DNA of 64,000 nt, from assembly GCA_965203865.1 (NCBI GenBank), contig OZ241916.1:2872738-2936737 (forward strand). The letters run 5' to 3'. Below the pieces are notes generated by a model. That model had not been told where the DNA came from. It was given only the letters and a program-made list of their open reading frames with translations, and did no database searches. The translations under genes were made by a program, and so were the position numbers. Positions 1 through 64,000 of the stretch are shown here, in pieces (position 1 is the first letter of the stretch; each line of letters starts with the position of its first letter). This DNA comes from Arenicellales bacterium. Its GTDB lineage: Bacteria > Pseudomonadota > Gammaproteobacteria > Arenicellales > JAJDZL01.

Positions 1-378
1 ATGCGCCAGTAGATGGGAACACGAAACCTCTGCTCCCGCATTCCATCTTCCTGATACGCTTGATTGGTCTTGTATGTCCAACCAACGAAAAAATCAAGTA
101 TTTGTAGTGCCGCCTGCAAAAGTAGGAAAATCGCAGACAATTGGAACTCCCCAAAAAGAAAACTTCTCAAGTTCAAACAATAAGCGCTAATGATTTTGAC
201 ACTGGGTCAATGGCAAGCTCTTTAACCGGAGATGAAGCGAGAATTTCAATATCGTTTGTTTAAATTCAGGCGTGGCTAGATAAAATTTAGCGACAAAGCA
301 TAAATTCATGCCTGGCATCGGGGTATAATATAGACCTTGACCATGAATAGGAACTTATCAATACTCCCTTAAACTCGC

Positions 379-2268
379 GTGGCACATACGTACGACGCAT
401 CTGCAATTGAAGTCCTGGTGGGGCTTGAACCGGTTCGCAAGCGACCGGGCATGTACACTCAAACTGAGCAACCCAATCATCTCGCTCAGGAAATTGTCGA
501 CAACAGCGTAGACGAAGTCATTGCCGGGTTTGCTAGTCAAATTGATATAACTCTGCACACCGACCTCTCATTGAGCGTGAAAGACAACGGGCGCGGAATG
601 CCCGTAGACATGCATCAAGAAGAAAACTTGCCCGGTGTAGAAGTAATCATGACCCGCCTGCATGCCGGTGCAAAGTTTTCAAGCAAAAACTACATGCACT
701 CCGGCGGATTGCACGGAGTCGGAGTATCTGTGGTCAACGCACTTTCCAAACGACTGGAAGTTGAAATTCGACGAGACGGCAAACTGCATCGGATGCTGTT
801 TGAAGATGGAAACACTGTCGAACAACTACAGGTAGTCGAACAGGTTCGAAAAAACGATACCGGTTCCAAGGTTCAATTTTGGCCGGACGAGCAGTTCTTC
901 GATTCGGTCAAGTTTAGTCTCCCCAGATTAAAGCATTTGCTATTGGCGAAAGCTGTACTTTGCCCAGGACTGCATATCAACTTCACTGATGAAAACAATT
1001 CGGAAAACAATGAGAGCTGGTTTTTCGAGGATGGTCTAGGGGACTACCTTGCCAATCAATTGAACGGAAGCGAGCGAATTCCAGCTGAACCGATTATCTT
1101 TCACAAGAAATCAGATGATTCCCAAGTTGACTGGGTAGTGGTTTGGAGTCCTGAATCAGCTGAAACGATTACTGAAAGCTATGTAAATTTGATTCCAACT
1201 TCACTTGGCGGAACCCATGTGAATGGACTGCGAACAGGAATGACCGACGCTGTCCGAGAATTTTGCGAACTTCGGAACTTGCTGCCGCGAGGGATTCGAA
1301 TTTCCGCAGAAGATGTCTGGAGGCATTGCAGTTTTGTACTTTCCGTACGCATGGACAACCCGCAATTCACCGGTCAAACCAAAGACAGGCTAACATCCCA
1401 GGGGATCGGCAAAACTGTTTCTGCAATTGCGAAAGACGCTTTCAGTCTCTGGCTTCACAAGCATGTAACAGATGCAGAGCGAATTGCCCAGCTTTGCATT
1501 GAACTAGCCCGCAGTCGTCAACGTGCAAACAAGCAAGTTCAGAGAAAGAAATACGGGGCAGGTCCAGCACTGCCCGGCAAATTGACAGATTGCACAAGCG
1601 GAAACATTGAGCTTACAGAATTGTTTCTTGTAGAAGGCGATTCAGCCGGAGGTTCTGCACGACAGGCCCGAAATCGGGAAACACAGGCCATACTGCCACT
1701 TCGGGGGAAAATTCTGAATACCTGGGAGATTGACTCAACTCAGGTTCTTGCATCAAACGAAGTACATGATCTGGCGGTCGCTCTGGGAGTTGACCCGGGG
1801 TCTGACAATATTTCTGGACTACGATACGGGAAGGTATGTATTCTCGCCGACGCGGATTCTGATGGTGCGCATATTGCCACGCTGCTATGTGCTCTCTTTG
1901 TCAGGCATTTTCGGAAGCTGGTGGAAAATGGTCGTATCTATGTAGCTCAGCCTCCACTGTATAGAGTTGATGCTGGAAAAGACGTGCACTATGTTTTGGA
2001 CGATAGCGAACTGGACAGTGTAGTTGAAGAACTGGAAGCGAAAAAGCCGAAAAGGAAAGTTTCAATTCAGCGATTCAAGGGGTTGGGCGAGATGAACCCC
2101 AAGCAGTTGAAAGAAACTACAATGCATCCTGAAACTCGAAAACTGGTTCAATTGACACTGGATGAACCTGCCAAGACAGACCGCTTGCTGAACATGCTTC
2201 TGGCGAAGAAAAAAGTAGCAGAACGCAAGAACTGGCTTACAGAATTCGGCGACCGCGCACAATTGTAG
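379..2268 (+). CDS. parE: DNA topoisomerase IV subunit B
   Basis: 629-aa ORF with a GTG start. N-terminus is MAHTYDASAIEVLVGLEPVRKRPGMYT. GHKL motifs (EIVDNSVDE, DNGRGMP) and Toprim motifs (EGDSAGGSA, DADSDGAHI) are present. Length fits ParE rather than GyrB, and parC follows directly. Confidence 0.95.
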   Translation: MAHTYDASAIEVLVGLEPVRKRPGMYTQTEQPNHLAQEIVDNSVDEVIAGFASQIDITLHTDLSLSVKDNGRGMPVDMHQEENLPGVEVIMTRLHAGAKFSSKNYMHSGGLHGVGVSVVNALSKRLEVEIRRDGKLHRMLFEDGNTVEQLQVVEQVRKNDTGSKVQFWPDEQFFDSVKFSLPRLKHLLLAKAVLCPGLHINFTDENNSENNESWFFEDGLGDYLANQLNGSERIPAEPIIFHKKSDDSQVDWVVVWSPESAETITESYVNLIPTSLGGTHVNGLRTGMTDAVREFCELRNLLPRGIRISAEDVWRHCSFVLSVRMDNPQFTGQTKDRLTSQGIGKTVSAIAKDAFSLWLHKHVTDAERIAQLCIELARSRQRANKQVQRKKYGAGPALPGKLTDCTSGNIELTELFLVEGDSAGGSARQARNRETQAILPLRGKILNTWEIDSTQVLASNEVHDLAVALGVDPGSDNISGLRYGKVCILADADSDGAHIATLLCALFVRHFRKLVENGRIYVAQPPLYRVDAGKDVHYVLDDSELDSVVEELEAKKPKRKVSIQRFKGLGEMNPKQLKETTMHPETRKLVQLTLDEPAKTDRLLNMLLAKKKVAERKNWLTEFGDRAQL

Positions 2269-2302
2269 TAATCATTGACGATTTCAAGTCGCCAGACCAG
2301 CC

Positions 2303-4585
2303 ATGCCGGATATAACATCTGAAGAATCCAAAAAGCAGGTACAACTGAGCCTGGTACTGAATCCAGACTCGGATTCGGAAAAAATAGTACTGGCCGATTT
2401 TGCTGAAAAGGCGTATCTCGACTACTCGATGTACGTCATTTTGGACCGTGCACTGCCTCATATATCCGACGGGCTGAAACCTGTACAGCGCAGGATCATT
2501 TATGCAATGTCCGAGTTGGGCCTGAGTGCAACAGCAAAGTTCAAAAAATCTGCCCGCACTGTTGGAGATGTAATCGGGAAGTTTCATCCGCACGGAGAAA
2601 CTGCGGCATACGAAGCCATGGTGCTTATGGCGCAGCCGTTCTCTTATCGCTACCCCATTGTAGACGGACAAGGAAACTGGGGCTCGCAGGACGATCCTAA
2701 ATCTTTCGCAGCAATGCGCTACACCGAGTGCAGATTTGCTCCCTACGCGCAAGTTCTGCTTGAAGAGGTTTCTCAGGGCACAGTAGACTGGATACCGAAC
2801 TTCGATGGTACTCTGAGAGAGCCTCAGCGACTTCCGGCACAACTTCCCAATGTTTTGCTAAACGGCTCTTCAGGAATCGCTGTCGGAATGGCAACTGATA
2901 TTCCGCCTCATAATATTTCCGAAGTCGTAAAGGCGTGTATCAAACTGCTACAGGAACCAAAATCCACAGTTGAAGATCTATGCCAACTTATTCTTGCTCC
3001 TGACTTTCCTACTGAAGCAGAAATTACTACTCCTCGAGGTGAAATAGTTTCGATGTACGAGTCGGGCAACGGTTCCATTCGTCAGCGAGCATCCTGGAAT
3101 ACAGAAGGCAATTCAATTGTAATCACAGCACTGCCCTACCAAACTTCCGGCGCAAAAATTATGGAGCAAATTGGTTCGCAAATACTGGCCAAAAAACTTC
3201 CGATGGTTGTTGACTTGCGAGATGAATCGGATGAAGAGGAGCCCACCAGACTTGTACTGGAATTAAAGAGTAATCGGACCAAAGCTCAACCTTTAATGAG
3301 CCATCTTTTCGCAACTACTGATTTAGAAAAAAGCCATCGCGTTAACCTGAACATGATTGGCCTGGATGGCAGACCCAGAGTCTACAATTTGAAAATTTTG
3401 CTTAAAGAGTGGCTTGAATTCAGATCGAACACAGTTTTAAAGAGACTGGAAAGCCGGCTAAGCACTGTAAGCGACCGCTTGCACATATTGGACGGGTTGT
3501 TAATCGTATTTTTGGATATTGACGAAGTTATATACATTGTTCGTAATGAAGACGAGCCTAAATCTGCATTAATGGAACGCTTTTCTCTTAGCGACAAACA
3601 GGCGGAAGCAATTCTGGAGATTCGTCTTCGCCAACTGGCAAAATTGGAAGAATTGAAAATTCGTCAAGAGCAATCAGAACTTGTCCAGGAAAAGACGGAG
3701 ATAGAGTTGGTAATCGGGTCAAAACGAAGATTAAACACTCTGGTACGACAAGAACTTGAAGCTGCTTCGGAGAAATATGGAGACAAACGTCGCTCCCCGC
3801 TCAAGGAAGGCAGTGCAGCAAAGGCCTTTAGTGAAATCGATCTTATTACGACAGAATCAATTACTGTTGTGCTATCAAAAATGGGCTGGATTCGCGTAGC
3901 AAAAGGACACGATATTGACCCGACATCACTGAGCTATCGCGAAGGAGACGAATTTCTGGAATGTGCAAAGGGTAAATCTGTTGACAATCTGATTTGCATG
4001 GATTCAATGGGCAGGACCTATTCACTTCAGGCTCATAAGTTATCTTCAGCAAGATCATTGGGAGAGCCGCTCACTAGCACCTTGACCCCGGATTCAGACG
4101 TGGGTTTTACCAGTGTAATTCTTGGCAAGAATGACTGGCACTGTTTTGTTGGCACCGATGAAGGTAAAGGATTTGTGACACCAGTTAGTGACATGATGGC
4201 AAAAAGCCGTAAAGGCAAAGCGACTCTGAGAGTACCAAAGGGGCATATGCCGCTACCTATGCAAACTATTTCGGATATGGAACAACTACTGGCTGTAGTC
4301 ACATCGCACGGTAGACTGCTAATTTATTCCGTTAATGAACTACCTGTCATGTCAAAGGGTGGCGGGGCTCGTTTAATCAATCTCCCGCCAAAAGCTCGAA
4401 AAGAGGGAGAAAGAGTCAGCCATGTAAAAATTCTGTCCATTAAGGATGAATTAATATTGCACTCTGGCAAACGCTATATGCGATTGAAGAAATCTGAATT
4501 TGAAAACTATTTGGGGGCAAGAGCACTTAGAGGGACCCTTCTTCCAAAAGGATTCCGGCACGTACACAAAGCTGAAGTGGAATGA
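2303..4585 (+). CDS. parC: DNA topoisomerase IV subunit A
   Basis: 760-aa ORF starting 34 nt after par[20 protein letters not shown] and the active-site Tyr context AAMRYTECR are typical of ParC/GyrA. Confidence 0.95.
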
Positions 4586-6639
4586 ACAAGATGGTTCAAA
4601 AAACTTATCACCCCCCCCCCCTATCTGAAGTAACGAACGCAAAAAGTCCGCGGCTTTGGTTTACTTCGTTCAGTAAGCCCGAAGGGTTTGGTTCGCATTC
4701 GATTTCAATTGGTAACGATATTAGCCCTGCCCCTATCGTTCGAGAACTGATTCAAAATTCTCTGGATGCCGGCCAATTGGCTGGTCGTTCAGAAGTAAAA
4801 ATCAGGTTTGAATTTGATGTTGTACGCGCTATTGAAATACCGGGTTGGGAAGAATACAAAGAAGCATTTCATGCTGCCGAAGATGCTCATAGTGAATACC
4901 TAGAGGCAGTTGAGGCTCAATACCTACGATTCTTGGAAAGTATCGAATCGCCAACACTTCCAATTCTGCATGTCATTGATAATGGCATTGGTCTAAACGA
5001 CCAAAGGATGAATGCCTTGCTAGGTGATGGCACTACGAGCAAGACAAACGATGAAGCCAATTCTGCCGGCTCATATGGACTAGGTCACTTCACAGCGTTT
5101 CCAGCATCAAATCTTCAATACATTTTGTATGGCGGACTCACCAAAGATGGTGTCAGGTGTGCTTCTGCACACGCTATCCTTGCTTCACACGAGTCAAATC
5201 AAGAACTCAAAGGTAAAGATGGATACTTAATATTGGAAACAAGAAACGATATTCGAAATCGATACGTATTTCCAAAAAACGGGCAAATTCCATCAATCAT
5301 TGATCGTAAATTGTCTGAAATTGAAAAGCAGAGCGAGTCTGGTTCAGTAGTTTCTATAACAGCGTTTAACGAGTTTATGGATAAAGAACAAAATGCCGTA
5401 GAACTAATCCTAGCATCTGCAGCAAAGCACTTTTTTCCTGCAATTCATCGCAAACGATTGATTCTCGAAGTACTCAAGGAAGGGGAAAAAACAATATTGG
5501 ATCAAGCAAAGCTGCATAAGTTGCTTGATAGTATAAAGTCCGAAAAACGAAGTCGAGACACCATTAACGGAAATAAGGCTTTTTCGGCGTTTCAGACACT
5601 TTGCAACGGCAATTCGAAAGAGGTAGAAACAGGCTTTGGCAAAGTTACCATCTTTGTGAGACAAGCTCCGAATGAAATTACACGCGTCAGTTTATTTCGA
5701 AACGGCATGTATATCACCGACGATTTAACACGAAACCGTCCGGGAAACTTTACGAAGTTTCTACCATTCAACGCTGTAATTCTGCTGGATCCCCCTTCCG
5801 ATATCGACAAATCTCGAGCATTCGAACTGGTTCGAAAGGCTGAGGGTGAGAAACACTCAGACATTAAACGACAAAGGCTAGCAGAAAAGCACTTGGAAGA
5901 TTTTGACGAGTTGTTTAATTCAATTCAACAGAATATCGGAGAAATGGCAGAGAAAGACAGTGGCGAATTCTTTATCCCTAGAGGCTTTATGCCCATTGAC
6001 TCACACGATGCATCTAGCCCGAGTCCGAATCAGCCAACAAGAAAGCGTAAGGCAACAGAGCAAACCGGTTCGTCCGTTATTCGACCTGAATTTTTACAAA
6101 CTTCAGAATCTCTGCTTAACAACATTCTTGAAGGTGACGGTGGAAACTCAAACGAAAACAGATCGGGTGCTGGGTCAGGAAATCCCAGTTCGGGGAATGA
6201 TGACGGCAAAGGAAAAAGAAACTTGTCAGGCAATCAAGATGGTCTGCAACCAAATTTCGACCCGAGAGGTGCTGTGGCTGATGTTCAAACAATGGCAAGA
6301 ATCTCCAAAAAGAATGTTGAACTGTTGATTTGCCCAAACACTGACTTGGAAAATGCTGGCGTTCGCATAACTACTGACAGTGGGTCTGACCCATCCTGCA
6401 CAGACCCGATTAAAGAAAAATTCCTTTCTTTAAAAACTGGTGTGTCACTTAATGGTCAGATGTTGCCTTCTGATGCGTATGTTTATGGCGGAAACGACAG
6501 CAAAATATATGAAATTCTACTGGGACCCATTTGCAAGGGAGAAAGAAAGAAATTGTCAATTCCGTTGTTGGATCAATACTCAGACGGAACAGTCTTCAAG
6601 GTAAATGTTGTAAATCGAAAACTTCAAAACAGGAACTAA
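4582..6639 (+). CDS. GHKL-superfamily ATPase; first gene of the Dnd/Ssp-like DNA sulfur-modification module (occupies the ATPase position)
   Basis: 685-aa ORF. Bergerat-fold motifs: N-box [12 protein letters not shown]1 [11 protein letters not shown]2 [10 protein letters not shown]. Its ATG overlaps the parC stop (ATGA). The C-terminal part contains a low-complexity G/S/N-rich linker. Function is inferred from context. Confidence 0.75.
4611..4621 (+). repeat. C11 homopolymer tract inside codons 10-14 (HPPPL) of the GHKL gene
   Basis: Counted directly: 11 consecutive C, flanked by A and T, 30 nt after the start codon. Confidence 0.95.
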
Positions 6640-7482
6640 TTGATGACTGGAATGCTACCTCGAATTCGACCCTATCCGGTTTTGGCAGCCAACTGTTTGG
6701 ATTATCAGTCCGATCACAATTATGAGACTCGTCATGAAATTCATGAAGGCACCGATAGCCAACTGGTACTTGAGCATCAACTTACCGAGAATAACTTGGT
6801 TGCACGACTGCTTCAGGAAGGCAAAGCTCAATTTTGCTGCACATTCACCTCTACTTCGTCGGCCTACCGCGAGGTTTTTACAGAGAGTGGTCAACTAACT
6901 ACGCATAAGCAGATTATAGAGTTGGACAGGTCAAGAGCTACATACCCATTATTCTGCCAGTCTGCAATCATCACGGTAGATGAAATATTTCATGTCGTTG
7001 CACCTGACAGAGATGGTTTGCATGAATTTTGGCACGGTACCTCTTTAGTATTTCCAAAAGGTGCATTTCTAGCTATGACGCCATTTTGGCGTGCCAACGA
7101 CCCACTGAGAAGCATCTTGATTGTGAAAAAAGCACGAGATGGCGAGCTACCTGACGGATGCTTCGAAGTCAAGGAGGCTGAAGAGAACGGGTTTTATTTT
7201 GAAATGACCGTTGCTCCCGATTTGTATGGTTGCCTGATAAATGCAGGAGGAAATGCTACTGCTCATCGCGACAGCATATATTCAGCTGCCTTAGCACAAG
7301 GGTTTGAGATTTTGCAAACTAGGTACAAAGAAAAAGAGGCTTGGACTCCTCATCACAATCTTCGCGGACTTTACGAGATGCTAATCTCACGAAATTTACC
7401 CACTTGGATGGATGACGAATTTAGCCCAAATCGCACCGTCGCAAAATTTCATCCCCACAAAATTATTACTGATATTGATTAA
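6640..7482 (+). CDS. hypothetical protein (module member, no motif recognised)
   Basis: 280-aa ORF abutting the upstream stop. It begins TTG at 6640, with an ATG at 6643 that is the likelier start. Its sequence looks like a real protein and it is packed tightly in the operon. Confidence 0.7.
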   Translation: MMTGMLPRIRPYPVLAANCLDYQSDHNYETRHEIHEGTDSQLVLEHQLTENNLVARLLQEGKAQFCCTFTSTSSAYREVFTESGQLTTHKQIIELDRSRATYPLFCQSAIITVDEIFHVVAPDRDGLHEFWHGTSLVFPKGAFLAMTPFWRANDPLRSILIVKKARDGELPDGCFEVKEAEENGFYFEMTVAPDLYGCLINAGGNATAHRDSIYSAALAQGFEILQTRYKEKEAWTPHHNLRGLYEMLISRNLPTWMDDEFSPNRTVAKFHPHKIITDID

Positions 7483-7509
7483 ATCACTGATTAGGCGGAA
7501 TTTAATCAA

Positions 7510-8373
7510 GTGAATACCTTAAAATTCAACATTCTTTCTGCGGCAGATTTATCTCGCCTTAGACATGAGCTGATAAAAGGCGTTGGTGGCGAGCCTCCTT
7601 CCACCCTTATTCACAGGCAGAAGAAGTTTTTGGAATCAGTTGCTTGCAAATCTGCTACAGCACTTTTGGATCAACTTCCCGAAGGACGGGGAGACACAGA
7701 ATTAACGCTTCCGGTATTCAATAGAAAAATCACTGAGGCAGAACTATTTGATCCGCCTATTGACACTGAAAAGCTAATCTTTTCGACTCTCAGCGAACTC
7801 GAACCACGGTACGCTTGCTCACCAGCGTTCTGGGCAAGCCTGCATTTACAGTTGATATCGCGTGACATTGTCAGCCCGTCTTATTTTGCGATGGGGAAAG
7901 CTACTATGTCAGGAAGAGCCCGTATTCAAGAATCACTGCAATGCGATGATGCAAAAATGATTGATAGGTGTGTAAGAACATTTTTTCGAAGATTTTGCGG
8001 ATTACCTGAGGTAAGAGGAACTTCCAGTGTTTTTATGGACTGTCGTACTGCACGAGCTTGGTGGCGCGGGTTCTTGGTTAGTGAAGTACGCCAGTATATT
8101 GATGCGGAAGAAGAAAAACTGTGGAGAAAACTTAGGCATACAGAATTTTGGACTCACTTGATGATGTATGGAGTCCGAAGGCTAACCGTAATCAGTGATA
8201 AGAAAATTCGAGTGGCAACCATCGTTAGATTTGCTGAAATGCACCCTGAATTAAAGTCAAGACAAGATATTCAGCAATTTCTTGGAAAAATCGGAGCGAG
8301 ATCCACTTATCAGGTAATGGGAGCCCTTACGGTTGATGAAAACTTGAAAATTATTCAATCGCTTGAGAAGTAA
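7510..8373 (+). CDS. hypothetical protein (module member; the length is what I recall for SspB-type proteins, but no motif was verified)
   Basis: 287-aa ORF with a GTG start. The next gene's ATG directly follows its stop (TAAATG). Confidence 0.7.
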   Translation: MNTLKFNILSAADLSRLRHELIKGVGGEPPSTLIHRQKKFLESVACKSATALLDQLPEGRGDTELTLPVFNRKITEAELFDPPIDTEKLIFSTLSELEPRYACSPAFWASLHLQLISRDIVSPSYFAMGKATMSGRARIQESLQCDDAKMIDRCVRTFFRRFCGLPEVRGTSSVFMDCRTARAWWRGFLVSEVRQYIDAEEEKLWRKLRHTEFWTHLMMYGVRRLTVISDKKIRVATIVRFAEMHPELKSRQDIQQFLGKIGARSTYQVMGALTVDENLKIIQSLEK

Positions 8374-9657
8374 ATGCAAATCACCAAGCAAAGCCAACCA
8401 TTACCGAGACTTCGCGGGCTTCCTCAAATTGAATTAAACTACGAAGTTCCACACCATAAGGAATTGCCGCACGTCTTCAAGTTTTCAGGCGGAAGATCCA
8501 GCTCTATGCTGTTGCTTGCACTTTTGAAGAGTCGTCAACTTCGACCTTCGCGCGGAGATGTAGTCGTTTTCAACAATACTTCAACTGAATACCCAGCAAC
8601 CTATGAATTTGTGACCACATGCAAGCGCATTGTGGAACAACGCTACAACATTCCATTTTTCTGGCTGGAATTTCAAACCTATGAAGATGCTCGAAGAGGC
8701 CAGTGGTCGCGTCTTCCCACTTTTCGCTTGGTACATCCGGTACCGTACTCTAAATCCAAACCTAATGGTTACCGGCACAAAGGAGAGGTGTTTGAAGAGC
8801 TTGTGTCATGGAAGCAGCAACTTCCAAACCGATTCACACGACTATGTACTCAACATTTGAAATTGGAGACGACCGCGAATTTTCTGGGCGAGTGGCTAGC
8901 GGTAAAGAGCCAAACTCATCGCCTCGGTCATTGGTACGACAAAACGAAAGTTAAAGCAGTCGACCAAAGTGAACGAGCAAAACTTCAAGAATATCTTTTA
9001 TCCCAACCCCCAACGCGATCTAGACAGAAATTTCAAGATTACACTTCTGCCAAGCTGGTAAGAATTTCCAAAAAGAGGCTAGCAGAATACTGCCTTGATG
9101 AGACGGCGACATTGAAAGGTCTTAACCCGGTAGAGTTTATCTCAATCATTGGACTTCGCGGTGACGAGCCGCGTCGCGTTGCGCGGGTGAAGGAACGAAA
9201 TCGATCATTTGCAAATTCGTCTGACTTGCCTGATCGCTTAGCGGACGGAGAGCATGTTTATATGCCACTATTCGATGCAGAAATCGATCGAAATGATGTT
9301 TTGAAATTTTGGTCGAAACAAACTTGGGACTTAAATACTCCTCATAGTCTGAACTTGTCCAACTGCGTATACTGTTTTATGAAAGGAAAGCAAACCTTGT
9401 CCTTGCTAGCATCGAGGGAGTGTTCAACCAAAAACAATTCTGCTCAATATGGACCAGAGCATATTGAGTGGTGGAGTGATATAGAGAATCGTTATTCGCG
9501 GCAGATGGCAAGCAAGCGAAAAAACGGAGCTATAACCAGATTCGGCTTTTTTGGAGCAGATGCCCCAGTATCGTATGCACAAATTCAGAAAGAGGCACGG
9601 ATAAACTCAGACATCGCTCTTGATTCGGACTCACTACCCTGTGAATGCACTGACTGA
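8374..9657 (+). CDS. PP-loop ATP pyrophosphatase of the PAPS-reductase family (DndC/SspD-like)
   Basis: 427-aa ORF. PP-loop variant FKFSGGRSSSMLLLALL is near the N-terminus. Cys motifs NCVYCFMKG and the C-terminal LPCECTD fit the DndC / PAPS-reductase family. A cysteine desulfurase gene lies adjacent. Confidence 0.8.
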   Translation: MQITKQSQPLPRLRGLPQIELNYEVPHHKELPHVFKFSGGRSSSMLLLALLKSRQLRPSRGDVVVFNNTSTEYPATYEFVTTCKRIVEQRYNIPFFWLEFQTYEDARRGQWSRLPTFRLVHPVPYSKSKPNGYRHKGEVFEELVSWKQQLPNRFTRLCTQHLKLETTANFLGEWLAVKSQTHRLGHWYDKTKVKAVDQSERAKLQEYLLSQPPTRSRQKFQDYTSAKLVRISKKRLAEYCLDETATLKGLNPVEFISIIGLRGDEPRRVARVKERNRSFANSSDLPDRLADGEHVYMPLFDAEIDRNDVLKFWSKQTWDLNTPHSLNLSNCVYCFMKGKQTLSLLASRECSTKNNSAQYGPEHIEWWSDIENRYSRQMASKRKNGAITRFGFFGADAPVSYAQIQKEARINSDIALDSDSLPCECTD

Positions 9658-9662
9658 GACTG

Positions 9663-10823
9663 GTGAACGCTACAAAAGACGTAATCTATCTTGACCACCA
9701 AGCAACAACTCCGGTTGATTCTCGTGTACTAGATGCGATGCTGCCGTATTTTTCCGATGAATTTGCAAATCCACACGGCAATACCTATACGCTTTCAATA
9801 CTCGCCCGAGATGCGGTTGAAAACGCCCGACAACAAATCGCTGATACAGTCAGCGCTTCCCCACAGGAGATTTTCTTTACCGGAAGTGCCACTGAATCCA
9901 ATAATCTAGCACTGTTTGGAACAGCAATGGCAAGCAAGAAAAAACGTATTGCGATTGTAGCAACTGAACATAAATCTGTCATTGAACCAGCAATTCGGCT
10001 CCGTTCACAAGGCTATCAAGTGGATGTATTCAAAGTAGCGAAAAATGGAATCCTTAATCCCGAACATGTTCGTCTTGCGTTAAAGGATGACACAATTCTA
10101 CTGTCAGTAATGCTGGTCAACAATGAAATCGGAGTCATTCAGCCGGTTAGAGAAATTGCAAAGATATGTCATGAAAAAGGAGTATTTGTACATTCAGATT
10201 GTGCACAGGCACTAGGCAAGATTCCAGTCAACCTAAAGAACCTTGGTGTTGATCTTGCCACTTTCTCTTCGCACAAAGCTTACGGACCGAAAGGGATAGG
10301 AGCGATATACATTCGGCGAAAACCTAAAGTTTTAATCAAACCGCTTATACTGGGCGGCGGTCAAGAAGGTGGCATTCGCTCTGGAACTTTGCCAGTTCCA
10401 CTATGTGTAGGTTTTGGTACAGCAGCTACACTCGTTAAGAAACAATTGGCAAATGATATCAAGCGTATTGACCGTCTCACAAAAAAACTGCTTGATGGAT
10501 TCAGCAATGTCAAAAGTGATATCTTATTAAACGGCGACCCTGATCGTTTAGCACCCGGATGTCTAAGTATTTCGTTTCCCGGTTACCGAGGCGATAGTTT
10601 AATTGATGCGTTCTCCGGAATAGCATGTTCGACTGGCTCTTCTTGCGAAGCAACATCCACAAACGTTTCGCACGTTCTGCGCGCGATAGGTTTATCCAAA
10701 GCAAGGGCAGAATCTACACTAAGGTTCGGTATTGGTAGAGATACCGATGAAGGACAAATATTTTCCGCACTTGAAATCATTAGAAAGCATTTTCAAGGAG
10801 AGAGTGATTTACGGGAAGCATAA
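9663..10823 (+). CDS. class V PLP-dependent cysteine desulfurase (IscS/NifS/DndA/SspA-like)
   Basis: 386-aa ORF with a GTG start. IYLDHQATTP N-terminus, PLP-lysine context FSSHKAYGPKGIGAIYIR, and catalytic-Cys loop ACSTGSSCEA. Confidence 0.9.
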   Translation: MNATKDVIYLDHQATTPVDSRVLDAMLPYFSDEFANPHGNTYTLSILARDAVENARQQIADTVSASPQEIFFTGSATESNNLALFGTAMASKKKRIAIVATEHKSVIEPAIRLRSQGYQVDVFKVAKNGILNPEHVRLALKDDTILLSVMLVNNEIGVIQPVREIAKICHEKGVFVHSDCAQALGKIPVNLKNLGVDLATFSSHKAYGPKGIGAIYIRRKPKVLIKPLILGGGQEGGIRSGTLPVPLCVGFGTAATLVKKQLANDIKRIDRLTKKLLDGFSNVKSDILLNGDPDRLAPGCLSISFPGYRGDSLIDAFSGIACSTGSSCEATSTNVSHVLRAIGLSKARAESTLRFGIGRDTDEGQIFSALEIIRKHFQGESDLREA

Positions 10824-10894
10824 AAGCGGACAATCAGGAAATTCAAAAACGGCAACAACAAACCAAGTATTGTAGTTTGCATTAAAATCAGTAA

Positions 10895-10917
10895 CTTGGC
10901 AACTACGAAACCAACTC
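10895..10917 (+). repeat. 23-nt motif CTTGGCAACTACGAAACCAACTC (copy 1 of 2)
   Basis: Matches 37681..37703 at 22 of 23 positions in the same orientation. Both copies are intergenic. Confidence 0.8.
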
Positions 10918-10955
10918 AATCAATCCACATTACCCAACCAGGTCAGTTTGACGGA

Positions 10956-11963
10956 CTATCCTGGCGTTTTCGCCTCGTCTGTCAATTCGTACCTTAAATC
11001 GGGATTAAAGTTCGGAATAGCTATAAATGCACCTCCGTTTTGACGCGCCACCTCCCGCATCAAAACTGCAAACCGGTCATTTGTAGTAATCAAATCCTGA
11101 TTCAAAAAACCAATTCCGTGAATCCGTGCACGCGGCTCACCCGTAGCCGGATCCCTGTTTATTCTGTTAATTCTGTTCAGTACATCGTCATACGACGGAC
11201 CAGTATAGTCATCCCCGAACACATAGATTGACAAACTCTCTGTTTTACGGACGTAGGCATTTAATGCAGTAGTTACGCCTTCCAGGGGACTACTGTTTGA
11301 AAAACTACTCCAAGATCTCATTCGACGCAATACCGACCTTCTTCTTGAAGGTGTGTCTGGAATCCATTTTCCCCCGTAAGCCGATATCAGGTAGTTTCCC
11401 ATATCATTCATAATTTGAAATCCTTTCACCTCAGGATGAATGTCCAGAATATTTTCAATTTCCCGAATGACTCGAGACCAAATTGCCATCATACTGCCCG
11501 ATGTATCCACAACAAAAATGACATGCTCGCTGTCAACCGGAATCCCGCCAACTTCTACTACCTTTTCACTTGTGGCACCCGGTTGCTCCTGAACAACCGG
11601 TTCGCTTTCCTGACTTTGCAAAGCGGCCAGCTCGGCTTGTTTACTGGCAATCTCTTGTTCCAGCGATTCCAGGTTTTCGTCGGACCCGCTAAGCACGTCT
11701 GATGCGATAGAAAGACGTGTTTGCTGCAATTCAATTTGCTGCTGAAGATATTCATTCCTTTTCTCCGCCTGGTCCGATTTGTCCTCCGCCGTCATAACAG
11801 CATCCAGCAAGTTGTTCACTTGAGTCACATCGGGAATACCGCCTTCTACATCCTGCTTTGACAACAGTACAAGCAGTACTATCGCACCAAAGCCGCAACA
11901 AATCACGTCCAAAAATGAGACGCTAAAAATTTCAGTGCCTCTTCTGCGTTCCTTCATGGCCAA
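10956..11963 (-). CDS. ExbD/TolR-like membrane anchor fused to coiled coil and vWA domain (paralog 2)
   Basis: 335-aa ORF. The N-terminus RRRGTEIFSVSFLDVICCGFGAIVLLVLL resembles the ExbD/TolR TM helix with its conserved Asp. A Q/E-rich coiled-coil segment follows, then a vWA MIDAS motif VIFVVDTSGSM. It overlaps the upstream gene by 10 nt. Confidence 0.8.
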   Translation of the reverse strand: MAMKERRRGTEIFSVSFLDVICCGFGAIVLLVLLSKQDVEGGIPDVTQVNNLLDAVMTAEDKSDQAEKRNEYLQQQIELQQTRLSIASDVLSGSDENLESLEQEIASKQAELAALQSQESEPVVQEQPGATSEKVVEVGGIPVDSEHVIFVVDTSGSMMAIWSRVIREIENILDIHPEVKGFQIMNDMGNYLISAYGGKWIPDTPSRRRSVLRRMRSWSSFSNSSPLEGVTTALNAYVRKTESLSIYVFGDDYTGPSYDDVLNRINRINRDPATGEPRARIHGIGFLNQDLITTNDRFAVLMREVARQNGGAFIAIPNFNPDLRYELTDEAKTPG

Positions 11964-13054
11964 AAGGGTGGAGGACTAACCATCATGCCACCTGTTGCAG
12001 AATTCCATTGCCAATACGCAAATGCAGCATTAGGGTCTCCTTCAATTGGAAGCAGTACAGTATTGATTTTGGTTTTTCTGCCTGTAGAAAATCCGACAAT
12101 TGCAGAATAGAACAATGCCTCCCTGCAAGCACTCGTAATCGTCGCATCTTTTTTTGAATAAGATTTACATCTTAGTGCTCTTCGATATTTTAAGCTCAGC
12201 TTGCCAACTCCCTTTGTTGGCAAGCCGTCAGTAATAATATAAATGTCTGACGGCCTCAGTTTGTTCGTCCTTATGTGCCTTAGTGCCTCTTCAAAATTCG
12301 TGGCATTTTCCGGATGCAACTCGGCAAGCGCATCCTCGACCTGTTTTCTTTCCTTGGCATCAGAGCCCTTTATCCATTGTCGCCCATGCAAAAACCGCGC
12401 TTTTTCGTTGTAAGACACTATGAGATACTCGCTGTTATCCGGAACTCGATCCATTATCCAATTCACAACTCTCAAAGTGCGCTGCCATTTGGGAGCGGAC
12501 TTTTTTGCAGACACATCGGCGATCTGAGTTTTTACAATATCAATCAAACGCTCGTTTGCCATTGATGCACTGCTATCCAGCAAAATCAGGATTCGGTCGC
12601 CGCTGACTCTCAAACCGATTAAATGATCTTCTGATACTTTAGGGGAAATATTTGCCCCTTGGGGAGTTTCTACGCTGGCGACCTGAGTTTCTTGAGTCTT
12701 TATTTTTGCTTTCATTTCGGCAATGGCAGTATCCAATTGCTCGATTTCTTTGTTCTTGGCATCAATGCTGGCACTCGTCTGAGAAGTACCGCCTTCTTTT
12801 TCGTTTATTTTTTGTGTTAGTGTCTCAAGCTGCTGTTCAAGCAAGTTGTTTTCTGCCAAAGTCGCTTCGGTTTGACTTTCAATTTCTGCAATGTCGAAAG
12901 CAAGTGCAGAATTTTCTATATTCGGCACCTCAGTTTGGTACTTCACCAGCATGAAAATCAAGGTTACTGCTCCAAGTCCGCATGACATCACGTCAAGAAA
13001 AGCAATATTGAAGCCTTCAGGTCTTCGCTTAGCTCTCCTCATCGGTTTTTCCAA
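11954..13054 (-). CDS. ExbD/TolR-like membrane anchor fused to coiled coil and vWA domain (paralog 1)
   Basis: 366-aa ORF. N-terminus is RRAKRRPEGFNIAFLDVMSCGLGAVTLIFMLV (ExbD-like, Asp in the TM helix). A coiled-coil segment and the MIDAS motif ILILLDSSASM follow. It overlaps the MotA-like gene. Confidence 0.8.
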   Translation of the reverse strand: MEKPMRRAKRRPEGFNIAFLDVMSCGLGAVTLIFMLVKYQTEVPNIENSALAFDIAEIESQTEATLAENNLLEQQLETLTQKINEKEGGTSQTSASIDAKNKEIEQLDTAIAEMKAKIKTQETQVASVETPQGANISPKVSEDHLIGLRVSGDRILILLDSSASMANERLIDIVKTQIADVSAKKSAPKWQRTLRVVNWIMDRVPDNSEYLIVSYNEKARFLHGRQWIKGSDAKERKQVEDALAELHPENATNFEEALRHIRTNKLRPSDIYIITDGLPTKGVGKLSLKYRRALRCKSYSKKDATITSACREALFYSAIVGFSTGRKTKINTVLLPIEGDPNAAFAYWQWNSATGGMMVSPPPFWP

Positions 13055-13826
13055 TACGATTCAGCAAAAACTTTTCACAGTAAGCCTGTGTATCCACCAC
13101 TAGCCCATCCTGCAAGCGCTGCAGCTGATGCAAAAAAAACATGAGAAATATGCTTATGATCAAAGCTACAAATGTTGAATTGAATGCGACTCCCAGACTC
13201 GCTGCCATATTGGCAATATCTCCGGAAAGAGCTTCATCGGCTTGTGCAAGAGCTTGGCCGATTCCACGTACAGTGCCCAGAAATCCAATTGAAGGAATCG
13301 CCCAGATCAAATATCGGATCATCGCATTTTCGGACTCGATGCGTGCAGCCAACGCGTCTACGCCGGTAACGATCGCATCAGAGGTGTTTTGAACACTATT
13401 TGTTATTACAAAACGACGAACCGAAGCTGTTAATGTTTCAACCAGGGGAGTGCTTTGAACATTCTGGGGAAGCGAGTGCAATGACTCCAAACTCATCTCC
13501 ATCTCTTCAACGATAGTTCGGGGCTCTACTGATTCTTCGTCATCGGGGGAGGATTCCATCAAATCAATGTCGAACAAATACCTGTGCCGCGCGATTGAAA
13601 TGCACTTGTCAATGATCAGGAACAATCCCCAGAACATGAGGATAATGCAAATTTCCTGCTCGTAGTCTTTCAAAACAACTGCAAGCGTTCGAATAGTGGA
13701 CTGTCCTTCAGCTTGAGCAATCGCCAGCGCTCTTTCGGCCTGAGGACGAATCACTCCTGTGTAGAGCAAGTGCACGCCCGAGGCGCTAATGATCAGTGCA
13801 ATGATACTCTTGAATACGGATGGCAT
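13029..13826 (-). CDS. MotA/TolQ/ExbB-family proton-channel protein
   Basis: 265-aa ORF with several hydrophobic helices. The C-terminal signature IWAIPSIGFLGTVRGIGQALAQA...FNSTFVALIISIFLMFF is typical of the MotA/ExbB family. Confidence 0.85.
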   Translation of the reverse strand: MPSVFKSIIALIISASGVHLLYTGVIRPQAERALAIAQAEGQSTIRTLAVVLKDYEQEICIILMFWGLFLIIDKCISIARHRYLFDIDLMESSPDDEESVEPRTIVEEMEMSLESLHSLPQNVQSTPLVETLTASVRRFVITNSVQNTSDAIVTGVDALAARIESENAMIRYLIWAIPSIGFLGTVRGIGQALAQADEALSGDIANMAASLGVAFNSTFVALIISIFLMFFLHQLQRLQDGLVVDTQAYCEKFLLNRIGKTDEES

Positions 13827-13838
13827 TTATATCAAGAA

Positions 13839-14003
13839 TCAAATATCAACAGGGAACTTCGCAGGGCTGTTCAGACTAATGGAATACGGTTTATTGTCAG
13901 CGTCTACTTCGGTTACCAGTCCGTATACAACCCAGGCCGCCAATAGTGCGGCAATCAATCCGGCCCAATACAACTTATTTCTGAATCCTGCAACTGCTTT
14001 CAT
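13839..14003 (-). CDS. small single-pass membrane protein (54 aa, below the ORF-track cutoff)
   Basis: Hand translation gives MKAVAGFRNKLYWAGLIAALLAAWVVYGLVTEVDADNKPYSISLNSPAKFPVDI. Its ATG shares one base with the upstream stop (TGATG). It ends 12 nt before the MotA-like start, filling an otherwise unexplained 176-nt gap. Confidence 0.6.
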   Translation of the reverse strand: MKAVAGFRNKLYWAGLIAALLAAWVVYGLVTEVDADNKPYSISLNSPAKFPVDI

Positions 14004-16036
14004 CATCTGCCTTTCCCGTACACATACCTTGCAATGCGAAATCCTACCATATCTTTGCCCTTGTCCAAGCCTTCCCGAAAACTGGAACGTATTTCAGTCA
14101 AGCTTGCAGAACGAAAATTACTCCCCTTTATTACATGGCTGGAACCAAAAGGAGCACCGAACGGGTCCACCTCAAGCTCCGCTGACTGGGAAGGAAGCAG
14201 CATATAAACATCATGCACCCATTCACTCACGTTTCCCGCCATGTCATGCAATCCAGCCGAATCTGGTGGAAATGAACCAACCGGAGCAACCGAAGGGTAG
14301 CCATCTTTGTACCGGGGTATGATTTTTTCAAGAACCTTCTTGCCGCTCTCATCCGCAAGATTTCCACTCCCTGCAGGAATTGTCATTTCATCACCCCAGA
14401 CAAAGCGCACTTTCTTTTGCCTCCCGGCAACTCGTGCCAGCCATTCCCATTCCGCTTCAGTCAACAAGCGATAGCCGTTTGCTTGCGAATTGAAATTGGC
14501 AACCCATCCGTTTGCAATCTCATACACCAACTCCAGCCCTTCCTTCTTGCTCAGCCAATTGCAAAATTCTACCACATCTATCCATGATACATTCCTTATC
14601 GGCAGGTCCGGTTTGGTAACTTGATTTCCTTTAAATCGTGCAAACTGGCCCTCGGTAATTTCTGTAATACCGGCAAAAAACGGTTTCGTCAACTCAACAT
14701 TTCTCAAGATTTCGTTGGCGCGCTGTCCTTTTTCGCTTCTTGGTGCGCCCATAGTGAACTTTCCCCTTGAATCATTGCCGGGTTTAAACAGTTTCATCTT
14801 GACCCCGATAGAATTGGTAATCATGGGTGGGGCTTCCGACATTAGTACATCAAATTCCTTTTGGAGTGTCTTCTCCACCAGAAGCGGTGAACTTGCATCA
14901 GGAGTAATTTGTACATCTACAGCTCTGTAGCCGTCTCTTTTCAGCGTCAAGGATTGCGGAACGGTCTGAAGATCCAGTTGCCTTGGCGTGGTACCGATGG
15001 ACTTTCCGTTTAATATGATTTCCGATTCCGGACTTGACCTGACCACGACTTGCCCTGTTTCTTCTTCCAGTTGAAACTGGACATCCAAACGTTCATCAGG
15101 CTTCAGGTTGATACTTCTGGATTGGGATACATATCCTTTTTTCTCATAGACAAGTATGTGATTCTGGCTTGGTGTTACCGGAAATGCGGACGAAGGGTCG
15201 ACAAGTAGTCCGTCAACTGTAAACATTCCTCCCGATGGCGACACTTTAGCCTGTACAAAAGCCATCTTCATACTTAGCAAGAAGTCTCGAACCAGGTCTT
15301 TTGACTTGTTGGTAATTTCAACTGTGTCGGTTGCCGTTAAATAGCCAGAAAGACTTACGCTTATATTGTGAACACCTCCTTCCAGACTATCGATTTTCAA
15401 GGGGGTTCGACCATACTGTCTACCATCAACTTCAACCAACGCCTGCTCAGGAACTGAGTTAATAGACAAACTACGAGAAACAGGCTTGAGTTGCACCTCC
15501 ATTGAAACAGACTCTCCCCTTTCCACGTCAATATCAATAGATTCTTTCTTAAAGTACGGATGGTCAATTTCAAACGACTTCGTGCCGGCAAGCATTTTTT
15601 GAACAAATCTCTCACCTACAAATACCCTTTCACCGTTTAGACTCCATTGCGTACCGGAACTTGCTGGAATGGTCGAAATTTCTACTGTTGCAGGAACCTC
15701 ACGCATATTGACAGACAGGTTTCTGATTCCTGAACCAAAATCCACCGTGGGAGTTTCATCGTAAAATCCTTTGGCCTGAATAAGCAGACCCACTTGCCCG
15801 CCGAGCGAAAACACTTTCCCCGCAATAACAATTCCGGCGCCATCGGAAATAGACATTTCTGAAATTAATGCAGCTTCCTGTGGCGTTATGTGAACGGATA
15901 CTGCCCTAGTCCAGTAATTTATTGCTGCAGCAATAAGCAATAGCAGCAATATTCCCAGACCAGCAAACAATAATCTGGCTCGAAAACGTTTTTTCGCAAT
16001 AACAAGTTGCTGGTCAAATTTGTTCACTGCATACAA
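14003..16036 (-). CDS. membrane-anchored PEGA-repeat protein with C-terminal FGE-sulfatase (SUMF1/EgtB/PvdO-type) domain
   Basis: 677-aa ORF. N-terminal TM segment LLFAGLGILLLLLIAAAI. PEGA-like segments are present, e.g. VEVDGRQYGRTPLKIDSLEGGVHNISVSLSGY. FGE-domain motifs are GYRLLTEAEWEWLAR, GNVSEWVHD and VIKGSNF. Confidence 0.85.
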   Translation of the reverse strand: MYAVNKFDQQLVIAKKRFRARLLFAGLGILLLLLIAAAINYWTRAVSVHITPQEAALISEMSISDGAGIVIAGKVFSLGGQVGLLIQAKGFYDETPTVDFGSGIRNLSVNMREVPATVEISTIPASSGTQWSLNGERVFVGERFVQKMLAGTKSFEIDHPYFKKESIDIDVERGESVSMEVQLKPVSRSLSINSVPEQALVEVDGRQYGRTPLKIDSLEGGVHNISVSLSGYLTATDTVEITNKSKDLVRDFLLSMKMAFVQAKVSPSGGMFTVDGLLVDPSSAFPVTPSQNHILVYEKKGYVSQSRSINLKPDERLDVQFQLEEETGQVVVRSSPESEIILNGKSIGTTPRQLDLQTVPQSLTLKRDGYRAVDVQITPDASSPLLVEKTLQKEFDVLMSEAPPMITNSIGVKMKLFKPGNDSRGKFTMGAPRSEKGQRANEILRNVELTKPFFAGITEITEGQFARFKGNQVTKPDLPIRNVSWIDVVEFCNWLSKKEGLELVYEIANGWVANFNSQANGYRLLTEAEWEWLARVAGRQKKVRFVWGDEMTIPAGSGNLADESGKKVLEKIIPRYKDGYPSVAPVGSFPPDSAGLHDMAGNVSEWVHDVYMLLPSQSAELEVDPFGAPFGSSHVIKGSNFRSASLTEIRSSFREGLDKGKDMVGFRIARYVYGKGR

Positions 16037-17765
16037 CCGTTACATCAACCGGTCTACTTCCGGGTTCTATGTTTACAGAAACCCGGACTGACCTGTAGCC
16101 ATCACGCGACCCTTCAAATACATGTTTACCGGGACGCAGCTGAATAGTTCGACTTGTTGTTTTTCCTACAATCCCCACGCCAACTACAACAATGTGGGTT
16201 TCATCATCAGATATGACATTGACTTCAACTTTCTTTTCATACAGCACCAGCCTGGCAGACAACTTTTCATGTAATTGCTTTAACTTGGGGCTGAAGTCAA
16301 GATACAGTTCTGCGTCTTGCAAATGTCCGAGCACCTGGTTTGCAATGTTTGAGTCTGCCAGTCTGTTTTCAAGCACAAGATCCATATCAAGTTGATTCGT
16401 AATCGACACAATTACATTTGCTGCTTTTTGATTTTCGATTGTTACCAAGTCATTGGGCTTGAGTTTCAGTGCCTCGGTAAAGTGATGCAAGGATTGATTC
16501 CAGTTGTCTTTTTTAGCAAATTCTGTTGCAAGGGCCACTTGTTTCGAAAATTGCTGCTCATTTTCCACTGATTTGATTTTACTGTCCAGCGCAGCGACCT
16601 CGGCTGACTTCGGGAAAATACTCTTGGCAATCGAATACTGCTTTTTCGCCTTTTCCAGATTTTCTCTGCCCAGCTCCCTGTTGGCACTACGAATGGCATC
16701 AGCGAACCTTTGCCTTGTAATATTATTCTGAATACTTGCAATACGGTCCTTTACCTCGGGGCGATTCGAGTCAAGGCTTATCACCTGCTTCAAAATTGCA
16801 AGTTCTTTCTGAGGCTGGTTTGTATTCCGAGCAATGCTGGCTTCGCGTAGCAAATTCAATACTTCCCCCAGCGTATTGGCGCGAGGCTGCAGTGCAAGCA
16901 TTTCGGAATCGTTTGGGGAAAGTCTTAGTGCTTCACTTATATAGTTGCTGGCTTGCAAGGGTTGATTATTTAAAAATGCGGTGTTTGCTGCAAATTTCAA
17001 TTCGTCAAGTTTCGCAGCATGCTCGGCTTCCAACCGCTCCACTGTGTCAATTGCATTGTCAAGAGTTTCGGCTGCCCCCTTGTAATCGCCAACCGAAAAC
17101 ATTTCTGTCGCCCTTTTCTTGGATTCCGCCAGATCATCAGTTTCTGCAGCTGCCCAAGTAGCCAAATTCAATTGAGCTATTATTGGTTGGACTGTTTGTT
17201 CGTAATACCTGAATTTTTCCAGGTACTCTTTTCGAAAATCTATGGATTCACCAATGGTCGGCTGGGGTTGCACGGAATCATCTTTACTGGCTACCTGATC
17301 AACTTCCACAACTTCCGTTGCTGGCTGCGCAGTCTGACCTTCAACAATTTTTTCCGAAGTGGTCTGTTCCTCCTTTCCCGATTCACTGTCAGCCAAGTCA
17401 GTTTGACTGGGTATTAATTGAGTTGCTTTTTCCTTTTCATCTGTCGGTAATATCTTGTCAACGAGTGATTCCACCAAGGAGGATTCTTGAACATCCCGTG
17501 ATTCAACTTGATTTTCAGCTACTGCAGAATATTCAGGCGATGGTTGATTCGTATTGTCAAGATTTTCTGTTGATAAAATTCCCTCATCCACTTCGGCAGA
17601 GATTGATTCCGACGGCTTCTCAGGCGGAGCATTCTGTTTCTCAATTACATAGAATTGCAAAAAAATCGCAGCTGCGAGTACAGCTGCGGCCAACCCAAAC
17701 CAAAGGTAGCGAGAAGTTTTTTGATACTGCTGTGCTCTTACCCTTGAAATCTTGTCCTCAAGCAT
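16014..17765 (-). CDS. membrane-anchored TPR-repeat protein with acidic linker and C-terminal PEGA-like domain
   Basis: 583-aa ORF. TM segment WFGLAAAVLAAAIFLQFYVI is followed by an E/Q/S-rich region. TPR-like repeats are visible, e.g. ASNYISEALRLSPND and LHHFTEALKLKPND. The C-terminus is GKHVFEGSRDGYRSVRVSVNIEPG. It overlaps the next gene by 23 nt. Confidence 0.75.
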   Translation of the reverse strand: MLEDKISRVRAQQYQKTSRYLWFGLAAAVLAAAIFLQFYVIEKQNAPPEKPSESISAEVDEGILSTENLDNTNQPSPEYSAVAENQVESRDVQESSLVESLVDKILPTDEKEKATQLIPSQTDLADSESGKEEQTTSEKIVEGQTAQPATEVVEVDQVASKDDSVQPQPTIGESIDFRKEYLEKFRYYEQTVQPIIAQLNLATWAAAETDDLAESKKRATEMFSVGDYKGAAETLDNAIDTVERLEAEHAAKLDELKFAANTAFLNNQPLQASNYISEALRLSPNDSEMLALQPRANTLGEVLNLLREASIARNTNQPQKELAILKQVISLDSNRPEVKDRIASIQNNITRQRFADAIRSANRELGRENLEKAKKQYSIAKSIFPKSAEVAALDSKIKSVENEQQFSKQVALATEFAKKDNWNQSLHHFTEALKLKPNDLVTIENQKAANVIVSITNQLDMDLVLENRLADSNIANQVLGHLQDAELYLDFSPKLKQLHEKLSARLVLYEKKVEVNVISDDETHIVVVGVGIVGKTTSRTIQLRPGKHVFEGSRDGYRSVRVSVNIEPGSRPVDVTVVCSEQI

Positions 17766-17777
17766 AATGGAGCATTC

Positions 17778-19091
17778 CTACAACTGAGTCTCCGGCGTGG
17801 CTTCCAGTTCGTAAATTTTTCTCAGAAATTCAATCCACTGCCCGTATTGCTCCGAAGCATTGCCAACCAGTTGCGCCGTTTCGTTTTCAAATTCCACCAC
17901 TTGCGGACCCAGTTCCAAATCAAGCGATTCCCCCAATTCATTCAGTGCATCAAGGTGGACTCGAGATTCTGCGTTGTCTTGCAAGCCACTCCGAATTGCA
18001 AGAACACCTCCAACCAAAGCCGCGGCTGTCGCTGCTCTTGTGCCGCTGTCATAGCTGTAGTCGTCCCTGGAGGCACCGGCAACAGCCAAGCCGATTGCCA
18101 GAGCACCGAGAAATGTTTTCATCGAGCCTGCACTCTTTGCCTTTCTTGCCGCCTTGGCTTCCGGCAGTGTTCGTTCTTGCCACACCAAATAGCTTTCATT
18201 CAACTTGCTGTTGAATTCCATATAGTGGGATTGCATTCGATCAATAAACAATTGGTCGCGGACGCGTATTACATTGACTCTTTGCAGCATGGGGTCGCTT
18301 TCAGCAGGAAGTGCTACCAATTTAATCCGCTTCCCATCACTGGTCATATATTTTGCAAAAGTCTCTTCTGACAAGCTGCTGGCAAATCGAATTTGCTTAA
18401 GAGGGGGAAGACCACGCAAGTAATTCTCATCTTGCTTTTTCAACTGCTCAACAACGTACTCGGCAGCTTTCTTGAACACAGGTTCATATGAGTCCTTTCC
18501 CTTGTTTCGATAGGTGTTGTAAAACTTTTCATCAACCCTGTGTGAAAAAGACTTGGTGAACCACTTGCGGCCAGAAATGTCATAGGCTGTAATTTCGATT
18601 TCTACATCTTCGCCATTGGAATTGATAATTTTTCCCTGAACGTAAAAGTCCGCTGTAACGACTGGACTAGGAACAACCCTGACTGCACCGAAGGCCTTCG
18701 TATCTTCCAATGCAGTTTTCATGTTCAGCGCGAAACGCGTTGATTCGGCACGCCTTAGCTCAGGCCATATTCCCAAGTTTGCAGTATCATTCTGAGCCTG
18801 ATGACTGCCGTAACCCGGGTCGCCAGGCTCAACTTTCACACCTTGCTTCGCGTCCTTTTTGGGGGACAAGTTAGGGTCAAACACCGGGATGGCGACTTCA
18901 AGCTGCAACGAACTAAAAGCCGGAACCACTTCCTTGGATGCCTGATTCTGCTGGCCGAAATTAGAGGATAATGATGGCCCTACCGGAATATTTTCAATTG
19001 AGCCGCCTGCACTCTGATTAGTAGGGGCAGAACCGCAACCGACCAATCCAAGCGTAATTGCAGAAAAGACCAGAATACTGGTCAATTTCAT
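17778..19091 (-). CDS. lipoprotein, function unknown
   Basis: The ORF extends to 19118, but the likely start is the internal MKLTSILVFSAITLGLVGCGS, which has a lipobox (LVGC). A C-terminal hydrophobic G/A-rich segment (FLGALAIGLAVAGA...ALVGGVLAI) is present. It ends 12 nt upstream of the TPR gene. Confidence 0.75.
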   Translation of the reverse strand: MKLTSILVFSAITLGLVGCGSAPTNQSAGGSIENIPVGPSLSSNFGQQNQASKEVVPAFSSLQLEVAIPVFDPNLSPKKDAKQGVKVEPGDPGYGSHQAQNDTANLGIWPELRRAESTRFALNMKTALEDTKAFGAVRVVPSPVVTADFYVQGKIINSNGEDVEIEITAYDISGRKWFTKSFSHRVDEKFYNTYRNKGKDSYEPVFKKAAEYVVEQLKKQDENYLRGLPPLKQIRFASSLSEETFAKYMTSDGKRIKLVALPAESDPMLQRVNVIRVRDQLFIDRMQSHYMEFNSKLNESYLVWQERTLPEAKAARKAKSAGSMKTFLGALAIGLAVAGASRDDYSYDSGTRAATAAALVGGVLAIRSGLQDNAESRVHLDALNELGESLDLELGPQVVEFENETAQLVGNASEQYGQWIEFLRKIYELEATPETQL

Positions 19092-19375
19092 ATTTTTTCC
19101 ATTTCTACTTAAATACATAATCTACATGTCCTTGCTTTACATTTGCATAACTTTGGGAAATCTTCAGAATTTATCTGTAAGAAAACATACCCAAAGCAAT
19201 TTATTTATGCTTATCATACATGATATTCCAGTCGGTTCAACCCCTTGAACTGATATTACGACAGCAATTGTCGCAATCAAAAGCAACTGAACTTATTTCA
19301 AATCAATTCCAGAGCAACTATTCAATCCCATTTTCTGATTCTAAATTGACTTGAAAAACTGAAGCAAACTGTATT

Positions 19376-21013
19376 CTACTTCAAAGGAAGCCCTTTATAT
19401 CTTCTGTACTTGTTCCACAATTCCGCCTGCTTTACCGGGTCAGTTTCTTCCATAGCTGCTTCACGAAGCTGCCTGGCAATAATGGAATCATTGTCTACCG
19501 GAGGTATATCTTCGGGCAACTGTCCATTGGTGGGGGTAGGTGGAACCGTATCCAAAGTTGCCAATTCGGACTCAGCACCTTGCTCGCCGCCTCCACCTGC
19601 TGGCGGTTGGGAATCGACTTCAGAATCAGCGGACTCCGTTCCCTGCATATTAGCACTTGCTATGGCATCGCCTTGCGTCCCGCCGCCTGCTGGCGATTGG
19701 GAATCAATTTCAGAGCCGGCGAGTTCCGTTCCCTGCATCTCAGCACTTGCAGTGGCATCACCTTGCGACTCGGCTTTAGTCTGACTGTATTCGGACCCAG
19801 TTCCCTGTAGTTCGCCATCACTATCTGAACTGCCGCTATTTGATGCAGATACTGTGTCATCGCATGGGGCACGATGCAACGATTCCATCAACAACCCGTC
19901 AAGCAGTTCAATCTTTTCCTCGCGAGTCAGATTCACATTGTCAAGGTTGGGTGCTGTAATCGTATTGCAATCTTGTAATTCTGAAAGCCCTCCGATTGAA
20001 CCTTGTGCATAACTACCATAATTCAAGGGAAGATTTTTATGTTTTCTGTACTCGTTCCACAATTCCGCCTGCTTTGCCGGATCAGTTTCTTCCATGGCTG
20101 CTTCACGAAGTTGCCTGGCAATAATGGAGTCATGGTCTGCAGGAGGTATATCTTCAGGCACCTGTCCATTGGATGCAGCAGAAGCTGTATTCAATGTTGC
20201 CAATTCGGACCCAACACCTTGCTCTCCCCCTGCCGGCGGTTGAGAATCAATTCCAGAGCCAACGGACTCCGTCCCCGGAATATCAGTACTAGCCGTAGCA
20301 TTGCCCTGCGTCGTCCCGCCTTCGCTTGTCGTCGGCCGGGGAGCAGTGCCAGAACTACCGGACCCTGTTCCCTGCAAACCAGCACTTGCCATAGAATCGC
20401 CCTGCGCCCCACCTTCGCCTGTCGACGGCTGGAAACCAATTCCAGAATTGACAGACTCCGTTCCCTGCAAACCAGCACTTGCCATAGAATCGCCCTGCGT
20501 CCCACCTTCGCCTGTCGACGGCTGGAAATCAATTCCAGAATTGACAGACTCCATTTCCTGCATACCGGCGCTCAACCCGGTATCGCCTTGCGAACCGCCT
20601 TCACTTGCTGACGATTGGGAGCCAGTGCCAGAACCATCGGATTCCGTTCCCTGCAAACCAGCACTTGCGGTGGAATCACCTTGTGACTCGCCTTTGCCCT
20701 GACTGTATTCAGACCCAGTTCCTTGTAATCCACCATCACTATCTGAATTGCCGCTATCTGAACCATCACCATTTGATGCAGATGCTGTGCTGTCGCATGG
20801 GACAGCACGATTCAACGGGTCTACCAGCAACCCATCAAGCAGTTTAACTTTTTCCTCACGAGTCAGATTCACATTGTCGAGATTGGGTACTGTAATCGTA
20901 TTGCAGTCTTGTAATTCTGAAATACTCTTGGTCTGACTTTGTGCATAACAGCTAATATGCAGCATTCCTGAGAGGGTGCAAACTAGCAAGGCAAGCAAAT
21001 ATTTTTTACACAT
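19376..21013 (-). CDS. secreted acidic repeat protein with a two-fold module duplication and nested roughly 31-aa tandem repeats
   Basis: 545-aa ORF with signal peptide MCKKYLLALLVCTLSGMLHISCYA. The module ELQDCNTIT.PNLDNVNLTREEK...DSIIARQLREAAMEETDP..QAELWN.YR occurs twice. Internal G/S/T/E/Q-rich repeats such as GDSMASAGLQGTESVNSGIGFQPSTGEGGAQ are present. Confidence 0.8.
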   Translation of the reverse strand: MCKKYLLALLVCTLSGMLHISCYAQSQTKSISELQDCNTITVPNLDNVNLTREEKVKLLDGLLVDPLNRAVPCDSTASASNGDGSDSGNSDSDGGLQGTGSEYSQGKGESQGDSTASAGLQGTESDGSGTGSQSSASEGGSQGDTGLSAGMQEMESVNSGIDFQPSTGEGGTQGDSMASAGLQGTESVNSGIGFQPSTGEGGAQGDSMASAGLQGTGSGSSGTAPRPTTSEGGTTQGNATASTDIPGTESVGSGIDSQPPAGGEQGVGSELATLNTASAASNGQVPEDIPPADHDSIIARQLREAAMEETDPAKQAELWNEYRKHKNLPLNYGSYAQGSIGGLSELQDCNTITAPNLDNVNLTREEKIELLDGLLMESLHRAPCDDTVSASNSGSSDSDGELQGTGSEYSQTKAESQGDATASAEMQGTELAGSEIDSQSPAGGGTQGDAIASANMQGTESADSEVDSQPPAGGGGEQGAESELATLDTVPPTPTNGQLPEDIPPVDNDSIIARQLREAAMEETDPVKQAELWNKYRRYKGLPLK

Positions 21014-21095
21014 TACAAAAATTCACTTCACTTGGACCAACTGATTTTCAACCATGAATGTGTTGAATGTAGTCTTGATACGCCCTATCTTAGAT

Positions 21096-21115
21096 TTCTA
21101 TTTCTTGAAATAGAA
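21096..21115. promoter_or_regulatory. perfect 9-bp inverted repeat TTCTATTTC-tt-GAAATAGAA (candidate operator)
   Basis: Read directly. It lies about 85 nt upstream of the repeat-protein start, in the 450-nt divergent intergenic region. Confidence 0.3.
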
Positions 21116-21466
21116 TGTTCTTTTTACTGTGAATGTCTTGGCTCTCTGATTCACGGGGTACGGTAAAAATGATTGTATGGAATTTTGAGTTAGTCTGACT
21201 TCCTGCCCACGACACTGCAAGGTCACAAGAAATTGAGCTCCAAGATATTCTGTTAATAGCAAAGTTTCGTGATAGGCTAGTTATGATTGTGAAAACCTTT
21301 ATAGGCTTTCCATTTTAAAAGAAATTTCACGTTAAAATCAAGAAAATCGCGGCAAATGCGAGCAATATGAATCAAGCGAGACGATGCTAAATGGGATAAT
21401 GTTAAATGCTACCGAGCTTGGTGTAGCTATAATCAATTTTATAATTCAAACACATTTAAAATTGGA

Positions 21467-21946
21467 GTGGTTGTGAAAAAGAGTACGCTAATTGTATTAA
21501 TTCTATTGTTTTCATTCTTGCAAGGATGTGCAACAAATTACCAGGCACAGGGATTAACAGGAGGATTTACTGAAACGCAGCTAGATAAAAATGTATTCAA
21601 AGTATCGTTTCGTGGTAACGGGTACACAAGCCCAGAAAGAGCATCCGACTTGGCGCTGTTACGAAGTGCTGAACTTACTTTACTGCATGGCTACAAATAC
21701 TTTATTGTGGTCGAAAATTCAGATGTGGTTAATGTGAGTACATATACAACACCTACAACCAGTTACACAACATTCTATGGCAATACTGCGCAGACATATA
21801 CCTACGGTGGGCAAACTTACAATACATCTAGACCAAATTCTACAAATGTTATCGTCTGTTTTGATGAAAAACCTGATAATGCTGTTCTTTCATATAACGC
21901 AGAATTTGTTTATAAACAACTCTCTGCAAAGTATGAAATCCAGTGA
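21467..21946 (+). CDS. small lipoprotein (CC0125/CC1285-like family, recalled from memory)
   Basis: 159-aa ORF with lipobox LLFSFLQGC. The motif GGFTETQLDKNVFKVSFRGNGYTSPERASDLALLRSAELTL..GYKYF is one I recognise from a conserved lipoprotein family. Confidence 0.7.
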   Translation: MVVKKSTLIVLILLFSFLQGCATNYQAQGLTGGFTETQLDKNVFKVSFRGNGYTSPERASDLALLRSAELTLLHGYKYFIVVENSDVVNVSTYTTPTTSYTTFYGNTAQTYTYGGQTYNTSRPNSTNVIVCFDEKPDNAVLSYNAEFVYKQLSAKYEIQ

Positions 21947-21987
21947 TTGTATAGTTGATTGGAATTATAGTTTCATTACGATATTTC

Positions 21988-22030
21988 ATAAGTGCCCATA
22001 AGTACCCATAGGTACCCATAAGTACCCCAT
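21988..22030. repeat. four tandem copies of a 10-bp unit ATARGTRCCC
   Basis: Sequence reads ataagtgccc ataagtaccc ataggtaccc ataagtacccc. It sits in the 127-nt gap between convergent gene ends. Confidence 0.85.
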
Positions 22031-22073
22031 GCACTTCAAAGATGCTATTGAATCAAAATTTCACTGTTTGAAT

Positions 22074-23489
22074 TTAATCTTGCCTGATTTTCCAGCGTGC
22101 AGTTCTACCACGACCAGAAGAGACGATCTTGCCTTGCTCCCTGAGATTGTCCAAAGCTCTTCTGATTTGCCGTTCAGATGCGAATGAGCCTACGCGAGAA
22201 GAAATTTCTTCAAATGACAGGCCGTCAGCCGCATCCAACAATAAATGCAGAATATCAGCTTGCCTTTCAGGAAGAGTCCTTCTCACACGCTGGTCCAGAA
22301 GTGATTGACTGTTGCGGCGAAAGCGTACAGTAACACATCCACCTGCATCTTCTATTTCAGGATTCGGCAATCCTGCGTCAGATAGCCATTCTGCAATCCT
22401 GATTGTACCGCGCCCCCATTCTTCAATAATGCCACTCAAAAAGAAACTGCGAGCAATCAGTGGATTCCACGGTTGAGAATCATGCGGCAAAAATAATTTT
22501 TCCGGTGTAAGTCCAAAATGCAATGACCCTGATGAGGTAATTTCAAGACGATCATCATAAACAGCCACACCAACAGATCCCCCAAGAATCAAGTAGTCCC
22601 GGTGACAAAAAGCATTTGCGAGAGCTTCTCGAATTGCTTCCCAAGGGTAAAGTGGTTTATCAATGCGCTCAGATCTACCCTCCTCAAATCTACTTGCTAT
22701 TGGTAGATGATCTCTTAAAAATCGCTCTGCATCTGAAAATAGCTTAAAGGCGTTTCCACGATACTGGCGATTGTCCGATATTTCAGTGCGATCCAACCCT
22801 CGAAACCTGGCGGTACGGAGCAAACATTGAGGGTAGTCAAATTCTATGCGTTCTGTATTGCCATATAGAACAACAGCTGCCTGTAGTAACTGACCATCTT
22901 GAATCAACCTCAACCCTCTTAACATATCAATTGGGTCTCGAGATACATAACCATCCAGCATACCTCGTTGAATTGCAATAGACACTACGCGAAAAATCTC
23001 TGATTCATCCAGGTCATCAATCGACCAATTTGCGGCAACCTGATTCTCCCATCTTTGTCGAGAGTGCATGCTCTCCAGTATCATCTGCTTGTATTCATCT
23101 GATGAAACCGCAATCGTAGTATTGCCAACCCTTCGATACGGCAATCCGCGATAAACATAAGGGTCTGACCTGCCTGCTTTTACTTCTACCGCGAGCACCT
23201 CAAGATTGCCACCAATTTGAATTCTCTCAATAGCTGGAAATACAGACGGTTCAATTCTTTGAAATTCAGCGCTTAATCTTTCAATTGTTTGCTCAGAAAC
23301 TTTTTGACCAATAACTCTTCCACTTTGTTCAATTCCAAACAGAATATATCCACCTCGCTGATTGAGCATTGCACACATAGTTTTTGCGGCTTCCCGACGT
23401 GCACCGGTCATTCGTTTAAATTCAAGCGTCTCTGATTCACCCGCTTTAACCTGATACTTGATTTGCTCGAGATTCATTGCTGCATTCAC
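22074..23489 (-). CDS. AlbA_2 (Schlafen-like DNA-binding) / HATPase_c_4-type ATP-binding protein with C-terminal wHTH
   Basis: 471-aa ORF. N-terminal GESETLEFKR is typical of the AlbA_2 domain. The central ANAFCHRDY motif and a C-terminal winged-helix-like tail (IRRALDNLREQGKIV) follow. Confidence 0.7.
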   Translation of the reverse strand: MNAAMNLEQIKYQVKAGESETLEFKRMTGARREAAKTMCAMLNQRGGYILFGIEQSGRVIGQKVSEQTIERLSAEFQRIEPSVFPAIERIQIGGNLEVLAVEVKAGRSDPYVYRGLPYRRVGNTTIAVSSDEYKQMILESMHSRQRWENQVAANWSIDDLDESEIFRVVSIAIQRGMLDGYVSRDPIDMLRGLRLIQDGQLLQAAVVLYGNTERIEFDYPQCLLRTARFRGLDRTEISDNRQYRGNAFKLFSDAERFLRDHLPIASRFEEGRSERIDKPLYPWEAIREALANAFCHRDYLILGGSVGVAVYDDRLEITSSGSLHFGLTPEKLFLPHDSQPWNPLIARSFFLSGIIEEWGRGTIRIAEWLSDAGLPNPEIEDAGGCVTVRFRRNSQSLLDQRVRRTLPERQADILHLLLDAADGLSFEEISSRVGSFASERQIRRALDNLREQGKIVSSGRGRTARWKIRQD

Positions 23490-23588
23490 ACTAATTTTGG
23501 AATTTGAACAAATAATGTAGATTCAATTGATTTTAAAGTGATAGCCACAGTATCCATGGCTGTATTTGAAGTTTATTATCAAGCAATC

Positions 23589-24995
23589 TTAAATAGAATT
23601 GCAAACCAGCGTCTTATACTGAGGCTGGATTGAAATGAGTTCATTGCGGAAATCCTCCCGTATTCTGTTCAAGCCAGCTTCGGTATCCGCTTCAAATCGA
23701 AAAACAACTTCGGGCGCTGTGTTTGAAGCTCGCATCAATCCGAACCCGTCCGGAAAATCTGCTCGTACGCCATCAAGAAAATTTAATTCAGCATTTGGAA
23801 ATTTCACTTTTTCCTTGAATTGTTCAACCAACTTGTGCGGGTCGTGAACCTGAACACGAATTTCAGGAGTACCAATCAGTTTTGGCAAGCTTGAAAATAC
23901 TTCTGATACGCTTCGAGTTTCGTTGGAAAGCAGTTCGCACAGCCGAACACCTGCGTATATTCCATCGTCAAAGCCATACCAGCAATCTGCAAAGAAAAAA
24001 TGCCCGCTCATTTCGCCCCCCAGTTTTCCTCCACACTCTGCAAGTTTTGCCTTCAAAAGCGAATGCCCGGTTTTCCACATAATTCCCACGCCGTCGGCTT
24101 TTTCAATTTCGCGCTTCAATGCTCGCGTACACTTCACATCAAATACAATGGAACTGCTAGGATTTCGTTTCAAAACATCCTGGGCAAACAGAATCATCAA
24201 TCGGTCTGGCCAAACAATCTCGCCATCTGGTGAAATCGCAACCAGACGGTCACCATCTCCATCCAGTGCGAGTCCAAGGTCAGCTTTGCTTTCTCGTACT
24301 TTTGCAATCAAATCCTGCAAATTTTCAACACGTGTCGGATCTGCACCATGATTTGGGAACGAACTGTCAACTTCACAATACAACTCTTCTACTTCGCAAC
24401 CGATTCTATGAAGTATCTGAGGAGCAATTGAACCTGCAACTCCATTGGCACAATCCAGTACGATTCGTAGCTGCCGCCGGCCCATTCGGATGCCTGAGCA
24501 AACTCTATTCGAGTAGTCTTGAACGACAGATTGCTCGGTTAATTTTCCTTTCCCCTGGACATACTGCTTTCGCACAATTGTGTCGCGTAGAATCTGAATG
24601 TCTTCACCATAGATTGAACGGCCATCCAAAACCAGTTTCACACCGTTGTATTCAGGAGGGTTATGGCTCGCAGTAACCATCAACCCAGTCCGAGTATTCA
24701 AATGATGCGTAGCAAAATAAACTACAGGCGTTGGCACCATTCCAATGTCAACCGCATTGCATCCAGTCGACAGCAAGCCGTCAATCAGTGCTGACTTGAA
24801 TTCTGGACTTGAATCCCGGCCATCGCATCCAACTACAACTTCATGGATTGATTTTCCAAGAGCGGCTGTACCAAATGCACAACCAATCTCATGCATCAAC
24901 TCGGCTGTAAGCGTTTCTCCGACCACGCCGCGAATGTCATACATTTGAAAGATACTCCGGGGAACATCTCTCGCATGCTGTTCGTTGTCAGACAC
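23589..24995 (-). CDS. phosphomannomutase/phosphoglucomutase
   Basis: 468-aa ORF. Active-site loop VTASHNPPEYNGVK, metal site LALDGDGDRL, and GEMSGH. Confidence 0.92.
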   Translation of the reverse strand: MSDNEQHARDVPRSIFQMYDIRGVVGETLTAELMHEIGCAFGTAALGKSIHEVVVGCDGRDSSPEFKSALIDGLLSTGCNAVDIGMVPTPVVYFATHHLNTRTGLMVTASHNPPEYNGVKLVLDGRSIYGEDIQILRDTIVRKQYVQGKGKLTEQSVVQDYSNRVCSGIRMGRRQLRIVLDCANGVAGSIAPQILHRIGCEVEELYCEVDSSFPNHGADPTRVENLQDLIAKVRESKADLGLALDGDGDRLVAISPDGEIVWPDRLMILFAQDVLKRNPSSSIVFDVKCTRALKREIEKADGVGIMWKTGHSLLKAKLAECGGKLGGEMSGHFFFADCWYGFDDGIYAGVRLCELLSNETRSVSEVFSSLPKLIGTPEIRVQVHDPHKLVEQFKEKVKFPNAELNFLDGVRADFPDGFGLMRASNTAPEVVFRFEADTEAGLNRIREDFRNELISIQPQYKTLVCNSI

Positions 24996-26432
24996 CTATT
25001 TTCTGTTGGCTTTGTGAATTGCCATTTTATCGACTGCCAGTGCTGCTTCGTGAACCGCTTCGGATAATGTGGGGTGTGCGTGGATGGTTCTGGCCAGATC
25101 TTCAGCACTTGCCTGAAACTCCATTGCAACAACAGCCTCCGATATCAGCTCGGAAGCATGCGGACCGATAATATGCACTCCCTTTATTTTGTCATCTTTT
25201 GCGTCAGCAACAATTTTTACCAAGCCTGCAGTGTCATTCATGGCCATTGCACGGCCAGTAGCGGCGAATGGAAATGTTCCGCAATTGCAGGATTCGCCGT
25301 TTGCACTCGCCTGCTTTTCTGTCAATCCGACCCACGCGATTTCAGGCGAGGTATAAATCGCCCAAGGAACGGTAGCGTAATTCATGTGCCCATGTCCGGT
25401 AGCGATTCTCTCTGCAACTGCGATGCCTTCTTCCGAACCCTTGTGCGCGAGCATCGGGCCCCTTACACTGTCACCAACCGCATAAACATTTTCCACACCG
25501 GTTTGGCATTGCTCATCTACTACAATAAATCCCCGCTCGTCTAGTTGAACCCCTGCATCTTCGGCAATCAGGTTGTCTGTGCAGGGCCGTCTGCCAACAC
25601 ATACGATCAACCGGTCTGCTGCAAGCTCGTGTTCTTTCCCATCCAGAGAATAATTGATTGAGACACTTCGAGACGTAGCTTTTGCACTTTGCACACTTGC
25701 ACCGAGCTTTATGTCCAAGCCTTGTTTTGTGAATTGCCTGAACGCTTCCCGGGAAATTTCATGATCCACAGTTGGCAAAAATTCATCCATTGCTTCCAGA
25801 ATTGTTACGTTTGACCCGAGTCGGCGCCACACGCTTCCCAGCTCCAGACCTATCACCCCTGCTCCAACGATTCCCAAGCTTTTTGGAACATCATCGAAAG
25901 ACAGGGCACCTTCGGAGTCAACGATTCGCTTTCCATCGAACTTCATGCTCGGTAATTCAATAGGCGTAGAGCCACTGGCAAGTATTACGTTTTCTGCTTT
26001 GATTTCACCAGTTTTTTCCCCGGTGCTTACATCCAGCAACTCGATCTTTCGATTCGGGGCCAACCTTCCGTGGGCATGAACCGAGTCAACATTATTCGCC
26101 TTTAACAGCGAAGCAACGCCCCGGGTCAACCCCTGTACAATGGTATCTTTACGCTTCATCATTGTGCCCAAATCTATAGACACTGAATCAGCAAGAATTC
26201 CATGGTCGCTGTAGGAGTGCAAAAGATTGTGATAGCGTTCTGTTGAATCAAGCAAAGCCTTTGACGGAATGCATCCAACATTCAGACAAGTTCCTCCCAA
26301 AGCAGGCGAACCATCGCTCCTTGTCCATCGATCAATGCAAACTGACTTGAGCCCGAGTTGACCGCATCGGATCGCTGCCACATATCCAGCAGGCCCTGCT
26401 CCAATAACTGCTACGTCGTAGGAATCAGACAC
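24996..26432 (-). CDS. lpdA: dihydrolipoyl dehydrogenase (E3)
   Basis: 478-aa ORF. FAD motif VIGAGPAGY, redox-active GGTCLNVGCIPSK, and C-terminal HAHPTLSE. It lies downstream of sucAB. Confidence 0.95.
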   Translation of the reverse strand: MSDSYDVAVIGAGPAGYVAAIRCGQLGLKSVCIDRWTRSDGSPALGGTCLNVGCIPSKALLDSTERYHNLLHSYSDHGILADSVSIDLGTMMKRKDTIVQGLTRGVASLLKANNVDSVHAHGRLAPNRKIELLDVSTGEKTGEIKAENVILASGSTPIELPSMKFDGKRIVDSEGALSFDDVPKSLGIVGAGVIGLELGSVWRRLGSNVTILEAMDEFLPTVDHEISREAFRQFTKQGLDIKLGASVQSAKATSRSVSINYSLDGKEHELAADRLIVCVGRRPCTDNLIAEDAGVQLDERGFIVVDEQCQTGVENVYAVGDSVRGPMLAHKGSEEGIAVAERIATGHGHMNYATVPWAIYTSPEIAWVGLTEKQASANGESCNCGTFPFAATGRAMAMNDTAGLVKIVADAKDDKIKGVHIIGPHASELISEAVVAMEFQASAEDLARTIHAHPTLSEAVHEAALAVDKMAIHKANRK

Positions 26433-26444
26433 TTTAAGCTATTC

Positions 26445-27641
26445 TTAGAGCTCCAGCAATAGCCTGGTTGGATCTTCAAGGTTTTCTTTGATGCCCACCA
26501 GAAAAGTCACTGCTTCGCGCCCGTCGATGATTCTATGGTCGTACGTCAATGCCAGATACATCATGGGACGAATTACAACCTCCCCGTCTTCAGCAATCGG
26601 TCGCTCCTGAATCTTGTGCATGCCAAGAATTGCGCTTTGCGGCGGATTTACAATTGGAGTCGAAACCAATGACCCGAATACACCTCCATTGGTGATCGTA
26701 AATGTCCCGCCACTGAGCTCTTCCATGGAAAGGGTTCCAGACTTGGCTTTCTCCCCGAAACTCCGAATCTCCTTCTCTATATCGGCAAGAGACTTGTTCT
26801 GCGCGTTACGAACAATCGGAACAACCAGTCCTCGCGGCGAGGATACGGCAATCCCTACATCACAGTAGTCATGATAAACAATGTCGCTATCTTCAATAAA
26901 GGCGTTGACCGTCGGATTTGCCTTGAGTGCCTCAACGGAAGCCTTGACAAAGAATGACATGAAGCCCAGTCGAACACCATGCTTTGCCTCGAAAGCTTCC
27001 TGATGCCTGCTTCGAAGCTTCATCACTTCTTTCAGATTGACTTCGTTGAATGTAGTCAAAAGAGCGGCGGATTGCTGCGAGTAAAGAAGCCGGTCCGCAA
27101 TTGTGCGACGAATCCGGCTCATAGGTTCTCGTCGTTCGTTCCTTGAAGTAGACGGTTGTTCAACCTGAGGCGCAGGCGCTTCCGCGGGAGAAATCTCTGC
27201 TTCTGCCTGAGCTCCTGATTCGATATAGTTCAATACATCGCCTTTCAGGATTCGACCATCTTTGCCTGTTCCAGTAATTTCATCTGGCGATATGTCATGC
27301 TCATCCAAAAGACGGCGAACTGCCGGACTCAGCGCAGATTGATCCGATTTCTCAGATGAAACTTCTTCTGGAACCTGTTCCGGCGATTGCCTAGAAACAT
27401 CTACATCTGTTTCCAAAATTCCAAGCACATCGTCTGCATAGACCGTTTCGCCAACTTTTTTCAAGATATCCACCAGCTGTCCGTCTTGCGAGACCGGCAC
27501 TTCCAGAACGATTTTTTCTGTTTCAACGTCAACCAGAACTGAATCGCGTTCAATAACGTCGCCGACTTCCTTGTGCCAATTCAGCACAGTCGCTTCGCTT
27601 ACCGATTCCGGAAGCATTGGGGTTTTAATTTCAACTTGCAT
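26445..27641 (-). CDS. sucB: dihydrolipoyllysine-residue succinyltransferase (E2 of 2-oxoglutarate dehydrogenase)
   Basis: Likely start is [14 protein letters not shown], the internal Met of the 410-aa ORF. It overlaps the sucA stop by 11 nt. A lipoyl domain ([10 protein letters not shown]), a PSBB linker and the catalytic [12 protein letters not shown] are present. Confidence 0.93.
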
Positions 27642-30459
27642 AAGCTCTTGCCCCCTGCGTTTCTGTGATAGATGCAACTGTCATCACCTCTGTGATGAGT
27701 TTTTCCTGCTGTTCCAGATGCACCCGATAGTTCCCTACCGAAGGTGAGGCTGCTTCATCCCGGCTGGCTTGCAGAAGTTTTTGATTCGGTGCAAGGCAAT
27801 CTCTTATCAAGTGCCAAATCTGGTACCACGCTCCCTGGTTCTTGGGTTCCTCCTGGCACCAAAGAACTTCTTCTGCGTTGGGGTACAAGGCTAGAGTGTT
27901 TTTCAGTTCGTCGCCCGGAAACGGATACAACTGCTCTACGCGAACCAATGCAATATCATTAATATTCATGTGCTCCCGGATTTCCAGCAAGTCATAATAA
28001 ACCTTGCCTGAACAAAGCACAACTCGAACAACCCCTTCCTTGTCAATGGTCTCATCCATTTCATCAATAACATTTTGAAATCCGCCATCTGCCAATTGCT
28101 TCAAATCAGAAACCGCTCGCTTGTGTCTCAGCAGACTCTTGGGGGACATGACGATCAATGGATGCCGGAATTTTCGAATCGCCTGCCGACGCAGGAGATG
28201 GAATATCTGCGAAGGCAGTGTAGGCACGCATACCTGGATATTGTCATGCGCACACAACTGCAAAAATCGTTCAAGTCTTGCAGAGGAGTGCTCGGGGCCT
28301 TGGCCTTCGTAGCCATGCGGCAACAGCATCGTCAACCCGCACAGCCTGGCCCATTTTGCATCGCCGCTGGTTACAAACTGATCAATTACAATTTGTGCAC
28401 CGTTTGCAAAGTCTCCAAACTGGGCTTCCCAGACCACCAGGGCATCCGGGTCCGTAGTGGAAAATCCATATTCAAACCCGAGAACTGCTTCTTCAGACAG
28501 TAGAGAGTTGATTACTTGGCAACTGTGATTATGCCGGACCGAGTGGAGTTGATTGTGAACATCCCTGCTCAGTTGGTCGTGAAGCAGTGCATGCCGGTGA
28601 GAAAAAGTTCCGCGTCCTGAATCTTGGCCAGTCAACCGAACAAAATAGCCTTCGTCAATTAAAGACGCGTAAGCCATCATTTCCGCAAACCCCCAGTCGC
28701 CCGGGAGTTCGCCGCCAGCCATTTTGCTACGATCCGACATAAGCTTGCTCACTCGCGGATGAAGCTTGAATCCTTCCGGCAACTGCTGCATTTTCTCATC
28801 CAGTTCGCGAATCTTTTCCAGTGAAACCTTAGTATCAACAGGCGTATCCCATTTGGTTTCCAGATACGGTGTCCAGTCAATCATTTTTTCAGCCTTGGCG
28901 ATATCAATGATCTGCCCTGCAACTACTTCGCCGCGGTCCAGCGAATCACGGTATTCCACTAGCATCCGCTGCACATCTTCATCTGACAGCACACCCTGTT
29001 CAACCAGACGTTCTGCGTATTTACGACGAATCGGCGGCGTTTCACCGATAACCCGATACATGGTGGGCTGTGTCATTGTGGGCTCGTCCGCTTCATTATG
29101 TCCATGCCGTCTATAGCAAACCATGTCTATTACAACATCAGTATGAAACTTCATACGGTATTCATTTGCCAGCCTCACTACAAAAATAACTGCTTCGGGG
29201 TCGTCTCCATTGACATGGAATATGGGAGCCTGGACCATCTTGGCGACTTCGGTGCAGTAAGTGGTAGAACGCGCGTCTGCCCGATTGCTGGTGGTGAACC
29301 CGATCTGATTGTTGATGATAACGTGCAATGTCCCCCCGACATTGAAACCGCGCGTATGCGTCATATTGAGTGTTTCCATAACAACACCCTGACCTGCAAA
29401 TGCTGCATCTCCGTGAATCAGAATTGGGACTACCTGTTTTCTTTCTTCGTCTTTTCGACGGTGCTGCCGGGCGCGTACCGAGCCTTCAACCACCGGATTG
29501 ATAATTTCAAGATGCGAGGGATTGAAAGCCATTGCCACATGCACGATTCCGCCGGGAGTACTAATGTCGGACGATACTCCCTGGTGGTACTTCACATCGC
29601 CTTGTTCATTCATTCGCTTGCTATCGGCGCTGCTTTCCTTGCCTTCAAATTCGCCGAACAAATCCGACGGCGCTTTTCCAAGAATATTAACCAGCACGTT
29701 GAGTCGGCCACGGTGCGCCATTCCAATTACAATCTCCTGTGCACCGGCTTCGCCAAATAGCAGGATTGCTTCCCGAATTAAAGGTATCAGCGATTCTCCG
29801 CCTTCCAGCGAAAATCGTTTTTGACCGACATACTTGGAGTGAAGATAGGTCTCCAGTCCTTCCGCCATAGTCAGAAGCTTCAGAATTTCTCGTCGGTCAT
29901 CGTTACTGATTTTGGGTTTCAACTTGTCATTTTCCACTCTCTCCTGAAGCCACGCAGAACGCTCTGTGTCCGTGAGATACATGAATTCATAGCCAATTGA
30001 ACCGCAATACGTTCTTTCAAGGAAGTCGATGATGGAACGAAGCGGATTGGACTCGGAATCGGTAAGTGGGTCAAACTTGAACTTCGAGTCGAAATTCGCC
30101 TCTGTCAACCCCACTGATTCGAGGCTCAGATCAACAGAAATTCCATTGGTTGCCAACTCGAGCGGATCAAGATTTGCCTTTAAATGCCCGTAAACCTGGT
30201 ATCGACGAACCAGTCTCTGGACTGCTGCCTGCTTCCGGAGGTGTTCAGTATCAACCGACTCGCGAGCGTGTACGGGTGCTGATTTCCGAGGAGAACTTAA
30301 TTTGATGCTATCCAGATTTTGGAATGCGTTTTTCCAGTCCGCTGAAATACCATCAGAATTTGATTGATACCGTGAATACAACTGTTCAAGATATGCTGCA
30401 CTACCAGGTGTTAAGCATGTTTCATCAAATGGTTGGTTGGAAGGTGTAGATTTTGCCAT
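27631..30459 (-). CDS. sucA: 2-oxoglutarate dehydrogenase E1 component
   Basis: 942-aa ORF. Characteristic N-terminus [10 protein letters not shown], a ThDP region with [13 protein letters not shown], and SucA-like length. Confidence 0.95.
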
Positions 30460-30994
30460 GAGTTGATAACGTGGAAATTAATGAACTAACAGATGGAATT
30501 GCTGACCATAATTTTTTGCTCGCATACGTCCTTGATGTACTATTTGACTAACAAATATCGAATTTGCTGGATTAATCAGGGATTGAATTCAATTAAACCG
30601 GGTTATTTTCCGCAGTCAACAATGATTGCTGATTATATGAAAAGACACTTGATTAATCAAAAACGCAAAAAGGCGGATTTAGAATGCTGGACATTTTCTG
30701 CCGGAGCTCGATTGACGCAAAACAGAATGAGCAATAAGCCAATTCATTCAAAAAAGTTACCAATCAAGTTCTACTATACAGTTTCTGGCAATATCAATTA
30801 CCACTTCTTTGCCTTCAACTACACGCTTTATTCAATAAAATCAATTTTTCATTAAAGTGAAAACAAATTTTAAGGACTGACTATTCAAGTGTGGATGATT
30901 TTTTCTACCAATCTGTAAACTGTTGTTCCAGTGGAGCGCGGCCAGTCTGAACATGGGGGAGTATCTTTATTGCGTGCGCGTTGAATTGCTTCTT

Positions 30995-31432
30995 CTACCA
31001 TGACTTTTGTAATCGAGTTTCGATTTGGGTTGCCGACCTAATTCTCAAACCTTCCTCGAAATGAAGAAGAAGCCAGTACTCAAATTTTGGATTGCTTAGT
31101 GCTAATCCACGGCTATGAGCTTTTTGGGACCAATTATGAATCTTCAGCAATTGGTCTTCTGGCCAATTATCCCGGTCAACAATTATCCAGGTTTCGTCAT
31201 TTTCACCCAATGTGTTGTCTTTTAAATACTTATTGATTCGATTCAATAAATTTTCCGGGGCTACCTTTGTTGAACTAAAATTTAACGAATGAGTTCGTGC
31301 CGCTTCAGCAAAATTGTTCAAAATTCTGAAATACTGGGGTTCTGTTCTCCTACCCTCTGTACTCAAAATAAATAGTTTTTTAGGTGTCCTTGTCGGGTGT
31401 GTGCTTCTCGTGCTTCTGAATTTATGAGTCAT
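30995..31432 (-). CDS. RloB-like small Toprim-type protein
   Basis: Likely start is MTHKFRS (Met60 of the 204-aa ORF), one nt after the upstream stop. Motifs are FILSTEGRRTEPQYF (Toprim Glu), WIIVDRDNW (DxD) and LALSNPKFEYWLLLHFE. Confidence 0.8.
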   Translation of the reverse strand: MTHKFRSTRSTHPTRTPKKLFILSTEGRRTEPQYFRILNNFAEAARTHSLNFSSTKVAPENLLNRINKYLKDNTLGENDETWIIVDRDNWPEDQLLKIHNWSQKAHSRGLALSNPKFEYWLLLHFEEGLRIRSATQIETRLQKSW

Positions 31433-31433
31433 T

Positions 31434-32786
31434 TCATTCGCCAATAAAATCACGAGAAATTTCAGCGGGCTGGATTTCTGGTATTCCACCATACCGTCCT
31501 TGCAGATAACTTTTACGAATATCTTTATCGTAGCGAATGTCTTTAAAATCACTAAGAGAGAATAAAGAAGATTGACCGTATGTATCCCTTTCCATATGCC
31601 ATATTTCATCTCTGCGAAACAGTCTTTGGTCTATCAACGAATTATCATGAGTCGTGAACAGCAATTGCGTTTGTGTTCCAGAATTACAATTTTTCAAGTA
31701 GGTTTCAAGTAGAGTTCTTGTCATAAGGCTATGTAAGCAACGGTCGATTTCATCAATTAAATATACTCCCGACCGTTTGGGGGATGATTGTTGCGTAGCT
31801 GACAAATCAAGGAAGGCTGGTAAAAGGTCAATTGCACGTTGCGTCCCATGTGACTCAAGATGAATCTCAAAAGGCGTTTCCTTGTCATCTAGCGTACGAT
31901 GATATGCAATTAATTTCTTCGCAAGAATTTCACCATTTTCACGAGAAACAACAAATCGACCAGCCTGGTCAAGTAATACTCGGAGGCTCTCCCCCTCCTT
32001 TAATTCCTTTTCAATTTTAGATTTTATCTGTTCAGGCAACCGAAGATTATTAAATGGGACTTCCTCGTTGCCTAGCCGAAAAATTCCTGTATCTAAATGC
32101 TGTAGAATTTCACTCATATTTTCGTAAAGCGGGCTTGCTTCATCAATAAACTGTTCCAACCCCGCAAATCGACTATCGGGGGCAACTAGTTCAAGTGTCT
32201 TTTTGAACCAGTTGTAAACTGCTTTTAACTCTTTAGTTTTCTTGTATACAGATTTATGAGATACAGCATTTGTAAGAAAAAGCTGGTTCTCCCATGTTCC
32301 GTCAATTATGAATTTCAAATACTCATTTTTTGACAGATAACTGTGGAGGGCTATACGGTCATTCACTCGGTCAAATATTACTTTCTCACTACTGCTATTG
32401 AATATCACAAGTTTTTCTTTCAATACGTAATTCTTGTTCACGGAGAAGCTGTATTCATAAATCAAATTATCTATTAACAACTCAAATTTAAAATCGGTTG
32501 GACGTTTCAAACTTTTTGAATCTAGCCGAAATGGTTCCACTGGAATTAGTTCATCCGATTTTGTCCCTTCAATTATCAATGTTCTAGCAAAGTTGAGAGC
32601 CATGAACAAATTTGTTTTTCCTGAAGCATTCCCGCCGAATATCGCTGCAACTGGAAGAATTTTTGCTTGAAATTTTTTCAATTTAAAAATTCGTTCGCGA
32701 TGCTGTCGCTCTCGGGTGGCAATCATGGAAAATTTGGTCTCTTTACGAAAAGACATCCAGTTTTTTACTGTAAAACTTAGTAACAT
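31434..32786 (-). CDS. ABC-type (AAA_21/AAA_15-like) ATPase, partner of the RloB-like protein
   Basis: 450-aa ORF. Walker A FGGNASGKTNLF, Walker B/D-loop region YLIDEIDRCLHSL, and FTTHD. The C-terminus is SYLQGRYGGIP. Confidence 0.85.
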   Translation of the reverse strand: MLLSFTVKNWMSFRKETKFSMIATRERQHRERIFKLKKFQAKILPVAAIFGGNASGKTNLFMALNFARTLIIEGTKSDELIPVEPFRLDSKSLKRPTDFKFELLIDNLIYEYSFSVNKNYVLKEKLVIFNSSSEKVIFDRVNDRIALHSYLSKNEYLKFIIDGTWENQLFLTNAVSHKSVYKKTKELKAVYNWFKKTLELVAPDSRFAGLEQFIDEASPLYENMSEILQHLDTGIFRLGNEEVPFNNLRLPEQIKSKIEKELKEGESLRVLLDQAGRFVVSRENGEILAKKLIAYHRTLDDKETPFEIHLESHGTQRAIDLLPAFLDLSATQQSSPKRSGVYLIDEIDRCLHSLMTRTLLETYLKNCNSGTQTQLLFTTHDNSLIDQRLFRRDEIWHMERDTYGQSSLFSLSDFKDIRYDKDIRKSYLQGRYGGIPEIQPAEISRDFIGE

Positions 32787-33267
32787 ATTGCTTCAAAAAA
32801 GTAGTTTTGATTTAATTCAAGGTGTAAATTTAATTATTTAACCTTAATTTTACATTTATTATGAGAATATATCTCATAAAGTCAAGCAAAAAATTAACTT
32901 GAAACTCTGATGTTTGGACATCTTGAAAGTCTTTATTGTGCGAGCCATGGGAAAATCACATTCATGTTAGAATTTTAATCACGGACAAAAAAGACTGACC
33001 AAATTCTACCAAGTGAATTTTTAAACGCTTGGTTCAGAATTAAATTTGCAGATGCGGGAATCAACTGTATTGACCCGATAGTAACAACAGTACAGGAAAA
33101 TGGGCATTTCAACCGACTTTTCTTTTTGTCGTACTCCCTGAGGGTTTTGACGGTACAATACTGCTAATTACACTTGGAAGGTACCTAATCAAACAGATTA
33201 AAAGTATTCATGTTAACTATATGATTGCTTCGCACATTTCTGTAGAATAAATCATCGATATCATTTT

Positions 33268-33344
33268 CGGGGTATGGCGCAGTCTGGTAGCGCGCCTGCT
33301 TTGGGAGCAGGAAGCCGGGGGTTCAAATCCCTCTACCCCGACCA
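33268..33344 (+). tRNA. tRNA-Pro (anticodon UGG)
   Basis: A 77-nt cloverleaf folded by hand. Acceptor stem CGGGGTA/TACCCCG, D-arm GCGC-AGTCTGGTA-GCGC, anticodon arm CCTGC-TTTGGGA-GCAGG, T-arm GGGGG-TTCAAAT-CCCTC, discriminator A and an encoded CCA. Confidence 0.93.
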
Positions 33345-33514
33345 ATTTCTCCGGCAAGATAGACTTAACCAATGGGTCGCAACCGCAAATTCTGCTTGCT
33401 GTAATAGTCGCCAAGAAATCTCTAATCTTGTACAAACTTCCCTTGGTTTGAACTTGGTGCTGGTGGCTTGAAATGCCGCCAGCAAACTGACTCACTACTT
33501 GCAGATTAACTTTT

Positions 33515-34489
33515 CTATTTAGACTTCTTGGTTGGCAAGTGTGGGCCTATATACCCAATCTCTATACTTTGGGTAACCTTACAAAGACGAAAATGAATTC
33601 TCCCAACATTGCCAAAACGAGCATGCCACTCAAAAAATTCTTTCGAGCCCTCAGCGCTTAAAAAACTTCGACGTTCACGCAACTTCGGATTCGTTCTCAC
33701 ATTTTCTCCCTCTGGAGAAACACGGCATTTGAATTCAGGAAGGCTTGATTTTTTGACACGCCATTCTTCGCAGGTTTCATTCAATGCTTTTAATCTTTTG
33801 ATAACAGTTGGAAACTCCTGTTTGGGTAAATCTTGAATATGTTGCTCAACATCGAGACCAAATTTGAGGAACTGAAAAACGGAACATTTCATCGCCCAAA
33901 AGTCGCGTTGGTTCAAATTGACTTGTAACAGTTCAAGGTGAGACTCACAAATTGAATTTGCATGCCGGGCTTGTGTGAGGTTGTCTATGGTTTCTGATAC
34001 TTGTTCAACCGAACTGTCTTCGTACAATTCATTGAAATTGACCTTAATTTGCTCACAGTCCCAATTTTTGGATGAAAAACCGACTGCGATTGAATCAGTC
34101 ACAACACATAGAATTAAGGGGGCACCATCGTCGGGAGGCAATTTAACTTGATTTTGCGTTGAGTGAGATAAATACTCACAGTTGCTAAATCTTTCCTTAT
34201 ATGTTGCTTCGAGATTTTTATCTAGTGGATATTGGGCACTCAATTTTAAAAGAAGTTTAATCGAATCTTTAGCCTCCTGATAGTTATACGAACTTGGGTC
34301 TAAAAAACCATTCGGCTCTATTAGCTGCTGAATTTGCGGCCATTCTTTGGACATCCTCAGATTATTTTTTACAGCATTATTTGAAATCAGCAATGAAATG
34401 CCCGCCATAACATCTTTCAGCAGATGCGTCGCTTCATGGCGGTTATATGCCACAAGACTCACATGGTTGAGAACCATTTCACGTTTCAT
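33515..34489 (-). CDS. hypothetical protein, third gene of the DUF262-like/ATPase triad
   Basis: 324-aa ORF starting 1 nt after the ATPase gene stop. No motif could be assigned. The C-terminus is FFEWHARFGNVGRIHFRLCKVTQSIEIGYIGPHLPT. Confidence 0.7.
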   Translation of the reverse strand: MKREMVLNHVSLVAYNRHEATHLLKDVMAGISLLISNNAVKNNLRMSKEWPQIQQLIEPNGFLDPSSYNYQEAKDSIKLLLKLSAQYPLDKNLEATYKERFSNCEYLSHSTQNQVKLPPDDGAPLILCVVTDSIAVGFSSKNWDCEQIKVNFNELYEDSSVEQVSETIDNLTQARHANSICESHLELLQVNLNQRDFWAMKCSVFQFLKFGLDVEQHIQDLPKQEFPTVIKRLKALNETCEEWRVKKSSLPEFKCRVSPEGENVRTNPKLRERRSFLSAEGSKEFFEWHARFGNVGRIHFRLCKVTQSIEIGYIGPHLPTKKSK

Positions 34490-34490
34490 T

Positions 34491-35624
34491 TCAAAATTTC
34501 TGTTTCGGTACTAGCAGTTGAGCTAAATTCTGTTCATACTGGTCAAAAAATCCTTCTGGCCATTCCGACAATCTTCCATCGGGGTCAATTTCTGGAGTAG
34601 ATACAATTGATTTGCCCTTGTCGCGATTAAAATAATGAATTGAAACTTGATTCGGCTCAATTAATTCGTTCCTTACAGCGATTCGTACACCATCCAAGAA
34701 ATGGTCGCTATGTGTCTCTACAATTACTTGAACACCTGCCAAGGCAGCTAGCGCCGTTAATTCCGCAAGTTTCGTCTGTCCTCTCGGATGTAAATGAGCC
34801 TCTGGATTTTCAATTATGCAAAGTGTGCCTGGTCGGGACAGGAGTGAAACTATTACTGGCAAGACATACGAAAGACCAAATCCAACATTTGTCGCTCGAT
34901 AGACCCTTGACTCAACATCTTCGGGCTGGTCGAATTGAAATCCAGCACGGACAAAATCAACATCTTCAATAGGTTGGATTTTTAGGTGGGCACCTGGAGT
35001 CACTTCTTGAATCCAATGATCAACACCCGAAATAATGGTATTTTTTATCAAGCCCTTACATCTAGGATCATCTGGTTCCAAAGTTTTATTACTACGAGTA
35101 TATAGGTAACTCATTGAGTATTCGCCTTGCGCTCCAATCTGGCCGCTAGATGCAAATGCCTCAGAATGCGAATAAATTTTTTGCGGACCAATTCTCCCTG
35201 CACTAACATACCTGAATTTTCCTCCCAAGGGCGGCGTTTTGTGCCAGGAATTGTAAACACCTTGCTTGACTGGACAATCAGCAAAACTCAATTGGTCTGA
35301 TTTAGAGGCTTTGCCAGAACAGTCAAAACTTGATTTAAATATGGTTTGATTTTTATTATCTGTCAACTCTATCCGAGTTATGTCGGATTCTGAATTCTCA
35401 AACAGTATGTCGTACCCCGTACCCAACTCTATTAAACTTCCATTTAAGTTCAGTTTGCTGTCTCGTAAATCACCAGACTCAAATGACTGACGCAATAACA
35501 GCAAAGCTTGAATGACAGTGCTTTTCCCAGCACCATTGATGCCGCATAACAAGGTTAAGGGGGAACATTTTATATCCGCCTTCTCGAAACACTTAAAATT
35601 TGCAAGTTTAATTCTGCTAATCAC
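34491..35624 (-). CDS. AAA ATPase of the DUF3696 / AAA_15-21 type
   Basis: 377-aa ORF. N-terminus IKLANFKCFE, Walker A CGINGAGKST, IIENPEAHLHPRGQ, ETHSDHF, and C-terminal WPEGFFDQ. Confidence 0.85.
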   Translation of the reverse strand: MISRIKLANFKCFEKADIKCSPLTLLCGINGAGKSTVIQALLLLRQSFESGDLRDSKLNLNGSLIELGTGYDILFENSESDITRIELTDNKNQTIFKSSFDCSGKASKSDQLSFADCPVKQGVYNSWHKTPPLGGKFRYVSAGRIGPQKIYSHSEAFASSGQIGAQGEYSMSYLYTRSNKTLEPDDPRCKGLIKNTIISGVDHWIQEVTPGAHLKIQPIEDVDFVRAGFQFDQPEDVESRVYRATNVGFGLSYVLPVIVSLLSRPGTLCIIENPEAHLHPRGQTKLAELTALAALAGVQVIVETHSDHFLDGVRIAVRNELIEPNQVSIHYFNRDKGKSIVSTPEIDPDGRLSEWPEGFFDQYEQNLAQLLVPKQKF

Positions 35625-36856
35625 GAAGAAACAATCTCATGTATAAGACTTTGAATTGACTCAAATCGTTTCCTAACCCTTTGTGATAAACCGGTTGAAT
35701 AACTAATTGCTTTGTCAAATTCATCGTCTCGCAATACCAAATTTTTGAATTTATCCACGACTGATTCTTTTTGCTTGATGAGTACGTTTATTTCCTGTGA
35801 CGAACATTTTGCCAAGCAAACACTCCATACTTCAAATAGCGGTTTGCTAATTGGGGCTCTTGAATTATCAGGCTTGGGTTTCCGAAATGCTCTATCATCA
35901 AATATCTTTCGGGCTGCTGTCATCGAATCGAAGAATTTTCTTTTGGGCAACTCAAGGTCACCTTCGCTCATTTGGTTGACCTGTCGCATAGTGTTGACGA
36001 GAAAGCTATCAAGACTGTTCTCTTTGTAGTTTTCCCAGCCATTGAAATAAAAAGCAAGAAATCTTAACACACACTCTCGGTCTACCATTCGTTTTGGTCT
36101 TACCGAATTATCAGTTGCCAATTTGAATTCTTCAGAATCCGCAAGCTCCTTCAAATAATTTCTAACTTTACCGGGATTTAAAGCATGGCGAATTTCCTGT
36201 CCGTTTAACATCATACCGCCAGTATTGATTCGTTTAAAAATATTAAACATAACAGTAATGGGGGTTCTTGAATCAATTACATTGACAATTAACTGAGTCT
36301 CGTTAATTCGTCTTTGCATCGGTCTTGGAAGTTTATCATAGGAATTGCTGTCAAACCGGTCCAAATATTCCAAAGACCTTAGTTTAAATTTATTTCCAAC
36401 AAAATCGTTGATTGTTGAAATCCTTTGAATGCCATCAACCACCGACCAGTGTTCCTGGTTGTCAGCGGCAACATAGAAGACCGGAATAGGTACACGAAGC
36501 AACAATGATTCAATAAGTCTACTCTGTTGTACAGGACTCCATATCCCAATGTTCCTTTGCCATTCGGGGGATAGCTCTATCTCATTGTGTTCCATTCGCA
36601 AAACAATTTGTCCAACTGTAATATTTATCGTGTTTATTTTTATTTCTTCTGGATTGTATGGATCTTTAATGTCTGCAATTTTCGGATTTGGGTCATCCGG
36701 TTCCTCCTCAACATCAATATAGGCATCGTTTGTCTGAGGAAGTTCTCGGGAGGGGCATCCTGTATTTTTGTTTTTCAAGCTTAATAAATCCTCGTTCTGG
36801 TCACTGAATTCACCTTCAACTTGATTAGATTGATCGTCTATACATATTGATTGCAT
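35621..36856 (-). CDS. DUF262-type (ParB/Srx-fold, GmrSD N-terminal-like) protein without a recognisable HNH/DUF1524 tail
   Basis: 411-aa ORF. An acidic N-terminal extension is followed by PEWQRNIGIWSPVQQSRLIESLLLRVPIPVFY and VVDGIQRISTI (a variant of the DGQQR motif). It overlaps the ATPase gene by 4 nt. Confidence 0.8.
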   Translation of the reverse strand: MQSICIDDQSNQVEGEFSDQNEDLLSLKNKNTGCPSRELPQTNDAYIDVEEEPDDPNPKIADIKDPYNPEEIKINTINITVGQIVLRMEHNEIELSPEWQRNIGIWSPVQQSRLIESLLLRVPIPVFYVAADNQEHWSVVDGIQRISTINDFVGNKFKLRSLEYLDRFDSNSYDKLPRPMQRRINETQLIVNVIDSRTPITVMFNIFKRINTGGMMLNGQEIRHALNPGKVRNYLKELADSEEFKLATDNSVRPKRMVDRECVLRFLAFYFNGWENYKENSLDSFLVNTMRQVNQMSEGDLELPKRKFFDSMTAARKIFDDRAFRKPKPDNSRAPISKPLFEVWSVCLAKCSSQEINVLIKQKESVVDKFKNLVLRDDEFDKAISYSTGLSQRVRKRFESIQSLIHEIVSS

Positions 36857-37680
36857 TTCGCCCTCCTAGAGGGTCATAGTTAAAATATGGGAGCTTCGCA
36901 TTTCCAAGTATGAAACAAAAATAAGGAATTGAGAATCTTCACAATCTTTATTTGCGCTACATAACAACTGGGAAACTTGATTGTCATCGTTATGCCGGTA
37001 GTAGAATTTTTACTTCTGTAATTCTAATCGGCCAATCCGTCAAGTGTCAATTTTTATCGAAAAACAGAGTTTCCCGCTGGAAAGAAATTGAAGGCGAAAT
37101 TGTTGATTTTCCAGATTCGGCCAAGGCATGACAATGTTCTGGTCGGTGAATTCGGAGCTTGACCCCAAAGATTTTCGTGTTGCGAAATCGCGAATTTTCA
37201 GCGATTTTCGAGTTTCGGACGTGCCAGTGCCTGCCGCTTCTGGCAGCATGGTCAAGACCGGGACGACAAGCGGGTTTCAGGCGGTCAGCGGTGTCACCAG
37301 ACTGCGCATCTTGTCGGGCTTGTTCTTTTCCTGGTAGCCCAAGGCAATCGGCTTTGCGGAACGCTTCAAAATCTTCCCCGTCCAACAGGCTACAATAGAA
37401 CATGAAATTTGGTTTCGCCAGATTGCTTCTCCTGAGGCTTATAGCACCTCTTGAATGTGTATTACATTCTGTTCACTGTACCTCTGGAGGGCTTTCATGG
37501 TAACATTTTTTAAGTGTAAACAAGAAGTTGCAACAGATCCCGAGGATGCCGACGAGCCAGGCATGAAGGCGGGGTAGAAACGCGGCAAAAACAGGCGAAA
37601 TCGGTGTTTCAAGCCTTGAAAACGCAGATTCTTGGGGTAAAAAAATTTCAGGCAGTCAAATTCTCGTGTGAAATCAACAG

Positions 37681-37703
37681 CTTGGCAACTACGAAACTAA
37701 CTC
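37681..37703 (+). repeat. 23-nt motif CTTGGCAACTACGAAACTAACTC (copy 2 of 2)
   Basis: Matches 10895..10917 at 22 of 23 positions. Confidence 0.8.
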
Positions 37704-38141
37704 TCGAATAGGCTTGTTCGGCGGTGCTTCACCGCATTGAATATCTTGAATCTGATCTATTGGGCAGACACTCTCGCTTGCCGCCGGTGAAAACTCGTCC
37801 GCACAGCCGCTTCATGCCGTCGATTCGGACCTCGAACCTTGCTGATAAGCCGATCCGCTCAGTACCGGCACCGAATTGCACCGGGCAAATCGGAAAAACT
37901 CAACGCTAACGATTGCATGCATTTGTCTTCACTGCCTAATACAGCTTTCCCAGCCTTAAGCGGGGATCTGGGTTTAACAATACATGAGCAATTCTCAGAT
38001 ATGCTTCTCTTATGATTTTGTGAAGTTGTCCAAAGCAAACTCTCCCAAATCCAAACTGTCACATTGAAAAATGGACTGATGCTCTTCAGTCAATGAAAAA
38101 CATCAGTCATACAAATTTCTGTTTAGATTCAGTTTAAGTGT

Positions 38142-41100
38142 TTACCAGTCCAAAGTAGTTTTCAGCACCACTCTGTTGTCCGACGACTTGGCATCGCTTT
38201 CATGGTGTTCAAACTCAAGTTGCAACTCAAGCGTTGATTCTGTCGAGAATCTTGTGCCAACACGATAATCTCGCGAGCTTTCTTGAATACCCAAACCGAT
38301 GTACGGAGTGACTAGTCCGTTGCTGCCATAAACTCCGTATCCGATTTCAGAATCAAATCTTGATGTTGTTTCGGTTTTGCCCTCGGCAAGATTGCTTGTC
38401 GAAACACTGCGTTCCCAGAAGGAGGAACCGGATTCGCTGTTCGCTCTTCCAGTCGAAATTGAAGCGTTGTAAATCAAGCCTGCGGAACCTGACACGGGTT
38501 GCCGTCGCACCATGGCTCCGACTCCCCATACCTTGTTGTCATTTTTATGTGCAATGAGATAGCGCAGGTTTACACTCGCTGTAACACCTGATTTCAAATC
38601 ACTGTACTTGACACTGCCGCCCAATTCAGCGCCAGCACCGGTTTCACCGTCACCGCCGTCCCAGCGGACACCAAGCTCTACAGAGGGTGTCATGCATGAA
38701 TCGGGACTCATCGCACATTTCTGCGAAGCTTCCAATGCAACACGCAAGCCTTGAGTTTTGATCTTGCTGCCAGCTTGCTGTCCTGCTCTGGGCTTGATTT
38801 TCAGGTTCGAACCCCAAATTTCACTTTTCACGCTGAGTGTCACCGGGGACTCGCTATCATCTCCAATCGTTCTCAATCCATAGCGCCCACCGGCTACCAA
38901 CTGCAGCATCTCTGTCTTGTTTGAGAAGCTGTCCTGTACAGAGTCATTGTAGTCAATCCGTCCCTGCCCGAATCCCAGCGAAGCCCAGGCATCGAACTCA
39001 TCCGTTACTGACCAGCCTATGTAAGGACTCAGCATGGTCATGCGGGTTTTCAGCGTGCCGCTAGAGTTCTGAGTTCCAGCATTCGAGTAGTTGAAACTTC
39101 CTCTGGATACACCCAATGAAATTCCCGCCAGCATTCCCGAGTCAAGCATAGTATCTGTCCCCAGGTGAAACCCAAACAAGTTTCCGTCCCAGTTCAAAGC
39201 GCTATTGCCGCCGCTTGACAAGCGTGTGTAGTCCGCTGAACCCCATATCGCCATGCCGCCTTCTGCAGCACCTCCGGAATGAGATGACGACAAGCTGCCG
39301 CCAGGTGAATAAGCGAAACTTGCTCCGTCAAGCGCTTGCTCAAGTGAGCCAGTTGAATCTTCCAGATCTTTGTTGCGCTCATGATTCACCAGTCGCTTCA
39401 GAATGGATATGAATTCATCATCATTGTGGCTCATTGCGCCCGATATGCTACCGGCAATTACGGCTGAAATTCTGCCAGACAACGCGGCAACTGTGCTAGC
39501 AGTTATTTCGCGTACCACACTCGCGACGATTTCTTCTTCAATCTCTTCTTCAAGCGGCCCTCTCGCTGCTGCAGCAGGAGGAGGAGCGGGTTCGGGTATT
39601 CGCGCATCGCTTACGGTCACCAAAACACTGGAAATATTCAACGACGTTGTATACGTGGCATCACCAGATGTGACTCTATGGGTGAGTCTTGCAGTACTAT
39701 CGAAATTGTCGATATCTGAATACGCTGTAACTGTCACCGTCTGCGCAGTGGCGTAGTCGGTTGATGTAAAAGTCAGTTCATTCTGATTGCCTGCTGTTTC
39801 AGAATCAGTGTCGACTACGACATCGCTGTTGGTACTGCTGACCATAATTACAACATCGCTTGTCGGTGCCTGAGCCAATACGACTGTGTAAGTACCAATA
39901 TTGGCGTTCGTATTGTCAGTGTCCGTATCGTCAGGCGATTCTTCCTCAAGTGCCAAGGTTTGCTTGCTAACTACTACATCGGTAGTTGCTGGTGCCACTT
40001 CCACCAAAACCGGGTTCGATCGCAAACTCTCCGTGCCTGTGTGCACAATTGCATTGGCTATTACCACGATCCATTTTGGTTCATAAAAATTAGGATCTCC
40101 AGTAAAAGCAAGGATAAGTTCGTACCGGGTCGCGCTCCCCACCACTATAGCAGGAGTAGCAACGCTTAAACCCTCTATATTCGTTACCAACTCGTAGCTT
40201 GCCGCTTCAAGGCTTTCATTTCCCATGAACGTTAAACCACCTGACAACGTCATATTTAATCTTGCACCGTTCAAATTGCCGCTGTTCAACTGGGCGGATG
40301 TCGGAGAAATGCTCAGGTTACTAGTAGCAACAGTAGTGCCATCGTCGTTCATGATGTATCCGATGGCGGCTATGGAACAATTACCTGGCGAACCGGTATC
40401 AGGAAATCCCGGAAGAGCGGCTACACTACCAACACATGCACGCAGATTAGTATTAAACGTTGCTGGCGCATTATCCTCAGTAGGCGATCTAGTATAAGGC
40501 TTGTCCAGTGTTACCTGAATCGTCTCGTGCGCCTCCACGTCCGTGTCCCCCACAATCGAAAAACTGATTTGCTTGGCTGTCTCGCCTTGAGCAAAGGACA
40601 CTACTCCGGTGTTGCTGCTAGCTCTGTAGTCTTGACCAAAGGTTGCTGTGCCAGCTACTACATAAGGTACATTAATCACTGTATCGCTTGCACCACTAAG
40701 CGTTACAGTGAAAGTCATGGTCTTTGTACCGCTATTGCCTTCCGTGACGCTTGGAAAGTTTACCGACACAACTGGAGTACCACTGTTGTCATTGACTGAT
40801 ACCACCACACTTTCAATTGATGTATCAAAGGATGCAGGACCACTGGTAATACTGTGGCTTAGTATCGCACTGTCGTCCCTAAAGTCAGTATCAGAAGCTG
40901 CTGTAACTGTCACCGTCTGATCAGTGCCGAAGTTGCTTGTTGTAAAAGTCAGCGTACTTGGGTCTACAGTTACATCATGATTGTTGCTACTGATTGAAAT
41001 TGTCAGATTTTCTGAGGGGGCAGCACCCAAAGACACATTGTAAGTATCGCTACTACCTTCATTGACGGACAAGCTCTCCGAACTGACAGTTACTCCTGGT

Positions 41101-42761
41101 CCAGGCGGTGCCGTAATAGTAACTGTTTCGATCAAATCGCTCCCCGCACTTCGCAGATTTGCAAGATTCGGGGGCAACCGGTCAGAGTAGCTGCCGAGTC
41201 GAAACGGCGGTCTTGTTTGCCGACCGCCTTGCGCTCGAACACTCACAACCTCCAATGTGAATGTTTCATCGTCGTCCGATACGGAGTCTGCATTCAACTG
41301 AAAGCATAGCAACCAGCCCGAAGCAGCCACGCCTGGCGTACTTCCTTGCCCAGAAGCCGTTCCCCCGAAGCGCAGATTAAATCTATCTTGAGCATCCAAC
41401 TCCAATGAACCAGAAGCACCAACAGCAGGATTACCGCAATTTGCCAACTGGGTTAATGAAACCGGGTTAATATCAGCGCTCGCAGTATCTTTATTCCTGC
41501 CTGTTGTAGCAGTACCTTTAACTTGCAGAGTTGCTGTGTACAAATTTGTGCTTGATATGGCTCTGTTATTTCCAACTGAGTCTTGAATCTTTACGCGAAA
41601 CCTTAGCATCTTGTCCCGCTCCGGTTCGGAAGCGGAAGTGCCGGCCTCTCGAGTAACCACCAGTTTATACGCCTCCTGGCTTGACCGTATCTTTTCAACA
41701 GCACTGCCATTGCCGCTGGATATGGTAACTGTCTCGCCGGATATTGTGCTACCCAATCTACGAGTAGAACCCGAAGTCGTAATACTGTTCACAATCGTTA
41801 GATTAAACGATTCATCAGGTTCGGCGACAGTGTCAAATGCAATGGGTACTATCAGCTCAAGCCGGCCTCGTGAGCTTGTATTAATCTGTTCAGGAGTGAA
41901 CACCTGGTAGCACACTAGGCCCCGGGTGCAATTGCGCCCCATCACGCCAGTCTTGTCGTTTGGCCAAGCCCCTATATCGCTTGATGTAAACCCTGCACCG
42001 CCTGTGCTTGCGGCGGTCAATCTAAACGGTACGGTGATGTTACCTACTGCCCTAGGTACCGTAGGCTCGCCGTTTACTATCGGACCAGTAAAAGTGACCC
42101 GGAAATTTGCTGTACCGCCTTCTCGTGAATGGTCAGAGGGTTCTCCAACAGATACAATGAGCCCGGACGGATTCAAGGTGCTGGCTGCAATGGTACCATC
42201 CGCGTACTGACTTGCACCTGTAGCAAGCGCGTAGGTAGTACCGCCAACCTCGGCACTTAGAAAACCAGTCAGAGTAACTCTATAGGATTCTGCTGCCTCT
42301 TCTGCCCCATCATTAAATATAGGAACAGTGATCGTACCTGTTGTTGCTCCCGGCAGGATGGTGGCAAATCCTCCGAAGTATTGATAACATCCACTTGCTG
42401 GTGGTGCTTGGCCAGGTGCTTCTCTTTGTTGAGCACAATTACGTTGATACTCATTCTGGCGGTCTCCAAAGTCTCCCGGCTCTGCATCATCATCACTAGT
42501 ACTTGGAGTCGCAGCGATACGATATCCTACTCTTAGCGAAGCTGCGCTTCCAACCGCTCCGGGAACAGCTGTCGTTGCAGTAACCGTAAAAGTCGCACTT
42601 GACCCTTCGGCTGTATTTGTAGCAGATGCTGCCGCTATTGACACCGTCCCCGTCGTCTGCGCAAAAGCTTGAACGGACAGGAACAGCACCGAAAATAAAA
42701 CAGCTGCCTGGAGGAATGAATTTACAACAATTCTTGATTTTCCAGCATTAGCATTGACCAC
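38142..42761 (-). CDS. giant Calx-beta repeat autotransporter-type adhesin (paralog A)
   Basis: 1539-aa ORF with signal peptide ...FLSVQAFAQ. Calx-beta-like units are present, e.g. VTEGNSGTKTMTFTVTLSGASDTVINVPYVVAGTATFGQDYR...ETIQVTL. The C-terminal roughly 450 aa look like an autotransporter beta-barrel and end in an aromatic residue (TTLDW). Confidence 0.8.
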   Translation of the reverse strand: MVNANAGKSRIVVNSFLQAAVLFSVLFLSVQAFAQTTGTVSIAAASATNTAEGSSATFTVTATTAVPGAVGSAASLRVGYRIAATPSTSDDDAEPGDFGDRQNEYQRNCAQQREAPGQAPPASGCYQYFGGFATILPGATTGTITVPIFNDGAEEAAESYRVTLTGFLSAEVGGTTYALATGASQYADGTIAASTLNPSGLIVSVGEPSDHSREGGTANFRVTFTGPIVNGEPTVPRAVGNITVPFRLTAASTGGAGFTSSDIGAWPNDKTGVMGRNCTRGLVCYQVFTPEQINTSSRGRLELIVPIAFDTVAEPDESFNLTIVNSITTSGSTRRLGSTISGETVTISSGNGSAVEKIRSSQEAYKLVVTREAGTSASEPERDKMLRFRVKIQDSVGNNRAISSTNLYTATLQVKGTATTGRNKDTASADINPVSLTQLANCGNPAVGASGSLELDAQDRFNLRFGGTASGQGSTPGVAASGWLLCFQLNADSVSDDDETFTLEVVSVRAQGGRQTRPPFRLGSYSDRLPPNLANLRSAGSDLIETVTITAPPGPGVTVSSESLSVNEGSSDTYNVSLGAAPSENLTISISSNNHDVTVDPSTLTFTTSNFGTDQTVTVTAASDTDFRDDSAILSHSITSGPASFDTSIESVVVSVNDNSGTPVVSVNFPSVTEGNSGTKTMTFTVTLSGASDTVINVPYVVAGTATFGQDYRASSNTGVVSFAQGETAKQISFSIVGDTDVEAHETIQVTLDKPYTRSPTEDNAPATFNTNLRACVGSVAALPGFPDTGSPGNCSIAAIGYIMNDDGTTVATSNLSISPTSAQLNSGNLNGARLNMTLSGGLTFMGNESLEAASYELVTNIEGLSVATPAIVVGSATRYELILAFTGDPNFYEPKWIVVIANAIVHTGTESLRSNPVLVEVAPATTDVVVSKQTLALEEESPDDTDTDNTNANIGTYTVVLAQAPTSDVVIMVSSTNSDVVVDTDSETAGNQNELTFTSTDYATAQTVTVTAYSDIDNFDSTARLTHRVTSGDATYTTSLNISSVLVTVSDARIPEPAPPPAAAARGPLEEEIEEEIVASVVREITASTVAALSGRISAVIAGSISGAMSHNDDEFISILKRLVNHERNKDLEDSTGSLEQALDGASFAYSPGGSLSSSHSGGAAEGGMAIWGSADYTRLSSGGNSALNWDGNLFGFHLGTDTMLDSGMLAGISLGVSRGSFNYSNAGTQNSSGTLKTRMTMLSPYIGWSVTDEFDAWASLGFGQGRIDYNDSVQDSFSNKTEMLQLVAGGRYGLRTIGDDSESPVTLSVKSEIWGSNLKIKPRAGQQAGSKIKTQGLRVALEASQKCAMSPDSCMTPSVELGVRWDGGDGETGAGAELGGSVKYSDLKSGVTASVNLRYLIAHKNDNKVWGVGAMVRRQPVSGSAGLIYNASISTGRANSESGSSFWERSVSTSNLAEGKTETTSRFDSEIGYGVYGSNGLVTPYIGLGIQESSRDYRVGTRFSTESTLELQLEFEHHESDAKSSDNRVVLKTTLDW

Positions 42762-43069
42762 GATTCATACCTCCAATCGTATATTTTTCAGTTTCTTCAA
42801 AAGTTGCAATATCTATATTCAGAAACTTTCTGTTATGTAGAAATTTGGGTGCTTTTGCAATTCAATGTTGAATAAATACCACTATTTCAAAAGAGTATCT
42901 CCGTCAACCAACGGAAAGAAGGAATCCGACACTCTCTGCCAGCCCGCCTCGCGTGTGAATTTTATACAGGCCCGCATCGCTGACCGGCACTTGCATCTTC
43001 GGAAAGAATCAATAGTCGACATTAACTTCAAAAACCCAGACAAATTAGCAAATCGCCAATGTTACTCTA

Positions 43070-43081
43070 CCCCCCCCCCCC
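43070..43081 (-). promoter_or_regulatory. G12 tract (C12 on the + strand) 309 nt upstream of the paralog A start
   Basis: Counted directly. The homologous position in copy 2 carries 10 residues. Confidence 0.9.
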
Positions 43082-44026
43082 TTGTCAAGTCGGTGTGCTG
43101 ATTCGTAAAAATATGAGATTCGGACTACCATTTTTAAGAGCACGAGATACTTGCATGATGCCATGTTGCCCAGCGACTAAAGAGGGGGCTGTGCACTTTT
43201 CGGATTAAAGGGGAAGAGGTATAGCCGAGACGGTTGCTAAAGGCATCAAGCGATTGGCCGCATGAATATTCCGCAGGACCGGTATGGCATCATCCTGTAT
43301 TGTCGGAAACTTTTGACGACCGCCATATTTCATCGAATTCGCCCGAATGCAAGTAAGCGAACCAGAGTTGGCCAGTCCGTGCAATGAACTCGTCTAAAAT
43401 CTGCAAAAGTCAGGGAACCCTCCGTAAATCGCTGAATTTCCGCTTCGCAACGGTTAATACAGCACCACTCAGAGTGCTTGTCAGGTGTTGCCGAGGGGGA
43501 GCGATGCGATGTTTAACACCTCAGCTCCATGACCCGGTAGATGGTTTTCTGAACCTCGGTGGATTTTGATGGAATCGCATAGCGACTATGGTTATCAATG
43601 CGGGTCAGGATGCTACCCTGACGATGGCTCTACTCTTGACGAACGATCTCGACCAAGATGGATTATTCTGCTTTCCAGTGAGCGCAATGAAGCAGATGGC
43701 GAAGTGAGCCTGAATGTGCGGTAGAACGGTGGAACACAGGTGCACCCTCATGTTGTGCTTGGTGTGTTAATACCAGATTTGAAAATCCCGGGAATATGCA
43801 AAAAGAAGGCATATCAACAATCAACAGAAACCCAGAAAATTTAACTGAGCCTTGCCTATCTACAAAACCCTATTTACAGCCCCAAAACCAAATTCCCGCG
43901 GTGTTTTTGTGAAGTTGACCGAAGCAAACTATTCCAAATCCAGACTACCATACTGAAGCATGGCTGATGCTCTTCAACAATGAAAAACATCAACCATGCA
44001 TATTCCTATCCAGATTTAAGATAGTT

Positions 44027-47000
44027 CTACCAGTCGAGAGTCGTTTTCAGCACCATCCTGTTGTCTGACGATTTGACATCGCTTTCATGATGCTCAAACT
44101 CAAGTTGCAACTCAAGCGTTGAATCTGTCGAGAATCTGGTGCCAACACGATAATCTCGCGTGCTTTCCTGAATCCCCAGACCGATGTACGGAGTGACTAG
44201 TCCGTTGCTGCCATAAACTCCGTATCCGATTTCAGAATCGAATCTTGATGTTGTTTCTGTTTTGCCCTCGGCAAGATTGCTTGTTGAAACACTGCGCTCC
44301 CAGAAGGAGGAACCGGCTTCGCTGTTCGCTCTTCCAGTGGAAATAGAAGCATTGTAAGTCATGCCTGCAGAACCTGACACAGGTTGCCGACGCAGCATGG
44401 CTCCGATTCCCCATACCTTGTTGTCATTTTTATGTGCAATGAGATAGCGCAGGTTTACACTCGCTGTAACACCTGATTTGAAATCACTGTACTTGACACC
44501 GCCGCCCAATTCAGCGCCAGCGCCGGTTTCACCGTCACCTCCGTCCCAGCGGACACCAAGCTCTACAGAGGGTATCATGCATGAATCGGGACTCATCGCA
44601 CATTTCTGCGAAGCTTCCAATGCAACACGTAGGCCTTGAGTCTTGATCTTGCTGCCAGTTTGACCTGCTGCTCTGGGCGCGATTTTCAGGTTCGAGCCCC
44701 AAATTTCACTTTTCACGCTGAGTGTCACCGGGGACTCGCTATCATCTCCAATTGTCCTCAACGCATAACGCCCACCGGCTACCAACTGCAACATCTCTGT
44801 CTTGTTTGAGAAGCTGTCCTGTACAGAGTCATTGTAGTCAATCCGTCCTCGTCCGAATCCCAGTGATGCCCAAGCATCGAACTCATCTGTTACTGACCAG
44901 CCTATGTAAGGACTCAGCATGACCATGCGAGGTTTCAGCGTACCGCTAGAATTCTGAGTTCCGGCATTCGAGTAGTTGAAACTTCCTCTGGATATACCCA
45001 ATGAAACTCCCGCCAGCATTCCCGAGTCAAGCATGGTATCTGACCCCAGGTGAAACGCAAACAAGCTTCCGTCCCAGTTCAAATCGCTATTGCCACCGCT
45101 TGACAAGCGTGTGTAGTCCGCTGAACCCCATATCGCGATGCCGCCTTCTGCCGCACCTCCGGAATGAGATGACGACAAGCTGCCGCCGGGTGAATAAGCG
45201 AAACTTGCTCCGTCAAGAGCTTGTTCAAGCGAGCCAACTGAATCTTCCAGATCTTTGTTGCGCTCATGATTCACCAGTCGCTTCAGAATGGACATGAATT
45301 CATCATCATTGTGGCTCATTGCACCGGATATGCTGCCGCCAATAACGGTTGAAATTCTGCCAGACAAAGCCGCAACTGTGCTAGAAGTTATCTCGCGTAC
45401 CACATTCGTGACGATTTCTTTTTCAAGCTCTTCTTCAAGCGACCCCCTCTCTGGAGGAGTAGGAGGAGTATTAGGGTCAGAAGCGTCTTCGGGTGATTGC
45501 TGCACATCGCTTAAGGTCACCAGAACACTGGAAATATTCAACGTCGTTGGATACATCGTTCCACCAGCAGTTGTGATGCTATGGGTAAGTCTTGCGGTAC
45601 TATCGAAATTGTCGATATCTGAATACGCTGTAACTGTAACCGTCTGCGCAGTGGCGTAGCCGGTTGATGTAAAAGTCAGTGTATTCTGATTGCCTGCTGT
45701 TTCAGAATCCGTGTCGACTACGACATCGCTGTTGGTACTTTCGACCGTAATTACAACATCGGTTGTCGGTGCCTGAGTCAATACGACCGTGTAAGTACCA
45801 ATATTGTCATTGTCCTCATCGTCGGGCGATCTTTCCTCAAGCGCCAAGGTTTGCTTGCTAACTACTATATTAGTGGTTGCTGGCGCCACTGCCACCGAAA
45901 CCGGGGCCGAGGTCAAACTCTCCGTGCCTGAGTGCGCAGCTGCCTTGGCTATTACCGCGATTGATTTCGCTTCATAAAAATCAGGAGCGGTATCAGGATA
46001 AGCAAGGGTAATGGTCAACGTCGTTGTAGTGGGTCGCGTTACAGTATTAATTGTTAGACCCTCTATGCTCGTTACCAACTCGTAGTTGGTTGCTGTAGTA
46101 GCAGCTGAACCAAACGTTCCACTTGACAACGTCATATTTAATACTGCACTGTTCAAATTACCGCTGTTCAACGAAGTAGGACTTGACGTAGAAATGGCCA
46201 AGTTACTAGTAGCAAGAGTAGTGCCGTCGTCGTTCATAATGTATCCGATGGCGGCTATGGAGCAATTACCTGGCGAATCTCCTACAATGGCAGCAACACA
46301 TGCTCTCAGATTATCATTAAACGTTGCTGGTGGTAAGGCTTCATTAGGCGCTCTAGAATAAGGCTGGTCCAGTGTGACCTGAATCGTCTCATGTGCTTCG
46401 GGTGTCGTGTCCCCCACAATCGAAAAACTGATTATCTTTGATGTCTCGCCTTGAGCAAAGGACACATTTCCGATATTGGGGGTAGCTCTGTAGTCGGTTC
46501 CCGACTCTGCCGTGCCACCTAATACATAAGGTACATTAATCACCCTATCGCTTGCACCACTAAGCGTTACAGTGAAAGTCATCGTCTTTGTACCGCTATC
46601 GCCTTCCGTGACGCTCGGAAAGTCTACCGACACAACTGGAGTACCGGTGTCATTGACTGATACCACCACACTTTCAATAGATGAATCAAAGGATGCAGGA
46701 CCACTGGTAATACTATGGCTTAGTATCGCACTGTCGTCCCTAAAGTCGGTATCATCTGCTGCTGTAACTGTCACCGTCTGCTCAGTGCCGAAGTTGCCTG
46801 TTGTAAAAGTCAGCGTACTTGGGTTTACAGTTACATCATGATTGTTGCTACTGATTGAAATTGTCAGATCTGCTGAGGGTGCAGAAGCCAAAGACACATT
46901 GTAAGTATCGCTACTACCTTCATTGACGGACAAGCTCTTCGAACTGACAGTTACTCCTGGTCCAGGCGGTGCCGTAATAGTAATTGTTTCGATCAAATCG

Positions 47001-48529
47001 CTCCCCGCACTTCGCAGATTTGCCATATTACCCGGCAACCGGCCATAGTAGCTGCCGCGGAAAAACGGTGGTCTTGATTGCCGACCGCCTTGTGCTCGAA
47101 CACTGACAACCTCCAATATAAATGTTTCGCCGACATCCGATACGGAATCTGCATTCAACTGAAAGCATAGCAACCAGCCCGAAGCAGCCACGCCTGGCGT
47201 ACTTCCTTGCCCAGAAGCTGTGCCCCCGAAGTTCAGATTAAATCTATCTTGAGTATTCAACTCCAATGAACCAGCCACACCAACAGCAGGATTACCGCAA
47301 TTTGCCGACTGGGTTATTGAAACTGGGTTAATATCAGCGCTCGCAGTATCTTTGTTACTGCCTGTTGTAGCAGTACCTTTAACTTCCAGAGTTGCCGTGT
47401 ACAAATTTGCGCTTGATATAGCTCTGTCAATTCCAGCTGAGTCTTGAATCTTCACACGAAACCTTAGCATCTTGTCCCGCTCCGGTTCAGAAGCGGAAGT
47501 GCCAGCCTCTCGAACCACCACCAGCTTATACGCCTCTTGGCTAGACTGTATCTTTTCAAAAGCCCTGCCGTTGCCGCTGGATATGGTAACTGTCTCGTTG
47601 GATATTGTGCTACCCAGGCTACGAGTAGATCCCGAAGTCGTAATACTGCTTACAATCTCTAGATGAAACGATTCATCAGGTTCGGCGGCATTGTCAAATG
47701 CAATGGGGACTTCCAGATAAAGTCCGTTTCGCAAGCTCGTGTTAATCTCTTTAGGAGTGAACACTCGGTAGCACACCAGGCCCGCGGCGCAAGTACGTCC
47801 ACTCACTTCAGGCGCATCAGTCGGCCAAGCTCCTATATCGCTTGCTGTAAAACCTGTGGTAATGGCCGTCAATCTAAACGGTACGGTAATGTTGCCTACT
47901 GCCGTACCAGTAAAACTGACCGGGAACAATGCTGTCCCGCCTTCGAGCGAATGGCCAGCGGGTTCTCCAACAGATACAGTGAGTCTGGACGGATTCGAGG
48001 AGCTGGGTCCAGTGCTGGATGCAATGGTACCATCCGCGTGCGGATTTGTAACAAGACTGTACGTAATAGTACCAGCTGTAGCGCTACCTTGAAAACCAAT
48101 CAGAGTGACTCTATAGGATTCTGCGGACTCTGCTGCACCATCATTAAATATAGGAACAGTAATCGTAGCTGTTGTTGCCCCCGCCGGTATAACAACTCTT
48201 GCTCCTGATAGGTAACTGCTACGTTGAAGCGTATTATCGCGATTTCCAAAATCACCCGCCTCTGCATCATCATCACTAGTACTGGGGGTCTTACCGATAC
48301 TATACCTTACTCCTAGCTGATTACCAGCAGGAACAGTTTGCGATGCAGTAACCGTAAAAGTCGCACTTGACCCTTCGGCTGTATTTGTAGCAGATGCTGC
48401 CGCTATTGACACTGTCCCCGTCGTCTGCGCAAAAGCTGGAACAGACAGGAACAGCACCGAAAATAAAACAGCTGCCTGGAGGAATGAATTTACAACAATT
48501 CTTGATTTTCCAGTATTACCATTCATCAC
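44027..48529 (-). CDS. giant Calx-beta repeat autotransporter-type adhesin (paralog B)
   Basis: 1500-aa ORF. The signal peptide and C-terminal barrel are nearly identical to paralog A. The passenger is mosaic, with divergent blocks and indels. Confidence 0.8.
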   Translation of the reverse strand: MMNGNTGKSRIVVNSFLQAAVLFSVLFLSVPAFAQTTGTVSIAAASATNTAEGSSATFTVTASQTVPAGNQLGVRYSIGKTPSTSDDDAEAGDFGNRDNTLQRSSYLSGARVVIPAGATTATITVPIFNDGAAESAESYRVTLIGFQGSATAGTITYSLVTNPHADGTIASSTGPSSSNPSRLTVSVGEPAGHSLEGGTALFPVSFTGTAVGNITVPFRLTAITTGFTASDIGAWPTDAPEVSGRTCAAGLVCYRVFTPKEINTSLRNGLYLEVPIAFDNAAEPDESFHLEIVSSITTSGSTRSLGSTISNETVTISSGNGRAFEKIQSSQEAYKLVVVREAGTSASEPERDKMLRFRVKIQDSAGIDRAISSANLYTATLEVKGTATTGSNKDTASADINPVSITQSANCGNPAVGVAGSLELNTQDRFNLNFGGTASGQGSTPGVAASGWLLCFQLNADSVSDVGETFILEVVSVRAQGGRQSRPPFFRGSYYGRLPGNMANLRSAGSDLIETITITAPPGPGVTVSSKSLSVNEGSSDTYNVSLASAPSADLTISISSNNHDVTVNPSTLTFTTGNFGTEQTVTVTAADDTDFRDDSAILSHSITSGPASFDSSIESVVVSVNDTGTPVVSVDFPSVTEGDSGTKTMTFTVTLSGASDRVINVPYVLGGTAESGTDYRATPNIGNVSFAQGETSKIISFSIVGDTTPEAHETIQVTLDQPYSRAPNEALPPATFNDNLRACVAAIVGDSPGNCSIAAIGYIMNDDGTTLATSNLAISTSSPTSLNSGNLNSAVLNMTLSSGTFGSAATTATNYELVTSIEGLTINTVTRPTTTTLTITLAYPDTAPDFYEAKSIAVIAKAAAHSGTESLTSAPVSVAVAPATTNIVVSKQTLALEERSPDDEDNDNIGTYTVVLTQAPTTDVVITVESTNSDVVVDTDSETAGNQNTLTFTSTGYATAQTVTVTAYSDIDNFDSTARLTHSITTAGGTMYPTTLNISSVLVTLSDVQQSPEDASDPNTPPTPPERGSLEEELEKEIVTNVVREITSSTVAALSGRISTVIGGSISGAMSHNDDEFMSILKRLVNHERNKDLEDSVGSLEQALDGASFAYSPGGSLSSSHSGGAAEGGIAIWGSADYTRLSSGGNSDLNWDGSLFAFHLGSDTMLDSGMLAGVSLGISRGSFNYSNAGTQNSSGTLKPRMVMLSPYIGWSVTDEFDAWASLGFGRGRIDYNDSVQDSFSNKTEMLQLVAGGRYALRTIGDDSESPVTLSVKSEIWGSNLKIAPRAAGQTGSKIKTQGLRVALEASQKCAMSPDSCMIPSVELGVRWDGGDGETGAGAELGGGVKYSDFKSGVTASVNLRYLIAHKNDNKVWGIGAMLRRQPVSGSAGMTYNASISTGRANSEAGSSFWERSVSTSNLAEGKTETTSRFDSEIGYGVYGSNGLVTPYIGLGIQESTRDYRVGTRFSTDSTLELQLEFEHHESDVKSSDNRMVLKTTLDW

Positions 48530-48840
48530 AATTCATACCTCCAATAGTATGTCTCTCGGTTTCTTCAAAAGTTTTAACTCTGTATTCAGAACTTTCTGCT
48601 ATGTAAAATTTGGGCGCTTTTGCAATTTAATGTTGAATGAATACCCCAGTAACCTTTCAAAAAGAGTATCTCCGTCAACCAATGGAAAGAAGGAATCTAA
48701 CACTTTCTTCCAGCCCGCCTCGCGTGCAGATTTCAAGCAGGCCACATCGCTGACCGGCACGGCATCTTCGGAAAGAATCAATAGTTGACATTAATTTGAA
48801 AAACCCAAATAAATTATTAATTTACCGATGTTAATTCATA

Positions 48841-48850
48841 CCCCCCCCCC
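48841..48850 (-). promoter_or_regulatory. G10 tract (C10 on the + strand) 312 nt upstream of the paralog B start
   Basis: Counted directly. The flanks (TTGTCAAGTCGGT...) are homologous to those of the 43070 tract. Confidence 0.9.
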
Positions 48851-49486
48851 TTGTCAAGTCGGTTTGTTGATTCGTTAAAAATATGAGATTCGGACTACCA
48901 TTTTTAAGAGCACAAGATACTTGCATGATGCCATGCTGCCCAGCGACTAAAGAGGGGCTGTGTACTTTTCGGATTAAGGGGGGAGAAGTGTAGCTGAGAC
49001 GATGGCTAAAGGTATCAAGCGGTTGGCCGCATGAAGATTCCGCGGGGAACGGCATGGCATCATCCTGTATTGTCGGAAACTTTTGGCAGTCTCCATATTC
49101 CATTGAATTGGCCCGAATGCAAGTAAGCGAACCAGAGTTGGCCAGCCCGTGTGGTGAGCTCGTCTAAAATCCGCGAAAGTCAGTCAGGAAGAGCCTTGCA
49201 AAGCGCTGAATCTCCACTTTGCAACAGCGAATAAAGCGCCACCCAGCTATTCTTCAGTTATAGCAAGGCATCAATTCGCAGATTCTAAAATCTGTTCAGC
49301 ATTCATCAATTCTTGGCATACAATAAATTTGACAGAAATCTGTGCAAGTTGATCGCTTTGTACACAATTTACATGCGCCATGGCTTTGGTTACCATGGTG
49401 ATATTGTGGTATTGAATTGGTCCTTGTATATAAGGTTGTATTTGCCGTAAATTAAATATCTCTGCATTTAAAAACTTACTGACTGC

Positions 49487-50365
49487 ATGATTGAGTATCT
49501 AAATATTGCAAGACATGTTCTGGAGAACGGAACTCGGAAAGAAAGTCGAACTGGAGTCGATACGATTTCAGCATTCAATTACAACTACCAGATTGACCTT
49601 CGAAATGGATTTCCGCTGCTTACAACAAAAGAAATCTCCTGGAAGAATATTGTCGTTGAAAATCTGTGGTTTCTTTCGGGCCAGAGGCATATCGGGCTAC
49701 TCAGAAAGCACGGTTGCAAATTTTGGGACCCTTGGGCCGATGAAGACGGCTATGTTCCCAGTGCCTACGGAAACTTTTGGAGATACTTTCCAGTTGGCAA
49801 CGGCGTTCAAACCGTTTGCAATGATCAAATTGCATGGGTTCTGGAACAGATAAGATCAAACCCGTTCAGTCGCCGGCATGTTGTAACGGCTTGGGACCCC
49901 GGCAATGCGCAAAACAGCGCCTTGCCGCCCTGCCATGCTTTCTGGGCGCTGAATGTTCAAGTGGACAACAATGGCGAGCCGAATCTTTGCCTTCACCTGA
50001 CTCAGCGCAGTGCGGATGTTGCGTTGGGCGTTCCGTACAACATTGCCGGATATTCATTTTTGCTTGAGTTGTTTGGCCGCCTGACAGGAATCAGGCCGGC
50101 GATATTCGCGCATACATTAATTGATTCGCATATCTATACCGCAAAGTCCGATGGTAGCCAGAGCGAGTACGATCATGTTCCCGGGCTTCAAAACCAGATT
50201 TCCAGGTCACCCAGACAACTGCCCAAACTTACAATTAGCCCGGACATCAAAACACTTGCAGATGTAACTGCAGTTCTCGAAATGGATACGCATGAAATTT
50301 TGGACATGTTTCAACTTTCCGGCTACGACCCTCACCCTGCAATTCAGTTTCGGGTTGCAGTTTGA
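49487..50365 (+). CDS. thyA: thymidylate synthase
   Basis: 292-aa ORF. MIEYLNIARHVLENGTRKESRTGVDTIS, the catalytic-Cys context ALPPCHAFW, and SADVALGVPYNIA. Confidence 0.93.
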   Translation: MIEYLNIARHVLENGTRKESRTGVDTISAFNYNYQIDLRNGFPLLTTKEISWKNIVVENLWFLSGQRHIGLLRKHGCKFWDPWADEDGYVPSAYGNFWRYFPVGNGVQTVCNDQIAWVLEQIRSNPFSRRHVVTAWDPGNAQNSALPPCHAFWALNVQVDNNGEPNLCLHLTQRSADVALGVPYNIAGYSFLLELFGRLTGIRPAIFAHTLIDSHIYTAKSDGSQSEYDHVPGLQNQISRSPRQLPKLTISPDIKTLADVTAVLEMDTHEILDMFQLSGYDPHPAIQFRVAV

Positions 50366-50371
50366 ATTCCA

Positions 50372-50488
50372 ATGAACATTAGCCCGGGCATGAATCGTCA
50401 ACACAGAATTATCATTGCCGCGACCCTGGACGGTTCAATTCCTTGGCATTACTCTGCCAACCTAAGGCGCTTCAAGGAGGATTTGAAG
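50372..50488 (+). pseudogene. relic duplicate of the folA 5' end
   Basis: MNISPGMNRQHRIIIAATLDGSIPWHYSANLRRFK parallels the intact folA N-terminus (MNISPGMTPQRGIIVAMTLDGVIGLDGSIPWHYSADLKRFK). It lacks 6 codons and then runs into an unrelated gene. Confidence 0.75.
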
Positions 50489-50857
50489 ATGAAGAGAACT
50501 TACATGCTGTTGTCTATATTCTTTGTATGGGCGTTGTTCGCGCCGTTTGCAAAGGCAAATGCAACAGAGCTGACACCGGATGAGTTTCAGTCGCTCGCGG
50601 TGCTTCAGGACCATGTTGACAAGTGCAGTTCAAGGCATGAGTATCCAGAGAAAAATTTTGACTGGTGCATTGAGTTTGAGGCAGTGATGAATTGGTGTGA
50701 AAATGCTCTTGGGGGCGGCACGCAATCGGCGGGATTCAGCATTCGTGTATTTGAGTGCATGAACAAAAGACTGGACCGGCCCATGTCCAATCGCACGAAT
50801 ACAAGTTTGATCGCGTTGCCGTCTATGGCGACGCATGCAGAATCAAGTACGTGGTAA
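50489..50857 (+). CDS. small secreted Cys-containing protein, unknown function
   Basis: Internal start MKRTYMLLSIFFVWALFAPFAKA (signal peptide), preceded by a strong SD (AAGGAGG) 9 nt upstream. 122 aa. The 3' end is uncertain because a possible frameshift leads into ORF 50755..51033. Confidence 0.55.
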   Translation: MKRTYMLLSIFFVWALFAPFAKANATELTPDEFQSLAVLQDHVDKCSSRHEYPEKNFDWCIEFEAVMNWCENALGGGTQSAGFSIRVFECMNKRLDRPMSNRTNTSLIALPSMATHAESSTW

Positions 50858-51051
50858 AGCATAGCATTGAGAATACTAGCCCAGACGACACCATTCTTCT
50901 CGAAAATGTCCGGGGGATTCATAGCCGGATACGAGGATGCTCGCAAGCGACCATGCTGGAAGCAAGGATAAGGTGGAGCAGGAGATTGGGGATGAGAGGG
51001 AGGCCTGTATCAAGGCAACGAGAATGCCGTTGAGCATAGGCTTTAATTGCA

Positions 51052-51546
51052 TTGAACATTAGCCCAGGCATGACTCCTCAACGCGGGATTATCGTCGCCA
51101 TGACCCTGGACGGTGTAATTGGTCTGGACGGGTCGATTCCTTGGCATTACTCTGCCGACCTGAAGCGCTTCAAAAAAACAACTCTGGACTCCACCGTAAT
51201 AATGGGACGACACACTTGGGAGTCCCTCCCGATTCGTCCACTGCCGCAAAGACAGAATATCGTAGTTGCCAGCAGTCTTGATTCTGATGTTGAACACTAT
51301 CCGTCCATTCAGGAAGCAATGAACAATGCGACGAATCCAACCCTCTGGTTCATCGGGGGAGCAAGGATATACGAGGAGGCTGTAAACTACTGCGACAGAA
51401 TGGATATAACAATTGTTCCTGATCGTATCAAGGCATCAAACAGCGTCAGGTTTCCACAAATTGACTGGTCAGCGTGGCATGAATCATCAACAACGATTTT
51501 TGAAGATGACCCTCGTCTCCGCCATCAAGTCTACACAAAACTATAG
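51052..51546 (+). CDS. folA: dihydrofolate reductase
   Basis: IIVAMTLDGVIGLDGSIPWHYSADLKRFKKTTLDSTVIMGRHTWESLP and WFIGGARIYEEA are typical DHFR motifs. The ORF-track start is a TTG at 51052, but the ATG at 51070 (MTPQRG) is the likelier start. Confidence 0.9.
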   Translation: MNISPGMTPQRGIIVAMTLDGVIGLDGSIPWHYSADLKRFKKTTLDSTVIMGRHTWESLPIRPLPQRQNIVVASSLDSDVEHYPSIQEAMNNATNPTLWFIGGARIYEEAVNYCDRMDITIVPDRIKASNSVRFPQIDWSAWHESSTTIFEDDPRLRHQVYTKL

Positions 51547-51580
51547 ATACAGCAATTCTGGACGAGCGCTTGTGAAACTT

Positions 51581-52534
51581 CTACTGTTTCATCAGGCACT
51601 GAAGATGCGTCGCAACGCATTGCGACAGAGCGTTAAGATCGTACCCGCCTTCCAGAAGAGCAATCAACCGGCCTTCGGCATATTTGTCCGCCACCTCCAT
51701 CAATCTGTCACTCATCCATCCGAAACATTCTGTACTTAGCTGAATCTGTCCAAGCGGGTCTGCAGCGTGCGCATCAAAGCCGGCTGAAATTAGTACTGCA
51801 TCCGGCTTGAACTTGTCTATTGCTGGCATAATTCGCTCCTGAAAAGCATCTTCGTATCTGGAGTCATTCGAGCCGGCAGACATTGGACAGTTCACCGTTG
51901 CATTCGCGCCTTTCCCTGTGCCGGTTTCACTGTAAGAGCCGGTTCCGGGATAGTAGGGGTATTGGTGCAGGCTTGCAAACAACACTGTGGGGTCGTCCTC
52001 GAACGAATGCTGAGTTCCGTTTCCGTGGTGAACATCCCAGTCCAGAATCAGTATTTTTTCCAAACTGTATTGTTCCTGCAGATACCGCGCGCTGATTGCA
52101 ATATTGTTAAACAGGCAAAATCCCATTGCATGGGAAGACTCTGCATGATGCCCCGGCGGCCTTGACAAGGAAAATCCATTGGCAATTTCGCCGCGCATCA
52201 AGCTGTCTACAAGCTCCAGTGCGCCGCCGGTAGCCAGGCGAGCAACATTGTACGACTCTTTGCTAATGCGCACATCCGGGTCGTCCAGCATATGCGATTC
52301 AGACTGGCACATGTCCCGGGCATGGTCAACATAGTCCGGCTTGTGAATTCTTTCTATCCACTCGCGCTCGGCAAGCCGAGGTTGAATTTGATGCAATTCT
52401 TCAAACCATGGTTGAACTTGCAAGTAATCCATTGCAGCGGTCAACCGACTACTGTTTTCCGGAAATCTGTTGCCTGTATTGTGGTTAAGAAATCGCGAAT
52501 CGTAAACAAAGCCTGTCTTTGGCATAGTTATCAT
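51581..52534 (-). CDS. histone deacetylase-family amidohydrolase (acetoin utilisation / acetylpolyamine amidohydrolase-like)
   Basis: RPPGHHAE, ILDWDVHHGNGTQ and SAGFDAH motifs. The likely start is an internal Met (MITMPKTGFVYD). The ORF extends to 52621. Confidence 0.88.
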   Translation of the reverse strand: MITMPKTGFVYDSRFLNHNTGNRFPENSSRLTAAMDYLQVQPWFEELHQIQPRLAEREWIERIHKPDYVDHARDMCQSESHMLDDPDVRISKESYNVARLATGGALELVDSLMRGEIANGFSLSRPPGHHAESSHAMGFCLFNNIAISARYLQEQYSLEKILILDWDVHHGNGTQHSFEDDPTVLFASLHQYPYYPGTGSYSETGTGKGANATVNCPMSAGSNDSRYEDAFQERIMPAIDKFKPDAVLISAGFDAHAADPLGQIQLSTECFGWMSDRLMEVADKYAEGRLIALLEGGYDLNALSQCVATHLQCLMKQ

Positions 52535-52734
52535 GGCTCCCGAATGTGCTTGTATGAAATTTGAATTGTGCAGATTTACCGCAATACCATAACACAGTGC
52601 ACCAATCCGGCACGTGAACAAAAATTTATTTTGGAAACAGGTAAATCTTCGAAGACGAAGATTGAAGTTGAAGGTTTACATGCATTGATTTATTTCAGCG
52701 ATAACAATGCAACCCATATAATCCTTGCCAGAGT

Positions 52735-53502
52735 ATGAAGATTCTTTTAATTAATCCTAACACCACCAGCATGATTACCGACCGTGCACTCGATGCGGCG
52801 CGCTTGGTTGCATCGCCCGATACAGTCATTGAAGGAGTGACCGGGCATTTCGGTGCTCCCATCATTAACAGCATGACAGACAACGCCATCGGCACCTTCT
52901 GTGCAATTGAACTGGCCGCCAGGCATTATCGCGACTACGACGCAATTGTGCTTGCCGTATCGTTTGACACAGGACTCCACGAACTGAGAGAAATGCTGGA
53001 TATTCCTGTAGCGGGAATGAGCGAATCAGCGATGCGCGAGGCTAGCCGACTTGGAAATCGATTCGCACTCGTTTCGTTTGGGGCACGAACAAAGCCCCTA
53101 TACGAGAATCTGTCCGTTCGATACGGGAAGCAACCACAGCTTGCGAGTGTCAGGTGCATTGAAAATCTTGCACCGTCCCAGATGAGCGACATTGATTATT
53201 TGGCAGAGTGCGTCGCTGCCGAGCTGCATGAAGCTGTTCAATACGACAATGCTGATGTGGGGGTGCTTTGCGCTACGGTATTTACAGGGCTGGGTGAAAA
53301 AATGAATATTGATATTCCGGTAGTGGACGGAATAACGGTAGCAATTCAAGAATTGGAAATGTCGCAGAACCACCCGGACATTCTTGATGCGCTGACCAGT
53401 TCGGATTATCCAGAGAGAAAAACTCTTGGATGTGTTTCCGATGAGCTGAATAACTTGTATATGAATTTTCCGGCTGAAAAGAACACTTCTTTAAAAAATT
53501 GA
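52735..53502 (+). CDS. Asp/Glu/hydantoin racemase-family protein
   Basis: 255-aa ORF. The MKILLINPNTT N-terminus and overall pattern are typical of this family. I did not locate the catalytic Cys pair. Confidence 0.6.
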   Translation: MKILLINPNTTSMITDRALDAARLVASPDTVIEGVTGHFGAPIINSMTDNAIGTFCAIELAARHYRDYDAIVLAVSFDTGLHELREMLDIPVAGMSESAMREASRLGNRFALVSFGARTKPLYENLSVRYGKQPQLASVRCIENLAPSQMSDIDYLAECVAAELHEAVQYDNADVGVLCATVFTGLGEKMNIDIPVVDGITVAIQELEMSQNHPDILDALTSSDYPERKTLGCVSDELNNLYMNFPAEKNTSLKN

Positions 53503-53507
53503 TTGAC

Positions 53508-54101
53508 TCATTCGTTTTTCAGGCGAGCCTGCTTTCCAAGGTAGCCGCCGTGGTGACGAAGTCCGTAGTCGTGTCTTGTGATTCCTTTTTGCGTCATTAA
53601 AACAAGTGCAAGCGCGTCGGCTATGGCATTCATTACTGCAATACTGGCCGTAGGAGTCAGCCCCAATGGGCATGGCTCCTGAATCACACCCATTTCCAGA
53701 ATCAGGTCGCAGTGCTGACGCAACTCGGAATCCGGGTGAGATGTAATACCGATTACTTTTTCCAATCCAATATGCTTGCCAAGTTCAAGCATTTCAATCA
53801 CTTCTCGAGTTTTGCCGCTCGTGGAAAACGCAACCATGCAATCCTTTTCAGAGATTACCCCGAGATCCCCGTGAGCCGCTTCGCCAGGGTGAATATATAC
53901 AGCAGGCGTGCCGGTGGAGCATAGTGTCACAGCAAATTTTTTTGCTGCAAGACCCGCCTTCCCCATACCGGTTGACAGAATTTTACCTTGGCAATTCTCC
54001 AGAATTTCAACTGCCTTCACAAAAGAGTCGTTGACTTCCACTGAATTTATGGCTTTGGCCTCAGAGTCAAGTATTTTCTTGATTTGGTTACTTGTCTTCA
54101 T
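53508..54101 (-). CDS. SIS-domain sugar-phosphate isomerase (KpsF/GutQ-like or hexulose-6-P isomerase-like, no CBS domains)
   Basis: 197-aa ORF. GKILSTGMGKAGLAAKKFAVTLCSTGTPAVYIHPGEAAHGDLG and AFSTSGKTRE are SIS hallmarks. Confidence 0.85.
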   Translation of the reverse strand: MKTSNQIKKILDSEAKAINSVEVNDSFVKAVEILENCQGKILSTGMGKAGLAAKKFAVTLCSTGTPAVYIHPGEAAHGDLGVISEKDCMVAFSTSGKTREVIEMLELGKHIGLEKVIGITSHPDSELRQHCDLILEMGVIQEPCPLGLTPTASIAVMNAIADALALVLMTQKGITRHDYGLRHHGGYLGKQARLKNE

Positions 54102-54365
54102 TCGATTTGAATCAGTTTACAGATTGTCATTTAACCTTGAGTACACTCGCTAATCAATTTAATTCAAATTCATCGGCAGTACTGAACTATGATTGCAGCA
54201 CACCGCTGCGAGTCAAAAGGCTATTGTAGTTTTTAGAATTGTAATTCAACAGGTACGTGGGGATGCCGATGAATAGAATATTTGTCATTTTTACTCAAGC
54301 ATCAAGTTTTGCAATAAGTTTCAAAGTGAATGTGCAGAACCCCTCGTATTTCTCATTCGGATGCT
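53942..54365. repeat. 424-bp direct repeat, copy 1 (SIS gene 5' end plus its upstream region)
   Basis: Hand alignment to 56238..56661 with a constant 2296-nt offset. Only scattered mismatches. Confidence 0.85.
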
Positions 54366-54415
54366 GGTCTCAGAATACTTTGATATATTGTATTGCCAAT
54401 TTCAAAATTATCTTT

Positions 54416-54598
54416 CATGCATCTAACCATAAGTAAGGAAAATCCGAATCGGCACATGCTCAACAGTGGTCTGCAGAGTTCATTCCAGCAACTGAGGTTT
54501 CCATTAGCAGCTATTAAAGGGGAAAACAAACTCGCCAGCGTGCCAATCTGGACCGTTTTGTTGTATTATTCGACAACCCTTTAATAGTTAGAGGCATG
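54416..54598. mobile_element. MITE-like element, copy A (183 bp)
   Basis: Terminal inverted repeats CATGCATCTAACCAT / ATAGTTAGAGGCATG (13 of 15 matched). Roughly 70% identical to copy B, with perfectly conserved internal blocks such as GGGGAAAACAAACTCGCCAGC. The flanking 8-mers match only partly (TTATCTTT vs TTATATAA). Confidence 0.6.
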
Positions 54599-54646
54599 TT
54601 ATATAATTTGAATGCAGCTAGATTTCCAACGGATGGAGGTGATTTG

Positions 54647-55750
54647 ATGCAACGTGTTGAATATCTAAAGATAAGCCTAGATGAAGCCCGCTTTGACAAG
54701 GGCAATATACCCTCGGACGTTCAAAAATTACTTAATTGTGTCAGAGATTTTTTTGGGGAAATTGCCAAGTGGAGATTTGAATTGGACAATCTGGACAAGG
54801 ATATTGCCTCAGAAAAAGAATTTTTAGAATTAATTAGAAATCTGGAATCTGCACAATCAAATCAAGAAAGTCTTGAAAAGAATGAAAATGAATTTTCCAC
54901 CTGTTTTGAGTTGGCTAAGAGAGACTTTATTGAAATAATAAACTCGGCAAATCGAAATAAAGTTGTAGAAAGTGTAGTTCCATTTGAAATTTTAAAATTG
55001 TTCGAGAAAGAAAGAAGTTTTCGTGTAGATAAAACAATAAAACTTGAATTTCATCAAAATTCTGAGCCAATTCTATTCACGAGAGAGGCATATCTGAGAA
55101 TTGTTGAGGTATTGTCAAATGATTTCAAGTTTGGAGAATTTTTAATTCGGTGTACAGTATCGAAAATTGACAAAGACAGTATGACCATTCATTTACTTTT
55201 TCCAAACGGAAAAAGACTGGTTGGAGCAATATCCCATCGACATCTGGAAGTTTTAATCAATGGTAAAAAGGGCAACGAGATCAAACTGAATGTAATGGTT
55301 GAAGGTTCAGGGATGTACAATGCTGACGGCGAATTAATTCGTGTTGAATCAATAAAAGAAATTACTCCGTTTGACCTATCTGATGTTCTAACCCGCCTGG
55401 ATGAGTTTCGTGATTTGAAAAAAGGCTGGCTAGACGGGGAAGAAGGCGTACCACCAAGTTTCGAAGGTTTGGATTGGCTGTCATCGTTGATTAAGAACAA
55501 ATTTCTGAGCGACGTGCCATTACCCTATACTTATCCCAAACCCGATGGTGGAATACAGCTAGAATGGTCGTTTCCTAATAGTATTGATGCAGACTTGGAA
55601 GTGGATTTAATTTCTCATACTGGTTTATGGACAAATTACGATATGTCAAACAATTGCAACCCCACTACACAAAAACTTGCACTGGACGAAAATAATGACT
55701 GGACATGGTTGATAGAAAAAATCAAGTCACTGAGTGAGGTTCGCGTTTGA
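54647..55750 (+). CDS. hypothetical protein: coiled-coil N-terminal half plus a C-terminal domain shared with ORF 57117..57563
   Basis: The ORF-track start at 54596 lies inside the MITE terminus. The ATG at 54647 (MQRVEYLK) has a GGAGG SD 8 nt upstream. 367 aa. Confidence 0.7.
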   Translation: MQRVEYLKISLDEARFDKGNIPSDVQKLLNCVRDFFGEIAKWRFELDNLDKDIASEKEFLELIRNLESAQSNQESLEKNENEFSTCFELAKRDFIEIINSANRNKVVESVVPFEILKLFEKERSFRVDKTIKLEFHQNSEPILFTREAYLRIVEVLSNDFKFGEFLIRCTVSKIDKDSMTIHLLFPNGKRLVGAISHRHLEVLINGKKGNEIKLNVMVEGSGMYNADGELIRVESIKEITPFDLSDVLTRLDEFRDLKKGWLDGEEGVPPSFEGLDWLSSLIKNKFLSDVPLPYTYPKPDGGIQLEWSFPNSIDADLEVDLISHTGLWTNYDMSNNCNPTTQKLALDENNDWTWLIEKIKSLSEVRV

Positions 55751-56121
55751 ATAACCAAACCTTGCTTCTCAGGCAAGTGCATCCAAATTTTATAGACAAG
55801 GGCATTATTACCAGACAAGTTTTTCAACCCACAAGAACAAATCCTCAACTATCCGTTTATGATGGCGACCAAATTAATGCTGAAGATTCCTGGATACACT
55901 TCACACAAAAATTACATCGCCTCTCTAGGGGCGTGGTCGCAGTATCTGTTGAAGAGTGCAGTTCGATAGAAGCACTTGAAGTTAAACCTGACCCGGGCGA
56001 ATTTCCAGAACATGCGTTAATTTCCTTTGTTGAAAAATTTTCCAGAAGCGAATTGAAGAGAATTTCGACATTTCTTCAGAGTAAAGCACATCAACGAGGT
56101 TGGCTATACAAGCCTCAGTAG
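55747..56121 (+). CDS. hypothetical 124-aa protein (candidate toxin/effector partner)
   Basis: A TTG start overlaps the upstream stop (GTTTGAAT). The sequence is MNNQTLLLRQVHPNFIDKGIITRQVFQPT...LSVYDG...EFPEHALISF, and no family could be assigned. Confidence 0.6.
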   Translation: MNNQTLLLRQVHPNFIDKGIITRQVFQPTRTNPQLSVYDGDQINAEDSWIHFTQKLHRLSRGVVAVSVEECSSIEALEVKPDPGEFPEHALISFVEKFSRSELKRISTFLQSKAHQRGWLYKPQ

Positions 56122-56237
56122 TTCTTACTTACATGCTTTGGTAACCTGTTTCTGAACTTCGTCACGTAATACCCATTATTGATGAGTTTGTGTTCCGCTT
56201 CAATCGCCGATTCTGGGAACCCCAGTTGCTGGACCGA

Positions 56238-56397
56238 TTGCTGCGAGACCCGCCTTCCCCATACCGGTTGACAGAATTTTACCTCGGCAATTCTCCAGAA
56301 TTTCAACTGCCTTCACAAAAGAGTCGTTGACTTCCACTGAATTTATGGCTTTGGCCTCAGAGTCAAGTATTTTCTTGATTTGGTTACTTGTCTTCAT
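56238..56397 (-). pseudogene. truncated duplicate of the SIS gene 5' end (first ~53 codons)
   Basis: MKTSNQIKKILDSEAKAINSVEVNDSFVKAVEILENC.GKILSTGMGKAGLAA is identical to 53508..54101 except for one residue. Homology then breaks. Confidence 0.85.
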
Positions 56398-56661
56398 TCG
56401 ATTTGAATCAGTTTACAGATTGTCATTTAACCTTGAGTACACTCGCTAATCAATTTAATTCAGATTCTATCGGCAGTACTGAACTATGGTTGCAGCACAC
56501 CGCTGCGAGTCAAAAGGCTATTGTAGTTTTTAGAATTGTAATTCAACAGGTACGTGGGGATGCCGATGAATAGAATATTTGTCATTTTTACTCAAGCATC
56601 AAGTTTTGCAATAAGTTTCAAAGTGAATGTGCAAAACCCCCGCATTTCTCATTCGGATGCT
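56238..56661. repeat. 424-bp direct repeat, copy 2
   Basis: See copy 1. Confidence 0.85.
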
Positions 56662-56856
56662 CAATTCAGCGAGCTGTCGTTGATTTCAATCTATGCGGCG
56701 ATGGAGCTGGTTGAGAAAAAACTGGACCGGCGAATCAATCCGACCCTTTACAAGCCTGCTGACTTTCGAGAACGAATGTCGAGAAAGGCAGAATTTGTTG
56801 TCCGTGTCCTGAATCGCCCGCATATCATTCTTGTGGGCACTCTCAATGACTCGTAA
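56662..56856 (+). pseudogene. 3' fragment of a nucleotidyltransferase-type (MNT-like) antitoxin/regulator gene
   Basis: The tail RRINPTLYKPADFRERMSRKAEFVVRVLNRPHIILVG matches the conserved C-terminus I recall for this family (..NP.vY...EF...........F...vl..Pki.l.G). The N-terminal NTase motif is missing because homology breaks at the repeat boundary. Confidence 0.45.
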
Positions 56857-57076
56857 GGAACTCGACAATCTTGTACAGATTGGGCAATTAAAGCAGGCAA
56901 GTGTTACAAAGCGGAACTTTTCAACTTTGATTCATTCGAACTGGTCCACGTTTATAGTCCCAATGACTATAGATTATAATAATGATAGAAGTAAGTCATT
57001 ATTGGACCAGAAGCCTATATTTGACTTTTTGCAAATTGACAAAAAATTATTCTGGAAAGAGATTTGTTTACTATAA
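56846..57076 (+). pseudogene. probable truncated HEPN-like partner of the MNT relic
   Basis: MTRKELDNLVQIGQLKQASVTKRNFSTLIHS overlaps the upstream stop, as in MNT/HEPN pairs. The ORF then degenerates into AT-rich sequence and ends early. Confidence 0.3.
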
Positions 57077-57116
57077 ATCGGGGAAGTGCCTGTATTCATG
57101 CAGTACTGACCACAAA

Positions 57117-57563
57117 ATGCGAATCATCATGAGAAAAAACCAGGACAGTTTGCCTGCTACCGACAACCCGGTACTTGGACCAAGGACACTTGCTCCACCG
57201 CCAAAGCTATCGCCTACTCAACAACTGCTTATGAAATTGGAAGCTTATCAGAACATGCCAGAAGACGAGCGATGGCCACCTGCGAAGTGGCCTGAAGAGA
57301 AAGCATTTGAAGATGCCTATAACTTCATCCAGCACCTTGATCTCAATTCAGTTCCTATGCCGATTATCACCTTGGCTGATGATGGCGAGGTTAATTTTTT
57401 TTGGAAGAATGCCTCTGTCCATGTTGACCTTGGTTTCTATGGAACAGGTACTTACTCCTACTTTGCCTGCCATACAGACGGGCGCAAATTTATTGGCGAA
57501 GTTGAACCGGCTCGGAAAGGATTACCTTCCGAGGTGATTCAGCTATTCCGAGAGGTCAAATAA
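57117..57563 (+). CDS. hypothetical protein carrying the same C-terminal domain as 54647..55750
   Basis: The likely start is the internal MRIIMRKNQ of the 193-aa ORF. The shared pattern is W...P....F.......L.....P.P......DG.....W......D (SVPMPIITLADDGEVNFFW vs DVPLPYTYPKPDGGIQLEW). Confidence 0.6.
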   Translation: MRIIMRKNQDSLPATDNPVLGPRTLAPPPKLSPTQQLLMKLEAYQNMPEDERWPPAKWPEEKAFEDAYNFIQHLDLNSVPMPIITLADDGEVNFFWKNASVHVDLGFYGTGTYSYFACHTDGRKFIGEVEPARKGLPSEVIQLFREVK

Positions 57564-57599
57564 ACTGGTTAAAGCTTACGTATGGCAGATTTAACGAAA

Positions 57600-57784
57600 C
57601 ATGCCTCTAACTATAAGTAAGGAAAGCCAGAATCAGCACATGAACAACTGCGGTTTGCGGCATTCGTTCCGGCCGCTGAGGGTTTCAGTAGCGGATATTG
57701 AAGGGGAAAACAAACTCGCCAGCATACTCATTCAGACCGTTTCGTTGTATGATTCGACAACCCTTTATAATAGTTATAGGCATG
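57600..57784. mobile_element. MITE-like element, copy B (185 bp) with an 8-bp target-site duplication
   Basis: Terminal inverted repeats CATGCCTCTAACTAT / ATAGTTATAGGCATG (14 of 15 matched). It is flanked on both sides by TAACGAAA (57592..57599 and 57785..57792). Confidence 0.7.
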
Positions 57785-58116
57785 TAACGAAAAATCAGCA
57801 TTGTGTCACTCAGTAGGCCGGATTCATTCTCTAGCCGCAAGAATCATTTTAAAATGCCGGTAGGTGAATGACAGTTCAGCAGGTTTGGTTTAGCTGAAGT
57901 GGCGTAAAAGGTGGCATGAAGGAAGGTTGGTTTCCAGAGATATAGAGCTGTACATTTTTGTCCCTGTTCCAAGTATTTACGCCTGCAATCAAACCCTCAA
58001 AATCATTAATTTCACCTCAATAAAGAACATGACATCTTGATTTTCTTGTCCTCAAGGTATGAAAATTTTGTTAAACTAAGTTGTTGAGCAATCCGTTGGA
58101 CTAAAAGATTTCTATT

Positions 58117-60309
58117 ATGCCGACTTCAAACACAGCATTGAAGGGCAATGCAGGGCAATTTGCTACTGAATTGCAACTTGCTTCAGTGAACCAAGAAGCC
58201 TTGCCAATCCATATTCACCCGAGAGTCTTCGCAGCACTGGGGGCAGACCTTGTTACAGATGATGTTGTCGCCGTTGTAGAGCTGGTAAAAAACTCATATG
58301 ATGCGTTTGCACATAATGTTTGGGTAAGATTTACCGAAGATTCGAATGGAAACTTGGAATTGGAAATTGAAGATGATGGCCACGGTATGTCCAGAGAGAG
58401 CATCGAAAACTCATGGTTTGTAGTTGCTACACCACTTAAGCAGCAAAACCCTTATGTAAAAAAAGGCAATAAAACTCGCCGGGTAGTAGGTGAAAAGGGA
58501 TTGGGTCGTCTATCTGCTGCAAGACTCGGAACAAAATTGTTGATGCAAACAAAGGCGGATCAAAACCCTTGCTGGGAGGTTGTGGTTGACTGGGATACAC
58601 TGTTCCGACACGATCGAATGGAAGACTGTAGTCTTGAAATAAGGAAATTGCCTGATGATTCCCGGGTTGCAAGAGCAGGCACATATATAAAAATATCTAG
58701 TCTGAGAAGCATTTGGAAAGACAAGCAAATTGCAAATCTTGAAAACGGATTAAGGCGAATTATAAATCCCTTGTTTAAATCTGATGATTTCAAGATTCAT
58801 TTTTTGAAGCCAGGCTCCACAGAATTAGAGAAAATAGAAATTACTTCACATGACTTTCTTGAAAACCCCAAATACAGAATATATGGGCACTCCGATAAAT
58901 ATGGTAATGTTAATTGGAAGTACGAGTACAGTTCAATTGATTGCAACAAGAGTCGTGAGTATGAATCTAAATTGTATTGGGAACAGATCTTCAATAGCAT
59001 TCAAGAAAGCGATAAAGACCACTTATCTTCAGAATCTGTTCAATGTGGACCATTCTCCTTTGAAGTGCGCGCATGGGATCTGCAAGCAGAAGATACTGAA
59101 GAAATCGCAGACAAATATGAAATCCGGAAAAACGAAATTCGAAAATCCATCAGTGCATTCAAAGGTATTTCTGTTTACCGAGACAATGTATTGATATTGC
59201 CCAAAACAGAAAATTCAAGAGATTGGCTTGGACTTGATGCTCGAAGAATTGCCAGAGTCGGCACACGCTTAAGTACATCTCAAATTGTTGGCTATGTATC
59301 TATCTCTAGTGAAGACAATCCTGGAATAAAAGATACAAGCGACAGAGAACGACTTGCAGATTGCGTTGAAGTAGAAAAGTTTCGAGAAATTTTACGTGCT
59401 ATTGTAGGGCTATTTGAAGTTGAAAGAGATGAAGATAGAATCAAGCGGGAAATTGAAAAACCCATGAAGGATTTATTTGCACAAATAGAACCTCAAGAAT
59501 TATTCACAAATATAAATAGCAAGTTAAAAGAAGGTGCTGACTCATCGGAAGTTATTCAATTGATGGATCAGATGAGGGATTCATTGGCTGAGACGCGTAA
59601 TACGATTCAATCTCGTTTTGTTTACTATAGTAGATTGGCAACAATTGGTACCATTGCGTTTTATTTGATTCACGAAATACGAAACAAAACATTCGTAATT
59701 GGTGGGCTAATAAGAGTATTGGAAGGAACTGATATTTATTTGAATAACACAGATATAAAAAAGGCATGTATAAGAGCGAGGGAGTCAATTCATTCATTGG
59801 AGAGGTTGGCGGATACTTTTGCTCCGTTAGCTAGTCGAAATTTTAGACGTCGTGCCAGAAGTTCGGTGCTAGAAGAGAGAATCAAAAGTTGTATTGAACT
59901 CCAGCAAATATCACTTGAATCAAAGCATATTGTATGCGTAGTTCCAGATTCAATTACAAAGGTGGCGGCAGATCCTGGGGAACTTGACACAATAATATTG
60001 AATTTAATAACAAACTCAGAATACTGGCTTTGTCAAATTCCAAAGGCACAAAGAAAATTGATTTTTGAGTGTGATATTCAAAACAGTGGAAAGTTTGTTC
60101 GTATTACTGTAAGCGATACAGGCCCAGGTATAGAAAAAGAAGATTTGGAGAAAGTGTTTCTACCTGGGGTCACGCGAAAACCAAATGGTCTTGGAATGGG
60201 CCTTACGGTTGCGGCAGAGCTGGCTTCGATTTACAACGGAAACATTCACACAATACATACCAACGGGAATGGTGCAGTTTTTGTGTTTGATCTGCCTCTT
60301 TTGAAATAA
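58117..60309 (+). CDS. cytoplasmic MORC-like GHKL ATPase module fused to a histidine-kinase transmitter (HisKA-like plus a second HATPase_c)
   Basis: 730-aa ORF. First GHKL: VVELVKNSYDAF, EIEDDGHGMS, GEKGLGRLSA. A mid-region (GISVYRDNVLILPK...DWLGLDARR...SDRERL) follows. H-box YLIHEIRNKT. Second GHKL: ILNLITNSEYW, VSDTGPGIE, GLGMGLTVA. No hydrophobic TM segment was seen by eye. Confidence 0.85.
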   Translation: MPTSNTALKGNAGQFATELQLASVNQEALPIHIHPRVFAALGADLVTDDVVAVVELVKNSYDAFAHNVWVRFTEDSNGNLELEIEDDGHGMSRESIENSWFVVATPLKQQNPYVKKGNKTRRVVGEKGLGRLSAARLGTKLLMQTKADQNPCWEVVVDWDTLFRHDRMEDCSLEIRKLPDDSRVARAGTYIKISSLRSIWKDKQIANLENGLRRIINPLFKSDDFKIHFLKPGSTELEKIEITSHDFLENPKYRIYGHSDKYGNVNWKYEYSSIDCNKSREYESKLYWEQIFNSIQESDKDHLSSESVQCGPFSFEVRAWDLQAEDTEEIADKYEIRKNEIRKSISAFKGISVYRDNVLILPKTENSRDWLGLDARRIARVGTRLSTSQIVGYVSISSEDNPGIKDTSDRERLADCVEVEKFREILRAIVGLFEVERDEDRIKREIEKPMKDLFAQIEPQELFTNINSKLKEGADSSEVIQLMDQMRDSLAETRNTIQSRFVYYSRLATIGTIAFYLIHEIRNKTFVIGGLIRVLEGTDIYLNNTDIKKACIRARESIHSLERLADTFAPLASRNFRRRARSSVLEERIKSCIELQQISLESKHIVCVVPDSITKVAADPGELDTIILNLITNSEYWLCQIPKAQRKLIFECDIQNSGKFVRITVSDTGPGIEKEDLEKVFLPGVTRKPNGLGMGLTVAAELASIYNGNIHTIHTNGNGAVFVFDLPLLK

Positions 60310-60337
60310 GCACAATTTCTGCTTTGAGTGTGTTATT

Positions 60338-61492
60338 GTGAAAATACTTGTTATAGAAGATGAGGACCATGTAATTGATACAATTCAGGATCTTTTGTCG
60401 AAGGAAGAACCTGCATGGAATCTTGAAGGAATATCTTTCAAATGTGCAGAAAAAAAGCTTGTGTCGTTTCGACCAGATGTTGTAATACTTGATATATTTG
60501 ATGGTGAAATTGATCCGAGTAACGCAGCCGGCGGCAAGTTACACAATTTTGTTTGGAACGAACATTTCTGCCCAATTGTAGTATTTTCTGCGAGACCCTA
60601 TCAAACTGAAATCAAGGATGATAACCATCCATTTAGGCGATTTGTAGAAAAAAGTAGTGATAGTTATGATGAGCTTGTAAATATTCTACGAGAATTTCAA
60701 CCCCACATTAAGTCAATAAACGTTACATTCTCTTACATACAAAAGAATTTGTATGGTGTCTTACGAGACGTGGCACCTCAAATTTTTCAAGAAATTGATG
60801 ATGATAATGGTGCTGAACGTCATGAGGCAATTAAAAGAGCAAGCAGACGGAGATTGGCTGCGCTAATGGATGAAAGTCCAAATGGAGATGCTAAGCTTGT
60901 CGGCTGGGAACAATATATATTTCCTCCAATAAACGAGGATTGCTTGCTAGGAGATGTAATAATCAAATCTGGCGGGTCGAATTCAGAGCCGTCCGATTTT
61001 CGAATCATTTTGTCTCCTTCATGCGACCTTGTCAAACGGCCAAAACCGAAAATCAAAGAGATTCTGGTTGCAAAGTGCTGTTCAGTTGCAGATGGCTTAT
61101 ACAAGGCGAACAAAAAGGACATGAAAAAGAATGATAAAAATAAGGAAACTATTGAAGGAATTCTTAGACAAGGTTACATAAATTCTGTTATTCCTTTACC
61201 GAAATTAAAAGGCAAGATTCCTAATATGTTCGCAGATATGAAAGATTTGGAACTTGTGGCATGGGAAAATATCATCGACAAAGAAGAGTCAGGTTCAAGG
61301 GAAGAAATCGGAGACAAAGAAAAATCACAACCAAAATATTATAGAGTTGCCTCGGTTGATAGTCCATTTCGTGAAATGATTTCACAAGTATATCAGTTAG
61401 TTTCGACTAGGCCAGGATTGCCGGAAAGGGACTTTGAATCCTGGGTAAAAGAACTTTCGGAAGAGCCGTGGGGAAAAAATGAAGGCGATTGA
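60338..61492 (+). CDS. response-regulator receiver protein with an unassigned ~260-aa output domain
   Basis: 384-aa ORF with a GTG start. REC motifs: MKILVIEDEDH, phospho-acceptor context RPDVVILDI (Asp52), IVVFSA. The remainder (e.g. FRIILSPSCDLVKRPKPKIKEILVAKC) contains no HTH or enzyme motif I recognise. Confidence 0.8.
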   Translation: MKILVIEDEDHVIDTIQDLLSKEEPAWNLEGISFKCAEKKLVSFRPDVVILDIFDGEIDPSNAAGGKLHNFVWNEHFCPIVVFSARPYQTEIKDDNHPFRRFVEKSSDSYDELVNILREFQPHIKSINVTFSYIQKNLYGVLRDVAPQIFQEIDDDNGAERHEAIKRASRRRLAALMDESPNGDAKLVGWEQYIFPPINEDCLLGDVIIKSGGSNSEPSDFRIILSPSCDLVKRPKPKIKEILVAKCCSVADGLYKANKKDMKKNDKNKETIEGILRQGYINSVIPLPKLKGKIPNMFADMKDLELVAWENIIDKEESGSREEIGDKEKSQPKYYRVASVDSPFREMISQVYQLVSTRPGLPERDFESWVKELSEEPWGKNEGD

Positions 61493-62501
61493 CTTTTTTT
61501 GCGGTGCTGGAGGGTTGACGCGAGGATTGGTGCAATCAGGAATTGACGTGGTTGCAGGTCTTGATATAGATAGTAGTTGCCAAGCTACCTACGAATACAA
61601 CAATAAGGGAATACAATTCATTCGAGAGGATATCAAGAATGTAAACTCAGAATTATTGAAGAATCTTTACTCCGAAAAAGACGTGCTGCTATTTGCGGGA
61701 TGTGCTCCTTGCCAGCCTTTCAGTCATCACAGGAAGAGTAGTCCCAAATCGGATAGCGCGAGACTTCTTAAAGAGTTTGGTAGACTGGTAGTATCGGCAT
61801 TGCCAGATTACGTGTTGATGGAAAATGTACCAGGTATGGCCAAAGTTCTTGGATATAGCACGTATCGAAGATTTTTGAATGCATTGAGAAACTGCAACTA
61901 CAATTGCAAATCAGAAGTTCTAAACGCTAAATACTTCGGTGTTCCCCAAAATCGCAAACGATTGGTTTTGATTGCCGCCAAAAACAAAATTCCAACTCTT
62001 CCTGTGCCTGAATTTGGTGAAAGGGACCAACCATTTCGAACAGTGAGAGATGCTATATCTCATCTACCGAAGATAGTTGCCGGTGAGAACCATGGTTCGG
62101 TGAATAACCATGTAGCTGCAAGCCTTTCCAAATTGAATTTGGAAAGGCTACGATTCACACCATCTGACGGCGGTGACCGAAGGTCGTGGCCCGACCATTT
62201 GAAGCTCCATTGTCACAGCCATGCACATACGGGTTACACTGATGTATATGGTCGTCTGCGTTGGGATGATGTAGCACCAACATTGACCAGTCGGTGCTAC
62301 AGTTTGTCGAATGGGCGTTTTGGACATCCACAGCAAAATCGAGCCATATCTCTTAGAGAAGCAGCAGCCCTTCAGTCATTTCCGGATGACTATGTCTTCT
62401 TTGGGACAAACACAAAAATTGCAAGACAGATTGGTAATGCGGTACCAATCGAATTGGCGAGGCAGCTGGGACGACACCTGCTTACGATTGAATCAAGCTG
62501 A
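61479..62501 (+). CDS. DNA (cytosine-5)-methyltransferase
   Basis: 340-aa ORF overlapping the receiver gene by 14 nt. Motif I DFFCGAGGLTRG, motif IV GCAPCQPFS, motif VI ENVPG, motif VIII QNRKRLVL, motif X GNAVP. Confidence 0.93.
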   Translation: MKAIDFFCGAGGLTRGLVQSGIDVVAGLDIDSSCQATYEYNNKGIQFIREDIKNVNSELLKNLYSEKDVLLFAGCAPCQPFSHHRKSSPKSDSARLLKEFGRLVVSALPDYVLMENVPGMAKVLGYSTYRRFLNALRNCNYNCKSEVLNAKYFGVPQNRKRLVLIAAKNKIPTLPVPEFGERDQPFRTVRDAISHLPKIVAGENHGSVNNHVAASLSKLNLERLRFTPSDGGDRRSWPDHLKLHCHSHAHTGYTDVYGRLRWDDVAPTLTSRCYSLSNGRFGHPQQNRAISLREAAALQSFPDDYVFFGTNTKIARQIGNAVPIELARQLGRHLLTIESS

Positions 62502-62814
62502 CAGACCAGTTCGAAGAGCAATTCTTCGTTGTCTGTTGCTATAGTACGCATTGATCGACTAATGGCAGAAAGGATGCCGGTAGAAAAAGCTTTTGAAATA
62601 GCTAATACAACTCTAGCGGGAACCGCTCCAGGCAAGTTTTTCTATCTTTTGAAGCGAAAATAAATTATATTTTCTAACCATCTGTGCAACAAAATAATTC
62701 AGGCAGCAGGCATTTTTTAAAAAAAGGTTGAAATTTAAATCAGATTCGGTAACAATTCACATTTATTCCCATAATAATAGAAGGAACATCTTTGTTTATT
62801 CACTTAATCTAGCA

Positions 62815-63141
62815 ATGGTAAATTCAATAACACATATCAGCGACGACACTTTTAATGATGAAGTTGTCAATTCAAAAATTCCGGTAATGGTTGATTACTG
62901 GGCCGAATGGTGCGGGCCGTGCAAAATGATTGCGCCCATACTGGATGAAATTGCAAATGAATACGAAGGCAAGTTGAAAGTGGTGAAACTGAATGTCGAC
63001 GACAATCCTGTAACGCCGCCAAAATACGGGATTCGCGGTATTCCAACGCTGATGATATTCAAGAACGGAGATGTTGAGGCAACCAAAGTTGGCGCAGTTT
63101 CGAAAAAGCAGCTGGTTGCATTTGTCGAAGGTGCCGTATAG
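62815..63141 (+). CDS. trxA: thioredoxin
   Basis: Internal start [13 protein letters not shown] at 62815. WCGPC active site, and a TrxA-like size of about 108 aa. rho follows. Confidence 0.93.
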
Positions 63142-63344
63142 GTGCCACTTGCAATTAAACACCGGAGTTCGTATATAATGTGCATTGCTTCTTGACGGTT
63201 CCTGTTTTATCAGAGCTATCAAATAATGTAATCATTACCTAATTATTCTTTCCTTTACTTCCTGTAAATTACGCAACAATTGAACTGACAGACGTCTTAA
63301 AGGACGCTCAATGACAAATCGCTCAACAATGCGAGGCAACTTAT

Positions 63345-64000
63345 ATGGCAATCAGCCTTAATGAACTTAAAACAAAAACACCTGCCGAATTGGCGGATTT
63401 GGCGCGAGACAACCACGTAAACGGCGCTTCCAGAATGCGCAAGCAGGACCAGATTTTCGCCATTCTCAAAGCGGAAGCGAAAAATGGCGGCACGATTACT
63501 GGCGAAGGCGTTATGGAGATTTTGTCAGACGGCTTCGGGTTTCTGCGCTCGCCTGCAAGCTCTTATCTTGCAGGTCCCGACGATATCTACGTATCGCCCA
63601 GTCAAATCCGGCGATTCAATCTCAGAACCGGCGACACAGTCTCGGGACTGGTTCGCCCCCCCAAAGAATCTGAACGATACTTCGCCTTATTAAAGGTAGA
63701 GCAGATCAACGATCAACCTCTTGACCGCATCAAAGGGAAAGTCCTGTTCGAAAATCTCACTCCGCTTCATCCCGACGAAAGAATGAGGCTTGAACGCGGC
63801 AATGGAAGCACGGAGGATCTGACCGCCCGCATCATTGATTTGATTGCGCCGATCGGCAAGGGACAACGCGGCTTGATTGTCTCGTCGCCGAAAACCGGAA
63901 AAACAGTGATGCTTCAGCAGATTGCCCATTCCATCACCGCTAACAACCCGGAGTGTCACCTTATCGTACTGCTAATTGACGAGAGACCCGAAGAAGTTAC
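63345..64000 (+). CDS. rho: transcription termination factor Rho (5' part, runs off the window)
   Basis: Hand translation from the ATG at 63345 gives [25 protein letters not shown]...[14 protein letters not shown]...[16 protein letters not shown]...[21 protein letters not shown] (Walker A). It is absent from the ORF track because no stop falls in the window. Confidence 0.93.

Follow-up and report, generated by a model that had tools for sequence, protein, structure and literature searches.

Histidine kinases that combine a HATPase_c_3 module with DHp and HATPase_c domains were described computationally in 2021 as partners of receiver-like proteins of ~360 aa, with the pairs being linked to C5 methylases and Vsr, and signalling control of restriction-modification (R-M) was speculatively proposed for this family (Bellieny-Rabelo et al. 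2021, PMC8011034). A putative restriction enzyme in REBASE with the same kinase architecture had already been listed by Orlowski and Bujnicki in 2008, and the HgiDII-type enzymes join a comparable GHKL head to an unassigned catalytic part (PMC2441816). A related system, Ambrosia, was validated experimentally in 2025: it blocks phages, depends on the phospho-acceptor Asp of its receiver, and includes an HNH nuclease of its own. Infection raises expression of an Ambrosia reporter, and its authors lean towards AbrC, the 209-aa receiver protein, as a transcriptional controller. A further precedent is offered by Detocs, a genuine abortive-infection system in which a kinase is coupled to a receiver-fused toxic effector.

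We analysed a 64,000-nucleotide stretch of an Arenicellales bacterium (contig OZ241916.1; hereafter the window), in which three co-directional genes, A, B and C, lie upstream of trxA and rho (Table 1). Their coordinates, including the 28 nt between A and B and the 14 nt shared by B and C, agree exactly with the original prediction made for this locus, and its placement of the operon before the trxA-rho pair was likewise correct. The novelty that it implied does not stand, as the architecture with its C5 methylase/Vsr linkage was published in 2021 and the kinase type was listed in 2008; moreover AbrB, a homolog of the sensor half of A (residues 30-416, 28% identity, E 1e-36), belongs to the named and validated Ambrosia system. 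The triad is best explained as a member of the paraMORC-histidine-kinase/receiver pairs that travel with C5 methylases, and what the present analysis adds is a predicted MazF/PemK fold, and a constant receiver fusion, for the output domain of B.

Table 1. Features of the three-gene cassette, in window coordinates
Feature	Position	Strand	Detail	Basis
Gene A	58117-60309	+	730 aa	ORF list
A residues 33-217	58213-58767	+	N-terminal Bergerat ATP-binding module	NF050001, PF13589
A residues 341-420	59137-59376	+	best-conserved block of the middle region	column conservation, AbrB alignment
A residues 494-728	59596-60300	+	kinase core: DHp and catalytic ATP-binding domain	NCBIfam, PDB profiles
A H519	59671-59673		in DHp
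Gene B	60338-61492	+	384 aa, GTG start	ORF list
B residues 1-120	60338-60697	+	receiver domain	AF2, Foldseek, conservation
B D52	60491-60493		phospho-acceptor
B residues 121-194	60698-60919	+	helical linker	AF2 helices, conserved motifs
B residues 195-365	60920-61432	+	output domain, predicted MazF/PemK-like fold	AF2 + Foldseek
Gene C	61479-62501	+	340 aa	ORF list
Terminator-like hairpin	62512-62528	+	11 nt past the C stop codon	consensus match only

Examination of related loci confirmed that the triad is more than a chance co-occurrence and constitutes a real, widespread cassette. We counted 56 independent loci with this gene order, spread over more than 12 bacterial phyla; A adjoins B in 54 of them, and 52 of the 53 informative ones have an m5C methylase (a C-type enzyme immediately downstream in 43, a different m5C methylase no more than 7 kb away in the other 9). 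The gene copy directly 3' of B is 91% identical to C in locus L001 and 54-61% identical in 38 further loci (39 in all). No methylase was found within 7 kb in the complete locus L005, or within 6 kb of an enterobacterial plasmid relative. The only gene families conserved around B are A, B, the methylase and Vsr, with vsr (PF03852, E 6e-30) directly preceding A in 31 of the 56 loci, and no conserved nuclease other than Vsr was found near the cassette across this set. Where a locus carries a methylase of another family, A is about equally similar (35-39% identical), so there is no visible coupling between its specificity and the methylase. The GC content of the operon is 37-40% against 46-50% in the upstream flank, and none of the window's flanking genes was found in any related locus; counting both as evidence of mobility, we consider a self-contained, horizontally mobile cassette to be the best explanation. 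Neighbouring genes match the candidate defence genes PDC-M32A/B of PADLOC.

Based on its domain matches, we identify protein A as a cytoplasmic fusion of a GHKL ATPase with a histidine-kinase core. Both complete Bergerat modules of the original prediction were recovered, with every motif at its expected position: ELVKNSYDA (55), DDGHGM (86) and GEKGLGRLS (125) in the first, where Pfam HATPase_c_3 (PF13589) matches residues 51-163 (E 5.6e-21), and HEIRN (519), NLITNSEYW (629), DTGPGI (667) and GLGMGL (691) in the kinase core, matching HATPase_c at residues 619-728 (E 1.9e-22). The absence of a membrane segment also held, with a maximum Kyte-Doolittle 19-residue window of 1.51. For the GHKL ATPase module, paraMORC-type would be a better description than the original label "MORC-like". 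The N-terminal module additionally matches NCBIfam NF050001, the BbrUII/HgiDII family of restriction enzymes (E 5.6e-22), this match covering only profile positions 5-188 of 659 and ending at residue 217. The kinase core gives partial matches to NCBIfam AtoS (E 3e-26) and ZraS (E 1e-21), as well as to PDB profiles of ZraS, FixL and ThkA (E down to 2.7e-22), and its H-box was aligned on the HEIRN of ZraS. Across 32 homologs the residues E55/N59/D62, D86xGxG and G125-K127-G128-L129-G130 of the first module are invariant, as are H519, E520, N629, N633, D667, G669, G671, G693 and G695 of the core. Nearly all of the 1481 homologs of A are ~715-730 aa long and carry both Pfam domains. Between the two modules, the block KGISVYRD..LPK..DWLGLD..R..Q.VGYV..DTSDRERL (column conservation 0.77-0.89 in 50 homologs) aligns with GVRIYRDHFRVKPYG..DWLGL..QVVGAVFI..DQTNREGL of AbrB, and presumably serves as the transducer of the ATPase module.

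The N-terminus of protein B matches the Pfam receiver domain weakly (E 0.055), but its AF2 model adopts a (beta-alpha)5 fold, with block-mean pLDDT mostly ~86-95 and one block at 77, for which Foldseek ranks receiver domains first (TM 0.70-0.78). The motif VVILDI begins at residue 48, which places the phospho-acceptor at Asp52 as originally predicted; among 130 diverse relatives, conservation is 100% at D52, 96% at D8 and 98% at K105. Taken together, the intact and conserved ATP-binding modules, phospho-His and phospho-Asp point to a catalytically competent pair. The linker helices, predicted at low confidence (pLDDT 35-50), bear the conserved motifs RRRLAAxMD and WEQYxxPP, and conservation among the 130 diverse representatives reaches 92% or more at R171, R172, A175, D178, E191, Y193 and P196. 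The output domain is marked by D206, C229-D230, C247, DSPFRE (341-346) and RxGxP (358-362). Its AF2 model has a core pLDDT of 80-93 (model mean 67.5), and the best 50 Foldseek matches in the PDB are all MazF/PemK/YdcE toxins (probability 0.99-1.0, TM on target 0.58-0.73, E ~2e-3, which is marginal), while BFVD, an independent library, yields PemK-like proteins or endoribonucleases as its top matches. We accordingly predict a MazF/PemK toxin fold with moderate confidence, the assignment deriving from one AF2 model with marginal Foldseek E-values; MazF profile comparisons and Pfam searches found no sequence-profile support for it. R222 was considered as the equivalent of the MazF catalytic Arg and rejected, its conservation falling below the 90% cut-off in 130 diverse family members, and the invariant Cys-Asp pair has no counterpart in MazF. 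The earlier statement that the locus has no recognisable nuclease remains right for DNase folds but needs a qualification: the output domain shares with MazF/PemK endoribonuclease toxins a likeness that is confined to the fold.

With 876 representatives at E<=1e-3, the best 150 of which always have the domain fused to a receiver, at about residues 125-365 of ~370-aa proteins, and with full-length homology, by hhalign (probability 99.5%, E 1.7e-22), to the receiver-like family of enterobacteria, the B output is judged to be a dedicated family rather than a DNA-binding regulator domain, in keeping with the effector role anticipated for it. Searches of Pfam, NCBIfam and PDB sequences found no helix-turn-helix or other DNA-binding domain in B. 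Protein C, in agreement with the original prediction, is identified as a C5 cytosine DNA methyltransferase by its matches to PF00145 (DNA_methylase; E 2.3e-60), TIGR00675 (E 3.5e-46) and PADLOC MTase_II (E 4e-90) and by the canonical motifs FCGAGG, PCQPFS, ENV, QNRKR and GNAVP; its target-recognition region is conserved to the same degree as these catalytic motifs.

In light of these observations, we propose that the cassette is probably an R-M-like defence or addiction module, and consider it likely to be a methylase-linked two-component conflict module of the paraMORC-kinase/receiver family. From gene order, domains, conservation, synteny and fold prediction, all computed, we infer each functional step of the following mechanism. 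Given its intact motifs, conserved target-recognition region and frequent vsr partner, C would methylate a fixed cytosine-containing site of host DNA. A would act as a cytoplasmic dimer, its GHKL module and middle region, homologous to the HgiDII-type ATPase head and to AbrB, binding or clamping DNA in an ATP-dependent manner and signalling the condition of that DNA, the simplest case being unmethylated sites on DNA that enters the cell or, once the methylase is lost, on the chromosome. The signal would reach the kinase core via a coiled-coil linker, whereupon H519 would autophosphorylate and B would receive the phosphoryl group on D52, as the full conservation of the catalytic residues suggests. 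The phosphorylated receiver would then release or assemble the C-terminal effector domain, with its predicted MazF/PemK/CcdB toxin fold, and toxicity, by RNA cleavage or in some other way, would likely end in growth arrest or abortive infection rather than in classical double-strand DNA restriction. The combination of a self-marking methylase with a phosphorelay-switched effector, already put forward in the original prediction, stays the best reading on account of the co-occurrence, the intact catalytic residues, the dedicated toxin-fold output and the absence of another nuclease. We give the whole chain, from self-marking through DNA sensing by A to a phosphorelay triggering a toxin-like output, about an even chance of being correct. 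That the B output is the effector is somewhat more probable, whereas its being an RNase-type toxin is a tentative and rather doubtful proposal.

The best-surviving alternative, though an unlikely one, is that the B output is a new DNA endonuclease, the missing R subunit, that A would license through phosphorylation on detecting unmethylated sites. A-type proteins are already putative Type II restriction components in REBASE and DefenseFinder, R-M systems typically show such tight linkage to a methylase and Vsr, the cassette has no other nuclease nearby, and the invariant acidic residues D178, E191, D206, D230, D341 and E346 of B could bind metal; on this view we would be dealing with a true, though atypical, Type II-like R-M, and the prediction of a MazF-like fold would be misleading. 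Against this, B lacks similarity to known nucleases in Pfam, NCBIfam, PADLOC and PDB sequences, D...(D/E)xK, HNH and GIY-YIG patterns are absent from it, and the structural matches of its output are exclusively toxins of the RNase or gyrase-poison type. Less likely still is a purely regulatory role, with A and B doing no more than control the methylase, or else some R-M or defence system encoded elsewhere. Such control is what Bellieny-Rabelo et al. (PMC8011034) proposed, and it would parallel the transcriptional role assigned to AbrC; yet AbrC is unrelated to the B output (E 1.6), B has no DNA-binding domain match, the cassette travels as a unit with no further conserved gene to control, and the overlap of B and C speaks for co-translation rather than control from a separate promoter. 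We regard it as improbable that restriction is carried out by A, as annotation in the style of REBASE would suggest, through a cryptic nuclease hidden in the unassigned middle region, with B as an accessory modulator. The HgiDII-type precedent and the extreme conservation of the Asp/Glu/Arg-rich middle block (D369, D374, D406, D409, E411) would accommodate this, but the NF050001 match stops short of that block, the block is common to AbrB, whose system has a separate HNH nuclease, and the rest of A consists of linker and kinase core, leaving little space for a nuclease domain. A non-conflict role in MutL-like, methylation-coupled DNA repair or epigenetic signalling, with Dcm-type methylation and Vsr, is highly improbable: the frequent vsr neighbour and the placement of the GHKL module within the MutL/MORC radiation are compatible with it, but many ordinary m5C R-M systems also come with Vsr, the spread over phyla is patchy with varied genomic contexts and atypical GC, candidate defence genes adjoin the cassette, and a toxin-like output fits poorly with repair. 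Lastly, the terminator-like hairpin beyond C, of a type found no more often than the shuffled expectation, is the probable end of the operon.

The three co-directional genes A (the GHKL-histidine kinase), B (the receiver protein) and C (the C5 methylase) are tightly packed, with a 28-nt gap between A and B and a 14-nt overlap between B and C (see table). ORF calling thereby reproduced the layout and spacing of the original prediction, and every motif that it had quoted for the three proteins was recovered at its position, as was the trxA-rho pair that it had placed downstream. The GC content across the operon is 37-40%, as against 46-50% in the upstream flank, and a promoter scan returned sites not in excess of the expectation from shuffled sequence.

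Features of the operon and its surroundings (positions counted from the start of the window)
Feature	Position	Strand	Description
Upstream flank			histone-deacetylase-like gene, racemase, SIS-domain gene
SIS-domain gene	53508-54101	-	
Direct repeat, first copy	53942-54343		~400 nt
Shared element, first copy	54380-54600		~200 nt; just 5' of PDC-M32A
Candidate pair PDC-M32A/B	54596-56121		overlapping gene pair, 384 aa and 124 aa
Shared element, inverted partial copy	56160-56260		degenerate
Truncated SIS copy	56200-56397		65 aa
Direct repeat, second copy	56238-56640		~400 nt
ORF	56554-56856		100 aa
ORF	56982-57563		193 aa; directly 5' of the operon
Shared element, second copy	57564-57784		~200 nt; ~350 nt 5' of A
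Rfam REN-SRE match	58025-58059	-	sub-threshold
Operon	58117-62501	+	A, B and C
Gene A	58117-60309	+	730 aa ORF
Gene B	60338-61492	+	384 aa ORF; GTG start, backed by homolog alignment
Gene C	61479-62501	+	340 aa ORF
Terminator-like hairpin	62512-62528		3' of C
Downstream flank			trxA, then rho

Pfam detects HATPase_c_3 (PF13589) at residues 51-163 of A (E 5.6e-21) and HATPase_c at residues 619-728 (E 1.9e-22). Among 32 homologs the motif residues are invariant both in the first ATP module (E55, N59, D62, D86, G88, G90 and G125-K127-G128-L129-G130) and in the kinase module (H519-E520, N629, N633, D667, G669, G671, G693 and G695), in keeping with the two complete Bergerat modules, one MORC/HATPase_c_3-like and one a kinase core, that had been read from the sequence. 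A accordingly combines an HATPase_c_3-type GHKL module with intact ATP motifs, as in the paraMORC/MORC proteins, with the two hallmarks of a two-component kinase, namely a DHp domain bearing the phospho-accepting histidine and an ATP-binding domain with N, G1 and G2 boxes; none of the S5/MORC models of Pfam matched it. Over residues 494-728, A is similar to the kinase cores of AtoS and ZraS in NCBIfam and gives profile matches to those of ZraS, FixL and ThkA (E down to 2.7e-22), with H519-E520 aligning exactly on the HEIRN of ZraS. At the other end, residues 33-217 match positions up to 188 of the 659 in the BbrUII/HgiDII restriction-enzyme family (NCBIfam NF050001, E 5.6e-22). The stretch best conserved beyond the catalytic motifs spans residues 341-420 (column identity 0.77-0.89) and is presumed to be the transducer. 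No hydrophobic stretch in A attains the level of a membrane helix, as predicted for a cytoplasmic protein. The closest of its 1481 homologs are all ~715-730 aa long and have the identical two Pfam domains.

C is covered over its whole length by Pfam DNA_methylase (E 2.3e-60), in line with the canonical m5C methylase motifs first recognized in it; it also matches the DrmMII and DruM models of PADLOC, as any C5 methylase would. Its target-recognition region is about as conserved across the family as the catalytic motifs, which suggests a single specificity common to the C-type methylases.

The receiver of B lies below the detection threshold of Pfam (E 0.055), and the scan of B at threshold returned nothing. 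The acidic pocket, the phospho-acceptor aspartate and the conserved lysine of a receiver are all found in it, with D8, D52 and K105 conserved in 96%, 100% and 98% of 130 diverse representatives, respectively. In the AF2 model, residues 1-120 have block-mean pLDDT values mostly of ~86-95 (one block, 77), and their best PDB matches are receiver domains (TM 0.70-0.78), consistent with D52 as the putative acceptor. PADLOC contributed one faint match, of the candidate model PDC-M60B to the receiver N-terminus (E 0.0059). The 430 homologs of B at E<=1e-3 are nearly all ~370 aa long and without a name.

The remainder of B consists of a helical linker (residues 121-194) and an output domain (~195-365) that had been left unassigned, for which profile and structure searches were proposed at the outset. 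The sequence profiles came back empty: the output domain matched no model in Pfam, NCBIfam or PADLOC, a Pfam scan of 24 family members, with the MazF model PF02452 included, found no match, and a profile search of the PDB yielded nothing but chance matches to MIDEAS (E 0.05). A profile of residues 126-384, run against 1.84 billion representatives, retrieved 876 proteins at E<=1e-3, 281 of them at E<=1e-30; in the best 150 of the 876 matches the output domain occupies ~residues 125-365 of ~370-aa proteins, and we therefore regard it as a dedicated receiver-fused family. The AF2 model of the output domain is of moderate quality (mean pLDDT 67.5; 80-93 in the beta core). Its 50 best Foldseek matches in the PDB all belong to the MazF/PemK/YdcE endoribonuclease toxins (E ~2e-3, probability 0.99-1.0, TM on target 0.58-0.73), and the best matches in the viral library BFVD are annotated as "PemK-like protein" or "endoribonuclease". 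The predicted order of elements in residues 195-365 (strand, strand, short helix, strand, several strands, C-terminal helix) fits what we take to be the MazF topology, with two extra helices in B.

This likeness to the MazF/PemK/Kid/CcdB superfamily resides in the predicted fold and the order of strands and helices, and does not extend to the sequence or profile level. Run once with 24 and once with 130 family members, hhalign gave a probability below 1% against a MazF alignment built from sequences entered by hand. An equivalence by eye of GDV..FRIILSP in B with GDL..HRPAVVLSP in MazF was abandoned, as hhalign found no signal there and R222, which had first been equated with the catalytic arginine of MazF, falls under the 90% conservation cut-off in the 130 diverse members. 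Neither the catalytic arginine nor the threonine of MazF is recognizably kept; the hallmark residues of the family are instead D206, the fully conserved C229-D230, C247, DSPFRE (341-346) and RxGxP (358-362). Furthermore, B differs from these toxins in its inserted helices, its fusion to a receiver and the lack of an antitoxin gene. Because of the missing profile signal, the poor conservation of R222 and these other hallmark residues, we assign the output domain, with moderate confidence and on the basis of its predicted structure, to a MazF/CcdB-like fold rather than to the MazF family itself, to which PF02452 does not admit it.

To place the operon in a genomic context, we scanned with the B alignment, taking one genome per species, and obtained 56 related loci, around which genes were counted by tblastn with the window proteins. 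These loci come from taxa including Arenicellales, Nitrospirales, Desulfobacterota, Rhodothermales, Chloroflexota, Planctomycetota, Spirochaetota, Acidobacteriota, Latescibacterota, Ignavibacteriota and Alphaproteobacteria. A homolog of A ends within 200 nt of the start of B in 54 of the 56, the exceptions being an alignment artefact and a contig end. A C-type methylase directly follows B in 43 loci, among which 39 have a methylase with 50% or more identity to C (50-61%, save for the closest relative, L001, an Arenicellales MAG, where C is 91%, A 80-85% and B 64-79% identical). Nine more loci, mostly of Chloroflexota, have, at a distance of up to 7 kb, an m5C methylase of another kind (35-44% identity), so that a methylase is present in 52 of the 53 informative loci, three loci being cut by contig ends. 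The co-occurrence of the triad on which the original prediction hinged is thus borne out. When the ORFs flanking the 56 loci were all clustered, one further conserved family came out, of ~168 aa, which is encoded in 31 loci, mostly immediately 5' of A, and proved to be Vsr (PF03852, E 6e-30); the window lacks it. Vsr being the sole family to emerge, this clustering disclosed no hidden nuclease, XRE or HNH component, and none of the genes flanking the operon in the window recurs in the 56 loci, L001 included. Based on the A-B-C synteny, the presence of Vsr in 31 loci and the non-recurring flanks, we define the unit as a mobile [vsr]-A-B-C cassette with no conserved DNase except Vsr.

Several loci depart from this arrangement. 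The one complete locus with A and B but no methylase (L005, from a Thermodesulfobacteriota MAG) lacks both a methylase and vsr over the 7 kb to each side, with purH directly upstream of the pair and a 515-aa ORF without a Pfam match downstream. In five Chloroflexota loci (L015:1346-3781, L016:1339-3771, L024:9308-11707, L039:9298-11697 and L040:9299-11690) an ~800-aa protein lies beside A-B and a different m5C methylase; it has no Pfam match, and its GHKL-like motifs (TELCTNMVDA, DNGEGQ) suggest that it could represent an additional and independent R-M partner of the GHKL type. In locus L008 the methylase has as its neighbor another A-like GHKL gene, which is encoded on the opposite strand. 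A distant A-like/B-like pair is found on a mobilizable plasmid of Bacillus sp. H8-1 (CP095861; L057, 1133-10926), in the vicinity of genes for a site-specific integrase, a small HTH protein, dcm and a 364-aa hypothetical protein, showing that the wider family travels on plasmids too.

We then compared the cassette with described systems, and here the novelty implied for the triad did not hold: the cassette is real and non-trivial, but it is no new kind of system. As early as 2008, an N-terminal GHKL and a C-terminal histidine-kinase domain were recognized together in R.EcoUTORF4938P, a putative enzyme of REBASE, and R.HgiDII was seen to have a head of that kind too (Orlowski & Bujnicki 2008, PMC2441816), while the paraMORC ATPases of R-M systems were described by Iyer et al. 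(2008, PMC2292703). A shares with these GHKL-headed Type II enzymes (R.HgiDII/BbrUII, R.EcoUTORF4938P) and paraMORCs the N-terminal ATPase head and the m5C methylase partner, but its similarity to HgiDII ends after the head, A having no counterpart of the HgiDII C-terminus and no nuclease domain; moreover, a receiver partner is absent from the descriptions of these enzymes in the 2008 papers. The architecture was subsequently reported from 644 regions in 628 strains by Bellieny-Rabelo, Pretorius & Moleleki (2021, Genome Biol Evol, PMC8011034): a kinase without a membrane segment, consisting of HATPase_c_3, a DHp domain with a His-Glu pair, named HEF_HK, and HATPase_c, adjoins a receiver-like protein (~360 aa; Response_reg_2) devoid of any other known domain, in strong linkage with a C5 methylase and Vsr. 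The window has the same kind of soluble kinase, receiver-like neighbor and methylase linkage. However, the methylase is mostly upstream in the published pairs and downstream in the window clade, which is divergent (~27% identity) and mostly made up of environmental MAGs.

Consistent with a common origin, A is 27% identical over its full length to the kinase of an Enterobacter mori plasmid (E 2e-61), and the B family aligns with the receiver-like family of Klebsiella, Serratia, Aeromonas and Neisseria across 340 columns, the output domain included (hhalign probability 99.5%, E 1.7e-22); these enterobacterial-type pairs are equated with OG_4/OG_5 of PMC8011034 by taxa and architecture only. The Pfam models deposited by the authors of that study, PF19191 (HEF_HK) and PF19192 (Response_reg_2), matched neither the window proteins, with the limit set at E<=10, nor the plasmid relatives of Bacillus sp. 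H8-1 and Enterobacter mori, and may be narrow or missing from the Pfam copy searched; nor do they figure among the precomputed domains of the 120 listed matches to the Enterobacter mori receiver-like protein. No E. coli copy came to light when the Enterobacter pair served as query in a DNA-similarity search.

A further relative is Ambrosia of P. aeruginosa, a validated five-gene defense system with R-M-like and two-component parts, comprising an XRE regulator, an N6-adenine methylase, AbrB (747 aa, HATPase_c_3 and HATPase_c), AbrC (a 209-aa receiver) and AbrD (a type IV HNH nuclease), in which mutation of the receiver aspartate abolishes defense (bioRxiv 10.1101/2025.09.30.679545). The window likewise encodes an AbrB-type sensor kinase, residues 30-416 of A being 28% identical (E 1e-36) to AbrB as represented by its published first 399 residues (Table S1). 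The same table gives AbrB the DefenseFinder annotation of a Type II restriction enzyme, and DefenseFinder would therefore be expected to class A and C as a Type II R-M system. However, B shows no similarity to AbrC beyond the generic receiver fold (E 1.6), and AbrC lacks its 260-aa output; the methylase is C5 rather than N6, and neither the operon and its neighbors nor the conserved genes of the 56 loci include an XRE or HNH gene. Detocs, in which a cytoplasmic kinase phosphorylates a receiver-fused toxic effector and infection is aborted (Rousset et al., bioRxiv 10.1101/2023.01.24.525353), follows the logic proposed here, in that the receiver bears a toxic effector in place of a DNA-binding domain. 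Detocs, though, has a TPR sensor (DtcA), a separate buffer receiver (DtcB), a PNP ATP-nucleosidase effector (DtcC) and no methylase, whereas the window has no stand-alone receiver gene and no PNP domain, and PADLOC, whose Detocs models we assume to be present, matched A with no model at E<=0.01. Apart from the methylase matches, the seven ORFs scanned by PADLOC included no signature protein of BREX, DISARM or Druantia (BrxC/PglZ/PglX; DrmA/DrmB; DruE), and a classical Type II R-M system would pair the methylase with a nuclease of recognized fold. Because these defining parts are missing, we reject membership in Ambrosia, Detocs, BREX, DISARM and classical Type II R-M, and the original distinction from classical R-M, BREX and DISARM is upheld. 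The cassette is a divergent member of the family published in 2021, flagged in the REBASE-based work of 2008 and with a validated relative reported in 2025. New here are the synteny of 56 loci, which argues for a self-contained C5-methylase form with no separate nuclease; the full-length alignments that relate the MAG clade to the enterobacterial clade by homology; and the fold that we assign with moderate confidence to the previously blank output domain.

The mechanism that we consider the most likely, and about as likely as not, is the following. C would mark host DNA by methylation; a dimer of A would probe DNA via its ATP-dependent GHKL module, a non-self state switching the kinase core; H519 would hand its phosphate to D52; and the output domain of B would be released, or dimerized, into an active toxin, resulting in growth arrest or aborted infection. 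Loss of the methylase would have an equal outcome, i.e. addiction behavior. Every functional step of this mechanism we infer from a methylase of conserved specificity, often accompanied by Vsr, a sensor head of R-M derivation, an intact phosphorelay and the toxin-fold output of B as the sole candidate effector. The link of A to methylation is the weakest step, because A is no more divergent in loci with a different methylase family and some relatives have no nearby methylase.

A phospho-gated DNase of a novel kind in B is the strongest of the alternatives, albeit an unlikely one; searches of Pfam, NCBIfam, PADLOC and the PDB by sequence detected no PD-(D/E)xK, HNH, GIY-YIG or PLD domain in A or B, so that the earlier remark that the operon has no recognizable nuclease holds for the known nuclease folds, although it needs amendment in that B resembles endoribonuclease toxins at the level of the predicted fold. 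[quoted passage not shown] A nuclease concealed in A is improbable, and a repair or epigenetic role of the cassette we consider very improbable.

A bolder reading, possible rather than probable in our view, makes the cassette a novel mode of R-M in which the MORC-like clamp would read DNA methylation and signal through a His-Asp phosphorelay to a receiver-fused toxin of MazF/CcdB fold with a novel Cys-Asp active site, such that unmethylated DNA or loss of the methylase would lead to arrest or abortive infection with no DNA cleavage. Were this reading true, it would constitute the first epigenetic self versus non-self discrimination wired to a two-component output, and would provide a function for ~2,000 uncharacterized receiver proteins across bacteria. 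The family is large and extends over many phyla, with 876 output-domain cluster representatives and a sister family of more than 1,200 proteins. Once confirmed, the mechanism would also show a MORC/MutL-type ATPase as cytoplasmic DNA sensor for a histidine kinase, add a methylation-gated signaling branch to R-M biology and define a novel toxin-type response-regulator output. At present A-type proteins are annotated as "sensor histidine kinase", "ATP-binding protein" or "putative Type II restriction enzyme" and B-type proteins as "hypothetical" or "response regulator"; the cassettes are therefore missed or mistaken for ordinary R-M systems. The idea of methylation state acting through a phosphorelay on a toxin is testable.

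The PADLOC scan advocated in the original prediction further revealed that two overlapping genes upstream of the operon match the candidate defense pair PDC-M32A (E 6e-63) and PDC-M32B (E 2e-41), and the operon therefore sits in a small defense island of low GC content (36-41%). Within it, the 100-aa ORF matches the C-terminal 60 residues alone of the candidate PDC-M05A (E 8e-14) and is probably a remnant of another defense gene; the 193-aa ORF matches nothing in Pfam, NCBIfam or PADLOC and has no counterpart in the 56 loci. An Rfam scan of the island gave a single sub-threshold match, to REN-SRE (30.8 bits, gathering score 41), which is almost certainly due to chance because the family is a mammalian element. 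PDC-M32A/B is flanked on both sides by the direct repeat (99% identity), which duplicates the 5' end of the SIS-domain gene together with the sequence preceding it and whose second occurrence leaves the truncated SIS copy, as if this cassette had arrived by recent insertion or duplication. The ~200-nt element found ahead of both PDC-M32A and A (~80% identity), with the inverted partial copy between the two, has no match in Rfam; its 23-nt core occurs in the window at these two places only (0 expected), and the element may be a boundary marker of the cassettes or contain a promoter that they share.

Follow-up and report, generated by a model that had tools for sequence, protein, structure and literature searches.

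Genetic organization of the locus

The window, as the whole 64,000-nucleotide stretch analysed here is called, carries on its forward strand a gene for a receiver-domain protein of 384 aa (RR; positions 60338–61492, GTG start), preceded by a gene coding for a soluble sensor kinase of 730 aa (HK; 58117–60309, assigned by Pfam and NCBIfam) and followed by one for a C5 cytosine DNA methyltransferase of 340 aa (Dcm; 61479–62501; Pfam PF00145, 2.3e-60; PADLOC MTase_II). The RR open reading frame, first pointed out in an earlier note on this DNA, is real: the three peptides cited there were all found in it, its GTG start is in register with homologues, which open with MKIL or MLKL, and it lies far beyond chance because at least 430 full-length homologues at about 40% identity exist and the C-terminal domain alone, used as query, retrieved 872 clusters at 50% identity (E ≤ 1e-3). 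The RR gene and dcm share an overlap of 14 nt, and a terminator-like hairpin directly 3′ of the methylase gene (62512–62528, forward strand) is the probable end of the operon, being a consensus match only, of a kind that did not exceed shuffle expectation in the region. No stand-alone receiver gene was found in the operon.

The methylase presents the motifs FxGxG, PC78Q, ENV, QxRxR and GNAVP. The methylases linked to this kind of module form one family, and the idea that they are freely swapped between HK-RR pairs was weakened because their target-recognition regions can all be aligned and show the same degree of conservation as the core. The divergence of Dcm tracks that of HK and RR weakly (rho 0.26–0.33), and HK and RR co-evolve (Spearman 0.73).

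Partner kinase and receiver domain

The kinase begins with a MORC/MutL-type GHKL ATPase (HATPase_c_3, residues ~33–217), continues with a conserved middle region bearing the motifs YRDxxxxLP...DWLGLD and KDTSDRERL and with the H-box LIH519EIRN (H519 codon at 59671–59673, forward strand), and ends with the kinase ATPase domain (HATPase_c, residues 619–728). The N-terminus resembles the BbrUII/HgiDII restriction enzymes (NF050001, E 5.6e-22, residues 33–217), with a score of 78 bits that is far under the family cut-off of 550, and the DHp+CA part matched ZraS/FixL-type kinases in the PDB. Among 70 kinase orthologues, the Bergerat motifs, both ATP-binding motif sets and the N/G1/G2 boxes were conserved, and H519/E520 were invariant. 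No PADLOC model matched the kinase. H-boxes of the H-E-x-x-N type are typical of bifunctional kinase/phosphatases able to hold their regulator in one state.

The first 106 residues of the RR (60338–60655, forward strand) were modelled with pLDDT of at least 84 as a (beta-alpha)5 receiver fold, and receiver domains, or proteins containing one, made up the whole top 50 of the Foldseek matches of this part, TM scores to isolated receiver domains being about 0.6–0.74. The phospho-acceptor D52 (codon at 60491–60493, forward strand) is accompanied by the acidic pair E7/D8, S84 and K105; across 489 sequences D52 was 100% and D8 97–99% conserved, while position 7 was occupied by E/D, position 84 by S/T and position 105 by K/R. 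The domain had been described as a clean REC domain, which is borne out by its fold and catalytic residues but not by its Pfam score, as PF00072 reached 14.1 bits (E 0.055), below the gathering cut-off of 30.2. The same model matched 47 of 56 relatives at E ≤ 1 (best 3.3e-7), and the window receiver is a divergent CheY-like REC. PADLOC gave a marginal PDC-M60B match over residues 2–61 (E 0.0059). The phosphorelay residues are intact in both kinase and receiver protein, and phosphotransfer between the two is predicted from them.

Fold and conserved residues of the output region

The approximately 278 aa beyond the receiver were assigned to no sequence family by Pfam, NCBIfam, PADLOC, phmmer or a profile search of the PDB and, in agreement with the earlier note, no HTH, GGDEF, EAL, HD or PD-(D/E)xK family was detected by Pfam, NCBIfam or PADLOC. 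The accompanying statement that the C-terminal two thirds match nothing is accurate for sequence families but does not extend to structure, since the AlphaFold model of the protein (pLDDT 85, pTM 0.75) places a PemK/MazF/Kid-type beta-barrel after a long helical connector. The connector (residues 109–177, 60662–60868, forward strand), delimited by the model and by conservation, is composed of a 44-residue helix (109–152, pLDDT 86–96) and a second helix (159–177, pLDDT 79–88) that bears the RRRLAALMDE motif; R167 is conserved superfamily-wide, and this confidently modelled second helix is the charged helical stretch that had been noticed previously.

The barrel itself (residues 189–355, 60902–61402, forward strand) was recognized by Foldseek, secondary-structure order and conservation, and is interrupted by a helical insertion (250–278) and a variable loop (309–333). 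When the C-terminal model was compared with the PDB, MazF-type toxins filled the top 50 Foldseek matches apart from one CptIN/ToxN-type toxin; probabilities were about 1.0 and TM scores, normalised to the toxin, 0.60–0.72. In the viral library BFVD, an independent collection, the top matches were again PemK-like proteins or endoribonucleases. MazF/PemK/Kid endoribonuclease toxins were the only consistent matches of the barrel in the two structure libraries, no DNA-binding fold was found among the matches, and the output region models as a CcdB/MazF-type barrel.

The possibility that this region lacks conservation among homologues, named in the earlier note as a refutation, falls away because it is highly conserved. 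The conserved set of the barrel comprises E191-x-Y193, P196, G205(D206), P227-x-C229-D230, P288 and F344, and the residues common to the 489 sequences of three subfamilies are R167, E191-x-Y193, G205, P227-x-C229-D230, F344 and R358-x-G360-x-P362. The conserved-looking core singled out in the earlier note is indeed strongly conserved: the P-S-C-D motif (P227–D230, 61016–61027, forward strand) within SPSCDL retains C229 and D230 in 489 of 489 sequences, and E191, Y193, R167, R358, G360 and P362 are at least 88–100% conserved in the same set. Such a pattern is typical of an enzyme, and the invariant Cys-Asp pair together with Glu, Tyr and Arg looks catalytic as judged from the alignment. The K/E-rich tail fared differently: it corresponds to a poorly modelled, lineage-specific loop, WENIIDKEESGSREEIGDKEKSQPK (residues 309–333, 61262–61336, forward strand), which is missing from most homologues and confined to the closest relatives, and to an unconserved, variable C-terminus. 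The last segment of the gene (61403–61492, forward strand) encodes the conserved R358-P-G360-L-P362 and then an acidic tail of variable sequence, and includes the stop codon.

Relationship to MazF-type toxins

The likeness to PemK/MazF/Kid concerns the predicted barrel fold, with the strand order, the terminal helix and the strand-1 GD turn agreeing with the topology of MazF. No sequence or profile homology accompanies this likeness: Pfam PemK_toxin was unmatched in 56 members at E ≤ 1, a profile search of the PDB with the RR returned no MazF, and hhalign comparison of the C-terminal profile, built from 56 and then 372 sequences, with a small, manually compiled MazF/Kid/ChpBK alignment gave a probability below 1%, the best, non-significant match aligning the GD motif on strand 1 with the MazF GD. 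In contrast to these toxins, the barrel of the RR carries two insertions and a helical extension at its N-terminus, and a receiver fused to it takes the place of a paired antitoxin; upstream, no small conserved gene was found that could encode a cognate antitoxin, the neighbors being HK and Dcm.

In the subfamily of the window protein, R222 (82% conserved) opens strand 2 and C247-C248-S249 closes strand 3, and these are the positions of R29 and T52 in E. coli MazF. This correspondence was dropped as a general feature, given that the other two subfamilies are gapped in the alignment at R222 and C247–S249; being limited to the window's subfamily, it does not allow MazF-type chemistry to be assumed. 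The residues invariant throughout the superfamily sit elsewhere: some close strand 2, others precede strand 1 or follow the last helix. The family is marked by ExY, PxCD and RxGxP, a set different from that of MazF, and the MazF catalytic positions are not kept superfamily-wide.

Distribution and genomic context

Three word-seeded searches recovered 430, 449 and 1292 proteins (E ≤ 0.001) of three subfamilies, which occur in many phyla. Within the best 150 representatives, the C-terminal domain was confined to this receiver-linked architecture. The subfamily of the window protein is divergent, with about 20% identity to the enterobacterial and Bacillus types, and was found chiefly in uncultured Nitrospirota, Chloroflexota, Planctomycetota and similar phyla; the third subfamily includes Klebsiella, Serratia, Aeromonas and Chlorobiaceae and covers genera listed by Bellieny-Rabelo et al. 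(PMC8011034). Plasmid-borne copies were found in Campylobacter, Bacillus and Enterobacter, carriage by phages was rare (2 loci in a viral contig collection), and blastn of E. coli genomes with the Enterobacter module as query gave no match.

Across 80 genomes representing many phyla, HK was next to RR in essentially every case, in the order kinase, RR, Dcm. A homologous C5 methylase was present in 78 of these loci and missing nearby in the remaining 2, Vsr was present in 53 of the 80, and no other gene was conserved; the window locus has Dcm without Vsr. Defence islands are a frequent setting of the cassette. The window copy occupies a low-GC island adjacent to PDC-M32, a PADLOC candidate system, some relatives are nested in Type I restriction-modification (R-M) loci with Fic, OLD-type and Schlafen-type genes, and others are on plasmids beside HicAB, VapD or AbiJ-like genes. 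The closest relative sits among metabolic genes. The suspicion that the operon is a conflict system therefore looks well placed, in view of the HK-RR-Dcm linkage in 78 of 80 genomes and the frequent location in defence islands or Type I R-M loci, and the proposal of the RR as prime effector candidate is reasonable because no other conserved gene could supply an effector.

Comparison with known systems

The linkage of a histidine kinase, a receiver protein and a C5 methylase was described computationally in 2021 by Bellieny-Rabelo, Pretorius and Moleleki (PMC8011034), the one paper found on this family, for which no experimental work was found. Their HEF_HK/Response_reg_2 pair has the same kinase layout (HATPase_c_3, H-box and HATPase_c), an adjacent receiver protein of ~360 aa without known output domain, soluble proteins and the same linkage to a C5 methylase and Vsr, and a relationship with paraMORC was proposed there (PMC8011034); it differs in that the window protein comes from the divergent subfamily. 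That study covered the receiver and H-box regions only and left the C-terminal 250 aa undescribed (PMC8011034); the association itself is already in the literature. PF19191/PF19192 were unmatched in the window proteins and in the Bacillus, Fusobacterium, Enterobacter and Campylobacter relatives, and were also missing from the precomputed Pfam annotation of homologues; these models may be missing from the Pfam copies used.

In the Detocs system (DtcA/DtcB/DtcC; Rousset et al. 2023), a kinase and a receiver-effector make up a bona fide anti-phage system whose isolated effector domain is toxic (10.1101/2023.01.24.525353). The kinase and putative receiver-effector pair of the window is alike and its logic may be the same; however, Detocs has a TPR kinase sensor, an extra buffer receiver (DtcB), mostly a PNP ATP nucleosidase as effector and no methylase, whereas the window module lacks both a PADLOC kinase match and a stand-alone receiver gene and shows only the marginal PDC-M60B match on the RR. 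The GHKL (paraMORC) restriction systems typified by BbrUII/HgiDII (Iyer, Abhiman and Aravind 2008, PMC2292703) share with the window module a similar N-terminal GHKL ATPase and the tie to C5 methylases and Vsr, but there a nuclease or helicase accompanies the GHKL module, either in the same protein or as a partner. In the window the module forms one protein with a histidine-kinase core, and the putative effector resides on a separate phospho-accepting protein. With regard to the criteria of Type II R-M systems, the methylase is present, no known nuclease domain was found in HK or RR by Pfam, PADLOC or NCBIfam, and the GHKL resemblance to BbrUII/HgiDII is partial; no BbrUII/HgiDII-type enzyme so named was found on plasmids. 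MADS, with eight genes, is a different system, and the REC domains of CoCoNuT are unrelated.

Proposed function and alternative interpretations

The domain architecture, the modelled fold, the phosphorelay residues, the invariant set and the near-obligate gene linkage come directly from the analysis, and the reading that we prefer, with a probability of roughly one half, is that the RR is the phospho-switched effector arm of a restriction-modification-like conflict module. Its placement between the kinase and the C5 methylase, its MazF/PemK-like fold and its conserved Cys-Asp pair make it probably the "weapon" of the module, and the finding of a toxin fold instead of a DNA-binding output domain favors the effector reading. 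The RR would be the response-regulator half of a cytoplasmic two-component pair genetically tied to a C5 methylase, often with Vsr. The kinase would sense through its MORC/MutL-like GHKL ATPase, a module of the same kind as in BbrUII/HgiDII restriction enzymes and paraMORC R-M systems (PMC2292703), and what is sensed is probably the state of the DNA that Dcm methylation marks as self. The kinase would then autophosphorylate on H519 and pass the phosphate to D52, and this phosphorylation, whether it switches the effector on or off, would be relayed via the long helical connector to the barrel, probably through altered dimerisation. The barrel may act on nucleic acid or on another essential target by means of a putative family-specific pocket formed by E191, Y193, C229, D230, R167 and R358, distinct from the canonical MazF active site, and the outcome could be defence or toxicity.

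A regulatory two-component system, in which a non-catalytic DNA-, RNA- or protein-binding output tunes the methylase or Vsr as a form of epigenetic control, with no killing or restriction, would agree with the published suggestion of "signalling cascades controlling R-M systems" (PMC8011034), with the canonical kinase-receiver layout and its intact phosphorelay residues, with an RR co-operonic with dcm and with the lack of any recognisable nuclease family in Pfam, PADLOC and NCBIfam. We consider it unlikely, however, as the structural matches include no DNA-binding fold, the residues invariant over the three subfamilies look catalytic, the kinase sensor is the GHKL module of restriction enzymes, and mobility of the cassette among defence islands, Type I R-M loci and plasmids is unexpected for a housekeeping regulator. 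Less probable still is a true MazF-type metal-independent endoribonuclease, with phosphorylation releasing mRNA, rRNA or tRNA cleavage at the canonical site and leading to abortive infection: MazF/PemK toxins as the only consistent fold matches, the strand-1 GD alignment in a non-significant hhalign match and the occurrence of R222 and C247-C248-S249 at the R29/T52-equivalent positions would suit it, but the latter residues are in gaps in the other two subfamilies, hhalign gave a probability below 1%, the residues invariant in the superfamily are located elsewhere and there is no antitoxin gene.

The linkage data bear on a further alternative, a guard or addiction module whose effector is kept inactive as long as methylation or the methylase is intact and is unleashed upon its loss or inhibition, for instance by phage anti-restriction functions or by loss of the cassette. 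An analogue is the anticodon nuclease PrrC, which the R-M system EcoprrI keeps latent. The near-obligate linkage to dcm with no separate restriction nuclease, the repeated nesting of the cassette in Type I R-M loci, as seen for prrC, and the H-E-x-x-N H-box, which in the usual reading of this motif suits a bifunctional kinase/phosphatase, are consistent with such a guard; nevertheless, the analysis gave no sign that the methylase protein is tied to the pair physically or functionally, 2 of the 80 HK-RR loci have no dcm and the closest relative lies among metabolic genes, which leaves this explanation improbable.

Returning to the effector reading, a bolder version of it, which we put forward tentatively and regard as doubtful, is a new class of R-M-like immunity, in which a MORC-like clamp on a histidine kinase reads DNA methylation and a His-to-Asp relay controls a separate effector that has re-used the MazF/PemK scaffold for a new Cys-Asp-centered active site. 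In that case, the partnership of a MORC-like ATPase and a DNMT1-like methylase would parallel, in prokaryotes, one known from eukaryotic silencing.

Implications

If the effector reading is true, a very widespread module distributed over many phyla would link the marking of self by DNA methylation with a phosphorelay and with an effector of toxin fold. It would provide, with Detocs as the first, a second case in which two-component signalling itself serves as immunity, together with a new catalytic variant of the MazF/PemK fold. Residues can already be named as mutagenesis targets, namely H519, D52, C229, D230, E191 and the methylase Cys78. The module would also offer a tractable bacterial model for the communication of MORC-type ATPases with cytosine methylation.

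Organization and surroundings of the cassette

The receiver-domain protein (RR) is encoded at 60338-61492 on the plus strand, as had been described, by an ORF of 384 aa with a GTG start, whose position agrees with the N-termini of its homologues (MKIL/MLKL). This ORF starts 28 nt downstream of the 730-aa kinase (HK) ORF (58117-60309) and shares 14 nt with the beginning of the 340-aa methylase (Dcm) ORF (61479-62501; N-terminus MKAIDFFCGAGG), which is followed by a terminator-like hairpin at 62512-62528. The GC content of the three-gene stretch is 0.35-0.44, versus 0.48-0.52 in the flanks. The sole Pfam match of the RR was a sub-threshold Response_reg (14.1 bits, E 0.055, residues 3-53), phmmer against the PDB returned only marginal receiver matches, and no meaningful match was found in NCBIfam or PADLOC.

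The cassette adjoins a PADLOC candidate defence system composed of PDC-M32A (54596-55750, E 6e-63) and PDC-M32B (55747-56121, E 2e-41), whose proteins matched no Pfam family. Two direct repeats occur in this region, one of 402 nt with 99% identity (53942-54343 and 56238-56640), which repeats the 5′ end of a SIS-domain gene together with its upstream region (53508-54101, minus strand), and another of 168 nt with 80% identity (54416-54583 and 57600-57767), with one copy just upstream of PDC-M32A/B and the other just upstream of HK-RR-Dcm. This arrangement looks like serial cassette insertion at a single hotspot within a low-GC island at ~54.0-62.5 kb. Between the two cassettes (56554-57563) there are two ORFs of 100 and 193 aa without family match, the former starting within the 99% repeat, so that its N-terminus is duplicated at 54257.

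Conservation of the output domain

A search of 5.8 billion proteins recovered at least 430 homologues of the RR, nearly all of 355-385 aa, with query coverage of 97-100% and ~40% identity. An alignment of 56 sequences showed the C-terminal region to be conserved at least as strongly as the receiver, with D178, E191, Y193, P196, P197, G205, L225, P227, S228, C229, D230, L243, C247, and P288, among others, being invariant. The K/E-rich stretch at residues 309-333 is an insertion seen in the closest relatives only. Searched alone, the profile of the C-terminal domain gave 872 clusters (50% identity, E<=1e-3), and the best 150 of them share one layout, a ~365-aa protein in which the domain spans approximately residues 155-360. 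Two further subfamilies were gathered by means of distant plasmid-borne relatives from Bacillus (L085), Fusobacterium (L086), Enterobacter (L087), and Campylobacter (L088). Across the three subfamilies (489 sequences), the conserved C-terminal set comprises R167, E191, Y193, P196, G205, P227, C229, D230, P288, F344, R358, G360, and P362. The Cys and Asp of the SPSCDL stretch, whose conservation the earlier note had raised as a question, are C229 and D230, both invariant (100/100/100%) in these sequences.

Predicted fold and the relation to MazF

The AlphaFold2 model built with the family alignment (pLDDT 85.3, pTM 0.75) placed a (beta-alpha)5 receiver at residues 1-106, helices at 109-152 (44 residues) and 159-177, and a beta-rich domain with a terminal helix at 189-355. 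With the whole model, Foldseek found receiver domains and nothing else in the PDB. A separate model of residues 155-384 (pLDDT 78, core >85) retrieved, among its top 50 PDB matches, 49 MazF/MoxT/YdcE-type toxins from E. coli, B. subtilis, S. aureus, and M. tuberculosis and one CptIN type III toxin, with E values of 3e-3 to 4e-2, probability of ~1.0 and TM-scores of 0.60-0.72 normalised to the toxin. In BFVD, an independent library, the top matches were annotated as 'PemK-like protein' or 'endoribonuclease'. Thus, the C-terminal two thirds, previously said to match nothing nameable, are predicted to contain a PemK/MazF-like barrel.

The modelled barrel comprises strand 1 (206-210), a loop, strand 2 (221-224), a short helix (228-231), strand 3 (241-248), a helical insertion (250-278), strand 4 (284-287), a hairpin (297-308), a variable loop, strand 7 (334-340), and the terminal helix (342-355), an order that we take to be the MazF topology. 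In the subfamily of the window, R222 and C247 occupy the positions of the MazF catalytic Arg and Thr. This correspondence was rejected as a superfamily feature, since both positions are gaps in the other two subfamilies. An hhalign comparison of the C-terminal profile with a small MazF/Kid/ChpBK alignment gave a probability <1%, and a profile search of the PDB found no toxin. By sequence, the domain is not a MazF, and the conserved residues suggest a family-specific functional site on a MazF-like modelled scaffold.

Kinase and methylase partners

The kinase carries HATPase_c_3 (residues 51-163) and HATPase_c (619-728) domains, its residues 33-217 resembling BbrUII/HgiDII restriction enzymes and its residues 490-728 AtoS/ZraS-type kinases. 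In 70 orthologues, the N-terminal Bergerat motifs (ELVKNSYDA, DDGHGM, GEKGLGRLS), the H-box H519-E520 (LIHEIRN), the N, G1, and G2 boxes, and the middle-region motifs YRDxxxxLP...DWLGLD and KDTSDRERL were conserved. The near-invariant ISVYRDNVLILP...DWLGLDARR and KDTSDRERL lie at residues ~350-415, where no family model matched; this middle region may be a transducer or a DNA-contacting part of the sensor. In the receiver, D52 is invariant and D8, S/T84, and K/R105 are kept (489 sequences), and HK and RR pairwise divergences are tightly correlated (Spearman 0.73). Judged from these residues, the phosphorelay looks functional.

The protein encoded downstream belongs to the C5 DNA methylases (PF00145, 2.3e-60) and has complete catalytic motifs. 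Among solved structures, it is closest to the catalytic domain of eukaryotic DNMT1 (E 7e-30), in a match that takes in a segment beside the target-recognition region. The methylases linked to homologous cassettes form four clusters (<45% identity), and their divergence follows that of HK/RR only weakly (rho 0.26-0.33). They belong to one family, since their target-recognition regions can be aligned and are conserved to the same degree as the catalytic core (identity to the window methylase of 0.39-0.43 in clusters 1, 2, and 4 and 0.61 in cluster 3), and perhaps share related specificity.

Genomic context of the relatives

A scan of one genome per species identified 98 relatives, the closest being from an Arenicellales MAG (74% identity), whose cassette lies among metabolic genes. 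The 80 loci retrieved came mostly from uncultured Nitrospirota, Chloroflexota, Planctomycetota, Acidobacteriota, Desulfobacterota, Bacteroidota/Rhodothermales, and Proteobacteria. By tblastn mapping, the kinase was directly upstream of the RR in essentially all of them, with a C5 methylase in 78/80 and Vsr, absent from the window, in 53/80; no further conserved gene was found across the 80 loci. The commonest orders were HK-RR-Dcm (22 loci), Vsr-HK-RR-Dcm (21), HK-RR-Dcm-Vsr (6), Dcm-Vsr-HK-RR (5), and Dcm-HK-RR-Vsr (5). HK-RR pairs without C5 methylase in the retrieved flanks occur in two Thermodesulfobacteriota loci (L003 and L010; ±7-8 kb) and in L064, whose upstream flank is cut ~2 kb from the RR. 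These RRs retain an intact PxCD motif, so that the methylase is encoded elsewhere or the pair is able to work without it.

The neighbourhoods of relatives are often defence-rich. Some cassettes are embedded in Type I R-M loci that also hold Fic, ImmA/DUF4411, DUF433, Schlafen-AlbA_2, and OLD-type ATPase genes; SocA/Panacea and prophage lysis genes are further neighbours, and the Enterobacter plasmid copy adjoins an AbiJ-like gene. In three of five chromosomal neighbourhoods inspected (L001, L092, and L093), HK-RR-Dcm sits between hsdM and hsdS/hsdR, accompanied by Fic, DUF433, Schlafen-AlbA_2/HATPase_c_4, or OLD-type genes. A collection of 2.9 million viral contigs yielded only two relatives.

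Proposed function

The association of kinase, receiver, and C5 methylase was already described in outline by Bellieny-Rabelo, Pretorius and Moleleki (Genome Biol Evol 2021, PMC8011034), who introduced the names HEF_HK (PF19191) for the H-box region and Response_reg_2 (PF19192) for the receiver, reported 91.6% linkage in 644 regions, noted that C5 methylases and Vsr were enriched, and proposed an origin from paraMORC ATPases, a group treated together with R-M systems by Iyer et al. (2008, PMC2292703). In that work, the RR-like proteins had no other known domain and their C-terminal region was left unanalysed. PF19191 and PF19192 gave no match in any scan, the models being perhaps missing from the Pfam copies scanned. 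The proteins of PMC8011034 most likely represent the third-subfamily branch of the same superfamily, since its genera (Klebsiella, Serratia, Aeromonas, Chlorobiaceae) overlap those reported. New here are the three-subfamily structure, the prediction that the output domain folds like PemK/MazF, the invariant residue set centred on its Cys-Asp pair, and the linkage quantified in a largely uncultured clade. No experimental study of the family was found in the literature.

The RR combines a receiver with intact chemistry, a helical connector, and a toxin-fold barrel with invariant polar residues; in its cognate soluble kinase the sensor position is held by the GHKL ATPase type of restriction enzymes, and the pair is near-obligately linked to one C5 methylase family, with no further conserved partner. 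In the most economical reading, to which a probability of about 0.5 is given, the kinase would be the sensor and the RR barrel the executor, HK and RR jointly standing in for the 'R' component. The on/off sense of phosphorylation, what the GHKL module reads, and the effector substrate are elements that we infer. A precedent is Detocs, a working anti-phage system of kinase and receiver-effector in which the isolated effector is toxic (Rousset et al. 2023, 10.1101/2023.01.24.525353). The interpretation given in the earlier note holds in part: the protein is conserved and probably an effector, but no fold-orphan, and its system had been outlined in PMC8011034.

MazF-type RNA cleavage by the barrel, to which the fold matches would point, is improbable and is rated well below the effector model, since the superfamily does not keep the catalytic positions of MazF. 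A purely regulatory role is unlikely; a signalling cascade controlling R-M systems was the function suggested in PMC8011034. PrrC-like guard or addiction logic, for a cassette that in some relatives is embedded in Type I R-M loci, seems improbable.

The operon pairs a MORC-like ATPase with a DNMT1-like methylase, echoing the eukaryotic MORC/DNA-methylation partnership discussed by Iyer et al. (2008, PMC2292703). Homologous HK/RR pairs with a convergent dcm, adjoining hicAB, vapD, and an AAA ATPase gene, are also carried by ~50-kb conjugative plasmids of C. jejuni and C. coli (C. jejuni plasmid NZ_CP092024.1, L088, and 40 further Campylobacter plasmid records with homologues), and these carriers provide a culturable and clinically relevant experimental host.
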